Below are positions 1 to 64,000 of a stretch of DNA of 64,000 nt, piece after piece. Below the pieces are notes generated by a model. That model saw only the letters and a list, made by a program, of their open reading frames with translations, was not told the origin of the DNA and did no database searches. Numbering within the stretch: position 1 is the first letter of the stretch; every line of letters starts with the position of its first letter. Both the position numbers and the translations under genes were made by a program. The DNA is from Candidatus Bathyarchaeota archaeon. GTDB lineage: Archaea; Thermoproteota; Bathyarchaeia; Bathyarchaeales; Bathycorpusculaceae. The stretch is taken from NCBI GenBank assembly GCA_963775465.1, contig CAVZIW010000001.1, positions 320,001 to 384,000 of the forward strand. Reading direction: 5' to 3'.

Positions 1-1409
1 AAGTAGGCGAAGGAGAAGGAGTCACAGAAGGACTCGGAGAAGGCGAAGGAGAAGGAGTCACAGAAGGACTCGGAGAAGGAGAAGGCGAAGGAGTCACAGA
101 AGGACTCGGAGAAGGAGAAGGAGAAGGAGTCACAGAAGGACTCGGAGAAGGCGAAGGAGAAGGAGTCACAGAAGGACTCGGAGAAGGCGAAGGAGAAGGA
201 GTCACAGAAGGACTCGGAGAAGGCGAAGGAGAAGGAGTCACAGAAGGACTCGGAGAAGGCGAAGGAGAAGGAGTCACAGAAGGACTCGGAGAAGGCGAAG
301 GAGAAGGAGTCACAGAAGGACTCGGAGAAGGCGAAGGAGAAGGAGTCACAGAAGGACTCGGAGAAGGCGAAGGAGAAGGAGTCACAGAAGGACTCGGAGA
401 AGGCGAAGGAGAAGGAGTCACAGAAGGACTCGGAGAAGGCGAAGGAGAAGGAGTCACAGAAGGACTCGGAGAAGGCAGAAGGAGAAGGAGTCACAGAAGG
501 ACTCGGAGAAGGCGAAGGAGAAGGAGTCACAGAAGGACTCGGAGAAGGCGAAGGAGAAGGAGTCACAGAAGGACTCGGAGAAGGCGAAGGAGAAGGAGTC
601 ACAGAAGGACTCGGAGAAGGCGAAGCAAGATTAAGCGCTTGATTAACTGTTAAGATTTGTGCACCAGAAGTTTTTGCATAATCTAAGAACGATGCAAAAT
701 CATCTATACTAATGCCGCCATACTGAATAGCTGTTTGTGTATTCACAACGTTATGAATATAAAAAATGGACCATTCGTTATTTCTTACTGTTCGGTCAAT
801 CCAATTTTTTAGTGTCGGAAGCAAGTTTGGATATTGCGCACCTGAAGATTCACTATCTATACCAGGTAACTGGAATGGATGATTATCGACGGTTATAGGA
901 GTATAAAATACTATGCGGGAAGAACGGTAATACTGGGAAACAATTGTGTCGGCGTGACTAAAATCTCCTGTACCAAAAGGATAAGCTAAGTTGTTCACAG
1001 TTAACCCATAAGACTCTAAAGTTGCTTTAGAACCTACACATTCAAATCTAATTTGCTCATCGGTTAAAGTGTTGAAATTGCTGTGGGTTACACCGTGACT
1101 GGCAATTTCGTTCCCAGCGCTTTGCATTTGCAGTAGTTCAGAAGGGCTTATTTGGTTAAACTGATGATAGGGATCATTGGCAACGTTTGTTGGAATATAG
1201 AATGTTCCCACAATACCTCTGTTCTGCATCATCGGAAATGCAACGGTGTATTGGTTACGTGTTCCATCATCGAAAGTAATTGAAATTACACCATGGTTTT
1301 CTTCTGACCTAACTATGCTTCCCAAAAAAGATAAGAAAAAGATTAAACAAAGTAATACAACAGCCAGATATTTTTTGTTCAATCCAAGAAATCTAAAATC
1401 GATATTCAA
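1..1409 (-). CDS. Secreted polysaccharide deacetylase (CE4/NodB) with Pro/Ser-rich repeat stalk; runs off window edge
   Basis: Not in ORF track. Manual translation from TTG 1409 gives [65 protein letters not shown], which are NodB motifs. It is followed by ([12 protein letters not shown])n, with a +1 base at 477. Confidence 0.88.
5..625. repeat. 36-bp coding tandem repeat, about 17 copies
   Basis: Unit GAAGGAGAAGGAGTCACAGAAGGACTCGGAGAAGGC, nearly identical copies with no spacers. Encodes [12 protein letters not shown] on the minus strand. Confidence 0.95.
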
Positions 1410-1499
1410 ATTTCCTTTACCAAAGGGTAAACACTCATGGTTAGGTATAAACCTAATTACCAATTTTGATAATAAGCCCGCGTAGAGCCGTCAAGCGAT

Positions 1500-2540
1500 T
1501 TAATTGTTTTTATTTAGTTTAATTACTCTATAAATATATCCGTAATCTATTGTCGCGGTATTTTCAAGTATAAATTTATGGTTCGGATCAAAGTTTATCT
1601 GCCAAAATTCACATTTACGGCAAATAGAATCATTCGGAAAAGCATTCTTTATTGCCGCTAAACGCAAAGCCTGATATTTAGGACCAAGCCAGATCTTTTT
1701 TAAAGATTCTTTTTTAGCATCTCCCAATTCCATTTTAAAAACATAGTCCAAGCAACAACCTGTTACTTTTCCATCCCAGCTAATTGCCATCGTTTCAAAT
1801 GGGAAAGAACAAAATGCAGGAGGCGCTCTCATTCTAAACTTGCCACTAATTTCAGACTTGTTCTCCCAAGTATTATCAGGTAAGATTGAAGGTATCAACG
1901 TTATCGAATCAACAAATTGAACCCATTCCCGATATACATCCAATTCTTGCTCTTCAGTCTTGCCATAATCACAAGTGCTCAAATGTATTTCAGGTTTTTT
2001 AGCACTACCACGTTTCTTAATTAGATATTTAATATTCTGCTCAATAGTGGGGTAGCTGGCGCCAATTCTTATTTTGTCATTAACTTCACCTACACCATCA
2101 ATACTAAAACCAATTGAATCAACTTTAAGGTCAACTACTAAATCTGACATAGCTTGATTGAAAAGCATACCGTTATCAATCCAAGAGACTGATCTTATTT
2201 TTCCTTGATCGCGTTTTATGATAGCATATTTTAAAAACTGTTTGAAGTCAGGATGAATTAGACTCTCTCCTCCAAAATGCAAATATAAGTTTTCAACCCC
2301 CATTTCAGATAGCTGATCTACACAGGCTTCAAACATTTTTCTAGACATGTAACCGGTTGTCTGCTTCAATTTTGAATAAATACACATTTTACATTGTAAG
2401 TTGCACTTGTTTGTTACCTCTAAGTAAGCGTTTTTCAGATCAGGGTAAACCATTTTCCGAAGCAAACTATTCTTGTAGATAAAAGGAAGAATAATATTCT
2501 TAAGCCGACCAAACACAGGTTTAGTACGCATAGAATCCAT
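1500..2540 (-). CDS. Radical SAM/SPASM domain protein
   Basis: CNLQCKMC (CxxxCxxC), GGES motif, C-terminal CSFPF..GCC..CRKC SPASM cysteines. Confidence 0.9.
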   Translation of the reverse strand: MDSMRTKPVFGRLKNIILPFIYKNSLLRKMVYPDLKNAYLEVTNKCNLQCKMCIYSKLKQTTGYMSRKMFEACVDQLSEMGVENLYLHFGGESLIHPDFKQFLKYAIIKRDQGKIRSVSWIDNGMLFNQAMSDLVVDLKVDSIGFSIDGVGEVNDKIRIGASYPTIEQNIKYLIKKRGSAKKPEIHLSTCDYGKTEEQELDVYREWVQFVDSITLIPSILPDNTWENKSEISGKFRMRAPPAFCSFPFETMAISWDGKVTGCCLDYVFKMELGDAKKESLKKIWLGPKYQALRLAAIKNAFPNDSICRKCEFWQINFDPNHKFILENTATIDYGYIYRVIKLNKNN

Positions 2541-2732
2541 CTAGTTATAATTTAATAGTTGCTTCTTTCTTAATAACTTATATTCCGAAAATGAAAGTTT
2601 TGCTTGATCCCATTAGTATGTCTCGCTTGAGTTCTCATTTTTTATGAATTATTATTTTTTTCAAAAATTGTATTTTTTAATAAATGTGGTTTCTGGAGAG
2701 TATGAATAGAAGCAAAATAGCAAATGCTTAAT

Positions 2733-3695
2733 TTAGGAATCAAGTTTAGCTGATCCGTAATGCAGTTTAAATCGACGAAGCTCAAACTCATTTATCAAGT
2801 CCCATTTAAGTAGACCTGAGCCTTCTCTTAGAAGCCACCTACCTATTTCTCTATAGCAAAGCAGTCGGTCTGACAAATCTAATGACACGCGATTTACGGA
2901 TTTGAAATATTCTAAACAATTTTTCCAATGTGGTAGGACAATGATAGCATTGCTTCTTTTTCCTGTCCACCAGGCTAACTGCTTTCTATAATCTTGAAAG
3001 GCCATTATTTTTGAATAATAAACATTTGTGTATGCTTGTGGATGGTCTCTTCTGAAAAAAAGGTGTTCAGGAATTTCGTAAATGCGACCTAATAGACTTA
3101 GTTCAGCTAGTAAGTTCCTATCAGCATCAAGGTATTTTCCATGCAATGGAGTTTTCCTTAAACAACTTGAGCGCATAAGAGCGTGAATTGCCCAGCATGT
3201 GTTCCTCGGACTAATCATATCGCTAAAACGTTCATTTATTTTGTTGGAACTAATTTTGGTTAATGTTCTGTCATCGTAATTGCCTATTAACCTACCATTT
3301 TCATCAATGCGGCTTACTTTTGAATGACATAAAACAACAGAGGGGTCAGTGTCAAGAACATTTACACATTTTTTCAAATACTCTGGAGATAGTACATCAT
3401 CGTAAGCTGCCCACTTGAAATAATTACCGGATGATAACTTAAAAGACAGGTTATAATTCTCAGGTCCACCCAGATTTATTTTATTACGATAATATCGAAT
3501 ACGATTATCTTCTTCAGCGTATTTGCGACAAATCTGCTGGGTCTTATCTGTTGATGCATTGTCGGAAATTATCAACTCGAAGTCTGTATATGTCTGAGAA
3601 AGAATCGAATCTACTGCTTCGTTAAGATATTTTTCACCGTTGAAAACAGGAAGACCTATACTTACAGAGGGTTTGACAACATTCATCTTAGACAC
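2733..3695 (-). CDS. Glycosyltransferase family 2
   Basis: VSIGLPVFNGE..ISDNASTD..WAAYDD GT-A motifs. Confidence 0.92.
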   Translation of the reverse strand: MSKMNVVKPSVSIGLPVFNGEKYLNEAVDSILSQTYTDFELIISDNASTDKTQQICRKYAEEDNRIRYYRNKINLGGPENYNLSFKLSSGNYFKWAAYDDVLSPEYLKKCVNVLDTDPSVVLCHSKVSRIDENGRLIGNYDDRTLTKISSNKINERFSDMISPRNTCWAIHALMRSSCLRKTPLHGKYLDADRNLLAELSLLGRIYEIPEHLFFRRDHPQAYTNVYYSKIMAFQDYRKQLAWWTGKRSNAIIVLPHWKNCLEYFKSVNRVSLDLSDRLLCYREIGRWLLREGSGLLKWDLINEFELRRFKLHYGSAKLDS

Positions 3696-3789
3696 CTAAA
3701 GTGTTTTTTATTTGACAACAAATTGAAAAAAAATAATTCCTTTTTCTTTATGTTGCAGAGTATAATTGAATTAGGGTAATTTTGAAAAA

Positions 3790-4692
3790 CTATGTAATCT
3801 TTTCAAAAACAGCAATAAATTTTACATAGCATGAAGGATTTACTTCTTTTTCGTTAGTTAGAAATAGAAGGCTTAATTCTAGGTCGCCCAAATTATCCCT
3901 TATCCTTTTTGTGAAATGGGCAACATCGTAGAATCTTCCATGTCGATTCCCGTAACCTAATGTTGCATATAACAGTGCATCATCCTCAAAATCTAAGCTC
4001 TTTCGAAATAGCACAGAAGGGTCAGTTTGAATTGCATATTTATTGAAGAGATATAAAGGAATTATACAAAGCTTACCGCCCTTGCAAAGAACTCGGCTTG
4101 CTTCTTTAACAAATCTAATATCAGCGTCTTGTTCGAAATGTTCGAAGGAGCAATGCAAAGCCATTTTTGATGCACACCCATTTATAAGCGGCAAATTTCC
4201 AGCGTCTCCAATAATCATGTTACTTTTTGTTTCCTTCGAAGAGACTAAATCTATCCTGTATGTTTTGCAAGAAAAGACATTTCGATATATTTCAGCTACT
4301 GGTGAACTTGAGCTTGCCACATCGATGTAAATATCTTTGAATGATAAATCTAAAAGTTTAGCGGCCAGATAATGTTCTAAGGATTTTTCTACAATATTAT
4401 GCGCGTAAAATGGATAATTGCTGTAATTTGCTTTTTCCATGTAACGTTGATAGTCATTAATATCAACAGATATGTCAGTTATAGTGTATCCGCTCTTTTG
4501 TAACTCCTGTTTGATCGCAGCTTGAATTTTGACATCATGCGGAATTTGCCCTTTTACTTTTGGTTCCCTTAGTCTTAACCAAGAATATTCTCCTTTCAAT
4601 CTTATCTTGGCAGTATAGAGTTTTATCTTAAACTTTTCAGCTAAATTCAAATTAATTTCACTCATTTTTCTACGAATTACTCTTATACTCAA
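3790..4692 (-). CDS. Class I SAM-dependent methyltransferase-like protein
   Basis: YIDVAS, GDAGNLPL, SFEHF, SRVLCKGGKL motifs. Confidence 0.75.
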   Translation of the reverse strand: MSIRVIRRKMSEINLNLAEKFKIKLYTAKIRLKGEYSWLRLREPKVKGQIPHDVKIQAAIKQELQKSGYTITDISVDINDYQRYMEKANYSNYPFYAHNIVEKSLEHYLAAKLLDLSFKDIYIDVASSSSPVAEIYRNVFSCKTYRIDLVSSKETKSNMIIGDAGNLPLINGCASKMALHCSFEHFEQDADIRFVKEASRVLCKGGKLCIIPLYLFNKYAIQTDPSVLFRKSLDFEDDALLYATLGYGNRHGRFYDVAHFTKRIRDNLGDLELSLLFLTNEKEVNPSCYVKFIAVFEKIT

Positions 4693-4694
4693 CT

Positions 4695-5909
4695 TTAAAA
4701 GAAGACATCAGTCGTCTTTTTTAGCTCCTTCTGCTGCTTATCAGCCAATGATATAGCCGTTTTCCTGTTTTGAATACCCATTTTTGTTATCTCTTCTCTT
4801 CCTAAAGCTACTAATTGTATTATTTTAGCCGCCAAGTCATAATAATCAAAATAAGAATATTCACACGGAAGAAAGTCGCCTCTAGCCCCGAATTTATCTG
4901 ACAAAACAACAAGTTCTGCAAGGGCATAATCATATTTTCTTTGGTTTGATCCGCCACCATGAATCCCAAGATTGATTCCAAACCACGACCTACTTAGAGT
5001 TTTTAGAAAGTCGGATCTACTTTCCAAATTAGAAAAATGTATTAGGTCTATATTTTTAGGGATTTTCTCCGGTTTCATGCCAATGACATAAACTCTAATG
5101 CTCTTACCAAAGCACGCCAAAGCCTTCAATACTTCTTCAAGCGTCTCAACAGCTAAAGAACCCCAATGGGCCCTCATTACTATACTTATGCTTGGTTCTT
5201 CATCTTTGGTTAAAAGAGAGATTTCTGACATAGGGTAAATATTTGGGTAAAAAATTGCTTCGTTAGCACCCATCTCAAGATACTTGAGCCTGTCTCTTTC
5301 GCTACAGGCGACTATCAAGTCAGGAATATCAATTGTTTTTTGCTCAAATTTTGCCATTATTTTAGATGTCGCCAAGCTGCACCCATAAAAGTCGCGAGCA
5401 ACGTCTGAAGTGACATAAATAACAGACCCAAACTTTTGAAGCAGCCGCAAGTCTACAGTTTTTAAGCTGAAAAACTCATCTACCAAAAAAATTTTCTTGG
5501 AGCTTGACCTTTCCAACAATTCCTTTAGGCCATCTGACTTTGAGGACCTCCCAAAATATTGATAGAGTACATTAAAAAGAGTTGTGACAAAACCGCCTGC
5601 ACGGATACGACCCTCAAGTTTCCCGTTAGTTAAACGCCTGACAAACCCATCATGCAGATCTTTGGGGCTTTTTAAAAAGTACAAGAAATAGTACATGAAT
5701 ATTCCGAATGTTGAAGAAGCTAATTCGATCTCATTGCCTGCACTTTTTTCATTAAATTGGTTTTTTCTGAAAACATGTATAAAACTAGCGTCATGATTTG
5801 ATTTTAAAATCCTTGCAATAAAATCTGCTTTAAGCGAAATATCTGTACCATCTCTAATGATAATTACTAATACCATTTTTCTGAGACCAACATTTGAAAT
5901 ATTATTCAT
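4695..5909 (-). CDS. Divergent GT-B-like glycosyltransferase / hypothetical
   Basis: 404-aa ORF in the glycan locus with GT4-like elements (DLIVACSERD, KYDYALA). Confidence 0.6.
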   Translation of the reverse strand: MNNISNVGLRKMVLVIIIRDGTDISLKADFIARILKSNHDASFIHVFRKNQFNEKSAGNEIELASSTFGIFMYYFLYFLKSPKDLHDGFVRRLTNGKLEGRIRAGGFVTTLFNVLYQYFGRSSKSDGLKELLERSSSKKIFLVDEFFSLKTVDLRLLQKFGSVIYVTSDVARDFYGCSLATSKIMAKFEQKTIDIPDLIVACSERDRLKYLEMGANEAIFYPNIYPMSEISLLTKDEEPSISIVMRAHWGSLAVETLEEVLKALACFGKSIRVYVIGMKPEKIPKNIDLIHFSNLESRSDFLKTLSRSWFGINLGIHGGGSNQRKYDYALAELVVLSDKFGARGDFLPCEYSYFDYYDLAAKIIQLVALGREEITKMGIQNRKTAISLADKQQKELKKTTDVFF

Positions 5910-6018
5910 TTCATACTGAATAAAGTGGTTTACTACAAAATAAATATCCTTTGAAACTAGTGCAAATTACCTAAAGCCAAATATATTAAAACATGAAGCA
6001 TGCTCAGGGTTTATCTTG

Positions 6019-8269
6019 TCAAGTATATGGCACTCGAAAATCTATTTCTCCGGCTCCATTCGAATAAATTTTATTTACAAAAGCATCCTGTGCTATTAAG
6101 AGCTGGAATTTGGCTAATATTAAAATGGAAGTCTACTTGAAAATCATAGGTTATAATTCCACTTATGCCATTAAACTCACTTAAGTAAATGTATGTAACG
6201 TTTGAATCAAAAGAAAAAGTGTTCTCGTGACGAATATAGGTCCCTTCAGCAACAGTTCCACTCGTGGTATTGGATAATATGAGCAACATACTTCTATCTA
6301 TTGTACTGTAACTATTCAAAACAAGGTCTAGAGACCCTCTATCACTAAACGTCCATTTTGATTCAATATCTCCATATCTTGAAATCCATGCAGCGCTAAA
6401 TACATCTCTTTCATGAATCAACCCATAAGAATTTTCCATTTTGCTTTTGCTTAAAGTAATTGAGGAAGGAATAGGATCATTGGTAACCTCGTAAACAAGT
6501 CCAGTTTGGAATAGGAAAAACGGAATCAATATTATTAAAGTCAATAGAAAACCGTAGTTCTTTTTTGTCTGTTCTGAGCTTACATTTGGAAAATTGTTTT
6601 GTGTAGATCGGCGTAATCGAGAAAATATCTTATAAACCGCAACAGTTCCTAAAACAAAGAGAGGTGCCAGAAACATAAGTATGATTTCATATAACCTTCC
6701 GAGTTCGAGCAACCCTGAAAAACGAGGAAGAACTACGGCAGAAATAAGCAAAACCAAACTTGCGAAAATGATCGAAAAGAATGTGGAGTCAAATTCTTTT
6801 TTTCGCCATTTGACTAATAATGAAATAAAACCAACCAGAATGAAAAGTACTGTAAGGTCATAAATTATTGTTCCTGCATAGTGCATTGTACTTGGTCTTG
6901 ATACGAGTCCAATTGCAGCTTGGACATCGCCGCCTCGAGCTGCTGACGAGAAAAATTCTGATAAGAAACTGCTAACAGTTGTCTGAATAACCCCGATAAA
7001 TTTAGAGAAGGGTCCTCCTGCGCCATAGGAAGCTTGAACTACAAATATATACCATAAGAACGTGAAACATAATGGGAATATAATAAATGTTGAACGAATT
7101 TTCGTAACAGCAGTCTTCCAAAAGACTTTTCCCCCAAGCCATGCAAAGACAATAAAAAACAAAAACATGAAATTCATTGAATAGTGCGAAACCAGCAAAC
7201 CAAAGAAGGCAATAATGAAGACGGCCCATTTACGGCCACCTTTAATCTCCCTGCTGAATAGAAGCAAGAACAGCATTATGAAAAATAACTCAGCAATCAT
7301 TTGTTTGACTTCGGATAGAATTAGCGTGAAGAACGCATAATTCGATACAAAGAAAATTACTGAGAGAAAAGCAATTTTTTCGCTCCAATATTGCTTGTAC
7401 AATAAGTACAAACCGAGTGGAAGTAGGGAAAAAAGAACAAGATATACAATTTTAAATATCCAGCCAGGATCAATATTCAACAAATTTGATAATACAGTAG
7501 GAAGAACAGTTATACTTAGCATGGCATTATCTGAAGATTGCTGGTAATTTGCGTTATTTTGTAGGTTCCAGAAAGAAGAGTTCTTTGTAGAAATAAAAGT
7601 GTTATATTCACTCTGAATGTCTGCACCATACTGATAATTTGAAATTAGAGTTTGACTTAATAAAAGAGCAATTGTTATTGAAAGTATAATCAAAGGATAG
7701 TAAAATGAGATTCTTGAAGATATATAAGAACTGAGAACGCCTAATACAACGATCGCTGCAATGGCGATTATTATGGAAACTGAAAGAAGATTGTTATTGT
7801 ATTCTCTAATTAATAATACTCCAACCATACTCAAAATTGGAAGAGCGAAAAGAGATAACAAGGGCCATAATTTTACGCCCTTTAAATCTAAGGGCGCCAG
7901 AGTTCTATTTTTAAGATAATCAACGATAATCAGTACAAAAACAGTTACATTAACTATTATTGCCATTGGCACAGTTGACAAAGGATTTAAAACAAGCTGT
8001 AAAGTTCCTAAGCTATTTATCAAAACTCCAACAAGCGATAAAAAGGCTACACTTAAACCTACAGAAAAAAGAACAGTTTCTACAATATTACTATGTCTTA
8101 TACCAAATAGACGCAGAAGAAGAAAACCAGGAATAATTGAAAAAAAAATGAACCCTAGAACCTGACGAACGAATGGAATATCAAAAACCAGTGAGATAAT
8201 GACTACTACCTGTATTGAAAGCAAATACGTCAATACAGAGAGATTTCTTTTTTCCATCCAATTTAGCAC
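6019..8269 (-). CDS. DUF2206-like polytopic membrane protein (apparent +1 frameshift near C-terminus)
   Basis: Many TM segments plus GADIQSEY and SHYS motifs. Removing one C at 6087/6088 restores the terminal ..NKIYSNGAGEIDFRVPYT*. Confidence 0.8.
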
Positions 8270-8340
8270 TCTATTTAGATAAGGTTAATTCAAGCTCTTA
8301 AAAATCAATACCAAAAATATTCATTGTTGATCTTTAAATG

Positions 8341-9534
8341 CTAAGATAGCGATTGTTTTTCCATTCTACACTTAATCTCCTGCAACCAGTCTCCAAACAA
8401 TTTGTCCCAATCATAATCTTGAACATAGCTTAACCCTTTTTTATGAAAGTCTTCCCAAATTCTTCTATTTGTTATCAACGTTTCAGTTTTTTGAACAAAT
8501 TCGTCAACATCCCATTCTATCGCAAATCCACTATCACTATCTCGCAAAATTTTTCCAATATTACCAATATCTGTGGCGACTATAGGTAGACCTGCAGCCA
8601 TGTAATCAAATAACTTTAAAGGTGAAGCAAATGCTGCTGCCTTACCTGGTTTGAAGGTTGCTAATCCAACACTGGATTTACACAAAAATTTTGCCATTTC
8701 GTTATAAGGAAGTTTACCTGTAAAAGAAATTGAATTCTCTAAAGACAGACTTCTAACAAGGTCTTCCAACTCAATCTGCATCGTTCCCGAACCTACTATT
8801 TTCATTGTTATCCCAGGAATTTTCTTTCTTAACAATGCAAAACCTTTAATCGCTACATCAAGACCACACCATTCAACAATAGAACCTGCATAAATAAGAG
8901 ATAAATCTCGACACAGTTCTTGAGATTTCTTGAAGTATTTTAGGTCTGCTCCATTTGGAATAACAATACAATTCGAATTTCGCAAAAGAGCTCTTTTTTG
9001 AAGGGACCAACTTACTGAAACTACAAGATTCGCCTGTTTTAGAGCAGCATCTTCCAACATGGAGATAAATTTGCTTCGAGTCTGTCCAGCCTGTAGGTCT
9101 TCGAAGAAATCTAGGTTTTCGTAGACAAAAAAAGTTTTTGATTTTTTATTGGCTGCCCGAGCAATAAAAGCGCTAATTGGGTCTGTTGCAACCACAACGT
9201 TGTAATCGAGAGATTTGCTGATAAATTTGAATAATAAAAAATCTAAAAGTGAAAATACTACGTGCATCAATGCACTTGAATTGCCATTGTTAGAACCAAC
9301 TGTCGGCATGGAAGGAAAATGTATTATTTTGTTAGATGAAATTGACGCTCTTGATGGGAATAAGAAAATGTTCTTCAAAAATCTGATAATGCTCTGATTT
9401 TCATGACGGAAACTGAGGTCAAATATTTTGGTATCTATATTTTTTTTATCTAGAAAACGAATCAAGTATTGAACTCTGTGTGTCATGTGACCTAAATCAA
9501 TTGATAAAAGTAATATCTTTAGATCCATATGCAA
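8341..9534 (-). CDS. Glycosyltransferase family 4
   Basis: IPNGAD, YAGS, SPLKLFDYMAAGLPIVATD. Confidence 0.92.
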   Translation of the reverse strand: MHMDLKILLLSIDLGHMTHRVQYLIRFLDKKNIDTKIFDLSFRHENQSIIRFLKNIFLFPSRASISSNKIIHFPSMPTVGSNNGNSSALMHVVFSLLDFLLFKFISKSLDYNVVVATDPISAFIARAANKKSKTFFVYENLDFFEDLQAGQTRSKFISMLEDAALKQANLVVSVSWSLQKRALLRNSNCIVIPNGADLKYFKKSQELCRDLSLIYAGSIVEWCGLDVAIKGFALLRKKIPGITMKIVGSGTMQIELEDLVRSLSLENSISFTGKLPYNEMAKFLCKSSVGLATFKPGKAAAFASPLKLFDYMAAGLPIVATDIGNIGKILRDSDSGFAIEWDVDEFVQKTETLITNRRIWEDFHKKGLSYVQDYDWDKLFGDWLQEIKCRMEKQSLS

Positions 9535-9618
9535 GGTTCTCCAGGCAGTAATTATTTTTAGTCAAAGAGTATTCGATTTTTTTCAGAATAAGAAAACAAG
9601 TACATTCTAATTTTTATT

Positions 9619-10720
9619 TTAATTTCTTGCTAAATGTGCATTTAGGAGGCCAATGAATTGTTTCGAGAAATTATTCTCGCTGAACTTTTCAGCAAATAGT
9701 GAGAGCTCTGTTCGCCTGTAATGGAGACCAAGAATCAATTGCTTTTTCCAACTTTAACACAGCATCTTCTATATTTCTAAACCGAAATTTTTCTGGGACG
9801 AATTCTCTTGGCCCCCCCGAATCATGCACAATGGGAATACAACCTAATGACATAGCCTCTATTATTGCGATGCCAAAATGCTCTTTTTCCTTTGTATGCA
9901 GAAAAACTTTGGAATTTAATAGTATTTCTTTTGTTTGTTCTCTGGTCAGGTTGGTTAATACTTTTACTCTATCAGATACCTTAAGATCTCTAATTAAATT
10001 AATGAGAGAAATCAGAACTTTTCTTGAGCTGAGAAGCCCTGCGATTGTAAATGAAATATTTTTACTTGCTAGTTTGGCAATGTAGGGAATTATTTGCAGA
10101 TTTTTTTCGGCAGATATGCGAGCGATGATTGCCACGTTATTACATCGGGGCTTGTGCAAGTTTGCCATGGCGGTTGTTAATGTTTGATTTGGAAATGACG
10201 GATATAATACTGGCACATCTACACCGAATTCGGCTCTAGCAGCTTGAGCCGTAAACTTGCTATTTGCTAAGATTAACTTCTCAGCATTTTTGATCTTATT
10301 AGAAATTAAAGAGTGTTGATAAGGTGAAAAGAAAAGTTTATTTCGCCAGTAAGACAGCCCTTGCTTTACACTTGTTAACAATGGAAAATGAATATAAGCA
10401 ATGTCGGCTCCAGGAAGAATTGCATTTGAGTAGGTGTCGATTAAAACCTCGCACTTTGCTTTTAAAACCATTGATCTCAGCGCATCAACATATAAATTAT
10501 GAGGATCAGTCTGAGAAAAAAACCTTAACGGGAAAATTAACTGTTGATCCACAGAGACTTTTCTATCAAAAATATGAGCAACCTTTTCCTGATTGATTGG
10601 ACTGTCAGACAAAAGGATTACTTCGTGTCCTTGCTGTTTTAAAGCACTAATAATGTTTAGCGCTACCCATTCTGCTCCACCACACAAATTTATTGAGGGA
10701 GAAAAAACACCAACTATCAT
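9619..10720 (-). CDS. Glycosyltransferase family 4 (Alg11-like EHFG motif; apparent +1 frameshift)
   Basis: GGAEWV, ANSKFT, EHFGIAIIEAM, HDSGGP. Removing one A at 9694-9696 gives the tail AEKFSENNFSKQF..ARN*. Confidence 0.88.
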
Positions 10721-10969
10721 GTTTTCGCCAAAGCTATATTGTTATTCTATTAAGTATTGGGAAGTTATACGACCGTTCTTTGAATAGCGGATACTTTAAG
10801 AGAAAAATAAATACATATTGAAGAGTTTATGCTTCAATTCATAAATCATTTTTGCAATTAAGAATAATATTTTGTTGAACCGTTTGTGCAATAAAGGTTT
10901 GAAATTTTTTTGCATTCAATACATTAAAATCTTATCAAATAGTTGGTCAAGTACGTTATGTTATTTTTT

Positions 10970-12157
10970 TTAAGGATAACTTGATGCATGAATGGCTGAA
11001 ATCTGCGCGTTCATTTCGCTTGGAACACCGAGTCCTGCCCAAAGATTAAAGCTGATTCCATAATGTGCGCTTTGATTTATTATAGCTACAAGCCAACGCT
11101 GTTGAAGACTCGGAGTATATCCTGAATCTACCCATGCGAAGGATTCACCTGCATAACATCTTGTAGCACCCAGCGCATTAACACATGGAGCAATCCAAGC
11201 ATCCGCATACCACTGAGCCGTTCCTTCAGGAGTTTGTGGATAACCTGAATGATAATCCCATGATGGATTTTCAAAATAGTATGGATGAAGAATATCAAAG
11301 ACAACATTTGGTTCGTTTTGTATTCCTGTTTTAAGAAGGTCCGGCAACCATTGAGACGCAAAATCATAATCTAATTGCCCTGTTGGAAACATAACAACTC
11401 TATCAGGATCAATAGCGTGGATAGCCCTTGTTAATTTTGCCCAATGACTAACAATCCAAGCTGATGAATGACCGTTATGAATTCCGGGATACATTTCATT
11501 AAAAATCTCAAAAGCAGCAATCCTGCTATCACCTTTGTAATAAGAAGTCATGTCAAGCCATTTATTCCACCAAGCAGTGCTATCCCAATACGTGTCTCCA
11601 TAATCAAAGTTCGCAATGATAACTTTGCCATCAACGCTGCTAAAGAGTTCAAGCACACGATCAAAAGCAGCATAGCCCATTATGCTATGGTCAATAACCA
11701 TGTGAGGATTAAATGTGAAACCTAACCTTGTTACAGAATATCCATTAAAGTAAGTCGACCATGCATACCAGGGTTTTGTAACACCACCATTGGTATAGGT
11801 ATTTGTCCAATCGTTTGCACTGTTTGCATTAGGATTTGTAACCCCATAAATTAAAAGATAGTCAGCGCCGAGCCCAGTGAAGGCAAACATTGATTCTGGG
11901 TTTGGAGTTGGCGTATTTATAGGAATCTGAACTTCATCAGTCCACGGATCAGAAGAAGATCCATCAGATGGAGAATTTGGATATAGAATCAATCCGCCAG
12001 ACGAAAAAGAAGTGGATAACTGAACTTGAGCATCTGCAGTGACATTAATTGATCCGATAATTTGTTCTTCAATGTTAATAGAGAGAACAACAAATGTTAT
12101 TAAAAGAATCAACCATTTTTTATTGACCACTATGTTGACCATTAGCCACCACTGCAA
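10970..12157 (-). CDS. Secreted GH5/clan-A-like glycoside hydrolase
   Basis: Signal-like N-terminus, AFEIFNEM (acid/base), DILHPYY, AGES (nucleophile). Confidence 0.75.
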   Translation of the reverse strand: MQWWLMVNIVVNKKWLILLITFVVLSINIEEQIIGSINVTADAQVQLSTSFSSGGLILYPNSPSDGSSSDPWTDEVQIPINTPTPNPESMFAFTGLGADYLLIYGVTNPNANSANDWTNTYTNGGVTKPWYAWSTYFNGYSVTRLGFTFNPHMVIDHSIMGYAAFDRVLELFSSVDGKVIIANFDYGDTYWDSTAWWNKWLDMTSYYKGDSRIAAFEIFNEMYPGIHNGHSSAWIVSHWAKLTRAIHAIDPDRVVMFPTGQLDYDFASQWLPDLLKTGIQNEPNVVFDILHPYYFENPSWDYHSGYPQTPEGTAQWYADAWIAPCVNALGATRCYAGESFAWVDSGYTPSLQQRWLVAIINQSAHYGISFNLWAGLGVPSEMNAQISAIHASSYP

Positions 12158-12307
12158 ATATTAAATATTAAGTATCAATATACAAGTCATGCATATAAAT
12201 TTGCTCTATTTCACAGAATACTGAAATAAAGCCTCACAAACTTATTAAATCTCAATTGAAGGAGTATCTGATTTCAAACAATCTGCTTGAGACTTAAAAT
12301 TTCTTTA

Positions 12308-13456
12308 TCAGGCATTATTCGAAGCAAATTTTATTGCTTGCTCGAAGCCCATTAGCATGTTTTCGTATTTGAAGCTCTCTTGTATGATCTTGAAAGATTC
12401 TTGACCCATGGTTTGGCGTTTACGAGCATCGGCAAGCACCAATCTAATTGCATTAGACAAAGCATCAGGATCTTTGTCAGGCACTATGTAGCCATTCTTT
12501 CCATTTTGAATCAGGTCGTATGCTGATCCAACAGCTCTGGTAGCAACAACTGGTTTGCTTACCGACATAGATTCATTAACTGCAAACCCCCAAACTTCGT
12601 ATTCATCACCCAAGAAGATTGAGGGAACAACAGTTACATCAGCTATCAAGAAATAGGCAGCTTTCTCCGGATTAACTTTTGTGCCTGCAAAGTGTACTTT
12701 GTCACGACCAAAAACTCGATAAATTTTTTCTAATTCCTCAATACCATACTTATTTCCGGTACCATAGATGCCTCCAACAACTATGAGAATCGTTTTAGGA
12801 TTAGACTCTTGAAGGTTTGAAAACGCTTTAAGCAGATACTCGAAACCTTTAACTCTTACCAATCTGCCACAATACAAAATGACTTGCTTATTTTCTAAGG
12901 ACAATTCTTTTCTCAATGCATCAGCTCTATGTTTGACCACATTATTTTGCGGCAACACACTAACATTTGGTGCTATGAAAATTTTGTTTTCTATTGAAGG
13001 ATTAATTGAAACATAGAACTCCTTAGATCGTGACCCCGGGACAATGATGGCATCTGAACTTTTCAAAATTCTTGATAGAAACGGCCAAATTAAGTGCCTC
13101 CATTTTGTTCGAGGCCAAAACCAATTTTCATCATAAAAAATAAAGGGTTTCCGAAGCAATTTAGAGACGAAGAATGTAATGTATGTATTTAATTGACCTA
13201 CTGCTCCAGCTACAAAAAAATTGTATTTGCCCTTAATAAGGTGGATGAGAAGCGTTGGCGAAAAACTGTATTTGCTTGTTATTTTGACGCTAGAAAGAAT
13301 CTGGAATGAGACTATAGACTTGTTCTTGTTTATTGATGAGTCAAACCATTCGAAGAAAAAACGCGTGTTATATTTTGAAGATAGCTTGTCAAAAAGCGGA
13401 GTACGGTATTCAATATAGGCGTTGTGAACAAACGCTATCTTTAGATTTGAATTGAT
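12308..13456 (-). CDS. Glycosyltransferase family 4 (extended N-terminus, no canonical start codon)
   Basis: EVWGFAVNESM, GRLVRVKG. The frame is open 99 codons upstream of TTG 13159 (LKIAFVHNAYIEYRTPLFDKL..) up to TGA 13466-13468. GAGGG precedes ATC 13456. Confidence 0.85.
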   Translation of the reverse strand: MNSNLKIAFVHNAYIEYRTPLFDKLSSKYNTRFFFEWFDSSINKNKSIVSFQILSSVKITSKYSFSPTLLIHLIKGKYNFFVAGAVGQLNTYITFFVSKLLRKPFIFYDENWFWPRTKWRHLIWPFLSRILKSSDAIIVPGSRSKEFYVSINPSIENKIFIAPNVSVLPQNNVVKHRADALRKELSLENKQVILYCGRLVRVKGFEYLLKAFSNLQESNPKTILIVVGGIYGTGNKYGIEELEKIYRVFGRDKVHFAGTKVNPEKAAYFLIADVTVVPSIFLGDEYEVWGFAVNESMSVSKPVVATRAVGSAYDLIQNGKNGYIVPDKDPDALSNAIRLVLADARKRQTMGQESFKIIQESFKYENMLMGFEQAIKFASNNA

Positions 13457-13623
13457 ATTTTTCCCTCAGAGGATTGATTAATTAATGGACCAAACCTAAA
13501 TTTTGGGCTCTATAGTAACCAGTTTTTTATAATTCAAGCTTCATGGGTCGATTCATCTTTTTAATTTCAATAAGTCCTAATCAAATTAAAAACTTTTTTT
13601 AGTCTCGGGATAACTTTCATGAT

Positions 13624-14808
13624 TTAGTTTTTTTTTAAACGTGCAATACTTTCATAGACGCTTTCAATTTTTTTTCCGATAACCTGCCAACTATAATTAT
13701 CCATCACAAATTTTTTTCCTTTTTCTCCTAGTTCATTAGATAAATTTGAGTCGTTAAGAAGGTTCTCAAGAGCGGACTTAAGTTGAGTTACATTTCCATA
13801 TTTAACAATTAATCCAAATCCTCCTTTGCGTACAAAATCCATTGCTGGGATATCGGAAACCACAATAGGTCTACTAGCCATCGCTGCTTCGAGCGGAACT
13901 AAAGGGAAACCTTCTTGGGCACTAACATAAACAACAACTGTGCATGCATTGTAAGCGGCTGCGACTTTTTGACGGTCCAATGACCCGGTAAATAGCACTT
14001 TAGATTTTAAGTCAAACTCTTCAATCATTTTGCGCAGAACGACTAAAAAACCATCATCTGGACCTGCCAAAACTAGCTTGACATCATTCCTATCTTTGGC
14101 AAGAAGAGCAAATGCTTTCAAGAGGATGTCCACACCTTTGTCCTTATTTATTCTACCTATGTATAGGACAATTTTTTCCTCCTCTATGCCGAATAATTCT
14201 TTGAAGGACTTAATTGGATGAGAATGGTGAAATTCTTCAAAAGAAACGCCATTGGGTATAACTGCAATTTTATCTTTTTTTACCCCTCCATGCATGTATT
14301 GACTTTGCTCAAAATCTGTTAAAGCTATCAGTTTACTTGCATCTCTAATCATTCTTTTCCCAACGTTAACTTCATAAGACTTTCTTAACAGCAACTGAGC
14401 CAAGGACTGGCGATTGTAAAATAGCTCGCCATGGCATGATAAAACATATGGAATATGCTTAGTGTTAAAACAATGAAATGAAAGATTCTGAAAAGTTCTA
14501 TACTCATGAAGATGAACTACATCAAATTTATACAGGTTCTCGTTTAAAGCTTTAATTATACTAGGACTTACAAAAAAATCTTGATAAAATCTTGCTATGT
14601 TACGAAAATAGAAAACTTCAATTCCGTCTATCCAACGATGTGTTTCCTTAATACGTATGTTTGAGCTTATATCTAATACGTCCGTCGCATATACTGTAAC
14701 TTTATGCCCTCTGTTTACTAGGTACTTTGATAAATTGTAAGTGCATTGAACTGGCCCCCCAAAGCTTACAGCCGGATAGAAGTATTTAGTAATTTGAAGG
14801 ATATTCAT
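13624..14808 (-). CDS. Glycosyltransferase family 4
   Basis: FGGP, IPNGV, GRINKDKG, EGFPLVPLEAA. Confidence 0.93.
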   Translation of the reverse strand: MNILQITKYFYPAVSFGGPVQCTYNLSKYLVNRGHKVTVYATDVLDISSNIRIKETHRWIDGIEVFYFRNIARFYQDFFVSPSIIKALNENLYKFDVVHLHEYRTFQNLSFHCFNTKHIPYVLSCHGELFYNRQSLAQLLLRKSYEVNVGKRMIRDASKLIALTDFEQSQYMHGGVKKDKIAVIPNGVSFEEFHHSHPIKSFKELFGIEEEKIVLYIGRINKDKGVDILLKAFALLAKDRNDVKLVLAGPDDGFLVVLRKMIEEFDLKSKVLFTGSLDRQKVAAAYNACTVVVYVSAQEGFPLVPLEAAMASRPIVVSDIPAMDFVRKGGFGLIVKYGNVTQLKSALENLLNDSNLSNELGEKGKKFVMDNYSWQVIGKKIESVYESIARLKKN

Positions 14809-14897
14809 AGGATTACCTTGTTTCTAATTTACTTGCTGCATTTTCTTGTCCACGTTAAGACCAATGGAAAATATGTAATAACGAAATTATGGTAAGT

Positions 14898-15512
14898 TTA
14901 GCTAGGTTCATTCAACACTTTGAAGCCCATGTAAATAGAGGCAGAAGAAACCCCGTTTCTGGAATCCCATTCAAAGGAGTATTGTCCATTACTGCTTTGA
15001 ACCCATAGTTCAAAGATTATTGTAAACGTAGAGTTCGAATCTGAAATTTGAACCTCAAACAGGTTATTATTAATCATTATGCCATCAATAATAGTCGAGT
15101 TGTTTTGTCTTTCTGCTTTAACAATATTCCAAAAGAAAGGAATAAGCACAGTTTCATTCGCCGAAAGGGAGACAGGAAAGTCTTCAAGAGCGGTAACATT
15201 GCTTGGTTGGTGTGTTTGGTCGTCAGGCAATTTCATAGAGGAGTTAAGAAGTTTTGACTTAATACTCACATTTTGTGTGGTACCCATATGATTGTAGACG
15301 TAAATAAACCAAGTATTTAGCGCACCAACTTCTGCGATTGAGTTTTCATTTGAAAAATACGCGTCAGCCGTTTTGTTTTTACCGAGTAAACCTAACTCGA
15401 AAAACCATTCTTCTTGTTTAGGCCAAATACTGCCTATAATAGCCACAACAAGTATGAGTATACAGATTAAACCTGCAATGACCAGAACGGTCTTGTGTGA
15501 TTGAAGTTTCAA
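14898..15512 (-). CDS. DUF1616-like membrane-anchored protein
   Basis: N-terminal TM, ELGLLGKNKTADAY and VYNHMG pattern typical of archaeal glycan-locus proteins. Confidence 0.6.
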   Translation of the reverse strand: MKLQSHKTVLVIAGLICILILVVAIIGSIWPKQEEWFFELGLLGKNKTADAYFSNENSIAEVGALNTWFIYVYNHMGTTQNVSIKSKLLNSSMKLPDDQTHQPSNVTALEDFPVSLSANETVLIPFFWNIVKAERQNNSTIIDGIMINNNLFEVQISDSNSTFTIIFELWVQSSNGQYSFEWDSRNGVSSASIYMGFKVLNEPS

Positions 15513-15618
15513 TAAATCACCAAACTAAACAATTAATGAACAATATAACCCATAGAAAACGTAAAAATCATTTTTGTTCGAAGCGCGCAAAGCATTTTTT
15601 CTAACACAAAACGTTTGT

Positions 15619-16771
15619 TTATCGTCTTGTTGACTTGACAGTGTCAATCTGATCATGCTTTGTTTTAGTAAATGCTATCTCAAACAATGCCTTGAGAAGG
15701 CTAACTTCGAGATCCACAAACGTTGAAAGGAGATTTCTCGAAATCCCAAAGGTAAGCAAAGCAGCTACTCCAATTGGAACCCAAATAAACATCGAAAAAA
15801 AGGGATCAAAAAGAGTCAAGACAACTAGTAGAGATCAATCCCGCTAATATAGCAATGGGGGTTACTAATAGCATACCAAAGTTCGCGGGCATAGTAAGCA
15901 AACCAAATTTACCATATCTATTTCGAAAAGCCATTCCCTTAAATTGAAACAAGATCTTAATCCAGTTAGCTGCTCTAATTGTCTTCTGCTTAATTCTTTC
16001 ATCGCGAGTCTCAGGTGCATATTCATAGAATTTAGCATCAGAGTCAAATATCGTCTTGTAACCTTTTTGCCTAATGAATAAAGCTGTCGCCGTATCAAAC
16101 GTGGCACTGCAACCCTCAAAATCAGAAATTAGACTCTTTCTAGCTGCTGAGGCTTCGCCCTTGAAATAGAACGTGGAGTCCATGTTAGTTTCAGCTTTTC
16201 TAACAAAATCGAGAAATTTCATATACAAAACTTCAGAACTCCCGACCGCCTCATTATCGTTTAAGATTACATCTTTTCCTGTAACAGCACCAACTTTAGG
16301 GTCGCGAAAATGTTTGACAAGATTGCCTATAGTATCGGCGTCGTGAAATGAACCAGCATCGCTAAGGACTATTATTTCTCCGATGGAGGCCTTAACACCC
16401 GCAAGCATGGAAGGACTGTAACCCATGCGTTCTCCAAAACTAATCAAACGAATGTTGGGATTTTTCTCAATATAATCTCGAATAATGTCGGGGGTGGAAT
16501 CATTCGAGTCATCAACGAAGATTATTTCCAGTTTATCTTTAGGATATTTGGTTGCAAGTAAGTTTTCGATCTTCTTGTGCATTATCGACGATTCATTGTG
16601 AGTTGGAGTCACCACAGAAACCATTGGTTCAAACGTATCTGCATTGTAGCTGTCTCCGTTTAATCTTCGATTGTGCCTATAATAAAAAAGAATTAAGCCG
16701 TAAGTACCGAAAACAAAGAATGGAATAGCAAAGCAAGCTATCACAAGATACTGTAGTAGCTGAACAATCAT
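15619..16771 (-). CDS. Membrane GT2 glycosyltransferase split by +1 frameshift
   Basis: PTHNE, KIENL, VDD, LSDA. ORFs 15806-16771 and 15619-15819 join if the T at 15829 is removed (..GLISLVVLTLFDPFF..). Confidence 0.85.
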
Positions 16772-16930
16772 TCTTACATCTCCATAGATATCAATAATAA
16801 ATGCATTTTTATGAGTGAATCAGATTTTTGGATGAAGAGATAGAAAAAGAACCAGCCTAACTAAAAATTGATGCATCCTGGTCTGGTTATCTCTTCTATC
16901 AGTTTAAGTGAAAGAGAGTTCAAACGAGCA

Positions 16931-17836
16931 CTAGTCTCTGAACTTTTCTCTAAGAAAATTGAATGTCTCGTAAGCATGTTGCTCCTTGGATACTCCTACA
17001 ACGACTCCTTTAATGTTTGAAAGGCTCTTAGAATATTGTGCAGCTTCAGGCAACTTCAGGTATCCAGATGCAAGTATACTCATTGCAATTACATTAGACT
17101 CGGGAACTCTGGTTAAAGCGGCTTCGCAAATTTCCTTTGAAGGGTTCATCTGAAAACCAGCGGCATTAAAGGCTGAGGTAATGACTATTTTTTTGAAGTC
17201 AATACCCCACTCTTGGAATTTATCAACTAAATAGGCAAAATTACGTGTTTCAAATCCAGGTTTTATCCCGAGGTCTGACACATATTTTATGTAGGATTTT
17301 GCAAGCCAATCCAAGTTGAGGGCTATAATCATTTCAGTAACTACTTCATGAAGCATAATAGACTCCAAAGAAAAAGACTTACCGATAGCAGACCTAATCC
17401 TTGATACCTCATAAAGTAAATAGGCTTTAAGGATGTCTTTGGGATCCATCGTTATAATGCATTTTAGACCAGCTCCAACAGCTCTTAAATTAGCTGAGAA
17501 AATTACTTGTTTAGCGACCTTTCTAGCTAATCCAACAGTGCCCAAATGAGTTGCTAGTCTAACGTATTCGTAGGCATAGGGTACGATAGCATATAGTAGA
17601 GGAGAATTATTATCCATATTCTTACGGAGGGTCCGCAATATTGAAAGAGTGGTCTCGCTCACTGAGAACATAAAACCATCTGCCCCATTCTCAAGCGAAA
17701 CCTGGACTAATTTAGCAGCAAAATCAGGCATGTTTATCTCGCTCCCCCGTGCTCGTGCCCTGTCCTCAGAGAGATGGCTAATCCCATGGAAGGGGTTGTC
17801 ACCAACTAGCAAAAGTTTCTTTCCTGATCCAGACAA
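16931..17836 (-). CDS. Hypothetical protein (possible aldo-keto-reductase-like barrel) of glycan locus
   Basis: GDNPFHGISH, GFQMNPS, IAMSILASG, VVVGVSK. Coupled to the Gfo/Idh/MocA gene. Confidence 0.65.
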   Translation of the reverse strand: MSGSGKKLLLVGDNPFHGISHLSEDRARARGSEINMPDFAAKLVQVSLENGADGFMFSVSETTLSILRTLRKNMDNNSPLLYAIVPYAYEYVRLATHLGTVGLARKVAKQVIFSANLRAVGAGLKCIITMDPKDILKAYLLYEVSRIRSAIGKSFSLESIMLHEVVTEMIIALNLDWLAKSYIKYVSDLGIKPGFETRNFAYLVDKFQEWGIDFKKIVITSAFNAAGFQMNPSKEICEAALTRVPESNVIAMSILASGYLKLPEAAQYSKSLSNIKGVVVGVSKEQHAYETFNFLREKFRD

Positions 17837-17840
17837 TTTC

Positions 17841-18815
17841 TTATGCCTCTTTCTTAACCTTATCTATTATATAATCAACCTTAGACGCAGTCCTAAAACT
17901 CGGCTCTGCTGAATCACCATTTAATATCGATTTTATGAAGTGCTCATCTTCGCGATAGTACTCTGGATCGCCTAGCAGAAAAGGAACGTTATCATTTAAA
18001 GCAGGTCGATACAAAATTAAGGGTTTCTTTCCAGAAGACTCCACAATGACGTTAGAATCGTTAACTGTCAAAGTTCCCTTGTCTCCATGAACAGTTAACG
18101 CAAAATTTGGCAAACGATAATTCTCCTTACACCATGAAACATCAAACTCTCCAGTTAAGTTTGACCCTCTTACCTTGAAGGTGACTTCATCCTCAGAATT
18201 ATTCATTGATGATTTTATAACTGCGTCCTCTACCTTAAAATCCCCGAAAAACCACAGGGCCAAGTCTATAATGTGAGACCCTAAATCACTTAGCACCCCG
18301 CCTCTGGAAAGACCTTGCGAAGCTTGGTTAATATTAGCAAAGTCCGATGAATATGCAGACCCTCTAAAAGAATCTAACTCACCCAAAATGTTCTCTTCCA
18401 AGAGACTTTTCGCTTTTGAAAAGGTTACGCTAAACCGCTTCATGTAGCCAACCATGTTAACACCGCGATTCTTTTCAGATAAGGCACATAATTGGTCCGC
18501 GTTGTTCCAACTTGATGCCAAAGTTTTCTCTACAAAAACGTTAGAAACTGAAATCTTTGAATATAAATCATTAACAATTGGGAAATGCGCAGGAATGGGA
18601 GCCGTGACGTAGGCACAATCTAAAGATAAATTTTGCAGCTTCTCCAAATCATCTACAACTACAGAACGTTTAAACAATTTCTTAGCAATTCTACGAAGCA
18701 CGAAACTTTTGTCGCATAAAGCCACAACCTCAACGTTAGGAATTATACCAAGAATACTTGAATGAAGCAGACCCATCTTACCTAAGCCCACTATAGCTAC
18801 CTTAAGCTTGCTCAT
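17841..18815 (-). CDS. Gfo/Idh/MocA family oxidoreductase
   Basis: VGLGKMG, VFVEK, VGYMKRF, GGVLSDLGSH. Confidence 0.93.
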   Translation of the reverse strand: MSKLKVAIVGLGKMGLLHSSILGIIPNVEVVALCDKSFVLRRIAKKLFKRSVVVDDLEKLQNLSLDCAYVTAPIPAHFPIVNDLYSKISVSNVFVEKTLASSWNNADQLCALSEKNRGVNMVGYMKRFSVTFSKAKSLLEENILGELDSFRGSAYSSDFANINQASQGLSRGGVLSDLGSHIIDLALWFFGDFKVEDAVIKSSMNNSEDEVTFKVRGSNLTGEFDVSWCKENYRLPNFALTVHGDKGTLTVNDSNVIVESSGKKPLILYRPALNDNVPFLLGDPEYYREDEHFIKSILNGDSAEPSFRTASKVDYIIDKVKKEA

Positions 18816-19481
18816 ATTTTATAATCTCCAATATGCCTTACTTAACATTTAGTATTTCTATACACATGCGGAGTAAAAATGTCAATATATTATACAAATT
18901 TTTCTCATGAAAAATTGCTGGTCTGAAAGATCGATGTAAAGATACAAGCAGTTTATTATCAATCATGTTTTGCATTCCGAATCAAAATGAAAGATTAACC
19001 AAATTTTCAATAGCTAATCCCTCTTTGACAAGAGCGGATAGGAAATTCTAGTGTAAACATATGAAATAACGACTCTTATAACGAGCAGTTCTATTTAACA
19101 ATTATTAACCATAGTTTAACATGCAGAATCAAATTTCTGCATCCATAACAAAATAGAAATCTGTTTATGGCTTTTCTATCTCGTTAGAAATATCTAAAAA
19201 CACCATTTAGAAAACTATTAGGTTATCGATGAGGTCTAACGAGTTAAAAAAGTTCGACAATATTTGCTTAAAAAATCCCGGCTTTGAGATAATATTTGTA
19301 AATATTACAGTAAATAAACAAATCAATATTAGGTGAACCTTATCTATTTTTTCACAATTTATAGCTGAGCAAAATCAACAAGCACATATTTTGATTAACT
19401 TATTCTTTAGAGACATTTAACATTCTTAAATAGAAAAAAAGGATTATTTTTTCAAATAATCATGTTCGATTATAGTGTATG

Positions 19482-20459
19482 TTATTCTTTGGTGGACCAG
19501 TTATTCCATACAGTCCATTCTGAAGAAGCCGTAGAGGCAAACCAGAAAATGTCTATTCCAGCTAAATTCGCAGTTGATGAAGAAACCAATTGTGTATCAA
19601 CCCACTGCATAGACGTTTTTATTGTTGGACTGTACCAAGAACAAGGCGTATAGGAAGGTAAGGCTAAGCCAACAGTTGAAGTAGCGTGAGTTAAGATTTT
19701 GTCCATGGTCGTTTTAAAGATTAATTCATAGTTTCCCCATAGGTCATAGAGCATAGGTTGAATTCGGTCCACATGAATCGATGCTATTTGGGTAGGGCTC
19801 ATTTCTTGCAACCAGTAAGCTATAACAGCTGTAAAATATTCTTTACCGATAGCATTTAGGGCTTTTGTAGCTTCATTGAAGTATGTTATTAAAGTAGGAT
19901 ATGGATGCCATATTTCTATGTCGTCTGCAATGCCGTCAAAACCATATGTTTTAACAACATTAACTAAGTTATTTATTGCAGTTGCACGTTGCCCAGATGT
20001 CGTTAAAGGTACATTTCCGCCTTCATCTATAATCCAAGCATAAATTTTTAGCCCTGCCGCATGAGCATTCGCAACAGAAGCATAAAACATGCTGGGTGTT
20101 TGACCATGAGAACTTAAGTCTATTGAACCGTCAGAGCGCCAATCTCCAACTTGGAGATAAATATTCTTAACATTATTTGCAGCAAACAAAGCACAATTTG
20201 AACGTGTTGGATCACCTGGTTGAGTCCAAATACCGTTAACCATTTGGTTCATTTCTCCTGAATTGGAGCTGAAGGTTTGCATAGCAGTGGGTGATGGAGT
20301 CGGAGTTGGCGATGGAGTAGCAGTATATGAATGATAGCGCCAATAACTTCGAGCTTGAACTGTATCTATCCCTGAAGACAAACTAAGAAAAGTAGAAGAC
20401 AACAGAATAGCAGAGATTAGTAGAGCTATTAAGACTACACTTTTTTGATTCACTGACAA
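19482..20459 (-). CDS. Secreted GH18-like TIM-barrel protein
   Basis: Signal peptide, PT linker, AHAAGLKI, YGFDGIADDIE, PMLYD. Confidence 0.7.
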   Translation of the reverse strand: MSVNQKSVVLIALLISAILLSSTFLSLSSGIDTVQARSYWRYHSYTATPSPTPTPSPTAMQTFSSNSGEMNQMVNGIWTQPGDPTRSNCALFAANNVKNIYLQVGDWRSDGSIDLSSHGQTPSMFYASVANAHAAGLKIYAWIIDEGGNVPLTTSGQRATAINNLVNVVKTYGFDGIADDIEIWHPYPTLITYFNEATKALNAIGKEYFTAVIAYWLQEMSPTQIASIHVDRIQPMLYDLWGNYELIFKTTMDKILTHATSTVGLALPSYTPCSWYSPTIKTSMQWVDTQLVSSSTANLAGIDIFWFASTASSEWTVWNNWSTKE

Positions 20460-21006
20460 TACCCTCTACTGCTAGTGAATGTTCTTTTTAGGCAAACTTT
20501 TGAATTCATAGAGTCTATTCGAGGATTCTTGCTGGGATATTTTATTTAAGTTGTGGGTTTTCATTTTTTCATTCTCTCTCTTCCTGATTTTTGCCTCTTA
20601 GAGGTTACATAGAATTTATGTTTTTTTGCGAAATCCAATAACGTTGTTTGCAAATTCCAATCAGAGTTGCCGAGAAGAATCATGTTTTAGAAAGACAGGG
20701 TAAGCTTGCTAAGCTCGTGATAGCATGGTGCAATTTGATTCTATTATTTTAATACCGTTATTGAAGCGACTTTGATAGCAAATAATTCCGGTTATTATTG
20801 TGAATCTGGGTGCATTTTTTGGCAGAAAACACGAATAGAAGCTTGAACCACCTCTCTAAGGATTGAAATTTAGTTTCTTCAATGAATTCAAAAAGCAAAG
20901 TTTGCTTGAAACATAAGGTCGCTTTAACTGGAAATCATTCAACCAAGTTCCGTTGAACCGCACAAATAAAGATCAAAAGCCACATCCACTTAAAACTTGC
21001 GACGGC

Positions 21007-22989
21007 TTAAAAATAGACATTAGTTTTTTTCGAAGTTTTTCTTTTCCTTAGTACAAATATGCCTACTGTACCACCGATTAACACAACTCCAAGAACTACT
21101 ACTTCCAAAACTAGAGTATTAGCATTAAGAATAGGAACATTAGTAGGAGAAGGAGACAACGAAGGAGGAGTGGGTGAAGGGGAAAAAGACGGAGCAACAG
21201 TTGGTTGAAGCGTTGGAGTGGTTGTTGGAGTAACTGTAGGTCTATGAGTGGGGGTTGGGGTCGGTTTAGGAGTGGCAGTGGGAACTGGTGACCAGTTTGC
21301 AATAGCTGTTTTGGGGCCATCCATAACAATAATGTTTGAAGTTGAAGAGCTGCCAGAAGCGCCGCCGCTCCATCCACTAAACGTGTATTGAGCGCCACCA
21401 CTTCCAGTTGCAATTGTAGAACTGAGTGTAGCGTAGGCGGAGCCACCAGCATCATACCAGCCTTCTCCACCAGTATCTCCGTAAGGGGAAGATACTGTCA
21501 AGTAGAACTGATGAGTCCATGAAGCAGTCTCAGTAACAGGACCATTCATAACAACTAAATTCGTGTTGTTATCCACGCCAGTGTAACTTCCTGAGCCTGA
21601 ACCAGCCCACCCGTTCCAAACATAACGCTCACCAGCGCCAACACCCGAAGAAACTGCATAAATATTTACAGATGTCCCTGCATCATACCAGTTGCCAGAC
21701 GCTGGACTAAGAGAGCCAAAGTTGGTATTCATAGTCAACTGAAACTGAGTTAAATAGTTACCAGTTACCGTGGTGAAACCGGAAACCACAATTGGAGAAG
21801 TTAAACCAGTAATGCTGTTAAGTCGATAGTGTTTGCCAGTCATACCACTTGTGACAGAATCAACATAAGAATATGTGACAATAGCACCATTGTCAACCCA
21901 AATAGAGCCTCCTGATATACCAATAGGACTAATGGCACCAGAATATGAACCATTACTAACGTTGAAGCTCGCTAGGTTTCCAGTCGAATCAGCACCAAGA
22001 CCAGAACTTGTAAAGAATAACAAATATTGATGAGCCCATGAAGCAGTTTCATTAATAGGACCATTCATAACAACTAAATTCGTGTTGTTATCCAGCCCAG
22101 TATAGCTTCCCAAGCCGCTGCCAGTCCAACCAAGCCAGACATAGCGGTCATTAGAGCCATTAGTTGGAGAGAAAGAAGCAATAGTCACTATGGATCCTGC
22201 AGGGTACCAATACTCACCCACTGTGGGGATCGTGGTTCCAAAGTTAGTTGTAACAGTTAACTTATAGCCCAAGATTTTAATCAAAGCATTATACCACACA
22301 TCAGCCATCTTTTCATATCCTTCAGCAGTTGGGTGTATGCCTGGGTACATGCCATCCTGAACCAAATCATCAGGGTAATTCAAAGCATGTTCCATATCCA
22401 CGATAGTGATATTATCACCGCTTGCTGTGCGGTTCGAAGCCATCGCTTCAAGCGCATCATCAAACTCTATTGTCTTAGTATTCAAACTCACATTGTCTGA
22501 ACGCAGGATAATGCGCGCAAGAAAAACTGTAACCGACTCACCAGAAACAGATTCCCAGAGATCAATATTGTCAAGTATGCCTTTAATTTCAGAGATTATT
22601 CCAGCGACATCTTGACCACTCGAGATATCGTTGGTTCCTATATGAAGTAACACAACATCAGCTGGATTGTTAATAAGCCAATCATACACTCCATCTCTAA
22701 TGTTACTAGCATTGTATCCGATGTGCCCCTCATGATTAGGGTCAAAACCCGTACCATTAGATTGTGAGCCGACAAAATCTACACTAAAACCGGAGTTATT
22801 CAAATCCAGATAAAGATCTTTTCTATAACCATCCAAACCTGGATACCCTAAAGTTATCGAGTCCCCCAAAGGCATTATCTTATGAGTCGTTGTCTGAGCT
22901 TTTACTACAAACTCAGAATCGTTTGCTGTTGCTGCAAATGTCATTCCTATGACAAGAGTTAGCAATAAGATAACCAAGAGCTTTCTCAT
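21007..22989 (-). CDS. Membrane-anchored SGNH/GDSL esterase with repeated beta domains and PT stalk
   Basis: PLGDSIT, HEGHIG, IGTND, GIHP (SGNH blocks), repeats, PT linker, C-terminal TM plus RKRK. Confidence 0.88.
   Translation of the reverse strand: MRKLLVILLLTLVIGMTFAATANDSEFVVKAQTTTHKIMPLGDSITLGYPGLDGYRKDLYLDLNNSGFSVDFVGSQSNGTGFDPNHEGHIGYNASNIRDGVYDWLINNPADVVLLHIGTNDISSGQDVAGIISEIKGILDNIDLWESVSGESVTVFLARIILRSDNVSLNTKTIEFDDALEAMASNRTASGDNITIVDMEHALNYPDDLVQDGMYPGIHPTAEGYEKMADVWYNALIKILGYKLTVTTNFGTTIPTVGEYWYPAGSIVTIASFSPTNGSNDRYVWLGWTGSGLGSYTGLDNNTNLVVMNGPINETASWAHQYLLFFTSSGLGADSTGNLASFNVSNGSYSGAISPIGISGGSIWVDNGAIVTYSYVDSVTSGMTGKHYRLNSITGLTSPIVVSGFTTVTGNYLTQFQLTMNTNFGSLSPASGNWYDAGTSVNIYAVSSGVGAGERYVWNGWAGSGSGSYTGVDNNTNLVVMNGPVTETASWTHQFYLTVSSPYGDTGGEGWYDAGGSAYATLSSTIATGSGGAQYTFSGWSGGASGSSSTSNIIVMDGPKTAIANWSPVPTATPKPTPTPTHRPTVTPTTTPTLQPTVAPSFSPSPTPPSLSPSPTNVPILNANTLVLEVVVLGVVLIGGTVGIFVLRKRKTSKKTNVYF
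21538..22094. repeat. Intragenic direct repeat (domain duplication)
   Basis: Identical 38-mer at 21538-21575 and 22057-22094 (offset 519 bp), inside similar RYVW.GW.GSG.GSYTG.DNNTNLVVMNGP..ETASW.HQ modules. Confidence 0.9.
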
Positions 22990-23102
22990 AATATTAACAC
23001 CGTTTGCCGAGGGTGCGATTGCCAATTATAAATTCTAACATAGCCAAAATTGCATTTATCCACTTTGTAATTAAAATACTCTTTTGGTCGAAAAGCATCT
23101 TT

Positions 23103-23753
23103 CTATACCACGATTTTACGGCAATAAAACGCTTCAGCATATTTGCTGTGTGAATTAGACTCTATTCCACGTATTCGCATTATGGATCGGAAAGATTCTT
23201 CATCAAACCAACCTTTTTCAAATTGACTTTGAAATATTTCACATATATTTGCTATTTTCCTATGGACTAAACTTTCATCTAAGTGAACGTATAAGTTGGG
23301 AATCCCTAAATCTGCGTCATATTTCTCTATCTCATATTCCAAAATTACGTTGTCACGAAACGCATTCCAAGTAAGTTCAGAAATTAGTCGATGATCTTGA
23401 TGGGCATCATTAGAATAATGTGTAAGTATTAAATCTGGAGAAAATTCCTTCTTCAAATCCACGAAATAATCCTTTATGGAAGCACCGATATATGGAAAAT
23501 AAGAATCTCTAAACTTCTCAACGTGAATAGACTTTGAGTTAACCTTGCCAAGAAATGATTCTGCGCTCTTATAAGCTTCCTGTGCTCTTTGGTCTTTTGC
23601 TGAAAAAACAACCCAGTGGAATTCAGCTCTTGGATATTCTTGGACAAGCCTTAGAATTGTTCCTCCGCACCCAATTTCTATGTCATCTGAATGAGCACCT
23701 AGGCAAAGAATTTTTGGTTCTGGATTATCAACAAATAGACGGAATTTATTCAT
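23103..23753 (-). CDS. PIG-L/LmbE family deacetylase
   Basis: GAHSDDIEIGCGG, DAHQDH, AEAF. Confidence 0.92.
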   Translation of the reverse strand: MNKFRLFVDNPEPKILCLGAHSDDIEIGCGGTILRLVQEYPRAEFHWVVFSAKDQRAQEAYKSAESFLGKVNSKSIHVEKFRDSYFPYIGASIKDYFVDLKKEFSPDLILTHYSNDAHQDHRLISELTWNAFRDNVILEYEIEKYDADLGIPNLYVHLDESLVHRKIANICEIFQSQFEKGWFDEESFRSIMRIRGIESNSHSKYAEAFYCRKIVV

Positions 23754-24558
23754 GCATTATACCGCCGTTTTTACAATGGCTACGATTATTCCATATTTCC
23801 CAAGATGAAGCATTTTTTGAAGCCAACTCGTCTAAGCGTTGTTTATCTTTGTATGTATCTAAACTCGCCCAGAAACCGTCGTATTTGTAAGCTAGCAACT
23901 CTTTTTTCTTGATGAGCCTTTGAAATGGTTCATTGACTAAATCTTCTCCTGGATTTATGTAGTCAAATATTTGGTTTTTAAAGACAAAGAACCCCCCGTT
24001 GATTCTAAGAGGCGTTTGATTTAATTGGCAAATGTCTTTAACGTAGTCATCTTTGGTTGTTGACACATAATGAAATACAACTGATGGTTTAACGGTTATG
24101 AAAACCCCTATTTTATCTCTTTTAACGAAAAAATCTATCAGAGTGGGTAGATGCAAATCAGTGATACCATCAGAGTAATTCGCAAGAAACATTTCATCCT
24201 TGTCAACATATTTCTTGACGGCTAGCAACCTTTCACCTAAAGTTGAATTTAGTCCAGTCTCGGCAAAAGTTATTTTCCATTCGTCGATATCACTTTTGAA
24301 GAGTTTACGTTTCTTTTTTCCACTGGATAAGACAAAATCACCCGTTAAGCACTCATCATAATTTAGGAAAAATTCTTTTATGGTCTCACCCTTGTAGCCA
24401 AGACAGAGAATGAAATCCTTGTGCCCAAAATAAGAGTAATATTTCATTAGCTGCAACATGATTGGCTTTCCACCCACAGAAACTAACGGTTTAGGTATGG
24501 TCTCAGTTGATGGATGCAACCTCATACCCAAACCACCACAAAACAGAACAACTTTCAC
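23746..24558 (-). CDS. rfbF: Glucose-1-phosphate cytidylyltransferase-like nucleotidyltransferase (RfbF family)
   Basis: GGLGMRL, PKPL, LCLGYKG, INGGFF, GFWASLDT. Confidence 0.85.
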   Translation of the reverse strand: MKVVLFCGGLGMRLHPSTETIPKPLVSVGGKPIMLQLMKYYSYFGHKDFILCLGYKGETIKEFFLNYDECLTGDFVLSSGKKKRKLFKSDIDEWKITFAETGLNSTLGERLLAVKKYVDKDEMFLANYSDGITDLHLPTLIDFFVKRDKIGVFITVKPSVVFHYVSTTKDDYVKDICQLNQTPLRINGGFFVFKNQIFDYINPGEDLVNEPFQRLIKKKELLAYKYDGFWASLDTYKDKQRLDELASKNASSWEIWNNRSHCKNGGIMHE

Positions 24559-25844
24559 ACAACTTCCTCCTTAAGAACCGTACTTGTTAATTCATTTCCT
24601 TGAGCATCATACATTTCCAATTTTGGGATAGGCACTATAAAGCGGCCTTCCCAGCGTCCTATTTGCGACATTTGATTTATAATTTCCTTTTTTATACTCC
24701 AAGGCAAAATTAGAACATAATCAGGCTTGGTTTCCTGAATTTTGTCAGAACTAAGAATTGGCAAGTGTGTACCAGCCTGAAATTTTCCTTGCTTGTTCGA
24801 GTTACGATCAACTAAATAATCAAGAAAATCTGTTCGAATGCCACAATAATTAAGCAAAGTATGAGCTTCGGCATGTGCACCATAACCAGCCACAGATTTT
24901 CTTTTGCGCTTAACTTTTATTAGAATATCTAAGAGGTTGCGTTTGGTCTCCTTAACCTTTTCATTAAATGAAAGGTACTTTTGAATTTCCAAAAAACCAG
25001 TTTCTCTTTCACTCTCTCTAACTTCATCAGGACGGTTCGTTTTAGATATCTGCTGATTTTCAGAATGACAAGCATAAATTCTCAAAGAACCACCGTGAGT
25101 TGGAATTTCCTCGACATCAAAGATTGACAAATCATGCGATGTAAATAATTTTTCAATAACAGTAAAAGAGAAGTATGAGAAGCGCTCATGACTTAATGTG
25201 TCAAACTGGTTTTTCTCAATTAAATTTTTCAGATAGTGAAACTCCAAAGTAATTATCCCTGATGGTTTGAGCAAAGCTTTCATACAATCTAAAAAACCAT
25301 GAATATCAGGAACCTGAGCTATTATGTTGTTTCCAATTAAAAGATCCGCTTGCTTATCTTGCTCAACCAGGTAATTCGCTGTTTCTTTATCAAAGAACTC
25401 GATTATGGTTGGAATTCCCTTTTTAATTGCTTCTTCTGCCACATTGCTTGCTGGTTCGACGCCTAAGACAGGGATGTTTCGTTGAGCAAAGAATTGCAGA
25501 AGATAACCATCGTTACTTGCAATCTCAATAACTTGACTTTTGGAATCTAATTTTAGCTTATTCGCTATCATCTCGGCATAGTTCTCAGAATGCTTCAACC
25601 AACCCTTTGAGGAAGATGAAAAATACGAATACTTCTTGTAAATTTCTTTGGGGGTAATAGACGCCTCCAATTGCACAAGCAAACATTTTTTGCAGAAGTA
25701 AATGTGTAATGGATAAGTTGGCTCCATTTTATTTAATTGATCAATAGAAAGATAACTTTCACATAACGGTTGCACACCTAGATCAGCGAAGGTATACTTA
25801 AGAGGTTCACCGCAAGACCGGCAATTCAAGTTTTTTGCTCCCAT
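24555..25844 (-). CDS. NDP-sugar C-methyltransferase family protein (active-site motif altered)
   Basis: CRSC..CKKC Zn site, EIASNDG, GVEPA, THGGSLR, PDYVLILPW. Has FDTLSHERFSY in place of FDTIYHEHFSY. Confidence 0.88.
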   Translation of the reverse strand: MGAKNLNCRSCGEPLKYTFADLGVQPLCESYLSIDQLNKMEPTYPLHIYFCKKCLLVQLEASITPKEIYKKYSYFSSSSKGWLKHSENYAEMIANKLKLDSKSQVIEIASNDGYLLQFFAQRNIPVLGVEPASNVAEEAIKKGIPTIIEFFDKETANYLVEQDKQADLLIGNNIIAQVPDIHGFLDCMKALLKPSGIITLEFHYLKNLIEKNQFDTLSHERFSYFSFTVIEKLFTSHDLSIFDVEEIPTHGGSLRIYACHSENQQISKTNRPDEVRESERETGFLEIQKYLSFNEKVKETKRNLLDILIKVKRKRKSVAGYGAHAEAHTLLNYCGIRTDFLDYLVDRNSNKQGKFQAGTHLPILSSDKIQETKPDYVLILPWSIKKEIINQMSQIGRWEGRFIVPIPKLEMYDAQGNELTSTVLKEEVV

Positions 25845-25877
25845 TATTCTCCGCCTAAAAAATATTTTTCTTAAATG

Positions 25878-26921
25878 TTAACCTACTAAGCGTCTCAATG
25901 TCTTGTCAACCCCACCAGATTTTAGACTATTTTCGAGGTGAGTTATACGTCTGTATCTAGGACCCTCAAACTCTTCAACTAACAAACCAACTTTTTTGTA
26001 AGCGTCATATAGCTGTTTGGCGCCCAAAGGAACGGTCCATTGCGGTTTAAATTCAGGCAACGCGGAAGCTATCTTATCAAATTCAACTCTGTAAGAACGT
26101 TGATCAGCTTCAGCACCCTCAACATATTTGATTTCTGAGTCGGGAACAGTTTGCTTAGCAATCTCTGCAACCTCACGGATTCTAAAATTTTGATCATTTC
26201 GCCCTACGTTGAAAATCTGATTGTGAACTACGTCCCGAGGTGCATTAAGGACAGCAATGAAAGCGCGAGAGATATCTTGAATGTGAACAAACGGTCTCCA
26301 TGCAGTTCCATCGCTTTTTAGAAGAACAATACCTTTTGTAAACGACCAAGCTATGAAGTTGTTTACGACAAGATCAAAACGGAGCATAGGTGAGAGTCCA
26401 TATGCTGTCGATGAACGCAGCAAAGTCGGGCTAAAATTCGAGTCAGCTAATTTTGAAATATCTCTCTCAGCGAAAACTTTGGACTCTGCGTAAGGAGTAA
26501 CTGGTTTTGGTATTGACTCTTCGTTCACAATTTCATCTGTAGTAGCGCCATACACACTGCATGATGAGGAAAGAAGAAAACGTTCCACGCCTGCACTTTT
26601 GGCGAGTTTCGCCAATCTAACTGACCCTTCATGATTAATTTCATAGGTAACTTTTGGGTTGAGATTACCAAGAGGATCGTTTGATAACGCACAAAGATGT
26701 ATAACTGCGTCAAAGCCCACTAAATCAGAACGTTCTATATCCCGTACATCCTTTTTTAGATAGGGAATATTTGAGATAGCTCCAGTTATAGATGGATTAC
26801 CAAATACACAGTCTTTGAAGAGATCACTATCCAGACCGGTTATATCGAAACCTTCAGCTTGTAACATGGGCACCATTACAGTTCCGATATATCCGTTATT
26901 TCCTGTAACCAATATCTTCAT
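25878..26921 (-). CDS. NAD-dependent epimerase/dehydratase (extended SDR)
   Basis: TGNNGYIG, ALSNDP, SSCSVYG, YAESK, RFDLVVN. Confidence 0.92.
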   Translation of the reverse strand: MKILVTGNNGYIGTVMVPMLQAEGFDITGLDSDLFKDCVFGNPSITGAISNIPYLKKDVRDIERSDLVGFDAVIHLCALSNDPLGNLNPKVTYEINHEGSVRLAKLAKSAGVERFLLSSSCSVYGATTDEIVNEESIPKPVTPYAESKVFAERDISKLADSNFSPTLLRSSTAYGLSPMLRFDLVVNNFIAWSFTKGIVLLKSDGTAWRPFVHIQDISRAFIAVLNAPRDVVHNQIFNVGRNDQNFRIREVAEIAKQTVPDSEIKYVEGAEADQRSYRVEFDKIASALPEFKPQWTVPLGAKQLYDAYKKVGLLVEEFEGPRYRRITHLENSLKSGGVDKTLRRLVG

Positions 26922-27082
26922 TCTTAACCCTTGCTTTCTTAGATAATAAGTCTTAATATATTAACCATATTCCGAAATTAATTAAATTTGATTTAGAAAG
27001 AACCTTGCTTGTTAATGCTTTTTTGTGAGGCATGATAAATAAAATTATTTTTGATTGGATATTTCTAATGCACCATTGTTTC

Positions 27083-28273
27083 TCAAGAGCACAGAAGATA
27101 TTCAGCTTCAATATCCATGGTTTCCACCATTTTCCTAATTTCATTAAGGTATACTGGATTCATTATAATTATGACCTCAGGTTTGTAGTCTTTTAGAAAG
27201 CTTGGCGAAACTATTTGCTTACCAACACCTGGAATAAATTTGCCATGCCTGTTGGGATTAATATCAACTATGTATTGAATTTCATCCTTAATTTTCAAAG
27301 TAGTCATGAAAGCGACACATTTGGACCCTGATCCCCAGATAATAGCCTTTTTTTTCCCATCCTTAATTCTCATCAATTCTTTTTTCCAAGTATTTAATTT
27401 ATCTTGACATCTGGCGGAGAATAGATCCACCATCTTAGCTGTCTCTTCAACACTTTTTTCTTTTTCAAATATTATACTTGATGGTTCATTTACAGGCTTT
27501 CCTTCAATGAGAAGATACTGATCAAAGTAGTCTTTAACTAGATTTGTTACTTCAAAATTGCACAAACGAAATATCTGTGCCAAAGATTTGAGACTAAAAT
27601 AAGAACAATGTTCATAGTAAATGTCCCAAAAAGCAACTTCTGTCAAAATGCGACCAACATCAGGTACTTCGAAAAACACAGGTGTATGGTTAGTATTGAT
27701 GGATCTCTGAACGCTATTTATGAATTGTGCGGTATTGGGAATATGTTCAAGCGTATGACGACAACAAACAAAATCGCCCAGGTATTTTGCGTAACGTTCA
27801 GAGTAATAATCTCTGATAAACATTATTCGATCTGAAGCAGAGCTTTGGACACCGCCACTAACAGTTGAGGGGTCTATTCCAACTCCATAATTGTTACCCA
27901 ACTCACAGAGCATTGCCAAGAAATCACCTCTACCGCAACCAATTTCTGAAACATGCTTTCCGTGCAGATCATAAGTATCAATTAAATGAGTAGCCAATTT
28001 TTGCGCATACGTCATAAATGTAGCTGAAAAACCTTGTTCTTCAGGAGCGAGCGAGGCGTAATCAACCTTTGAAGGATCAAAAGCCACATTGGAAATAAAA
28101 CCACAAGACTTGCAAAAACCAAGAACTACATCACCACGAGGAAAACTAATAGCCTCATGTTTTGTTGAAAACATCAAACAACTGTTAATCGGAACGCTTT
28201 CAGCTTTATAAAAAATTTCCATTCCGACCGTGCTACAACTTGGACAAATATTTTTTGTTGCCGATGACATCAT
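27083..28273 (-). CDS. NDP-sugar C-methyltransferase family protein
   Basis: CPSC..CKSC, EIGCGRG, RHTLEH, FWDIYYEHCSYF, WGSGSK. Confidence 0.88.
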   Translation of the reverse strand: MMSSATKNICPSCSTVGMEIFYKAESVPINSCLMFSTKHEAISFPRGDVVLGFCKSCGFISNVAFDPSKVDYASLAPEEQGFSATFMTYAQKLATHLIDTYDLHGKHVSEIGCGRGDFLAMLCELGNNYGVGIDPSTVSGGVQSSASDRIMFIRDYYSERYAKYLGDFVCCRHTLEHIPNTAQFINSVQRSINTNHTPVFFEVPDVGRILTEVAFWDIYYEHCSYFSLKSLAQIFRLCNFEVTNLVKDYFDQYLLIEGKPVNEPSSIIFEKEKSVEETAKMVDLFSARCQDKLNTWKKELMRIKDGKKKAIIWGSGSKCVAFMTTLKIKDEIQYIVDINPNRHGKFIPGVGKQIVSPSFLKDYKPEVIIIMNPVYLNEIRKMVETMDIEAEYLLCS

Positions 28274-28329
28274 CTCTAACTCCAGTTCAACTTTATTACA
28301 TTAATCTTAATTTTAAGCAATATTTCAAA

Positions 28330-28716
28330 TCATAACATCTCTTTTGGTTTTGCCAAGAATTCGGAATAGTCATACACTGATTCTGGGGGCACATGATCAA
28401 ACCAACAGTATTCTTGGCTTTCTTCATTAAGCTTCACTCTACCCACAGGGTTATACACTTGGAAGACGACAATGAGCTTAATCCTATCAAAAGTCTCCTC
28501 AATTCTCCCACCCAACAATTCTCCAATGTGAACATCGAGATCTGTTTCTTCTTTAAACTCTCTCCTTAAAGCTGCTGCAAGAGTCTCGTTTTCTTCTACA
28601 TGTCCTCCAATAACATGCCAAAAACCTCTAAATGGTTCGACATTACGTTTTAAGAGCAGGATTTTTTCATCTTTGATTAATATGCCATCTACACAGATAA
28701 AGATCGGTTTTGGCAA
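28330..28716 (-). CDS. NUDIX hydrolase
   Basis: GGHVEENETLAAALRREFKEETDL Nudix box. Confidence 0.92.
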   Translation of the reverse strand: MPKPIFICVDGILIKDEKILLLKRNVEPFRGFWHVIGGHVEENETLAAALRREFKEETDLDVHIGELLGGRIEETFDRIKLIVVFQVYNPVGRVKLNEESQEYCWFDHVPPESVYDYSEFLAKPKEML

Positions 28717-28799
28717 GAGGTCTTCACCATGATTTTATTATTTTTGTTTCTTTCTAAATAAAAAAAGAGATGTATTTACGACTTTTATCAAGAAAAAAA

Positions 28800-29753
28800 T
28801 TAGGTCATTTGTTCTTGAATCCATTTATACGTTTTAGCCATACCGTCTTCTAGAGAGACTTTAGGTTCCCAATGAAGCACATTTTTTACAAGAGTAAGGT
28901 CTGCATTTCTACCGCGAACTCCCTGAGGCGCGGATAGATTATAGGTTTTTGCTATTTTTTTTCCGGAAAACTTGATCGCCATATCAGCAAGGTCATTGAT
29001 GCTTATGAGCCTGTCTGAACCTATGTTTATTGGTTTGTCATAATCTGATTCCATCAGTTTAATGGTTCCCTCTACTGCATCGTCTATGTAGCAGTAAGAT
29101 CGAGTTTGTTTTCCATCACCCCAAATTTCTATTGACCCGGGGTTTTGGGCTTCTACAACTTTTCGGCAAATAGCAGCCGGAGATTTTTCTCGTCCGCCCT
29201 TATATGTTCCTTCTGGCCCATAGATATTGTGGTAGCGTAACATCCGAATGTTCATTTTGTAATCGCGCTGATATGCTTCACACATTTTTTCGGTAAATAA
29301 TTTTTCCCAACCATAAAAATTGTCAGGATCTGCAGGATAAGCATCCTCTTCTTTTAGTCCCTTTATATTTGGATCTGTTTGACGGTAGGTTGGGTATACA
29401 CACGCAGAACTTGTGTAAAGATAACTGTTAACGTTGTTTTGTCTTGCACCTTCAAGCATCAACGTATTTATCAAAATGTTATCGCGCATTACCTCCGCAC
29501 CTACTTCTGTTATGAAACCTATTCCCCCCATGTTTGCAGCTAAATTGTAAACTTTATCAATATTCTCAGTGGCTTTAAGACAGTTTTCTTGATTGCGTAA
29601 ATCGATTAAGAGTTTCTCAGAGCAATACTGTTCTTTTATGTAATCATCATACTTTATGTCGGCGGTACGTACAAAATTACCTTCCAAAAACAATCGTCTG
29701 GCTAGATGACTTCCAATGAAACCACCGCCACCTGTAACTAAAATTCGATCCAT
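28800..29753 (-). CDS. GDP-mannose 3,5-epimerase family SDR
   Basis: AANMGGIGFI, SSACVYP, YGWEK, GGREKSPAAICRKV, GVRGRN signatures. Confidence 0.88.
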   Translation of the reverse strand: MDRILVTGGGGFIGSHLARRLFLEGNFVRTADIKYDDYIKEQYCSEKLLIDLRNQENCLKATENIDKVYNLAANMGGIGFITEVGAEVMRDNILINTLMLEGARQNNVNSYLYTSSACVYPTYRQTDPNIKGLKEEDAYPADPDNFYGWEKLFTEKMCEAYQRDYKMNIRMLRYHNIYGPEGTYKGGREKSPAAICRKVVEAQNPGSIEIWGDGKQTRSYCYIDDAVEGTIKLMESDYDKPINIGSDRLISINDLADMAIKFSGKKIAKTYNLSAPQGVRGRNADLTLVKNVLHWEPKVSLEDGMAKTYKWIQEQMT

Positions 29754-29915
29754 GTATTTTTCCTCAACTTTTATTTTAGAAAGTTTTGTTTAATCCTCTT
29801 TATTAGCTTTATTCCTAAGACGTCATACAAGAGACAACAGAAACCTCGTTTGTAAAACCGCAGAGTTAAATTATAAAAAGACGTTCTATGTTAACGAAAT
29901 CAAATTCATACTAAC

Positions 29916-30716
29916 TTATAGTAGTGGATGAACAGTTTCATGAATTAATTCAAGAAACATTCGTTTAAAGATCTCGCCCCCATTACGAACCCTAAGCTTC
30001 TTTCTACCCAATCTTTCACGATAGCCAATCGGTATCTCCAGAATTCCAAAGCCTTCCTGCTCTACGTGATGATTAAGTTCCACCTCAATATCGAAGCCCT
30101 TAGACTGTACCTCCCAGTTTCTCAGGAGTTCCAAGCGCACAACTCTCAACCCAGTCAAAGGATCAATCAACTTAACACCATTAAGAAGATTATGGGCAAA
30201 TGCAATAAGTCGATTCCCAAAATAGAAAACATCACGTAACGCCTTTCTATCAATGTTTTCTGTGAACCGGTTTCCACAGACCATCCCAACTTCAGGATGT
30301 TCATCTAGAATCCTAATCATTTCCGGAATATACTCAGCTGGATACGTGTAATCCGCATCTGTGATAACAATGTATTTAGCTTTAGGCTCCAGGTATTCTA
30401 TTGCTTTTGCAACAGCATCTCCTTTACCAAACCCATCTTGCAAAACAATTTGCGCCCCCATTTCTTTGGCTACCTCAACTGTTCGATCAGTACTTCTTCC
30501 ATCCACTACCAAAAAATCTGGGTTACACAAGTAAGTTCTAATTTCAGCTATTGTAGGCCCGATTCCCTCTTGTTCGTTTAGTGCAGCAATTATGACCTGT
30601 GGAGATTGAAAACAATTATTTGCTTTGGCTTGAGACAAACACTTTCGTAAGGTATTCGTAGAAAGTCTGGTTGAAGAGCCACAAAGCTCTGAAGGGTAAA
30701 TTTGCATCAGGGCCAA
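29916..30716 (-). CDS. GT2, polyprenol-phosphate glycosyltransferase (DPM1-like)
   Basis: AALNE, VDGRSTDRT, GKGDA, DADYTY, GFDIE, YRERLG. The start position is uncertain. Confidence 0.88.
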   Translation of the reverse strand: MALMQIYPSELCGSSTRLSTNTLRKCLSQAKANNCFQSPQVIIAALNEQEGIGPTIAEIRTYLCNPDFLVVDGRSTDRTVEVAKEMGAQIVLQDGFGKGDAVAKAIEYLEPKAKYIVITDADYTYPAEYIPEMIRILDEHPEVGMVCGNRFTENIDRKALRDVFYFGNRLIAFAHNLLNGVKLIDPLTGLRVVRLELLRNWEVQSKGFDIEVELNHHVEQEGFGILEIPIGYRERLGRKKLRVRNGGEIFKRMFLELIHETVHPLL

Positions 30717-31464
30717 ATCATCCGTAATATTTTAAGATTCCACATTTTTAGCTGGGATTGTACTTTGTAGCTGAAACCTAGTTTGAAATTACAAGCATTT
30801 ATGTTTTCTGCAGAAAAAAGGAAATTGGCTTGGCTAATGCAATCAAAATACGGTGAGTCTGCTGAATTTTGAATGAGCAGGTCGTCTTCAAACCAGGTGA
30901 AGGAGTCATTAAAAGCTTTGATATGAAAACAATCTCCTTCATCTCGAACTAGAGAAAACAGACCTTAACATATAATTAAGCACTATTTCAAAAAAAGAAA
31001 TATGCCAAAAATCATTTTACTGAAGTTTTACTTCTTAAGCATAACACTACAAAATCCCTTCCTGAAGGAAGTGGACAAGGAAAAAAAGTTAACTTAATTA
31101 AGCTCTAACCTAACCGATTGCTTCGTCTGTTGTATTTCCTAGTCATTTAAGGGTTCTGGACAACTAAACCATATTCTATATTAATAAACTCTTGAGACTT
31201 TAAACTGAAGTTGGGAGAATTTCATCTAATTTTTATTCTCACTGCTCGCTTGAGCGATTTCTTTCATGCCTAATTTCCCTCAAACCTTGAGATTTTGAAG
31301 ATTAGAAACATGTAAAAAATATTTCTTAAACCCAAACGCTAAAAAATTTTTGAAAGAAATTGAAAATTAGTGATAAAATTAAAAATCGTTGATTCAGGAT
31401 TCATTAGACTTAAATGTATCAAGAATTAACATTGACTAACCTTTGCCTTAACCGCGTGAATTTT

Positions 31465-31650
31465 ATGCAAAAACAAAAAACCACAAAAGAAATACAAACC
31501 ATACTTGAAAACGCTAACATAGATTTCGATTTAACCGTCAACGAAGCATTAAACGCCTATCTACCTAAAATAATGTTCAGCTGCCCCTTCACTGAAGATG
31601 TCTGTAACAAAAAACAATGTATCGGCTGCGAATCATCCAATGCCCCATAA
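31465..31650 (+). CDS. Small protein with helical segment and C-terminal Cys cluster
   Basis: MQKQK..VNEALNAYL..CPFTEDVCNKKQCIGC. Confidence 0.6.
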   Translation: MQKQKTTKEIQTILENANIDFDLTVNEALNAYLPKIMFSCPFTEDVCNKKQCIGCESSNAP

Positions 31651-31756
31651 TAATAGTTTATTTTGGATTGAGTTTGACAAGATAGGGAATATGAAATAGT
31701 TAGGGAAAGAACGGGCAAACTAAATTAACAGCTATACAGGTTTCGCTAAAAGTGAA

Positions 31757-31888
31757 TCATTTGGAGGGTATTAATTTAAGTGCTGGGTGGTACCATCGCT
31801 GGATCAACTTGGCAACTTCTTTTGAATAACCGTAGTCGATTAGGCTACTAAAGATTTGTTCTGTTGAGTGGCGATTTGAGGCTTCCAT
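31757..31888 (-). CDS. 43-aa microprotein, GxS..WYxP type
   Basis: MEASNRHSTEQIFSSLIDYGYSKEVAKLIQRWYHPALKLIPSK. TTTATA lies ~25-30 nt upstream. Similar to 40042-40200. Confidence 0.65.
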   Translation of the reverse strand: MEASNRHSTEQIFSSLIDYGYSKEVAKLIQRWYHPALKLIPSK

Positions 31889-32301
31889 AAACTTTGCTTC
31901 GTTCTATTCTAATATAAATATTGTTAATAAACAGTAAATATGTACACTTGCACATCATGAATACACATTTTCCTTTTACGTCATTTTGAGGTTGGAAATC
32001 TACGAATTTTTTAAGCTAAAAGCAGAGCAAAAGAATCGAGCGTCTAAACGCAGAATCTTTTGTTATTCTGACCATTTCGAAATTTTCCCAGTTTTTCAAA
32101 ACCAAACTAGGTATACAATATGAACCCAAATACTAATTGAAGCTATTACATACTATTATTAACTCATCATGCAGAAAAATCAAACCTGAAATCAAAAAAC
32201 ACTCCAAAACAAATCCTATATATTCCAAGAAAAAAACAACCTCTTGTTCTTCCATCCTACAAGAAGTTTCCTCTAAACCAAATGAAGCACGAAAGCAAAA
32301 A

Positions 32302-33300
32302 TCAAATGGGTGGGCGGGCAATTCTTTTGTTTTTCAATGTTTTCATCCATTTCTTAAATTCTTCTGATGGTGGATAATCACGAAAAAGTTTTATTCGTTT
32401 AGATTCCAGGAAATTGTTCTCTTTGCCGGAATATTCAGCTGCAGTCACAAGGGTAGTTCCCGCTTTTTGGGCTTCTTGAAACACAAGCTCCATCTTTGGT
32501 CTCCACTCTACATCGCGCAAAGCATGATGCTCTAAAATCACCAAAGGAACCACATCAAGGATACGCATTAAATTTCCAAGCCCTTTTTTTAGCTGAGCCA
32601 TATCAACCCGAAAACCACCCAAATACAAGGGTGGCCCTCCTATCATAATTACAGCTGGTCTGGATGACAAAATCAACTCTGCAGTATGCGTTGATATCGG
32701 ACCCTGAACGTCAGGTGCAAACATAAAGCGTTCCCCATCATACTCGACAGTAACCATTACAACCCAACCAGACATCGAATCTTCAGAGCCATGCGAAACA
32801 GCTTCAGAAAAACGCAAATAGGTACGGCCAAAGACGAAAGTTTTTCCGTCAGCCGACTCCAGTTGTTTGGCGTGTTTGCCACCTGTTCGTTGAAACATCC
32901 ATGCACGTTGCCTTTGACTGGCGTTTATGTTTTCTTTGGGGTTCTTTGCAAGAACGATTTTATCCTGATAGATTTGGCGTGCAGTTTCGCAGCCATCTGT
33001 CCAGTTTACGACCCAATCCTCAAAAGATGGTGTATGATGATCAAAATGATAGTGACTAATAGTGGTTATTTGAGCCTTATCAGCAGCTTGGGCAATAGTT
33101 TTACGAAGGTGAATGATTGTTTGATATTCAAAAGGGTGCGGAGGCAGATTAAACCGGTAAGAAGCAAGAGAAATTCCAGCATCTAAGAGTACCGAAAAAT
33201 CAGGGGTCTCAACAAGAGTGCACATTGACCGAACGCCAAAACTCTCCCCTGCCAAAGGAGTAACTTTAATCTTGTCTAGTACCGCTTTTTGTCTTTCCAT
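32302..33300 (-). CDS. Archaeal metallo-beta-lactamase-fold hydrolase (UPF0282-like)
   Basis: ESFGVRSM, ISHYHFDH, DVQGP, LEHHALRD. Confidence 0.87.
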   Translation of the reverse strand: MERQKAVLDKIKVTPLAGESFGVRSMCTLVETPDFSVLLDAGISLASYRFNLPPHPFEYQTIIHLRKTIAQAADKAQITTISHYHFDHHTPSFEDWVVNWTDGCETARQIYQDKIVLAKNPKENINASQRQRAWMFQRTGGKHAKQLESADGKTFVFGRTYLRFSEAVSHGSEDSMSGWVVMVTVEYDGERFMFAPDVQGPISTHTAELILSSRPAVIMIGGPPLYLGGFRVDMAQLKKGLGNLMRILDVVPLVILEHHALRDVEWRPKMELVFQEAQKAGTTLVTAAEYSGKENNFLESKRIKLFRDYPPSEEFKKWMKTLKNKRIARPPI

Positions 33301-33427
33301 GCAATATCACGCAAAGAACTCACTGAATTAAAGTCGTAAGAAGTAAAAATGCTTACCGAACCTGCCGTTAGCCGCAAGACTTTAATTTCTAATTCTCCTC
33401 GCATTACAAGTGAGAAGGGCTATTTTT

Positions 33428-33982
33428 ATGAGCGAAAATAAAAATTTAGAAGTCGCAACTCTTGCTGCTGGATGTTTCTGGTGCACGGAAGCGGCATTTA
33501 ATATCATTAAAGGCGTTGAACGTATTGAACCTGGTTACACAGGAGGCACAACCGTTAATCCAACATATGAAGAGGTTTCAACGGGCTCTACGGGGCATGC
33601 AGAAGCAGCACAGATATATTTTGACCCCAAAGTCATCAGTTACAAAGAAATCTTGGAAATCTTTTTCACTATGCATGATCCAACCTCACTGAATCGGCAA
33701 GGCGCAGATATAGGAACACAATACCGTTCAGCTATCTTCTACCACAACCAACAACAAAAAGAAACCGTGGAAAAACTCATAGCTGAACTCACCCAAGAAG
33801 GCATTTGGGACAAACCTATAGTAACAGAAATCGTTCCGCTTAAAACATTCTACAGCGCTGAAACCTACCACAAAGACTACTACAAAAAACACCCCAAAGA
33901 ACCCTACTGCCAAGCAGTCATCGCCCCAAAAATCGCCAAACTTCAACAGCGATTCCTCGACAAAATCAAGGTACCCCTATGA
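33428..33982 (+). CDS. msrA: Peptide-methionine (S)-S-oxide reductase
   Basis: AAGCFWC, GHAE, HDPT, GTQYRS, AETYHKDYY. Confidence 0.96.
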   Translation: MSENKNLEVATLAAGCFWCTEAAFNIIKGVERIEPGYTGGTTVNPTYEEVSTGSTGHAEAAQIYFDPKVISYKEILEIFFTMHDPTSLNRQGADIGTQYRSAIFYHNQQQKETVEKLIAELTQEGIWDKPIVTEIVPLKTFYSAETYHKDYYKKHPKEPYCQAVIAPKIAKLQQRFLDKIKVPL

Positions 33983-34545
33983 CAAATCAAACCTCAACAA
34001 GCGCTGACCAAATTCTAATGCAGATCGAAAAACTCTCAGAAAAACATTTTCTTCCTATCATTGGAGCCAGCAAAGGAAAGATTTTAGCAGAGCAAGTTCG
34101 GAAATCCAAGCCACAGCATATACTTGAGGTGGGAACTCTAATCGGCTATTCCGCTATTCTCATGGGAAGAGAACTGGATGAAAACGCCGAAATCGTAACT
34201 ATAGAAATCCACCAAGACGAAGCAGAACTCGCAGAAAAAAACATCCAAAGAGCAAACATTCCGCCTAAAATCACAATTATAACAGGTGACGCAAAAACAA
34301 TAATACCTACTCTCAAAGGATCTTTTGACTTTGCTTTCATCGACGCAGAAAAAAACGAGTATTTCCAGTACCTCAAACTAGCAGAGCCCAAACTTCAAAA
34401 GGGCTCCGTCATAGTGGCTGATAACGCTGGAATCTTTGCCGACCAAATGAAAGACTACTTAGATTACATGCGGAATTCAGGGAAATATAGTAGTCGATAC
34501 GTTAAGGTTGGAGGCGACGGCTTAGAAATCAGCGTTAAACTCTAA
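33979..34545 (+). CDS. O-methyltransferase (Methyltransf_3/COMT-like)
   Basis: LEVGTLIGYS, FIDAEK, IVADN. Overlaps the msrA stop. Confidence 0.9.
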   Translation: MTNQTSTSADQILMQIEKLSEKHFLPIIGASKGKILAEQVRKSKPQHILEVGTLIGYSAILMGRELDENAEIVTIEIHQDEAELAEKNIQRANIPPKITIITGDAKTIIPTLKGSFDFAFIDAEKNEYFQYLKLAEPKLQKGSVIVADNAGIFADQMKDYLDYMRNSGKYSSRYVKVGGDGLEISVKL

Positions 34546-34550
34546 CCTAA

Positions 34551-34560
34551 AGATTTAAGG
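34551..34560 (+). promoter_or_regulatory. Putative TATA box for the ncRNA
   Basis: TTTAAG after an A-rich BRE-like stretch, ~25 nt upstream of the GC-rich structured block at 34581. Confidence 0.5.
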
Positions 34561-34580
34561 ATGGTTGGTTGGCAATTTGT

Positions 34581-34707
34581 GTGGGTGGACGATGACGAGT
34601 CTGGCCCCGCAGACGCAAGGATGATGTGGATCTTGAGTGCGGACGACGGCAATGATGAAAGCTTTTAGGCTTGTCTTGAAAGTGGAGTTGCCGCCTAAGA
34701 GCCCACC
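34581..34707 (+). ncRNA. Multi-box C/D guide sRNA; middle guide predicted for tRNA-Leu(CAA) Cm34
   Basis: C-like boxes ATGACGA 34592, ATGATGT 34621 and ATGATGA 34652. D-like boxes CAGA 34610 and CGGA 34640 follow 11- and 12-nt guides. Terminal stem GTGGGT/GCCCAC, upstream TATA, downstream TTTT. Confidence 0.72.
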
Positions 34708-34743
34708 TATCATTTTAGTGTCCGATGGAATTCTCAGTAACTC

Positions 34744-35082
34744 TTATTTTAAGGAGTAAGCGCTAGAGATTAAATTGTTCGGATTCTCTTTCTCTCTTCT
34801 CTCTGCAGTTTCTTTCATTTCTTCAACAGTTTTATCCATACTTGTCAGAGGCAACCGATTTCCCGAAACAATTTGACGTGATAGCAACTTGACCCGTTCA
34901 TGTCCAGCGTTGTATTTTATATCTAAAAAAGTCAACTCTTTATCAGTCACAAATAATTCCACAACACAGTCTTTAGGGTGTTCTTCAGGGATACCGCGGA
35001 CAATTATTGCGTAGTAGTCATGTTTTCCCCTCGAAAAGAGGCTGCCATCTGAGTCAACCGCTGTCCAATTCAATGTTACCAA
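34744..35082 (-). CDS. Hypothetical protein
   Basis: 112-aa ORF with GGAG SD, directly after the Dim2 gene. Confidence 0.7.
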   Translation of the reverse strand: MVTLNWTAVDSDGSLFSRGKHDYYAIIVRGIPEEHPKDCVVELFVTDKELTFLDIKYNAGHERVKLLSRQIVSGNRLPLTSMDKTVEEMKETAERREKENPNNLISSAYSLK

Positions 35083-35102
35083 TTTATCTCTCCTTCAACT
35101 TT

Positions 35103-35681
35103 TTATTCTTTGGTTGGTGGCTTTTCCCATAATTCCAGTTTTTGTTTTTTAAGTTCACTACGTTTACGTTGTAGATACTTGTAGACTGAATGATGTTGAC
35201 AGCCTTCGATTATCATCTGCACGGCGTTACGTGCAATGTCTGCTTGTTCAAAACTGCCGATAATCGCCACTGTATGCCCATAAACGACAACATCTGCCTC
35301 TGAGAGTTCTTCGATAAGTCGACGAGTTTTTCCTTCGGTACCTATTAGTCTACCTTTAATACGCTTCATGTCCGATTCGGAACGCCCAAAAATTAGACGC
35401 AGATCCACTAAGTCAAATATATCATCTTCGTTTCGAATCAAACGAAATGCAGTTTCAGGCGTAAACCCCCGGCCGATGGCAGTTACAACATCCTTGGCTT
35501 TTAGCAACATAGAAGGGTCAGATGCAGTTTCAAGCAGTACAATAGAGACGCTGCCTTCTCGGTCAATGTCCAATTTCACGTTTAGTTTCTTCTCTATATG
35601 CGCTTTTACTCTCCCTTCTGGACCGACTAAAATGCCGACACGTTCTTTGGGGATTCTAACAAAAGTATCTGGACCAACCAT
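35103..35681 (-). CDS. dim2: KH-domain pre-rRNA processing protein (Dim2/Pno1/Krr1 family)
   Basis: RVGILVGPEG, AIGRGF, KGRLIGTEGKTRR, VYKYL. Confidence 0.93.
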   Translation of the reverse strand: MVGPDTFVRIPKERVGILVGPEGRVKAHIEKKLNVKLDIDREGSVSIVLLETASDPSMLLKAKDVVTAIGRGFTPETAFRLIRNEDDIFDLVDLRLIFGRSESDMKRIKGRLIGTEGKTRRLIEELSEADVVVYGHTVAIIGSFEQADIARNAVQMIIEGCQHHSVYKYLQRKRSELKKQKLELWEKPPTKE

Positions 35682-36466
35682 TATTTACCAACTACTATCT
35701 TATGCAATTCTTCACTTGAATAAACCTTTACGTCTAAACGCGCAAAAAACCTATTAACATTCTCAATGTCCCGATTCAACATAAAATCCGCCATTGGATG
35801 CTTAAGAGATACAGATTGTGATAAATCAAAGATAACAGGTTTGCCCTTCCATATCATAATGTTGTATTCACTCAGATCTCCATGAACGATCTTTGCTTTC
35901 TGATACAGCCTCTTAAGATAAGTCACTACAACCTTGTAGACATGCTCTGGGTTTGCTGGAGGTCGCTCTTTTAGGGATGGCGCGCTGACACCTTTTTTGC
36001 CGATGAATTCCATTACAACTACGTTGCTTTTAACGGCGATGGGTACTGGCACACGCACTTTAGCTTGAGCAGCCTCAGATAAATTCCTAAACTCCTTTTG
36101 CGCCCAAACTGCAATCAATGAGCGGGTGTCATGTTTGACGTCTTTGAATCGAGGGTCTCCTTCAATGTATTTATGCATGCCACGTTTGAATTCGGCAGAA
36201 GAAGTCAAGTAAATTTTTACTGCCAAATCCGTGCCGTCTTTTGCTGTTCCCCAGTAAACCCGTGCTTCCTTACCTGAACTCACAACGCCGTTGAGTTCGT
36301 AGAGTATACCACTGTTTAACAAGTCAAAAACCACCATACGAGTAGTTTGATCAAAAACCTCTTCAACAGTGGCGCGTTCTTTGGCTTTGTCATGGTTAAG
36401 CATTTTGTCTCTGCGTTCCATTGTTTTTTCTAGATGGTCTATGCGTTCACGGGCTTTACGGGACAT
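35681..36466 (-). CDS. rio1: RIO1 family Ser/Thr kinase
   Basis: SSGKEARVY, AVKIY, KEFRNL, VHGDLSEYNI, DLSQSV. Confidence 0.95.
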   Translation of the reverse strand: MSRKARERIDHLEKTMERRDKMLNHDKAKERATVEEVFDQTTRMVVFDLLNSGILYELNGVVSSGKEARVYWGTAKDGTDLAVKIYLTSSAEFKRGMHKYIEGDPRFKDVKHDTRSLIAVWAQKEFRNLSEAAQAKVRVPVPIAVKSNVVVMEFIGKKGVSAPSLKERPPANPEHVYKVVVTYLKRLYQKAKIVHGDLSEYNIMIWKGKPVIFDLSQSVSLKHPMADFMLNRDIENVNRFFARLDVKVYSSEELHKIVVGK

Positions 36467-36596
36467 AAATAGTCACAGAGCTATTCTCTTTGAAGGTATT
36501 AAAACCACTCTTAACAAAACTAAAAAACAATGATTTTCGAGTTTAACCTCAGCTGGGTCATTTATTGATATGCAATAAAAGTAAGAAGTGTTTGGT

Positions 36597-36902
36597 TTAA
36601 AGGGTTAAGATGCCTTTGCGTCTCAAGTTTTCAGCTTGAGAATGGGTGTAGCGCCAGACAACGTCGCCGCGTTTGTCAGTTTGGAATTCCCAGGGTGATA
36701 CGATAACGATGTCGCCTTCACGTATCCAAACGCGGCGTTTCATTTTGCCGCGGATACGACATAGGCGTTCAGCGCCATCTTGGCATTTAACCATGATGCG
36801 GTCAAAGCCTAAGAGTTTTGTAACTACACCTAGGACTTCGCCCTGTCCTGGATAAGTCATTTCGCTTATTGAGCCTTCATTCAACACTTTTTTCTTTCCC
36901 AA
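36597..36902 (-). CDS. eif1a: Translation initiation factor aIF-1A
   Basis: RLCRIRGKMKRRVWIREGD, PWEFQ, RGDVVWRY. Confidence 0.97.
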   Translation of the reverse strand: MGKKKVLNEGSISEMTYPGQGEVLGVVTKLLGFDRIMVKCQDGAERLCRIRGKMKRRVWIREGDIVIVSPWEFQTDKRGDVVWRYTHSQAENLRRKGILTL

Positions 36903-37095
36903 ACAGGAAACCTCGATTTACCCAATTTGAAATCAATAGTTCTATCTTCCTTAAAAGCATGCTCATATATCAAAATAACTTATCAACGGACCAGACGTTC
37001 CCCTTTTTTAAGAAAGGCGCGAATCCCATAAAAAGGTGTGGAAGCAGACAACGCATTTGGAACTGTACTATAAACTAGGCAAGCGCCTTAATTTC

Positions 37096-37515
37096 TTAAA
37101 GATTCTCCCGAATCCTTTTTGCCAATTCATCTAGTATGGGTCGGTCGATTTCTGCGAGTTCACTAAAAGACTTCAGTTTTTGACCTGTAAACCTGGGAAC
37201 TACATGCACGTGGAAGTGAAAAATGTCTTGTCCGGCAGCCTTGCCGTTCTGTTGAATTATGCTTATGCCATCAGCATTTGTGGCATTTTTAATAGCAGAG
37301 GAAAGCTTTTTTGCTGCTTCGTGAACTGCGTCAAGTTCTTTTTCAGGGATATCAAAGATATCGACGAAGTGATCTTTAGGTATGACAAGTGAATGCCCCA
37401 AGTTTAAGGGTCGAATGTCAAGAAAAGCTATCACTTTTTCATCTTCATATAGTATGCTTGATGGCGCTTGCTTAAGCACAATTTTGCAGAAAATACAAGA
37501 TTCATCTAAAATCAT
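37096..37515 (-). CDS. hit: HIT family nucleotide hydrolase
   Basis: CIFCKI, GHSLVIPK, HFHVHVVPR. Confidence 0.95.
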   Translation of the reverse strand: MILDESCIFCKIVLKQAPSSILYEDEKVIAFLDIRPLNLGHSLVIPKDHFVDIFDIPEKELDAVHEAAKKLSSAIKNATNADGISIIQQNGKAAGQDIFHFHVHVVPRFTGQKLKSFSELAEIDRPILDELAKRIRENL

Positions 37516-37607
37516 TCAATACACCTCAAAAATACTAATTTAGTTTCTAACAATCAGTTTATATGCAATGCTTCTTCATATTTCTTTCATCACTCGAGGT
37601 TGAGTTT

Positions 37608-37892
37608 ATGACTGAACTTGAAGACAAAGTTCGCCAAGAAGTAGGCAAAGTACAAGACCCCGAAACTGGACAAACCTTCGAAGAAATGCAAATGATCCAA
37701 AGTGTGAAAGAAACCGCGCCGGGAACAGTTACGGTTGAATTTGTTCCAACCAGTCCTTTTTGTCCAATCGCATTTAAACTTGCAGCAGACTTGAGAGATG
37801 CTGCAAAAACTGTCCCAGGCGTTGAAAAAGCAGTTGTTTTCTGCCGTGGACATGCGATGGAGCAGCAAATCAACGAAATGACCAACAAGTAA
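37608..37892 (+). CDS. DUF59/FeS assembly protein (SufT/MIP18-like)
   Basis: VQDPETG, PTSPFCP. GAGGT SD before ATG 37608. Confidence 0.88.
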   Translation: MTELEDKVRQEVGKVQDPETGQTFEEMQMIQSVKETAPGTVTVEFVPTSPFCPIAFKLAADLRDAAKTVPGVEKAVVFCRGHAMEQQINEMTNK

Positions 37893-38202
37893 CATCTTTT
37901 TCAAACATTTAACTATGCGCTGGCAAATAGCCTTAAGGAAGAAGAAAACTATTTTTCTAAAAAAGAGTTTGTCTGCTAGAATAACAACACCTAAAAAATT
38001 CTTGTTGTTCTTCCAACCCTTCAATGCACATAGAGGCAGCTTTTAGCGCTTTGTAGCTGCAAAATTTTTCCTTAGAATGAGATTAGTTTGTTTTGCTACT
38101 TTTTATTTGGTTTTGGATTAAAGTTGTTTGACCGCTTTTTAAGAATATTCATCTCATCGGAGCGACAGCAAATATTCTTGGAGATCAGCTTTTTTGACCA
38201 AG

Positions 38203-38964
38203 TTACTTCATTCTGCTAAACGTCCAAGTGCCAACTCCAATCATCACCAAATCAAATACACATACGACGCCAAGGTTAATGTATAATGGCTGAATCGGAA
38301 TCCAAGCAGAGCCTAAAATCACCGTTCGCAAAGCATCAACGCCATAGGTTAATGGATTAAAAATTGAAGCCACGCGCAGCCATTCTGGGATTCCAGCTCC
38401 TGAAACAGGAAATAAAGCTCCACTTAAAAAAAACATTGGCAAATTGATGAAGGTTTGGATTGCACCAAAACTTTCCAGACTGCCCATAGCGCTTGCAATC
38501 GTTAAACCGATGCTGACTAATCCAAATGTAACAAGCAACATTATGGGCAAACAAATTATGAAAATGATGGGGTCAAAGGCAACTCCTAACAATGTGCCGA
38601 AAGCAAAAACAATTACGCCTTGAATGAGTGCATCGGTACTATCCCCCAGCATTTTGCCTAAAAACAACGTGAAGCGGGATACAGGTGAAACAAGGATTTC
38701 TTTCATAAACCCAAATTCTTTGTCCCAGATAACGGAGATACCCATAAACATAGACGTGAAAAGCAACGTCTGACCTATTATGCCTGGAAAAATGTATTGC
38801 TGATAGTTTAATCCTGGAATCAAAAAACGGGTCCCAAAGCCAGCGCCGAAAATTACAAGCCACAAAAGCGGTTGAATAAAACTGCTAATCAGCCTAGTTC
38901 GGTCGCGGAGAAAACGCTTTATTTCCCTAAGCCAGAGCGTGTAGAGTCCACGCATCTCACTCAT
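38203..38964 (-). CDS. ABC-2 type permease (DrrB-like)
   Basis: QPLLWL, PGII, DKEFGFMKE, FLSGALFP, NPLTYGVD. Confidence 0.92.
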   Translation of the reverse strand: MSEMRGLYTLWLREIKRFLRDRTRLISSFIQPLLWLVIFGAGFGTRFLIPGLNYQQYIFPGIIGQTLLFTSMFMGISVIWDKEFGFMKEILVSPVSRFTLFLGKMLGDSTDALIQGVIVFAFGTLLGVAFDPIIFIICLPIMLLVTFGLVSIGLTIASAMGSLESFGAIQTFINLPMFFLSGALFPVSGAGIPEWLRVASIFNPLTYGVDALRTVILGSAWIPIQPLYINLGVVCVFDLVMIGVGTWTFSRMK

Positions 38965-39950
38965 CTAATAGCTCTCCTTTGAATTGCAGCCATTCCATGC
39001 AATTCTTTTGTTGTATCCTGGCGAATAGTTCTACCAGTATAATGCAGGAAAACGTCTTCAAGGTTTGGTTCACGCAAAAGTAGCGATTCAACATAGATTT
39101 TGTTATGTGTCGCCAACTCCATGATACGTGGCATTACTGCTCTTCCATTTCTGACTGTGATTTCCAAGGCGCCATCTACAATCTGTGTTTGATTTTGGCT
39201 CAACGACGTATTAACAACTTGTTTGAGAAAATCTATGTTGTTTGCACGAACAACTATTACGTCACCTTCGAGGGTTTCCTTTAGTTTGGGAGGAGAATCT
39301 AAAACAACGATCTTTCCATGATCCATTATGGCTATACGATCAGAAAGTCTGTCAGCTTCATCCATGTAATGTGTAGTAAGGACCACGGTGATATCGTGAG
39401 CTTTCTTTAGTTCTTTAATGTATTTCCATATATGGTCTCGAGTTTGAGGGTCAAGACCAACGGTGGGCTCATCCAAGAACAAAACTTTTGGATAATGAAT
39501 TAGACCACGTCCAAGTTCAAGTCTTCTTCTCATCCCCCCTGAATATGTCCGCAGTAAATCGTTAGCTCTATCTTCAAGCTCGACGAGTTTTAGAACACGA
39601 TTAATTCGATCTTTCTGCTCAGAGGCGGGAACTCCGTATAGGTTTGCGTGCATGTAGAGGTTTTCTCTGCCTGTTAAGCGGTCATCGATGCTTGGGTCTT
39701 GAAAAACTATGCCTATGGATTTACGCACTTTATTTGCTTCCCTAACAATGTCAAAGCCATTTACCGTTGCGGTTCCATAGGTAGGTTTGAGAATAGTGCA
39801 TAGCATCGATATTGCAGTTGTCTTGCCTGCTCCATTGGGTCCCAGCAGCCCAAATATTTCGCCTGATTCGACTTTGATGTTGAGGTCGTCTACCGCTTTT
39901 AGTGAATTGTAGGTTTTGGTTAATCGGTTAGTTTCGATTACCGAAGGCAT
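38961..39950 (-). CDS. ABC transporter ATPase (DrrA-like)
   Basis: GPNGAGKTT, YSGGMRRR, LDEPT, TTHY. Confidence 0.95.
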   Translation of the reverse strand: MPSVIETNRLTKTYNSLKAVDDLNIKVESGEIFGLLGPNGAGKTTAISMLCTILKPTYGTATVNGFDIVREANKVRKSIGIVFQDPSIDDRLTGRENLYMHANLYGVPASEQKDRINRVLKLVELEDRANDLLRTYSGGMRRRLELGRGLIHYPKVLFLDEPTVGLDPQTRDHIWKYIKELKKAHDITVVLTTHYMDEADRLSDRIAIMDHGKIVVLDSPPKLKETLEGDVIVVRANNIDFLKQVVNTSLSQNQTQIVDGALEITVRNGRAVMPRIMELATHNKIYVESLLLREPNLEDVFLHYTGRTIRQDTTKELHGMAAIQRRAIR

Positions 39951-40041
39951 GTTTTGTCTTGGAGCAAATGAAAGAAAGAAAGATTTAAGGTTTTTTTGAA
40001 AAAACATTGGCTTTTTGAATGCCGGTTAATTGTTTTAGTTA

Positions 40042-40200
40042 TCAAGAATTAGTTGACTGCTGCTTTTTTATCTCGGGTGGATTATACCATTCCCAAACCT
40101 TGTTTGAGACGTTTTTAGAAATGCCAGAAGTGGCAAGACCCCTTTTAAAAGAGCGTTCTGAAGGCGCTATATTCGGTTTGCCTTTTGTTTTCTGGCGCAT
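40042..40200 (-). CDS. 52-aa microprotein, GxS..WYxP type
   Basis: MRQKTKGKPNIAPSERSFKRGLATSGISKNVSNKVWEWYNPPEIKKQQSTNS. AT-rich TATA-like element ~25 nt upstream. Confidence 0.6.
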   Translation of the reverse strand: MRQKTKGKPNIAPSERSFKRGLATSGISKNVSNKVWEWYNPPEIKKQQSTNS

Positions 40201-40412
40201 ATCGTATCTGGTAGAAATTATAATAATAAAGGTTACGAAATTTAGTGGAACTTGTAGAGGTGCACAACAAAAATACACAAAACAGGTTTGCGTAAAAAAT
40301 CTTGGTTGCAATCTGCAGCACAAATTGAGAAAGTGACTTATAGGTTATCCTCGACTATTTTTCGTAAGTGTTAAATTTTACCTTACCATACCTTTTTGGT
40401 GAGATGTTTTAA

Positions 40413-40850
40413 ATGCCAGAAATGAACTTTGAAGGAACCGCCACTTGGAAGGGCGCAACAGAATGTGAACTTTCAATTAAAGGCAAAAAAATTGTAACTG
40501 TCAGTCCACCACCATCGTTTGGAGGAAAAGAAGGCTATTGTGTTCCAGAAGATATCTTTGCCGCCGCGTTGGCTTCGTGTATTAATACACTGTTTCTGTT
40601 GATTGCAAAAAACAGTCAACTTGGTTTAAAGAACTTGGAAACTATAGCAAATGTTAAGATGAACGTTGAAGGCATGGAGAAACTAATTTTCACTAACGTT
40701 CACTTCAATATGAATGTCACTTTAGAAAATGACAATGAGCGCGAACGCAAAAAAGCCACCACGGTATACGGGATGGCGCAGAAGATTTGCCCGATTAGGC
40801 AATCATGGGGCGAAGCTGTTCCAATAAGTTTTGAATTAAATTTCAAGTAG
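40413..40850 (+). CDS. OsmC/Ohr family protein
   Basis: PPSFGG, PEDIFAAALASC, ICPI (two Cys). Confidence 0.9.
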   Translation: MPEMNFEGTATWKGATECELSIKGKKIVTVSPPPSFGGKEGYCVPEDIFAAALASCINTLFLLIAKNSQLGLKNLETIANVKMNVEGMEKLIFTNVHFNMNVTLENDNERERKKATTVYGMAQKICPIRQSWGEAVPISFELNFK

Positions 40851-40967
40851 ACTTTCTTTTTTCCTTTTTTTATTTTCACGTAATGAACATTTTTAATACT
40901 AAAGAAAAAACGCATTAGCCTTAAATACAGAATCGTTTGTATTTTGAATTCGGGAGTAATGTTGAAG

Positions 40968-41741
40968 ATGACTAGCACAAATGCAGTTGTACTTCGCGAT
41001 GTCACAAAACGCTACAACGAAATAGTAGCCGTAAACAACATAAACTTAACCATACCAACCGGCGAAATTTTCGCATTGTTAGGTCCGAACGGATCAGGAA
41101 AATCTACTACGCTAAAAATGCTGCTGAGTTTGTTGCAGCCTACCGCTGGCTCGATTAATGTTTTAGGCATAGACGTACAGAAAGACCCTGTTGCCATTAA
41201 GAAGCAAGTAGGCTACGTGCCCGAGGCACCTGACGTCTACGAGTTTTTAACTGGATTGGAATATCTCGACTTCATCGGAGATATCTATAGCATTCCAACC
41301 GCTGAGAAGCAAAAACGCATAAACGAATACCTAAAAGCGCTGCAGCTGGAAGGCCGCGAAGGAGACATGATAAATAGCTACTCGGACGGCATGAAGAAAA
41401 AAATTAGTCTCATCTCTGCATTTCTTCACAGACCCAAGCTACTTATACTTGATGAACCCCTAAACGCGTTGGATCCTCGAAGTGCAAGAATAGTTAAGGA
41501 CTACCTGTTTTCACTAAAAAAGCAAGGCATAACCACCATACTTTCCACTCACGTTTTAGAAATTGCAGAAGCAGTCTGCGATCGCATAGGCATAATGTAT
41601 CAAGGAAAAATTTTAGCTCTAGGCAGTATGTCAGAATTGCGCCAAGAAGCCAGTCTCCCAAGCTCAGGGTTGGAAGAAATATTCCTCAAACTTACCGGAA
41701 CAGGTGACTTAAAACCAGTAGTTGAGGAACTGTTGAAATGA
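40968..41741 (+). CDS. ABC transporter ATPase
   Basis: GPNGSGKST, YSDGMKKK, LDEP, STH. Confidence 0.94.
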   Translation: MTSTNAVVLRDVTKRYNEIVAVNNINLTIPTGEIFALLGPNGSGKSTTLKMLLSLLQPTAGSINVLGIDVQKDPVAIKKQVGYVPEAPDVYEFLTGLEYLDFIGDIYSIPTAEKQKRINEYLKALQLEGREGDMINSYSDGMKKKISLISAFLHRPKLLILDEPLNALDPRSARIVKDYLFSLKKQGITTILSTHVLEIAEAVCDRIGIMYQGKILALGSMSELRQEASLPSSGLEEIFLKLTGTGDLKPVVEELLK

Positions 41742-43438
41742 ATTGGAAAAACGTCCTCTACCTGCTACGTGTTGAACGCAAATCAGGCAGGTTACTACGT
41801 GGAGTAAAAACCACAAGGTACCGTGAAAGAGGCATTATTGCGTATTGGCCATACTGGGTGTCCGCAATAATCGGTATAAGTGGTGGTTTGATAGCTAATT
41901 TAGTTGTTTCGGCAATATATTCTGATGCAACTGCATCTGCCCTTTTGCCACCTCTTTCGGAGGCTACACTTAGCTTCTTTGTTTCTTTGCCTACACTGAT
42001 TCTAGTATTAAGTGTGGTCCTCACTATGCTACAGCAGATTCAGTTAGCAGGTTTAAAAGCCACCAAGGTAGTTAATTACTGGCTCCCAATTACTTGGCAA
42101 GAACACACTTTAGCTTCTATTTTGGCTAATTTATTTGGCCTCCCATTCGCAACCGTCATCGCGTTTTCATTTGGCACAATCGTTTTCGCAGCGTTTAATG
42201 GTTTAATTTTTTCTGCACTGATAACTACACTTGCCCTATTCGGTGCAGCTTTTATGGCGAGTGCAACCACCGAAATCGTCCGTGTTTTGCAGGTACGTTT
42301 CACAGGCGCAGTTTACAAATCCAGCGGAAAAGCGGCTGTCTGGGTCAGATTTATTGGTACTCTCATCTTCTTTTTGGCGTTCTATATAATTTATTTCTCA
42401 ATAACTCAGGGTACTACACAGTTTATTCAAGGATTAGCAGCAGCGCAAAACGCAGTTTGGTTCGTTCCTTTCGTGTGGCTTGGCGTGACCTTATTCTACT
42501 TGCTAAACGGCATAGTTGTTGAAGGTGTAATATTCATTGCATTATCTGCATTATTTATAACTGCTTTGTACTACCTGGCCATTGCATTAAATAGACGCTT
42601 TGGGCTCTACGAACCTCCAGCAATCACTGTTCAAACGCATGGAACTGTTTACAAACCGAAAAGCGGCATCTTAGGGAAACTTGGCTTCTCAAGTGTCGAA
42701 GCAGCGCTCATCCGCAAAGATGTCCGATCATTTACAAGACGACGAGAATTAATCAGTGTATTTATCATACCCATAGTATTCATCATATTGCCAATTATGC
42801 AATCTTTGAATATAACGAGCAATCCAGATGCCCCATCACAAATTGGTGCATTCTTTATGGGCATGGTTTTTCTAATGCCTCCAGCTTTTATGTCAATGAT
42901 TTTAGGTAATATGCTCATCGGCGAGGAAGGACAAGCGGTATGGCGTATCTATGCATCACCTATTTCACCTAAGAACCTTGTAAAAAGCAAATTTTTCTTT
43001 CAGATTTTGTTTTCCGTTATCATTCTATTCATCACTGGAACAGCAGGCATTATAATTTATCAACCATCTATTAGGATCGTGATTGTTGCTTTTCTTGAAG
43101 GACTTTTTCTGATTCTGCCGTTGGGCTCAATTGGATTGACATTCGGTTTTAAAGGTGCTGATTTCAGCGCAAGTCGCCGCGCGAGAATGATTCGACAACA
43201 ATGGTCGTTAATTAGTTTAGTAGTTTGCTTTGTTGCCGGAGTAGGAATCTTGGCCCCATTGCTGCCATACATAATCAACAGTTTCCTACCAGGCTTTTTA
43301 ATCTCAATACCTACAAGTAATCTCAACCTCACAATATCAGTCGTTATTAGCGGTGTAATCGCAACTGTTATCAGCGCAATTTTCTACAGAATAAACATCA
43401 ACAGCGCCGCTGAACTCATAAGAAAAGCTGAGGTTTAA
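41738..43438 (+). CDS. ABC exporter permease (multi-TM)
   Basis: Many hydrophobic TM segments; ATGA overlap with the ATPase gene. Confidence 0.85.
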   Translation: MNWKNVLYLLRVERKSGRLLRGVKTTRYRERGIIAYWPYWVSAIIGISGGLIANLVVSAIYSDATASALLPPLSEATLSFFVSLPTLILVLSVVLTMLQQIQLAGLKATKVVNYWLPITWQEHTLASILANLFGLPFATVIAFSFGTIVFAAFNGLIFSALITTLALFGAAFMASATTEIVRVLQVRFTGAVYKSSGKAAVWVRFIGTLIFFLAFYIIYFSITQGTTQFIQGLAAAQNAVWFVPFVWLGVTLFYLLNGIVVEGVIFIALSALFITALYYLAIALNRRFGLYEPPAITVQTHGTVYKPKSGILGKLGFSSVEAALIRKDVRSFTRRRELISVFIIPIVFIILPIMQSLNITSNPDAPSQIGAFFMGMVFLMPPAFMSMILGNMLIGEEGQAVWRIYASPISPKNLVKSKFFFQILFSVIILFITGTAGIIIYQPSIRIVIVAFLEGLFLILPLGSIGLTFGFKGADFSASRRARMIRQQWSLISLVVCFVAGVGILAPLLPYIINSFLPGFLISIPTSNLNLTISVVISGVIATVISAIFYRININSAAELIRKAEV

Positions 43439-43578
43439 AAAGAAACTAACTTGCGATAGCCACTTTCAGATTCGAGTACTAAGCTGAAAACAAACAATAG
43501 GACTGTACTAATTGGTTTAGGAAAACGCTGTGGGCAACGAGAAATAAACAGCGAAAACAAGTTAATAATTTAAGAATG

Positions 43579-43601
43579 TACATTTTATATGATAAAATGT
43601 A
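43579..43601. promoter_or_regulatory. 10-3-10 inverted repeat overlapping TTTATA upstream of the YbhB gene
   Basis: TACATTTTAT-ATG-ATAAAATGTA. Confidence 0.5.
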
Positions 43602-43682
43602 AAATCCCTGAAAAAGAGCCATAAACTTGTATCACCAGACTATTTATTTCACAAATAAATCATTTTTACTAGAAGGAGTCTT

Positions 43683-44126
43683 ATGGAGAAATTAACCGTA
43701 AAAAGTTCAGCCTTTGAACATAACGCTTTAATTCCTAAAAAATACGCCTGCGATGGAGACGGAATCAATCCACCTTTAGCTGTAGAAGGCACCCCCAAAG
43801 AAGCACTGAGTCTAGTTTTGATTGTGGATGACCCCGACGCTTCCAGCGGGACTTTTAACCATTGGATAGTTTGGAACATTCCACCTCACATAGGCAAAAT
43901 AGGTGAAAATATGGTTCCTGGACTCGAGGGAATGAACAGCGACAGAAGAAAAGGATATACAAGTCCTTGTCCACCATCAGGGACTCATAGATATTTCTTC
44001 AAAATGTTTGCCCTTGACGTGGAGCTTTCGCTGGACGCCAATTCATCCAAAAGGGAGCTAGAATCGGCAATGCAAGGTCATGTAATTGCTAAGGGTGAAA
44101 TTATAGGTTTATACCGCAGGCAGTAG
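43683..44126 (+). CDS. YbhB/YbcL family (PEBP) protein
   Basis: DDPDA, HWIVWNIP, PCPPSGTHRYFF. Confidence 0.93.
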   Translation: MEKLTVKSSAFEHNALIPKKYACDGDGINPPLAVEGTPKEALSLVLIVDDPDASSGTFNHWIVWNIPPHIGKIGENMVPGLEGMNSDRRKGYTSPCPPSGTHRYFFKMFALDVELSLDANSSKRELESAMQGHVIAKGEIIGLYRRQ

Positions 44127-44200
44127 CATCCTGGTTAGCTGGAACGTTTCAAACGTTAAATAGTTTTGTTGGGCAATACTGTTTTGTTGGTTGATAACTG

Positions 44201-45319
44201 TTGAACCGAAAATTCGCCAGCTTAATCGCCATCCTATTAGCATTAATAGTTACTTTGTCACTTTTTTTGCTCAGCAACCCATCAAGCGAATCCTTGAATT
44301 TCTATGTGGGAGTTGAATATGCATATGGGAATCAAGTAAGCGAGGTGAAGGCTCTGGTGGATAAAGTGAAAAGTTACACCAATCTCTTTGTCTTTGGCTC
44401 AGTTGAATTAACGTTTAATGAAACCGCTTTAAATCAGGCATGCGATTACGTTTATGACGCCAATCTAAATTTTATCGTTTTATTCACTGGCCTAGATATG
44501 TACAACTATAGCATTACCCAATGGATGGTGGATGCGAAAACAAAGTATAGTGATAGATTCCTTGGAATCTACAGATATGATGAACCTGGTGGAAACCAGT
44601 TAGATAACGGAAAATTCAGGTTAATTAATGACACAACTAGCTATGCTCAAACTGCCAACTATTTCGTAGGAAATCTCTCGTTTTTCACAGACTATTACTT
44701 GCAGTTTGCTCCAAGAATGTTTACTTCAGATTATGGACTATACTGGTATGACTACCAATCAAACTATACCAGCATCTTTGCGGAGTTCGTAGGTAACCAA
44801 AGTAGACTACGTCACATTTCTCTTTGCAGAGGAGCAGCAGACGCGTTCGGCAAAGACTGGGGAGTCATTGTAACTTGGAAGTACGATCAACCACCTTACT
44901 TAGAATCGGGTGATGAATTGTACACGGACTTAACCCTAGCGTACAATGCCGGAGCAAAGTACGCTATTGTATTTAGCTATCCACAAATAGACACGTATGG
45001 CACGCTATCTAACGATCATTTTGAGGCTTTGGAAAAGTTTTGGACGACAATAAACAATGACCCCGCAAGTTTAGGCAAAAGCACGCCTCAAGTGGCATAT
45101 GTTGTACCCAGCGATTACGGCTTTGGTTTTCGAACACCGACTGACACTATCTGGGGACTGTTTCCAGCAGATGCTTTATCGGCTAAAGTTTATGATGACG
45201 TAAATTTTTTACTCGCTAAATATGGTGCAAACTTGGACATCCTACATGATGGAGCACAAGCCGCGGCAGTTTTAATGTGCTATGACGAAGTTTATTTTTG
45301 GAACCAAACAATATCCTGA
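44201..45319 (+). CDS. Secreted/membrane-anchored hypothetical protein, possibly glycoside-hydrolase-like
   Basis: N-terminal TM/signal, YRYDEPGG, aromatic-rich sequence. Confidence 0.7.
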   Translation: MNRKFASLIAILLALIVTLSLFLLSNPSSESLNFYVGVEYAYGNQVSEVKALVDKVKSYTNLFVFGSVELTFNETALNQACDYVYDANLNFIVLFTGLDMYNYSITQWMVDAKTKYSDRFLGIYRYDEPGGNQLDNGKFRLINDTTSYAQTANYFVGNLSFFTDYYLQFAPRMFTSDYGLYWYDYQSNYTSIFAEFVGNQSRLRHISLCRGAADAFGKDWGVIVTWKYDQPPYLESGDELYTDLTLAYNAGAKYAIVFSYPQIDTYGTLSNDHFEALEKFWTTINNDPASLGKSTPQVAYVVPSDYGFGFRTPTDTIWGLFPADALSAKVYDDVNFLLAKYGANLDILHDGAQAAAVLMCYDEVYFWNQTIS

Positions 45320-45442
45320 ATTATTTATGTAAACAAGGCTTTTTAATACGTTCTAATCTGAGTTTTGATTTCATGTATATACCGGCATGTTAACAACAAA
45401 TAAAAGCCCACACGTTTGAATCATGTCAATGAGGATATTAAC

Positions 45443-46090
45443 ATGTCTGAACACTTCGCAAAAAAATGGGAAACAAGAAAAGAAGGAGAATCATTCATGA
45501 CCACACTTAAACAAACAGTGCAACCTGCGCCACCATTAAAACCCCGTTTAGATTTCGCAATCCGAAAACTTGACCTGCAAATTAGTAAACTTGACCAAGC
45601 AAACGAACGTTTCACCCAAAAAGACAAAGCGCTCTTTTCAAAACTCGTCGATTCTTATACTGTACATGACCAGGCGCACGCGAACATCTACGCTAATGAA
45701 ATAGCAGAACTGCGCAAAATGTCAAAACTAATCATGAACGCAAGATTAGCACTTGATCAAGTGGCGCTTCGCATAAGAACAGTCAGTGAATTAGGCGATG
45801 TTGTTGCAACATTAGGTCCATGCATCGGTGTACTGCGCAGCATTAGCAGCGGATTAAGCGGCGTTCTACCTGAAGCTGAAGGAGAGCTCGGTGACATAGG
45901 CAATATGCTAAGCGGCTTAATGTTTGAAGCAGGAGCATCTGGAGGAATGTCACTTAATTTCGATAATGTAAACGAGGACGCCTCAAAAATCCTGTGTGAA
46001 GCAGCCATTGTTGCAGAACAAAAAGTTAGTGCAAACTTCCCTGACCTTCCACAAGGAATGTCAACAAGCGCAAACAAGTCAAACATATGA
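45443..46090 (+). CDS. cdvB: ESCRT-III/Snf7 family protein (CdvB paralog)
   Basis: YANEIAELRK, LALDQVALRIRTVSELGD, EDASKILCEA and terminal FPDLP. GAGG SD before ATG 45443. Confidence 0.88.
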   Translation: MSEHFAKKWETRKEGESFMTTLKQTVQPAPPLKPRLDFAIRKLDLQISKLDQANERFTQKDKALFSKLVDSYTVHDQAHANIYANEIAELRKMSKLIMNARLALDQVALRIRTVSELGDVVATLGPCIGVLRSISSGLSGVLPEAEGELGDIGNMLSGLMFEAGASGGMSLNFDNVNEDASKILCEAAIVAEQKVSANFPDLPQGMSTSANKSNI

Positions 46091-46170
46091 TCTAAACTCT
46101 TCTTCTTTCCTTATTTTTTTAGTTCTTTTCGCGGCAAACGTTATATCTTTGTTAAGAAAGTTCTGATTTG

Positions 46171-46314
46171 ATGATGATGCCGACTAACACATCCCGTCTT
46201 TGTCCTACGTGCTACGTTGAAATGGAACCTAAATGCGATAGTGAAGGGAGAATGATTTATCACCAGTGCCCTAAGTGTGGATGTCGAATTCTATTTACGT
46301 TTTCTGGGCATTAG
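46171..46314 (+). CDS. 47-aa zinc-ribbon microprotein
   Basis: MMMPTNTSRLCPTCYVEMEPKCDSEGRMIYHQCPKCGCRILFTFSGH. TTATAT at 46141. Confidence 0.7.
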   Translation: MMMPTNTSRLCPTCYVEMEPKCDSEGRMIYHQCPKCGCRILFTFSGH

Positions 46315-46424
46315 CAACACAACAAAAGGGAATCTTTCTACAGCTTGTCTACTTAATCGGCGCTGTATTATCTTATTTATGCTTAGAAGGTTAGCTTTTT
46401 GGCTTATTAGAGTAAATCCCGTTT

Positions 46425-46889
46425 TCAGTAAGAAGATTTGCCCATTATTATGTAACCTGTCATGATTATTACTGCAAGAACAACTATCACTATGAGTAGG
46501 AATATCATTTGGGGGATTCCGAGAATGTAGTGTTCCACTTCATAGTTTAGAGCAACAAATGAGGGTTGTGATGAGCTAGTGTTGTTAAAAAGAAGTTCAC
46601 ACGTTCCCGAGGTATCCACAGTAAAACTGGTTGAATATTTGTCAACTTCTCCAAGATCCAAGATTGTTGAGTTTGGAAAGGTTAGCGAGAAGCAAAAATT
46701 GCTATTTGGATCGCCTGTAGTAATGAAGTTCAATTGAACTCTGTCTCCTGAAGAAACGTCTATCTTGTAAGGAAGTTCTTTCCCAGCTTCAACAATAAAA
46801 CTTCCCGTGGAGGCTCTAACAGAATTGAGTGTTCCGATGAAAATGCAGAGAAGAAGAAATAGACAACATAGTCTTCTCATAGGAAGCAT
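46425..46889 (-). CDS. Type I membrane protein with small beta-sandwich (GOLD/p24-like topology)
   Basis: Signal peptide, beta-rich ~95-aa domain (..SGTCELLFNN..), C-terminal TM, short tail. Confidence 0.65.
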   Translation of the reverse strand: MLPMRRLCCLFLLLCIFIGTLNSVRASTGSFIVEAGKELPYKIDVSSGDRVQLNFITTGDPNSNFCFSLTFPNSTILDLGEVDKYSTSFTVDTSGTCELLFNNTSSSQPSFVALNYEVEHYILGIPQMIFLLIVIVVLAVIIMTGYIIMGKSSY

Positions 46890-47219
46890 TCCCTGATTTG
46901 TTATTTATTAATGGGGTTGATAATCTTTTCGGAAATAGTGTGTTACAAGACTCCTGTTATACAAAACTACAGCTGCGAATGCTTTTTCTCAGACCCCAAT
47001 CTTAAAATTTGTTAAGGATCGTGGGAACTATTAGCTCAGAATTATACAATTGTCTTTCTCGACTGCAACATTACGTTTTCTTGAACAGAAAATTCACTTT
47101 TCTCTAATTGAAAAAAGAGCTTTTTCTTGAAAGGTCTGATTTTGTTCGAACCTTATCTGTAATTCATAAACGATTTATTTATGAAGTACTAAGACACAAG
47201 CAGTGTGAGGATATAGACT

Positions 47220-47693
47220 GTGTCTCATCAGATCCAAAGTATTCTAATTATTGATGACGAAGAAGAGATTAGAACTATGCTTTCAGCTATCCTAACAGAC
47301 AAAGGGTACTTAGTTGAAACAGCCAAAAGTGGAGGAGAAGCAGTAAAAACCTCAAAGAAAACATCATTTGATCTTGCTCTCATAGATATTAAACTGCCTG
47401 ATGCTGACGGGACAGAACTGTTAAAAAGACTAAGGGAGATTCAGCCTAAAATAGCCACAATAATTCTGACTGGACAACCCTCAATTGAAAACGCGATAAA
47501 ATCTGTTAACAACAAAGCCGATGCATATATCTTGAAACCAATCGATGCGCATACACTACTCGAAACTATTAAAAGAACTCTCGCAGAAAAAACCAACGCG
47601 TACTTCCAAATGTTTACAGAAGTTGAACGCGCAAAGACGAGCACCCCAATTTTCAAATACCAAACTCCAGATAAATGGTACCAGAACAAGTAG
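47220..47693 (+). CDS. Response regulator receiver protein
   Basis: LIIDDE, DIKLPD, TG, YILKP. Confidence 0.93.
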   Translation: MSHQIQSILIIDDEEEIRTMLSAILTDKGYLVETAKSGGEAVKTSKKTSFDLALIDIKLPDADGTELLKRLREIQPKIATIILTGQPSIENAIKSVNNKADAYILKPIDAHTLLETIKRTLAEKTNAYFQMFTEVERAKTSTPIFKYQTPDKWYQNK

Positions 47694-47876
47694 TTTCATC
47701 TATTTCGGTTCATACAAAAATTTAATTTTTCTTTGTCATGCCCACTTTGCATGCAGATTCTTATCAAGAAAGCAAGATTTCAACAAGAGTTGCTTGCAGC
47801 ATACAGATACTTCATTGAATGTTTGGCCAACTAGCAAAATATTCCACGGTTGCAGATGGAATATTAAACCTTTGAG

Positions 47877-48392
47877 CTATAGTTCGATTGTTCCTTCCAC
47901 AATTCTTTCTTGATTAACCGCTAGTTGATTGCTTAACCATGATCTAAGCATTATATTCATTTTTGGAGTTTCCCCTATGTAGACCAGGAGCTGGTTGTTT
48001 TTAACTGCGTTAATTTCGAATAAATTATCGGTGTCTCTGTAGGTGTAAGCGGAAAATTGCGGTTGACCAGCAAATATCTGGAATTCAACCCAATTCTTGA
48101 ATTGCAAAATTTCCATTTTTTGATTTATGCTTGTCTGCGTAAAGGTTGGAGACATAAAGTTAGGTTTATTTTCTGATTCATTTAGTTGAGCTTGGAGCGT
48201 TTTGACTTCTTTTTGAAGAGCGATTATTTCTAGAATAATTTTGTTTGTGTTTGCTTCAGATTTATTATCGATCGTATCGATTAAACGGGATAAAGTTTTC
48301 AGAGTTTTTTCAAGGTTCTCGTTATTTTGCGCGATTGCTGCCAATACTCTTCCAAAGGGCTGATCTTGTTTGAGGTTCGATTTCGGAGGCAT
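47877..48392 (-). CDS. Hypothetical protein (coiled coil plus C-terminal domain)
   Basis: 171-aa ORF coupled to the upstream gene (TAATG overlap). Confidence 0.7.
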   Translation of the reverse strand: MPPKSNLKQDQPFGRVLAAIAQNNENLEKTLKTLSRLIDTIDNKSEANTNKIILEIIALQKEVKTLQAQLNESENKPNFMSPTFTQTSINQKMEILQFKNWVEFQIFAGQPQFSAYTYRDTDNLFEINAVKNNQLLVYIGETPKMNIMLRSWLSNQLAVNQERIVEGTIEL

Positions 48393-48910
48393 TAGTAAAT
48401 CTGATCTCCATTAAGATTTTTGCTTGGATGGCTGCTGGATAATATGGTTTCTCTTACCACAACAAAGACTAAACCAACTAGAATCGCAGTTATTAGCACA
48501 TAGATATTCACAAATATCAGAAACAAATAGATTCCGATCAAGATTGTGAAGAGGATATAGGCAACGTTTCTTCGTGCAGCATACCACCATTGTGTTGCGA
48601 TTTTTCCTTCGCGTATCTTTGTTGGACCGTAGAGGTGGAGTTGCCGGGTTACTTCTTTAATTCGAAATCTGTTTATGTCATTTATTTTTTCAGATGTAGA
48701 ATAAAGCACTAATGCAGTAACAACCAAGAGAACGGAAATTATGGCGGCATTGAAGTTTTGAATTGTTGGGTTAAAGGCGGCAATTAAGGAACCGATGATT
48801 AAGATAGCTGTTATTACCCATGTCTTGTAGTCGCGGTCCATAATTTCTTCTCTTAAGACATGATATTCAGTGAGCAGGTTCTCTTTATCTTCTTTTAGGA
48901 TGAATCCCAT
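48392..48910 (-). CDS. Hypothetical 4-TM membrane protein
   Basis: EYHVLREEI followed by two TM hairpins. GGGAG SD. Confidence 0.72.
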   Translation of the reverse strand: MGFILKEDKENLLTEYHVLREEIMDRDYKTWVITAILIIGSLIAAFNPTIQNFNAAIISVLLVVTALVLYSTSEKINDINRFRIKEVTRQLHLYGPTKIREGKIATQWWYAARRNVAYILFTILIGIYLFLIFVNIYVLITAILVGLVFVVVRETILSSSHPSKNLNGDQIY

Positions 48911-48985
48911 TATGGTTCAATTCTCCCGAATTTCTTGTTTAGCTTAAAGTTTAGAGACTGGATTTGTGTTTTTGCATTCATTTTC

Positions 48986-49813
48986 TTATTCGTCCAAGTT
49001 TTGAATTCTTGCTTTGTGTTTGGGTCTTCTACTTGCTATAACGAGCGCAGCGATGGATATGAATGCTGAATAGGCCCACCATGGAGGATTATTGTCTGAT
49101 GTATTTGGTTTGGGCGAGGGTGAGGGACTTAGGGTTGGCTGTTGTGTTGGGGTTGAGCTAGTTGTTGGGGTTGGAGAAGTCGTTGGCGTAGCTGTGGGTG
49201 AATTTGTTGGATTTTCGGTTGGCGTTGGTGAGGTGTTTGAAGGATTGGGTGTCGGGGTTGGAGTTGGTGAAGCGGTTTCCGTCGGTTTTGGGGAGGGTGT
49301 GGGGCTTGGTGTTGGTAAAGGCGATGATGTTGGAGGAGGTGTGGGCGTTGGGGTGGTAGTTAGGGTTGGGGTAGGCGATGGAGTTGGACTTGATGTCAGT
49401 GTTGGATACGGCGATGGAGATGGTGTCGTGGACTGAGTTGGTAATGGGGTAGGTAATATTGTTGGAGTAGGAGTTGGAGACGCTGTTGGAGTAGGAGTTG
49501 GAGACGCTGTTGGAGTAGGAGTTGGAGACGCTGTTGGAGTAGGAGTTGGAGACGCTGTTGGAGTAGGAGTTGGAGACGCTGTTGGAGTAGGAGTTGGGGT
49601 AGGGTGTGCTGTTGGGCATGGTGGAGGATGATGAGGTTTGGTGGTGGGACTTGGATGCTCTGTGGGGAGACAACTTTCCGTGATCGATGATGTTTTCCAT
49701 TTGGCTTGAACATTATTAGCCCAATTTAGGGCGTAGATGACTACGGATAGACATAGAATTATGCAAAGACCTATTTTTAGTACTCGACCTTGGCGAACTC
49801 TTAATTTTTGCAT
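48986..49813 (-). CDS. Mucin-like Pro/Thr/Ser-rich surface protein
   Basis: N-terminal signal/TM, ~190-aa P/T/S tract, C-terminal TM plus basic tail. GGAG SD. Confidence 0.75.
49460..49597. repeat. 24-bp coding tandem repeat, ~5.7 copies
   Basis: Unit TGTTGGAGTAGGAGTTGGAGACGC, encoding TASPTPTP. Confidence 0.93.
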
Positions 49814-49906
49814 TCTCCTTTCATTAGTTTTATGTTGTTATTATTTTAAGCCTTCGCAGATTCACGTCTAGTACCTTTTTCACGAATGGAGATATAAGCG
49901 AGTTTC

Positions 49907-50215
49907 TTAGTTAGAGAATATTTCAATTTTCGAAATATACCTTGCCATTTGTATCAACAAACCGACACGGCGCTTCCACCTACTGAAAAAGCGGTACTGT
50001 GAATGCATAGCGTATATATGTATCCCAGCAATGCACCAGCAATTAGCAGAAGACTGAAATCCAGCAATCCCAGACTCAAACTTCTGGTTCTAAGGATTAG
50101 TGAAACAACGAATAAGAAGAGCACTCCAGACGAAATAAGACCTATGAGGGTGCCGTTTCTGAATTTTGTCCATTCGCGGTTTAGCTCTAACATGAAATCA
50201 TGGAGAGACAGTCAT
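49907..50215 (-). pseudogene. Frameshifted 2-TM membrane protein gene
   Basis: MTV[fs]SLHDFMLELNREWTKFR..2 TM..GY[fs]YAMHSQYRFFSRWKRRVGLLIQ..*. Both shifts are in dinucleotide runs. Confidence 0.55.
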
Positions 50216-50457
50216 AATAGTAACAGCAATAATTCTAAAAAAGAAAACACCTCCATCGCCTCAAGCCTAAAATACAACAAAAGGAGGAAAAATCTTACTT
50301 TTTTGTCGATATTAAACCAATGATCTTAAAGGGCAAGGACAAAGAATTTAGTTTAAGCAATTCCAAATTTGGAGTTCGGCGTTCATTTTTTTGGTTTACT
50401 TATCCTGAGTTCATAATATTCATATCCTAAAAAAATCTAAGGTGTAACTGATGTAAA

Positions 50458-50604
50458 ATGCCTCACTGTCCCAGCTGTGGTAAACGTATCGAAAAACCAT
50501 CCCGAGAAAAGAAGGACCACAACTTTACAATTCAAGCTTTCGACTGTCAAGAATGCCATCACCACTTTCAAGTTACAATTAATAGCACTATTTACATTGT
50601 CTAA
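50458..50604 (+). CDS. 48-aa zinc-ribbon microprotein
   Basis: MPHCPSCGKRIEKPSREKKDHNFTIQAFDCQECHHHFQVTINSTIYIV. Confidence 0.72.
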   Translation: MPHCPSCGKRIEKPSREKKDHNFTIQAFDCQECHHHFQVTINSTIYIV

Positions 50605-50740
50605 AATAATATTCAAAAATTGCTCTTAATGGGAAGAATTTTTTCCACACTATTTTTGCGTAAATAATCTACATAGCTTTTGTCCCCATTTTCGGTTTGC
50701 TTGTAAAAGTTTCTTATATTTCTTAATCAACTATATTTCC

Positions 50741-50962
50741 ATGAAGAATTCTGAATGCACGATTTACATTATGTTTAAAGAAAGATGGTTGCAGAAGTTC
50801 AGAAAAGAACAAGATGGTTGGAAAGAATATAGTCGAAATGGAACCATCCGTGCATGCACTGCAGAACAATTCATTTCTCATATACTTCCGCCGTTGGCTG
50901 GAATAAAAGGACCAAATGTAACCGTCAAAGTTGACCCAGACAATGCTAACCTAAAAAAGTAA
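50741..50962 (+). CDS. Small hypothetical protein
   Basis: 73-aa ORF with TTATAT ~25 nt upstream and a TAEQFISHILPPLA segment. Confidence 0.65.
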   Translation: MKNSECTIYIMFKERWLQKFRKEQDGWKEYSRNGTIRACTAEQFISHILPPLAGIKGPNVTVKVDPDNANLKK

Positions 50963-51077
50963 GTAAAAATTCAATCCAAAAAGGTGTATGATTCCAATTT
51001 TCAAAACCTATTATTCCCTAAAATCCAAAAAATTAATATTTAGTAAAGTAGCAAGCTCTTAGCTGATGGATGCATAG

Positions 51078-51494
51078 TTGTACGAGCTATTGGCTTTCAT
51101 AGTATTATCTGTCACGTTGGAATGCGGGATGGGTATCGTATACGGCGTCGCAATTGGGTATGATCCTTTACTAGTTTTTCCGACGGCCATTATCTTAAAT
51201 TTCTTTGCAATATTTGTCGCTGTTTTTGCTATGGATAGATTGATGGAATGGAGAAAAGGGATCAGGGTTTGGATTGAAAGAAGACTTGGGAGGGGGCAAA
51301 AACTCATTGACAAGTACGGTTGCGTTGGAATATTAATGGGCGTTTTGGTTCTTTCACCAATACAGCTAGCAATAGTTGGAAGATTAATCGGAATCAGGCC
51401 AAGCAAACTCTATCCCACGCTTTTTACTGCAATTGTCTTAGTAGCAACAGCTTTCCTGGGGATCGCTTTAGGTGTTTTCAAAGTGTTATTGTAA
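51078..51494 (+). CDS. Small multi-drug export-like membrane protein
   Basis: TM helices, GIVYGVAIG, IDKYGCVG. Confidence 0.75.
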   Translation: MYELLAFIVLSVTLECGMGIVYGVAIGYDPLLVFPTAIILNFFAIFVAVFAMDRLMEWRKGIRVWIERRLGRGQKLIDKYGCVGILMGVLVLSPIQLAIVGRLIGIRPSKLYPTLFTAIVLVATAFLGIALGVFKVLL

Positions 51495-51882
51495 TCAGTA
51501 ACACCACAAAAATCAACCTTTACATATTCGATTCTTTTGGGGTAAATTAAGGCAAAATTTGGGGTTAATTCTGAAAAAAAGCTTAAAGACTGTTTTGAAT
51601 AATGAAGTTTTAGCAAAAGAGGTGACAGCAAGAAATAGAAAGCCAAAAAAGTTGAGGCTGCAAAAGCTCTCAAAACCACTACAATACAAACGGTTTTTAG
51701 CATTTTTTCCCTTCTCTCCTTTAAGTGGTTTTAGAGCTTCAACAGCTTCTACAATTAGGATCAGAATTGATTTTCTATAGTCGGAAATTTGTTAATGCTT
51801 CATTGATATTATTAGTCTAATTCTTCCCAAACAGATAGAATTAATAAATCTGGAATGCAACTACAGTTGGAGGCTTTGTTTT

Positions 51883-52521
51883 TTGTTTAGACCAATCGAT
51901 ATAGTTCAGTGTTTTCATAACGCGTTCAGAAGAGACATTTTTGAGATAGATGAAAGTGCCTTGAAGATCGCGAGTTTCAGCGGAGATATTGGTTTAGTAT
52001 TTGATAGGCTACATATTTTGGGTGAAATCTTGGACTATCATGCTAAAGGTGAGGAGGCAGCAGTTTTTCCAGCCGTCGACAAACTCAGACCTTTTGCTTC
52101 ACCAGGTTACCTATTTGATCATCACGAACTCGATAGCATGGTTGAAGCCTTGGAAGAGATCCGGAAAAAGCCCGATGTTTTGGCAACAGCTCGGGCAACG
52201 GCTGTGTTGCATTCGCATCTGCGAATACATTTAGATAAAGAAGATTTGTACCTTTATCCGATTCTAAGAGAACAAACGACAGATGACGAACAAGTAGCGG
52301 TTGGAATAATTATGTCGAGCAAAATACCACCGGAACGTTTTCCAGATCTCGCTCAGTGGTTGTTACCCTTGCTCAGTCTTAATGACCAAGTTATGGTGGT
52401 CAAAGGGTGGATGACGATGATGCCTCCACCGGTTTTCACGAATGCTAAGTTGCTAATTAGGAAGAACGTTGGAGATAATTGGGTTAAGATTGTTAATCTG
52501 ATTCCGCAATTATCTGAGTAG
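51883..52521 (+). CDS. Hemerythrin/HHE cation-binding domain protein
   Basis: HNAFRRD, HAKGEE..FP, DHH, HLDKED..YP. GGAGG SD. Confidence 0.88.
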   Translation: MFRPIDIVQCFHNAFRRDIFEIDESALKIASFSGDIGLVFDRLHILGEILDYHAKGEEAAVFPAVDKLRPFASPGYLFDHHELDSMVEALEEIRKKPDVLATARATAVLHSHLRIHLDKEDLYLYPILREQTTDDEQVAVGIIMSSKIPPERFPDLAQWLLPLLSLNDQVMVVKGWMTMMPPPVFTNAKLLIRKNVGDNWVKIVNLIPQLSE

Positions 52522-52694
52522 AAATAATTTCTGTTTTGGAGCTTAAGTTTTAACAAGACACATTCAATTCGTTTGAAAACGAGCTGTTATCTTCTTGAGA
52601 TAAATGCTTAGGAGATAAAAAATTGTCTAAGCAGAAAAGAGCAGTTAAATAACTCTGATCAGAATTATCACGATACGGACAGGGTTTTTAGCAA

Positions 52695-53609
52695 GTGGCA
52701 CCAAACGATATAAAAAAGGGAGCGATAATTGCCCAAGTTGCTTTCTTAATAGTTCTGGCTGTAGGAGTAGCAGAAGTTGTTGTTGCTTCATTTGCCACCA
52801 GCGTAGCGTTGCTGGCTGACGGAATCCAATCAATCGCCACTTCATTAATATTCCTAGTAGTATGGGTCGGCATAAAACTCTCGGAACGATCACCCGATGG
52901 CACCTTTCATTTCGGTTACTATCGGGTAGAAGCTTTGGGGAGTCTAATCGCCGCCTTCGTTTTGTCCATTTTTGGCGGTTTTGTTCTTTTCCAAGCTTAT
53001 GACTCATGGGTAACGAAGAGAACAGTTGCCAATGCAGAGATCGCTATCTTATTTGCAGCCATTTCTGCAGTGATTATTCTGTTAGCATCTGTTTGGATTA
53101 ACCGAACCTCAAAAAAAATAGGTTCAACAGCCCTGTTGGTTGGTGGGTTAAGTGGCGTGTTAGATGCGCTCTCATCAGTTGCCGTATTAATTGGAGTTGT
53201 TTCAAGTACGTATTTGGGTATATTACATGCAGATTCAATCGCAGGAATTCTGATTGCCGGAGCTATTTTTGTTGGTGCCTATTCAATTTTCAAGGAATCA
53301 TCTTTGGTGCTAGTTGACGCTTGTAGTTGCGGAGATTTAGTTGGTACAATTGGCGAAATAACAAGAAGCATTAAGGGCATAAAGGATGTTCACAATATTC
53401 GCATAAGAAAACTCGGACCTTACATTACAGGAGATATGCACGTAGTTGTTTCAAGTGATATGTTGGTTAAAGAAGCGGATCAAATTGCTACCCAAGTTGA
53501 AGAGAAGATAAAGGTGATGTTTGACAAAGTCTTGGATTTCAAGATTAGAATTGAATCTGACGAAGGTCACATCAGACATTCGAAAGAATTACCAATAGAT
53601 AGAAGCTGA
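52695..53609 (+). CDS. Cation diffusion facilitator (FieF-like) transporter
   Basis: SVALLADG, FHFGYYRVE, TM helices, C-terminal IRIRKLGP domain. Confidence 0.92.
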   Translation: MAPNDIKKGAIIAQVAFLIVLAVGVAEVVVASFATSVALLADGIQSIATSLIFLVVWVGIKLSERSPDGTFHFGYYRVEALGSLIAAFVLSIFGGFVLFQAYDSWVTKRTVANAEIAILFAAISAVIILLASVWINRTSKKIGSTALLVGGLSGVLDALSSVAVLIGVVSSTYLGILHADSIAGILIAGAIFVGAYSIFKESSLVLVDACSCGDLVGTIGEITRSIKGIKDVHNIRIRKLGPYITGDMHVVVSSDMLVKEADQIATQVEEKIKVMFDKVLDFKIRIESDEGHIRHSKELPIDRS

Positions 53610-53771
53610 ATCGGTCGGTGAAAGGCGACTTTGCTAATTATTGATCTTTTTAACATTATTGAATGATTTTGAGATAGTTATTTTGTTCTTGCCAATTTTT
53701 TTGAGTATAGTTTCTTAAAAGAACATGTTCTGAGAAGTCGGTTTGCAGGCCGACATTTGTCGTAGTTATGT

Positions 53772-53875
53772 ATTATCACAGATGTATTAATTGTGCTAGC
53801 AGCAGCCCTTCTTGTTGGCAAAATATTTGAGCGATTCTGTGTTTTCTTTCAGTGGTCGGGAAAATTGTAGGCTGA
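53772..53875 (+). pseudogene. Remnant of a cation:proton antiporter (CPA2/Kef-type) N-terminus
   Basis: IITDVLIVLAAALLVGKIFERF..[fs]SVVGKIVG* resembles antiporter TM1-2. No continuation. Confidence 0.5.
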
Positions 53876-53944
53876 AGTTAAATATTCTAACTAACTGCCG
53901 GATTGTCATTTGTGTAGGTAATTTTGTTCTAAGCTTAGAAAACC

Positions 53945-53983
53945 TTTATATGAATAGTTATTCATATGATAAATAATTCATGT
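53945..53983 (+). promoter_or_regulatory. SmtB/ArsR-type operator(s) overlapping TATA box
   Basis: Perfect ATATGAATA-GT-TATTCATAT at 53948-53967 and a degenerate copy at 53964-53983. TTTATA at 53945. Confidence 0.8.
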
Positions 53984-53994
53984 AAGGTGAATAT

Positions 53995-54315
53995 ATGAAA
54001 AAAGGATTAACCAACACATGCCACCGCTTCTTCACAAACTTAGCAAACCCAACTAGACTTGCCACCATAGAACAATTAATGCAAAGACCAATGAGTGTTA
54101 ACGAACTTGCAAACGCTCTTAATCAGGAACAAAGCATGATCTCACACAACCTCAAACCCTTACTCGAATGCAACCTTGTTACAAGTGAAAAATTGGGCAG
54201 AAAACACGTTTACACTTTAAACCAAGAAACCATCCTGCCCATCTTTTCCATAATTCAGAATCATGCACAAAAATATTGCCCTACAAACGGGAAATGTCTC
54301 AAAGGAGGAAAATAA
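53995..54315 (+). CDS. ArsR/SmtB family transcriptional regulator
   Basis: FFTNLANPTRL, SVNELA, QSMISHNL, C-terminal Cys pair. Confidence 0.92.
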   Translation: MKKGLTNTCHRFFTNLANPTRLATIEQLMQRPMSVNELANALNQEQSMISHNLKPLLECNLVTSEKLGRKHVYTLNQETILPIFSIIQNHAQKYCPTNGKCLKGGK

Positions 54316-54966
54316 ATGAAAAGAAAAATTGTAAATATAAACGAAGAACTCTGTAACGGATGTGGCAACTGTATTCCTAAATGTGTAGAAGGAGCTCTGC
54401 AAATAGTAAACGGCAAAGCAAAAATAATCAAAGACACATATTGCGACGGGTTGGGAGCTTGCCTGGGTGAGTGCCCGCAAGGTGCAATTACTATAACAGA
54501 ACGCGAAGCAGAAGCCTTTGATCAAGAAGAAGTGCACCAATACCTAAAAACAAAGGCAACCACAGCACAATTAACTCAAGTTCCAAAAAATTCAACTCCC
54601 CAAAAACCTCAGTGGCCAGTTAAATTGAATCTCGTTCCAGTTAAAGCTCCATTTTTCGATAACGCAAACCTGTTGTTAGCTGCTGATTGCGCACCTATTG
54701 CCGTTAAAAATTTTCATGACATGTTCATGCCACAGAAAAGAGTTATCATTGGGTGCCCAAAATTTGATGATGCTCGGGTTTATGCCCAGAAACTAACAGA
54801 AATCTTAAAACAAAATGACATCGCTTCCGTGACCGTTGTTCATATGGAGGTTCCTTGTTGCACTGGCTTGAAATGGGCTGTAAACAAGGCACTTGAACTA
54901 TCAGATAAGAAAATTCCAGTTAAAGAGTATGAGATAAAGATTGGAGGTGAAATTGTTGAGCTTTAA
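54316..54966 (+). CDS. 2x[4Fe-4S] ferredoxin-domain iron-sulfur protein
   Basis: CNGCGNCIPKC, CDGLGACLGECP, QWPVKL, AADC, GCPKFD, MEVPCC. Confidence 0.92.
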   Translation: MKRKIVNINEELCNGCGNCIPKCVEGALQIVNGKAKIIKDTYCDGLGACLGECPQGAITITEREAEAFDQEEVHQYLKTKATTAQLTQVPKNSTPQKPQWPVKLNLVPVKAPFFDNANLLLAADCAPIAVKNFHDMFMPQKRVIIGCPKFDDARVYAQKLTEILKQNDIASVTVVHMEVPCCTGLKWAVNKALELSDKKIPVKEYEIKIGGEIVEL

Positions 54967-55210
54967 TAATAAACCTCAAGAAAAAAACCCTCAAACTTGC
55001 CCTGGGTTGAGAGATCTGCTACAGCCTAAACCCTCATACATTAAGTGCCATGTTTGTGGAAGTGACTTAGAAATCTGGAGCGATGAGGACAAGACAACGT
55101 GTTCTGAATGTGGCGCGGAGTGGAAGCGTCCCGACAAGACTGCTGCTTGCTTAGAGTATTGTGAATTTGCCGACAAATGTAGAGGAATAATAGAATCAAG
55201 GAAAAACTGA
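54956..55210 (+). CDS. Cys-rich zinc-ribbon/Fe-S small protein
   Basis: CPG, CHVCG, EIWSDE, CSECG, CLEYCEFADKC. GGAGGTG SD. Confidence 0.82.
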   Translation: MSFNNKPQEKNPQTCPGLRDLLQPKPSYIKCHVCGSDLEIWSDEDKTTCSECGAEWKRPDKTAACLEYCEFADKCRGIIESRKN

Positions 55211-55240
55211 AAAATAGTCCCACTTTTTTGTTAAAGGCTC

Positions 55241-55265
55241 TCTCAATCCTGTGGATGGATTGAGA
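55241..55265. terminator. Hairpin downstream of the ArsR operon
   Basis: TCTCAATCC-7nt-GGATTGAGA, with a T-tract just upstream. Confidence 0.35.
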
Positions 55266-55314
55266 CAAGAAATTGTTCTATCTCAACAGTTTACTATTGT
55301 GTTAGGTTTCAGGT

Positions 55315-55508
55315 TTGGTTACTTTTGAATGCCATTTTTGTGGTGAAATACTTGAAGTTCAGCCCTATGACTGAATACATGGGCTCTTTCTCTTTAGTTC
55401 CGCCAATTGCTAGAAGCTTTCGTTGTAACAGAATAAAAGAAAAGCATCAATGTGAAAATTCGAAGTGCAAAAAGGACGCTAATGATTTTCTGGATTAAAG
55501 TCAATTGA
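55315..55508 (+). pseudogene. Decayed zinc-finger microprotein gene
   Basis: MVTFECHFCGEILEVQPYD*IH[fs]SLVPPIARSF..HQCENSKCK[fs]RTLMIFWIKVN*. Confidence 0.45.
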
Positions 55509-55732
55509 GTATTCTTTGCAGAATCTAAGACACTCACAATTGAATTATGAAAAGTAAAAGGAAAAATTCTATTTTTATTATCTTACCAAGTTTTTTTCAT
55601 ACTCTTGTCGCCGTAACGGGTATAGTTGCGATAAATTGTTGTTGGATAACTTAAACAACATAGTAATCGACACAATAGAGTGGCTATTTCAAATAACGAA
55701 AAATAAAGGCTGCTAGTAAAAATTAAGAGTCA

Positions 55733-56278
55733 CTATCTTCTACTGAGGTGCTCTTTGTATACTTCAGTTCGCCATTTCCTCTCCCAACTTGCCCATCCAG
55801 TTTTTACCAAGCCTTCTCTAACATGAGGATTCTCGGCGACCCATTCAACAAAATGCCAGAATCGCTGCTTACCATCTAATAAGTCCCTTGGCATACCTTT
55901 CTCCACACACCAACGAACATAAGCATCTTCAACGGTTTTTCGGAAATCACCAGTAGATTGGACTTCTTCAACCTTAAACCCCTTGTCCTGCAAGCGCCTA
56001 GCCACCGTAGACAAAATGTATTCTGAGCAGACCTTAAAACAAGTTTCAGAATCTGCTTGCATGACGTCCACCAACTCATCGGCAATCCGATCAGCCTCCG
56101 ACAGATACCTTTTATTTTTGAAATTAGGCGGTTGAAAACATTCAGTTGAAATTCTGCGTTCAAACACAATCGATTGAGGGGGCTTAATGGCACAAATAAC
56201 AACGCCTAACAAAAGATCACTCCATCCTGAAGCGTCGATTATAATCATTTTTCCCGGAAGGTAACAGTCCAGAGCCAA
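55733..56278 (-). CDS. Hypothetical protein, possible RNase H-like fold
   Basis: IIIDASGWSDLLLGVVI resembles the N-terminal strands of RNase HII-like proteins. C-terminal VKTGW. Confidence 0.65.
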   Translation of the reverse strand: MALDCYLPGKMIIIDASGWSDLLLGVVICAIKPPQSIVFERRISTECFQPPNFKNKRYLSEADRIADELVDVMQADSETCFKVCSEYILSTVARRLQDKGFKVEEVQSTGDFRKTVEDAYVRWCVEKGMPRDLLDGKQRFWHFVEWVAENPHVREGLVKTGWASWERKWRTEVYKEHLSRR

Positions 56279-56423
56279 AGATAATCCTCAGTTTTTTATC
56301 AATCGTAGTTTAGTACTATAACAGTTTAGCTATTTATCAACAATCATAAATCGAAAAATTTATTCAAGAGCAAACAAATAAATGTTCTTGACACATTCTA
56401 ATTGATTAGGAGTGCTATTTTTT

Positions 56424-56981
56424 ATGAGTGAAAAAAAGAAATCAACAAAAGATGCATCCAAACCTTCTGACATAACTATTTCAAAAAGTAAAACCCCAAA
56501 ACAAAAAAGAAAAACAAAAAGAGCCACCGCCATTAAGCCAGCGAGCCAGCAAGATGTCTGGCAAGCTTTCGATGATGCATTTGAAAGTTTCAGAAATGAT
56601 TTTGAAAACTTGCTTTTCCCAGTAAACGTTGATAGTATCCTTGCTCAGGTACCTGAAGTTCGAGTTCCAGCTGTAGATTTGGAAGATAGAGAAAAAGACT
56701 TCCTCTTAAAAGCTGAAATGCCTGGTTTTAAAAAAGAAGATATCGAAATTTCTGTTGCTGAAGACGGAGTCGAAATTTCAGGGATGGCAGGTTGGAAGTA
56801 CAGCGAAAAAGAACAGGATTATATCTGCAAAGAAAGAGCTTGCAAGTCCTTCTACCGTTACGTTGATTTACCTGAAGAAATCAAAGTTGATGATGTAGAC
56901 GCTATGATAAACGATGGTGTACTCGAGGTAATACTGCCCAAAAAACAACCGAAGAAAACACGAAAGGTCAGTATAAAATAA
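56424..56981 (+). CDS. hsp20: Hsp20/alpha-crystallin small heat-shock protein
   Basis: PAVDL, AEMPGFKKEDI, FYRYVDLP, DGVLEVILPK. Confidence 0.94.
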   Translation: MSEKKKSTKDASKPSDITISKSKTPKQKRKTKRATAIKPASQQDVWQAFDDAFESFRNDFENLLFPVNVDSILAQVPEVRVPAVDLEDREKDFLLKAEMPGFKKEDIEISVAEDGVEISGMAGWKYSEKEQDYICKERACKSFYRYVDLPEEIKVDDVDAMINDGVLEVILPKKQPKKTRKVSIK

Positions 56982-57557
56982 TTTCACCCTTTTTTATTTG
57001 TCTGTTCTGTAACTAGTTCGAGTTGTTTCAGCCAACATTTTTGCTTCGTTTTGGCGTAATTTTTTTTCTTTGAGGATGGGTTATTGTTGAGTGTTCCCAT
57101 CCAATCTTTTGGTGGCGGGGAGGTTTGCTTTTTTGGTTCTGAATGTTTTTCAGTTGCTGTTGGGATGGGAGATGTGTTTTTTTGTTTGTAATCTATGCTG
57201 GGTTAGGTTGGATGGGATGAGGATGGGGGAGCTTGTCGTATTTCTATGAAGGGTGGACTATATTTAGAAACATTGGTAAAACTAACCATTAGAGCTAAAT
57301 ATTCAGTGAATATTGACTCCTCAGCTTGTCTTTCGTTCTAACTCTGGTCAAAGAGGTGTAGTCGATTTTTCCGACTTAAAAATCTTTGAGAATACTTTGT
57401 TTTGGATATATTCTATTCTAAGTAATAATTATCTAAATCAAATAATTCTTCAAAGAAATATCGCTTTTATTTCAACAACCTCAAATTGAATTTACTGGAT
57501 GAACTTTATGCTGAAAGGAGATATGAAGGCTAATAGTCAAGAGAAGCTTGCAGAAAG

Positions 57558-57872
57558 ATGCCGGAAAGCGTTAGAAAAAAGCTATGGCATGGAAATTCCA
57601 ATGCCGAAAAGCAAACCAAAGAGACACCGGTTATTCAAAAGAGGCGTCTATTAATGAGCAAAGCGAGATTTATTGACTCAATAAAAGGCAAGAATCAAGT
57701 CATAAACGAGCCGGAAAAATTAAAAATTGTATCGAAGATAGAAGAAAAGAAAAGACTATCAAGTGAAGAGTTTCTCAAAACCTACGATTCATTATGGAAA
57801 GACGGCCCCTCGATTTCTTACAATAAACCTGAAGTCCGACTTAGAGAATTTAAGACTAAATCAGATGCATAA
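57558..57872 (+). CDS. Basic hypothetical protein
   Basis: 104-aa Lys-rich ORF. May start at the internal MSKARF. Confidence 0.5.
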   Translation: MPESVRKKLWHGNSNAEKQTKETPVIQKRRLLMSKARFIDSIKGKNQVINEPEKLKIVSKIEEKKRLSSEEFLKTYDSLWKDGPSISYNKPEVRLREFKTKSDA

Positions 57873-58121
57873 TTTGATGGAAAGCCCATAATTTCATAAC
57901 TATTTAACTTTGTCAATTTGCCTATCACGGCAGGGCTATTTTAACTATTCATTCTGATTTGAATCGTTCTATTTTGGGAACGATAAAAAGAAGACATTGA
58001 TGACTTATCGTCATTTAATTTCCTATTTAAAACTAAACAAAGTTTTTAAGTGTTTATACTATAGCAAGTAACACGATATAATAAAGTATTTGTGTTAGAC
58101 ACATTCAAGCGAGAGCGAAAA

Positions 58122-60074
58122 ATGGAACAACATTTAACTTCCGAAGTTCCGGCTTATGCCGCAATAATTGATACCTCAACCAAAAAAAATCTAGATAGAG
58201 AATCGCTAATTCAACTCCTCAGACGCCACAAAGTCAGAACCAGTTTCATTGAAAAAACCGAAACAAACATAGAAGACATAATCTCGGTGTTAAGGAAAGC
58301 AAAAACAAACTTGCCTCACACATTCTTTAAAGATCTAGCATCCAAAATGGAATTGCCATATATTAAACATCAAAGGATTAGAGAGCTGTATCAAGAAAAG
58401 AAAAATTCGGAATTATTGACTATCTTACCTTACCCAATCATAGTAAAATACAAAATTATTCCTATATCTATCAAAGGCACAAACATAGAATTAGCTGTAG
58501 ACAACCCATTAGATCCTAGAGTTTTAGTAGCAGCAAAATACTTGTTTGGAACTCGAATAATTAATCTTAACGTTGCTTCAACCAAATCGATTGAATGGGC
58601 AATAGACAAAATTTATAATAAAATCCACAAAGATAAAGCAATGCTTGATTTATACAATCGTTCTCCAGATCAATCTGCATATAGAGTTGTGTATCCAAAG
58701 CAAAAATATCTTATAATTGCTGCAATCTCGACAATAATCGTAGGCAGCGTCATAAGTCCTTTAATTACTTTAATCGTTTTATTTTCTTTTGTCAGTTTTG
58801 TCTATTTTATAGTTAACCCAGTTAAAATTTACGTATCTTTTAGGGGATTTCGAGGAGCAAGAACGTCAACAAGCATTTCAGATGGGCGGGTTTCAGATAA
58901 AGATCTCCCAACTTACACAATTTTGATCCCAGTTTTTCATGAAGCTGAAGTGCTTGCTCAAATTTTAAGAAATATTTATCGCATAAACTACCCAAAAGAA
59001 AAGTTGGATATTAAAATCTTGATGGAAGAAAAGGACGAGGAGACAATAGCTGAAGCAAAACTTCTAGGCTTATTTGGCTCCGCTAAGAAATTTGTAGAAG
59101 GTATTCCAAAGAAAGAATATATTGATTTTTTAAAATGTTTTGATCCAATAATTGTACCCGCTGCCAAAATAACAACAAAACCTAGAGCGTGCAACTATGG
59201 CCTGTTGAGATCAAAAGGAAAATTATGTGTAATCTATGACGCCGAAGATGACCCAAACCCAGATCAGCTGAGAAAAGCAGCAACAGTTTTTCTTAATTCA
59301 AGTAAAGATGTTGCGTGTTTGCAGTCTAAACTCAACTTCTATAACGCAGACGAAAACATCCTTACAAAATGGTTCTCGATAGAATATGCGAATTGGTTTG
59401 AGTTCTATTTGCAGGGGCTTGATTGGATAGAAGCCCCAATTCCATTAGGCGGGACAAGCAACCATTTTCGAAAAGAATGCTTAGACGCTCTTGGCAGATG
59501 GGATCCATACAACGTTACGGAAGACGCTGATATTGGGATAAGGTTAGCTCGTCAGAAACTAAAAACTGAAATAATTGATTCATACACGTACGAGGAAGCA
59601 ACAAAATCCATCAGAAGTTGGGTTAAGCAGAGGTCAAGATGGTACAAAGGACACCTTCAAACTTATCTTGTTCACATGCGTAATCCAGCAGGTCTTTTAA
59701 AAGATTTAGGGCTCGCAAAATTTGCGAAGTTACAACTGACTTTCGGAGCGGGAGTTTTTATGCCTGTAATAAATCCCCTTCTGTGGATTTTTACTGCTGT
59801 TGCCTTTTTAGTTCCTGCACATTTTAGTTTTCTTTCGTCAAGCATACTTCAGTTGATATGCATTACTAATCTTTTGATTGGAAATCTTTCCTATTTAGCA
59901 ATATACACTATGTCTTGTATGAAACTGAAAAAAAATCGGTTGATTCCTTATGCCTTGGTGATGCCTCTATATTGGGCGCTCTTAAGTATAGCTAGTTGGA
60001 GAGGTTTAATTCAACTGATTATAAATCCTTTCTATTGGGACAAGACTAAACATGGATTGACAAAATTAAAATAA
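58122..60074 (+). CDS. GT2 glycosyltransferase with N-terminal T2SSE_N (GspE/PilB N-terminal-like) domain
   Basis: LASKMELPY..LP..YKIIP..LAVDNPLD..VAS..IEWAIDKIY, then TKPRACNYG, YDAED, TEDAD, QRSRW and TM helices. Confidence 0.9.
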   Translation: MEQHLTSEVPAYAAIIDTSTKKNLDRESLIQLLRRHKVRTSFIEKTETNIEDIISVLRKAKTNLPHTFFKDLASKMELPYIKHQRIRELYQEKKNSELLTILPYPIIVKYKIIPISIKGTNIELAVDNPLDPRVLVAAKYLFGTRIINLNVASTKSIEWAIDKIYNKIHKDKAMLDLYNRSPDQSAYRVVYPKQKYLIIAAISTIIVGSVISPLITLIVLFSFVSFVYFIVNPVKIYVSFRGFRGARTSTSISDGRVSDKDLPTYTILIPVFHEAEVLAQILRNIYRINYPKEKLDIKILMEEKDEETIAEAKLLGLFGSAKKFVEGIPKKEYIDFLKCFDPIIVPAAKITTKPRACNYGLLRSKGKLCVIYDAEDDPNPDQLRKAATVFLNSSKDVACLQSKLNFYNADENILTKWFSIEYANWFEFYLQGLDWIEAPIPLGGTSNHFRKECLDALGRWDPYNVTEDADIGIRLARQKLKTEIIDSYTYEEATKSIRSWVKQRSRWYKGHLQTYLVHMRNPAGLLKDLGLAKFAKLQLTFGAGVFMPVINPLLWIFTAVAFLVPAHFSFLSSSILQLICITNLLIGNLSYLAIYTMSCMKLKKNRLIPYALVMPLYWALLSIASWRGLIQLIINPFYWDKTKHGLTKLK

Positions 60075-60393
60075 GCAAGAAAATAAATTCTTTATAAATA
60101 TTCTTTTTTGCCCTCTGAATGGAATAACTTTTTTGAAGTTAGTTTCATTGGTGTTTGTCTCTTTTTCTGCAAGTTCATTAACTTTAAACAGGTGTTGATG
60201 TTGACCGTTTTAATTCTATGAAGATCTTAAGAGATCAAAGTATTGTTTGGATAGTAATTTTGAGACTTGTTTTGTAATCCGTTATCTTTTTCGTTCAACC
60301 CATATAATAGCAAATATTAATATTGAAGATTTACGATATTATTTGCAAGAGTCAAATTAATCTCATACAGAAATAATGATGAGGTGAATAAAA

Positions 60394-60804
60394 ACGAGTG
60401 AAGAGTCATCTTTAATTTGCCCAAACAAAGATTGCGGGAGAGCTTTCACAAAACCACTTTCTACACAAAACATAGAAAGAGACTCTAGAAAAACCTATAA
60501 TGCATGCCCTTATTGCCTAACGGAATTATCCTCAGATGAAATTGAGAATGAAGCACAAATAGAAAAAGAAGATTCTGAATCAGAACTTAAAGAAAAACAA
60601 TATTTTGAAAGTTCAGAAGACGAATACAAAGTATCAAATCAAGAAATAAATGTTGATAGCTTTAATCAAAATAACGAAAACAAATCAGAATGCAAATATC
60701 ATATAGGTTACTTAGGTGAAGAGAAACACGACCAAATACCTGATGAATGCTTGGTTTGCTTGAAAATAATTGAATGTATGCACCAAAAATCCAAGAATAA
60801 TTAA
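60394..60804 (+). CDS. 136-aa double Cys-cluster protein with acidic linker (ACG start)
   Basis: Not in ORF track. GAGGTGA SD then ACG, CPNKDC..ACPYC, E/D-rich linker, CKYHIGYLG..IPDECLVCLKIIECM. Confidence 0.8.
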   Translation, partial: TSEESSLICPNKDCGRAFTKPLSTQNIERDSRKTYNACPYCLTELSSDEIENEAQIEKEDSESELKEKQYFESSEDEYKVSNQEINVDSFNQNNENKSECKYHIGYLGEEKHDQIPDECLVCLKIIECMHQKSKNN

Positions 60805-61150
60805 GGATTGCCAATAGCAATAAACTTCAAAAAATCAAAATTCGAACAAGAGCGCACACAATACAAATCGCTGAAAGTTTCTATTCAGTCAGACTGCTAA
60901 TTCTAAATTCTCAGTGTTGAGAGGAATTTTACGCATAAGTTGCTTTTGCTCCAAAAGACAAATTTTCTTTTTAGCCAAATTATGTGGACAAATTTCATTT
61001 TGGTTATTTATCTTTCAAAAGACATAATTCCATATATTATATATTTATATACAAGATACGCGAAATAATTGTTGAATCGCCAATAGTGACTATGGATTCA
61101 TAGTGCTTATGTAGAAAATAAACAAAGTAAACAAGCAAACAGGTGTACAA

Positions 61151-61702
61151 ATGGCAAAATCTAGAGTAAAGATGAACAACCAAGAACGCGATAGAGTGTT
61201 TTTAGCTCTAGATACAATGAACGAGTTCGATGAATGCACCCAAAAAAAGGTCAACTTTCCATACAATAGAACATTTTCCACAAGGCGTGAAGAAGAAAAA
61301 AGAACAGAACAATCAGCGAGTTGTAATGAACCGAAATCTGAAGAATTTGATAGATTACTTCTTGAATCCATAGATGAAGCATTAGCATCATTAGGAGAGA
61401 CCGTAAAAAAATCAATATATCAACATCTGCAGAATGATTTCGGGATAAGGAAAAGCGAAATACCAACCGAGATCCTTGATTTTTCAGACATTATACATAA
61501 AATTTTTGGTCTAGGGGCAACTCCACTGGAAATTAAGTTTATGATGAACCTGAATTCAAAAATCAAAATTGAAGTTTACTGGCCTGAGACCAACGGACCA
61601 TGCTCCAGATGGTTTGTAACAGATTTATCATTCACAGAATATGTTGCCAACATGCGAAAAAACTATGCTGATGCTAAAAAAGGCTGCCGAGTCAAGCTAT
61701 AA
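61151..61702 (+). CDS. Hypothetical signalling-associated helical protein (DUF3227/NitrOD5-like, tentative)
   Basis: LLESIDEALASLGETVKKSIYQHL..FGIRKSEIP..IFGLGA. AGGTG SD. Lies upstream of the PAS kinase. Confidence 0.65.
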   Translation: MAKSRVKMNNQERDRVFLALDTMNEFDECTQKKVNFPYNRTFSTRREEEKRTEQSASCNEPKSEEFDRLLLESIDEALASLGETVKKSIYQHLQNDFGIRKSEIPTEILDFSDIIHKIFGLGATPLEIKFMMNLNSKIKIEVYWPETNGPCSRWFVTDLSFTEYVANMRKNYADAKKGCRVKL

Positions 61703-61931
61703 TTCTACATGTTTACAAACAATGAAAAAAGAAAACAAAAAATTGGAACATTTACGTAGGTTTGGTGTATCTTCATAAAAAAGTATACGAAAACAAGAAA
61801 AAATTTCTTCAATTCTGAACAGAATAAAAGGCAAAATTGCAGGACAGGCAACAAGTTGAACAGAATTAGTAAGCTGAATCGTAAATTCGCAATCTATTAT
61901 TTTCAATCTATTAATCTTCAATCATACCACA

Positions 61932-63893
61932 ATGAGGCAAAAATGCAAGACGACTATTTTGGAAGGACACTGCTTGAATAACGAATATTCGCATGAATGC
62001 AACGATATATTTCGTGCAATTACTGATTCCTCAAAGGATGCCATAATTTTTGTAGATGACAAAGGCAAAATTAATTATTGGAATCTGTCTGCTGAAAAAA
62101 TTTTTGGGTACACCAGCAAAGAGACAATTGGAAAAGAGATTCATTCACTTGTTATCCCTAAGGATATGTGCAAAGAAGCCAAAGAACGCATAAAAGCAAG
62201 TATGGAGGTTTTTGCTGAAACAGGGGCTGGCTATTTTACATATGGCAATGTCCAACTAGTGGGACGCCGCAAAGAAGGACGCGAATTCCCCGCAGAGTTG
62301 TCGCTTTCTCCAATAAAGTTGGGAGATAAATGGAACGCTGTTGGTGTGGTAAAAGATATTACTGAAAGAAAGAAAGCGGAGCAATTATTAAGAGATGCTG
62401 AGCAGCGTTATCATACTTTATTTAATCAAGCACCAATTGGCGTGTTGCTAGTTGATCCAGAGAACGGTTCTTTTGTAGAATTTAATGATTTTGCGCACAG
62501 GCAATTTGGATACACTAGGGATGAATTTGAAAAACTAGCTCTTTCAGATATCGAAATTGATGGTGTTGAGAGTGAGGTTAAGCTGCAATTATCTCGACTT
62601 TTGAAAGAAGGTGGAGGTGAGTTTGAAGCAGAATATTGCGCAAAAAATGGAGACCACAAAAATATAATTGTTACAGCTAGAGTAATAAAATTGACTGGAA
62701 AGAGTTTTCTCCATTGTATTTTTCATGATATAAGTGAAATTAGAGCGGTTCAGAAATCATTGATGGAAAGTGAGGCACAGTACCGGCAGTTAGTTGAACT
62801 CGCTCAAGAAGGAGTTTGGGTGCTTAATACGGATTTTGTCACTTCTTTTGTTAATCCGAGAATGGCAGAGATGCTAGGGTATAGTCAGAGCGAAATGCTT
62901 GGAAAAAGCTTGTTCACTTTCATTGACCACAAAGTAGTTCATTTGGCTAAGGAATTTTTGGGAAAATATACTCGAGGTGTAGATGGAAATTTTGAGTACG
63001 AATTTATCCGAAAAGATGGCACACCAATCTACGCCACTATTGCTGCCTCACAAATTGCCGACGATAATGGCAATTTTTCGGGTACTCTTGCTTTGGTTGC
63101 TGATATAACAGTTCGAAAAGAGATGGAAAATAAGTTAGAAAAATATTCCAAAAACCTTGAGGATATTGTTGAACAAAAAACAAAGCAGTTGAAAGAGGCT
63201 CAAAAACAACTAGTCAAGTCTGAAAGGCTAGCGGCTATTGGCGAATTAGCTGGAATGATAGGTCATGATTTAAGAAATCCTTTATCAGGAATTAAGAATG
63301 CAGCTTATTATCTGCATAAAAAGAATGCGTGTCAAACAAGTTGTTCAAAAGAAATGTTGGATATCATCGACAAATGTGTTAATCATTCAAACAAGATCAT
63401 CAATGACCTTCTGGAGTATTCCAAGGAACTGATCTTAGTGAAAGAGAGCATATCTCTAGGTGAGTTATTTAGGGATGCTCTATCGATGATGAGAGTTTCG
63501 GATAAGGTGAAGATCAATCAGCTCTATGACGCTTCGTATGTTGTGAAAGTTGACTCCGAAAAGATGCAACGTGTCATTATAAATTTAATCAAGAATTCGA
63601 TTGATGCAATGCCTGAAGGAGGAGAGATTTCAATAAGAAGTAAGATAAAAAATGGCTCATTGGAGCTTTCTTTCTCTGATACTGGACTTGGTATTTCAGA
63701 CGATGTGTTGCCAAAACTCTTCTTACCTTTGTTCACTACAAAGGCGCAGGGTATGGGTTTTGGCTTGGCCATTTGCAAAAGAATTGTAGATGCTCATGAA
63801 GGGAAAATAGCGGTAAGTACAGTCAAAGGAGAAGGCACAACTTTTGCAATTACATTGCCTATTGAAACTAAAACGATTTTGGAGGTGACTTGA
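61932..63893 (+). CDS. Cytoplasmic multi-PAS sensor histidine kinase
   Basis: Three PAS/PAC domains (DITERK, DISE, DITVRK), H-box GHDLRNPL, N-box NLIKNSIDA, DTGLG, GMGFGL. No TM. Confidence 0.95.
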   Translation: MRQKCKTTILEGHCLNNEYSHECNDIFRAITDSSKDAIIFVDDKGKINYWNLSAEKIFGYTSKETIGKEIHSLVIPKDMCKEAKERIKASMEVFAETGAGYFTYGNVQLVGRRKEGREFPAELSLSPIKLGDKWNAVGVVKDITERKKAEQLLRDAEQRYHTLFNQAPIGVLLVDPENGSFVEFNDFAHRQFGYTRDEFEKLALSDIEIDGVESEVKLQLSRLLKEGGGEFEAEYCAKNGDHKNIIVTARVIKLTGKSFLHCIFHDISEIRAVQKSLMESEAQYRQLVELAQEGVWVLNTDFVTSFVNPRMAEMLGYSQSEMLGKSLFTFIDHKVVHLAKEFLGKYTRGVDGNFEYEFIRKDGTPIYATIAASQIADDNGNFSGTLALVADITVRKEMENKLEKYSKNLEDIVEQKTKQLKEAQKQLVKSERLAAIGELAGMIGHDLRNPLSGIKNAAYYLHKKNACQTSCSKEMLDIIDKCVNHSNKIINDLLEYSKELILVKESISLGELFRDALSMMRVSDKVKINQLYDASYVVKVDSEKMQRVIINLIKNSIDAMPEGGEISIRSKIKNGSLELSFSDTGLGISDDVLPKLFLPLFTTKAQGMGFGLAICKRIVDAHEGKIAVSTVKGEGTTFAITLPIETKTILEVT

Positions 63894-63894
63894 T

Positions 63895-64000
63895 TTGGCA
63901 GAAAAAGCTAAAATCTTAATTGTTGATGACGACGAAAACATTAGGAAAACAATGAAGGCTATACTTGAAGAAGAGAACTACAGTGTTGATTTGGCATCTA
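63895..64000 (+). CDS. Response regulator receiver (partial)
   Basis: GGAGGTGA SD, TTG start, MAEKAKILIVDDDENIRKTMKAILEEENYSVDLAS. Confidence 0.9.
   Translation, partial: MAEKAKILIVDDDENIRKTMKAILEEENYSVDLAS

What the first reader, a model, noticed from the sequence alone, without database searches (positions are those of the whole stretch)
34551..34716. Stand-alone three-C-box guide RNA; the N+5 rule points to wobble C34 of tRNA-Leu(CAA)
Seen: a ~130-nt GC-rich unit, about twice the usual archaeal C/D sRNA length, with its own TATA, terminal stem and T-tract. Layout: C(ATGACGA)-11 nt-D'(CAGA)-C'(ATGATGT)-12 nt-D(CGGA)-C''(ATGATGA)-3' domain. The guide GGAUCUUGAGU (34628-34638) is the exact complement of ACUCAAGAUCC, the usual archaeal tRNA-Leu(CAA) anticodon loop and 3' stem. 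The fifth base before CGGA (G34635) pairs with the anticodon C. Established: archaeal C/D RNAs guide 2'-O-methylation at tRNA position 34. Inference: a composite guide with an extra domain. The target tRNA is not in this window, and the target of guide 1 (GUCUGGCCCCG) is unknown.
Basis: partly seen in the sequence, partly recalled or inferred. Interest (0 to 1): 0.8.

Follow-up and report, generated by a model that had tools for sequence, protein, structure and literature searches.

The report
tRNA-Leu methylation guide RNA with insert
This is an archaeal box C/D guide RNA that most likely directs ribose methylation of the wobble base of tRNA-Leu(CAA), an ordinary job, but here it carries an unusual extra hairpin wedged next to its box D.

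Summary
The RNA body is 34583-34708, 126 nt and 56% G+C in a 38% window.

It belongs to a box C/D sRNA family found in 33 of 41 related genomes and in at least 115 records, mostly titled Bathyarchaeia. No Rfam model reaches its gathering score.

Guide 2 pairs perfectly (11 bp) with the spliced tRNA-Leu(CAA) of this genome. The gene has a 38-nt intron and ARAGORN called it Ser. In relatives with a canonical CUGA next to the terminal stem, N+5 falls on C34. Such guides are already predicted in Pyrococcus.

The "three-C-box" layout is a lineage feature. 44 of 97 clean homologs are ordinary ~65-nt sRNAs. The other 53 carry a variable 37-74-nt hairpin at one site, between the Y-G that follows the guide and the (A)NGA next to the stem. 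Here the hairpin is 34645-34695, with a K-turn-like loop.

CGGA is not a conserved box D: its second G covaries as a Watson-Crick pair. A 15-nt antisense match to the genome's own 23S is significant, but relatives do not share it. Guide 1 has no convincing target. Expression, protein binding and methylation are untested.

The parts
34553..34559 (+). TATA-like promoter box (ATTTAAG), about 24-30 nt upstream of the 5' stem
   Evidence: An A/T-rich TTTAAAG/TTTTAATG-type box at -39..-33 from the C box is conserved in 108 homologs.
34583..34590 (+). 5' strand of terminal stem P1 (GGGUGGAC)
   Evidence: Pairs with 34701-08. There are 30 distinct stem variants with compensatory changes in 97 homologs, e.g. 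position 3 is U-A 61, C-G 15, U-G 17. In the own clade 98.9% of cells are paired.
34591..34598 (+). Box C (GAUGACGA, a RUGAUGA variant with C at position 5)
   Evidence: Invariant in the 30 BLAST-found homologs, except that L030 has GAUGACAG.
34599..34609 (+). Guide 1 (D' guide, GUCUGGCCCCG); orphan
   Evidence: The core UCUGGCCCC is conserved in all 30 BLAST-found homologs. The best rRNA/tRNA match is no better than shuffles, 197 of 300. Candidate 23S sites are not co-conserved.
34610..34613 (+). Box D' (CAGA; CUGA in the short homologs)
34621..34627 (+). Box C' (AUGAUGU)
34628..34638 (+). Guide 2 (GGAUCUUGAGU), antisense to A31-C41 of tRNA-Leu(CAA); G34635 lies opposite C34
   Evidence: 11 Watson-Crick pairs with the spliced tRNA, reached by 1 of 300 shuffles. 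GAUCUUGAGU is present in all 30 BLAST-found homologs. ACUCAAGAUC is kept in 28 of the 30 loci fetched with the tRNA-Leu gene; 2 are 3' fragments that do not reach the anticodon arm, 1 has ACUCAAG followed by an intron that does not begin with AUC, and 1 locus (L102) is a different Leu tRNA.
34640..34643 (+). CGGA at the ancestral box-D position. C-G is conserved as Y-G. The second G pairs with C34694
   Evidence: After GAGU comes N-Y in 97 of 97 homologs and N-Y-G in 93 of 97. The G42-C94 pair covaries: G-C in 6, A-U in 5.
34645..34695 (+). Inserted hairpin. It has an outer helix 34645-53/34687-95, a K-turn-like internal loop (GAUGA 34654-58 opposite GGA 34684-86), an inner helix 34661-69/34675-83, and the loop CUUGU
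   Evidence: The helices are 91-93% paired, with 9 pairs changed on both sides; 0 of 500 shuffles reach this. All 53 insertion forms fold as one hairpin, with mean z -2.44; this one has z -1.3.
34661..34675 (+). 15-nt stretch antisense to this genome's 23S rRNA 689-703. It is also the 5' strand and loop of the inner helix
   Evidence: 14 Watson-Crick pairs plus 1 G-U, reached by 0 of 300 shuffles. Relatives score only at chance level, about 11 of 15.
34696..34700 (+). UAAGA: the conserved GA next to the terminal stem, and the most likely box-D partner of box C
   Evidence: The last four nt before the stem in 53 insertion forms are AAGA 42, AUGA 5, ACGA 4, UAGA 1, AGGA 1.
34701..34708 (+). 3' strand of terminal stem P1 (GCCCACCU)
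34713..34716 (+). T-tract, a possible terminator
   Evidence: Present here. A run of four or more T lies within 30 nt in 45 of 108 homologs.

Best explanation
The locus encodes a box C/D sRNA with its own promoter. It belongs to a family that is widespread in records titled Bathyarchaeia.

Inferred mechanism: with L7Ae, Nop5 and fibrillarin, the guide between C' and D (34628-38) pairs with the anticodon arm of tRNA-Leu(CAA). It can pair before or after splicing. It places the 2'-OH of wobble C34 for methylation. Guide 1 is a conserved orphan.

In this lineage an ancestral ~65-nt sRNA acquired a hairpin expansion (34645-95). The hairpin sits at one fixed site, between the Y-G that follows the guide and the GA that abuts the terminal stem. 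Box D is therefore effectively split, or displaced.

Here the hairpin carries a K-turn-like internal loop that could bind a third L7Ae. It also carries a species-specific 15-nt antisense match to 23S rRNA.

Shown here: the sequence features, their conservation and covariation, the complementarity to the tRNA, and the presence of the protein genes. Inferred: expression as a small RNA, RNP assembly, the methylated nucleotide, and any role of the hairpin.
For: - Boxes and spacings are as described.
- The RNA is conserved in 33 of 41 related genomes and in at least 115 genome records.
- The terminal stem covaries and a promoter-like box is conserved.
- tRNA-Leu(CAA) at G000:C6:69385-69510(-) has the exact 11-nt target after intron removal. 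Three related genomes carry it with no intron in the anticodon loop, as GGACUCAAGAUCCUU.
- In homologs with CUGA, CGGA or UGGA directly next to the stem (7 of 97), the fifth base upstream pairs with C34. The spacing from the guide to Y is invariant in 97 of 97.
- The spacer between that Y-G and the stem-proximal GA grows stepwise: 0, 1, 2 or 3 nt, then 37-74 nt, always at the same site.
- The hairpin is supported by covariation and folds as one hairpin in 53 of 53 insertion forms.
- Fibrillarin, Nop5 and two L7Ae-family genes are present.
- Pyrococcus C/D guides for C34 of tRNA-Leu(CAA) are reported as predicted. tRNA-targeting sRNAs usually have one orphan guide (passages of PMC7994747; PMC7668247).
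Against: - There is no direct evidence of a discrete small RNA. Four low-depth metatranscriptome contigs cover only 34400-34630, are joined to the upstream ORF, and could be DNA or read-through.
- Which GA acts as box D is unresolved. CGGA, ACGA (34643-46) and AAGA are all candidates. With a 51-nt hairpin between guide and AAGA the N+5 ruler may not hold. In many relatives a GCGA or GUGA register would point to A35. In 6-nt-spacer forms a plain GNGA reading would point to U33.
- Guide and target are both invariant, so the pairing shows conservation, not covariation.
- The own hairpin's fold z-score is only -1.3.
- The K-turn consensus is broken in 5 of the 11 own-clade sequences (L003, L004, L005, L119, L150), which have A or U at position 2n.
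- Guide 1 is strictly conserved yet has no target.
Confidence: 0.7

Rival explanations
1. This is one composite guide with three functional C boxes. CGGA (34640-43) is box D of unit 1. The 3' domain is a further guide unit whose antisense 34661-75, followed by UUGA 34676-79, directs methylation or folding of 23S rRNA near own position 693.
For: - CGGA lies exactly where CUGA or CGGA lies in short homologs.
- There is 15-bp complementarity to this genome's 23S 689-703, reached by 0 of 300 shuffles.
- A C-box-like motif occurs in 22 of 53 insertions.
- Relatives L009, L011, L167 and L176 carry a near-complete C...CUGA...AUGAG... module in the insertion.
Against: - CGGA is not conserved, and its G42 covaries as a Watson-Crick pair.
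- The UUGA and much of the antisense stretch are paired inside a covarying hairpin.
- There is no C' partner for UUGA.
- Relatives' equivalent stretches match their own 23S only at chance level.
- 31 of 53 insertions have no C-box-like motif.
Confidence: 0.17
2. The hairpin is removed or cut after transcription, like an intron or a processing site. That would leave an ordinary ~70-nt sRNA ending ...GAGUGCG-AAGA-stem, or it would yield two separate small RNAs.
For: - Deleting the insertion would recreate a spacer seen in natural short forms: gcgaaga in L122, L141 and L160.
- The insertion always sits at one site and is a closed hairpin.
- This genome splices introns at unusual tRNA positions.
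Against: - There is no bulge-helix-bulge motif. The helix base has only a 5'-side bulge, here and in L010 (read).
- No joined contig was seen (table 5: none), though contigs cannot exclude one.
- The K-turn-like loop and the conserved A-N-GA suggest the hairpin is retained.
Confidence: 0.06
3. The RNA pairs with tRNA-Leu but does not guide methylation of C34. It might act as a chaperone or antisense RNA, or it might direct methylation to a neighbouring nucleotide (C32, U33 or A35), or also to U34 of tRNA-Leu(UAA).
For: - The box-D register is ambiguous across the family.
- tRNA-Leu(UAA) at G000:C4 around 151355(-) has ACUUAAGAUCC. That gives 10 Watson-Crick pairs plus a G-U at position 34.
Against: - Canonical members give C34.
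- Position 34 is the site predicted for the Pyrococcus guides that pair with tRNA-Leu(CAA) and tRNA-Leu(UAA).
Confidence: 0.07

Closest known systems
[quoted passage not shown]
   Same: It is a C/D guide whose antisense element covers the anticodon loop. N+5 falls on nucleotide 34 of tRNA-Leu(CAA). One guide targets the tRNA and the other is an orphan.
   Different: It comes from a different lineage (records titled Bathyarchaeia). Sequence homology was not shown: snoPyro_CD scores only 13.1 bits against a gathering score of 45. Box C is AUGACGA, and box D is non-canonical. Half of the family carries a 37-74-nt hairpin beside box D.
Canonical archaeal box C/D sRNA, 50-70 nt with 10-12-nt guides (PMC7994747, passage)
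   Same: It has C, D', C' and D boxes, a terminal stem and an 11-nt D' guide. The short homologs fit this description fully.
   Different: Here the RNA is 126 nt. The conserved GA next to the stem is 58 nt from the end of the guide.
k-junction, a K-turn with a third helix on the non-bulged strand (PMC10573300, passages)
   Same: There is an extra helix on the box-D (non-bulged) strand of a K-turn.
   Different: In k-junctions the helix lies opposite the loop, between the C and NC helices, and L7Ae does not fold them. Here the helix enters on the guide side of the conserved GA.
L7Ae-binding K-turn hairpins outside guide RNAs, such as the L7Ae mRNA leader (PMC5539422 and PMC6298567; search listing only)
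   Same: The inserted hairpin has a stem, a 3-nt bulge and a tandem G.A-type loop (GAU-GA opposite GGA).
   Different: It is embedded in a guide RNA. Binding was not tested. The consensus is degenerate in 5 of the 11 own-clade sequences.

Membership tests
Archaeal box C/D sRNA (methylation guide) | Box C (RUGAUGA) next to the 5' strand of a terminal stem | tested here: met
   GAUGACGA at 34591-98 follows stem 34583-90. The variant (C for U at position 5) is shared by the 30 BLAST-found homologs.
Archaeal box C/D sRNA (methylation guide) | Box D (CUGA) immediately before the 3' strand of the terminal stem and immediately after a 10-12-nt guide | tested here: inconclusive
   AAGA abuts the stem, but lies 58 nt after the guide. 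CGGA abuts the guide, but not the stem, and its G is Watson-Crick paired. Short homologs meet the feature: CUGA, CGGA or UGGA in 7 of 97, and CG-N-GA in 26.
Archaeal box C/D sRNA (methylation guide) | Internal D' and C' boxes | tested here: met
   CAGA at 34610-13 and AUGAUGU at 34621-27. Short homologs have CUGA and UGAUUG/UGAUGU.
Archaeal box C/D sRNA (methylation guide) | Antisense element of at least 9 bp to a stable RNA, with N+5 on a plausible site | tested here: met
   Guide 2 makes 11 Watson-Crick pairs with tRNA-Leu(CAA), with N+5 on C34. Guide 1 does not meet this.
Archaeal box C/D sRNA (methylation guide) | Genes for L7Ae, Nop5 and fibrillarin in the genome | tested here: met
   Nop5 and fibrillarin are adjacent at G000:C6:245416-246988. 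There are two L7Ae-family hits.
Archaeal box C/D sRNA (methylation guide) | Accumulates as a small RNA, binds L7Ae, and the target is 2'-O-methylated | not testable with these tools
   Only low-depth metatranscriptome contigs were available, and they cannot show ends or level.
Any Rfam C/D family (including snoPyro_CD, sR44) | Score at or above the family's gathering threshold | tested here: not met
   There were 0 hits in the window. The best was sR44 at 17.9 bits against 45. There were 0 C/D hits in 12 homolog loci.
k-junction | Third helix on the non-bulged strand opposite the bulge, between positions 1n and -1n | tested here: not met
   The conserved GA follows the inserted helix and abuts the terminal stem. 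The definition comes from PMC10573300.
Archaeal intron (bulge-helix-bulge) | Two 3-nt bulges on opposite strands, separated by a 4-bp helix | tested here: not met
   Only a 4-5-nt bulge on the 5' strand at the helix base. This was judged by eye, not with a dedicated BHB scanner.

The most novel reading that the evidence does not exclude
Box D of this guide-RNA family is a permissive expansion site. The Y-G half stays with the guide and the GA half stays with the terminal stem. Lineages have loaded the gap with 37-74-nt modules, including nested K-turn (C/D-like) hairpins. These modules recruit an extra L7Ae and, as in this genome, add an rRNA-antisense arm. One RNP would then serve both tRNA-Leu wobble methylation and 23S rRNA binding.
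Probability: 0.25. Interest if true: 0.65.

Novelty: new variant of a known kind. Interest (0 to 1): 0.5.

Why it matters
Archaeal C/D guide RNAs are regarded as tightly size-constrained, because the distance between box D and the guide sets the methylated nucleotide. Here a widespread family tolerates a large, fast-evolving hairpin at exactly that junction. That makes it a natural test of how rigid the box-D ruler is.

It also adds a conserved, Rfam-absent C/D family for an uncultured archaeal class. It links that family to wobble methylation of tRNA-Leu(CAA). The same nucleotide is methylated by a protein enzyme, TrmL, in bacteria (abstracts in the listing).

The core function itself is ordinary.

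Tried and rejected
Guide 1 target.
- An exact search for the complement of the family consensus in 41 genomes found only the sRNA gene itself and sites inside long ORFs.
- A G-U-tolerant genome scan found only three 23S sites.
- The 23S site near 1435 is changed in other families that keep the guide.
- The site near 896 needs 3 G-U pairs and lies in an invariant rRNA stretch.
- The shuffle test gave 197 of 300.
- I reject these as evidence, and guide 1 stays an orphan.

Other candidate guides.
- "Guide 4" (34680-96) against 23S 739-748 reached 125 of 300 shuffles.
- The stretch upstream of UGGA reached 64 of 300.
- Both are rejected.

Relatives' guide 3 against their own 23S: chance level.

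RNA evidence.
- Six metatranscriptome runs held small shares of the sampled words.
- Four runs were laid. Contigs cover 34400-34630 only, at low depth.
- The uncovered part, and the stops near 34620-30, are not evidence. They may be assembly breaks at a motif shared among strains.

Other readings.
- k-junction: rejected on topology.
- Intron/BHB reading: no BHB seen.
- A second unit closed by GGC 34648-50 with GCC 34701-03, suggested by the weak sR44 alignment: rejected, because that pairing is not kept in relatives.

Odd observations.
- The 9-nt identity between guide 1 and the tRNA-Leu(CAA) intron is limited to a few close relatives. It is left unexplained.

Tool and literature limits.
- ARAGORN's call of tRNA-Ser(CGA) for the C6 gene is rejected. 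The discriminator is A. A true Ser(CGA) lies at C3:31274. Three related genomes have an uninterrupted CAA anticodon loop.
- The paper search cannot take "C/D". Searches found no paper on C/D sRNAs of Bathyarchaeia. This is a weak negative.
- Supplementary files were not opened. The Lowe snoRNAdb and the tables of Lui et al. 2018 may list closer relatives.

Full report
OBSERVATION

- ATTTAAG 34553-59
- stem GGGUGGAC 34583-90
- box C GAUGACGA 34591-98
- an 11-nt guide 34599-609
- D' CAGA 34610-13
- C' AUGAUGU 34621-27
- guide GGAUCUUGAGU 34628-38
- CGGA 34640-43
- a third AUGAUGA 34652-58
- UAAGA 34696-700
- stem GCCCACCU 34701-08
- TTTT 34713-16

The 126-nt body is 55.6% G+C. The window is 37.7%. 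The unit lies between an O-methyltransferase-family ORF (33979-34545, +) and an unassigned ORF (34744-35082, -). A KH-domain gene follows. No Rfam family reaches its gathering score in the window. In the permissive search, the only matches on the RNA body (34583-34708) are weak ones to C/D families; the best is sR44 at 17.9 bits against 45.

IT IS A CONSERVED RNA GENE

BLAST with 34575-34716 finds one match in 33 of 41 related genomes, in 11 of 16 genera. The 8 misses include assemblies that are 58% and 76% complete. They also include a complete one-contig genome.

A pattern built from box C, guide 1 and guide 2 hit at least 115 stretches in the species-representative genome collection. Of the 80 rows listed, 75 are titled Candidatus Bathyarchaeia, Bathyarchaeota, Bathyarchaeales or Bathycorpusculum. 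The other five are titled Nitrososphaerota, Krumholzibacteriaceae, Crenarchaeota, miscellaneous Crenarchaeota group-6 and "uncultured archaeon".

Further support:
- In 97 cleanly parsed homologs the terminal stem has 30 variants with compensatory changes.
- A TATA-like box lies at -39 to -33 from box C in 108 homologs. This supports an own promoter.
- A T-run follows in only 45 of 108.
- Fibrillarin, Nop5 and two L7Ae-family genes are present in the genome.
- Twelve homolog loci gave no Rfam C/D hit.

THE tRNA TARGET

ARAGORN and the tRNA covariance model found no tRNA-Leu(CAA) at first. A search for the complement of guide 2 found two tRNA genes.
- G000:C6:69385-69510(-). ARAGORN called this Ser(CGA) with a 38-nt intron.
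- An undetected tRNA-Leu(UAA) near G000:C4:151355(-).

The C6 gene is Leu(CAA), for four reasons:
- Removing 38 nt at the canonical 37/38 site gives the loop CUCAAGA.
- The discriminator base is A.
- A separate, true Ser(CGA) exists at C3:31274.
- Three related genomes (L097, L099, L100) carry GGACUCAAGAUCCUU with no intron in the anticodon loop.

The spliced tRNA gives 11 Watson-Crick pairs with guide 2. One of 300 shuffled guides did as well, against 8.4 kb of rRNA and tRNA. The precursor keeps 10 of 11 pairs, because the intron begins with AUC. ACUCAAGAUC is kept in 28 of the 30 loci fetched with this gene. Two of the rest are 3' fragments that do not reach the anticodon arm, one has ACUCAAG followed by an intron that does not begin with AUC, and one locus is a different Leu tRNA.

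Guide and target are both invariant. This is co-conservation, not covariation. tRNA-Leu(UAA) would pair with a G-U at position 34.

WHICH NUCLEOTIDE?

Among 97 homologs, the bases after GAGU are always N-Y, and they are N-Y-G in 93. The distance from GAGU to the terminal stem falls into these classes:
- 5 nt (g/a + CUGA, CGGA or UGGA): 7 homologs
- 6 nt (g-CG-N-GA): 26
- 7 nt (g-CGGA-GA, g-CUGA-GA, g-CGAAGA): 9
- 8 nt: 2
- 37-74 nt: 53

In the 5-nt forms box D is unambiguous, and N+5 is the G opposite C34.

The series 0, 1, 2, 3, then 37-74 extra bases always falls between the Y-G and the stem-proximal GA. One homolog (L030) has a compensatory change: box C ...CAG with UGGA. Together these suggest that Y-G pairs with the C-G of box C (AUGA-CG-A), while the GA next to the stem makes the sheared pairs. 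On that reading the ruler starts at C34640 in every form and gives C34. This last step is inference. Other registers (GCGA or GUGA in many relatives, GNGA in the 6-nt forms) would point to A35 or U33.

THE "THREE C-BOX" ARCHITECTURE

The 3' domain is an insertion. In the eleven own-clade sequences (alignment A1) my structure has four helices:
- the terminal stem;
- the two C-G/G-C pairs;
- an outer insert helix 34645-53/34687-95;
- an inner helix 34661-69/34675-83.

It is 94.4% paired, with 9 pairs changed on both sides. None of 500 shuffles reached this. Slid controls are 28-45% paired.

RNAalifold adds G34641-C34695 and G34642-C34694. The latter covaries, G-C in 6 and A-U in 5. So the second G of CGGA is Watson-Crick paired rather than sheared. 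Elsewhere CGGA is replaced by CGAA, UGAG, CGUU and others.

Between the two insert helices lies a K-turn-like loop: GAU bulge, then G57.A86 and A58.G85. Five of the eleven own-clade sequences (L003, L004, L005, L119, L150) have A or U at the 2n position.

All 53 insertion forms fold as a single hairpin. Of these, 48 leave 4-6 unpaired nt before the stem. The mean z-score is -2.44, and 35 of 53 are below -2. This one is -1.3.

The hairpins are unrelated in sequence between lineages. Only 22 of 53 have a C-box-like motif. The last four bases before the stem are AAGA in 42, AUGA in 5, ACGA in 4, UAGA in 1 and AGGA in 1.

THE 23S MATCH

Positions 34661-75 are antisense to this genome's 23S 689-703, with 14 Watson-Crick pairs and one G-U. 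None of 300 shuffles reached this. But this stretch is also one strand of the covarying inner helix. The following UUGA is paired and has no C' partner. Relatives' equivalents match their own 23S only at chance level. I treat it as a possible recent, species-specific addition.

GUIDE 1

The core UCUGGCCCC is present in all 30 BLAST-found homologs, but no target emerged. An orphan second guide is reported as typical of tRNA-targeting sRNAs (PMC7994747, passage).

EXPRESSION

Four low-depth metatranscriptome contigs from three studies cover 34400-34630, contiguous with the upstream ORF. They show neither a discrete small RNA nor its absence.

COMPARISON AND VERDICT

C/D guides for the wobble base of tRNA-Leu(CAA) are already predicted in Pyrococcus. 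I read passages of PMC7994747 and PMC7668247. So the function is a known kind.

The k-junction is only a loose structural analogue. It differs in where the helix is inserted, and in that L7Ae does not fold it (PMC10573300, passages).

What is new is a class-wide family that is absent from Rfam, and a variable hairpin at the guide/box-D junction in about half of its members. I found no paper on this. That is a weak negative, because the tool cannot search "C/D" and supplements were closed.

Confidence in the C/D sRNA and tRNA-Leu C34 reading is 0.7. Interest is 0.5.

Noticed in passing
G000:C4:~151290-151460 (-) (locus L072): A tRNA-Leu(UAA) gene with an apparent intron in the D-arm region. Both ARAGORN and the RF00005 search missed it. 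Its intron contains GGCCAGAU, which is complementary to the GUCUGGCC found in guide 1 and in the tRNA-Leu(CAA) intron.
   Followed up: partly
G000:C6:69385-69510 (-) (locus L071): The 38-nt intron of tRNA-Leu(CAA) contains GUCUGGCCC. This is the same 9 nt, in the same sense, as guide 1 of the sRNA that targets this tRNA. It is seen only in a few close relatives (L073-L077). It is unexplained.
   Followed up: partly
G000:C6:291457-291632 (-): tRNA-Trp has a 93-nt intron with C/D-like boxes (AAUGACGA ... UGAAGA). It resembles the classical intron-encoded C/D guide of archaeal pre-tRNA-Trp.
   Followed up: no
G000:C4:86580-88073 and C4:187918-190953: The 16S and 23S rRNA genes lie about 100 kb apart on the same contig. 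They are not in one operon.
   Followed up: no
L218:135-215 (G015:C10:~42785-42865): A truncated extra copy of the 3' half lies 1.7 kb downstream of that genome's full sRNA. It has the end of guide 2, CGGAC, an own-clade-type hairpin and AUAAGA-GCUCAC. It is probably a remnant.
   Followed up: partly
L027 (G032:C24): This homolog carries two tandem copies of the guide-2 region (AAAUCUUGAGUG and CGAUCUUGAGUG), separated by about 60 nt.
   Followed up: no
window 33979-34545 (+) and 35103-35681 (-): The neighbours are a Methyltransf_3 O-methyltransferase (E 5e-25), directly upstream on the same strand, and a two-KH-domain protein like Pno1/Krr1 downstream. Whether this synteny is conserved was not checked.
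   Followed up: no
L164 (record titled Krumholzibacteriaceae bacterium) and L103 (Nitrososphaerota archaeon): Two family members sit in records with titles outside Bathyarchaeia. They may be mis-binned contigs or differently labelled records.
   Followed up: no
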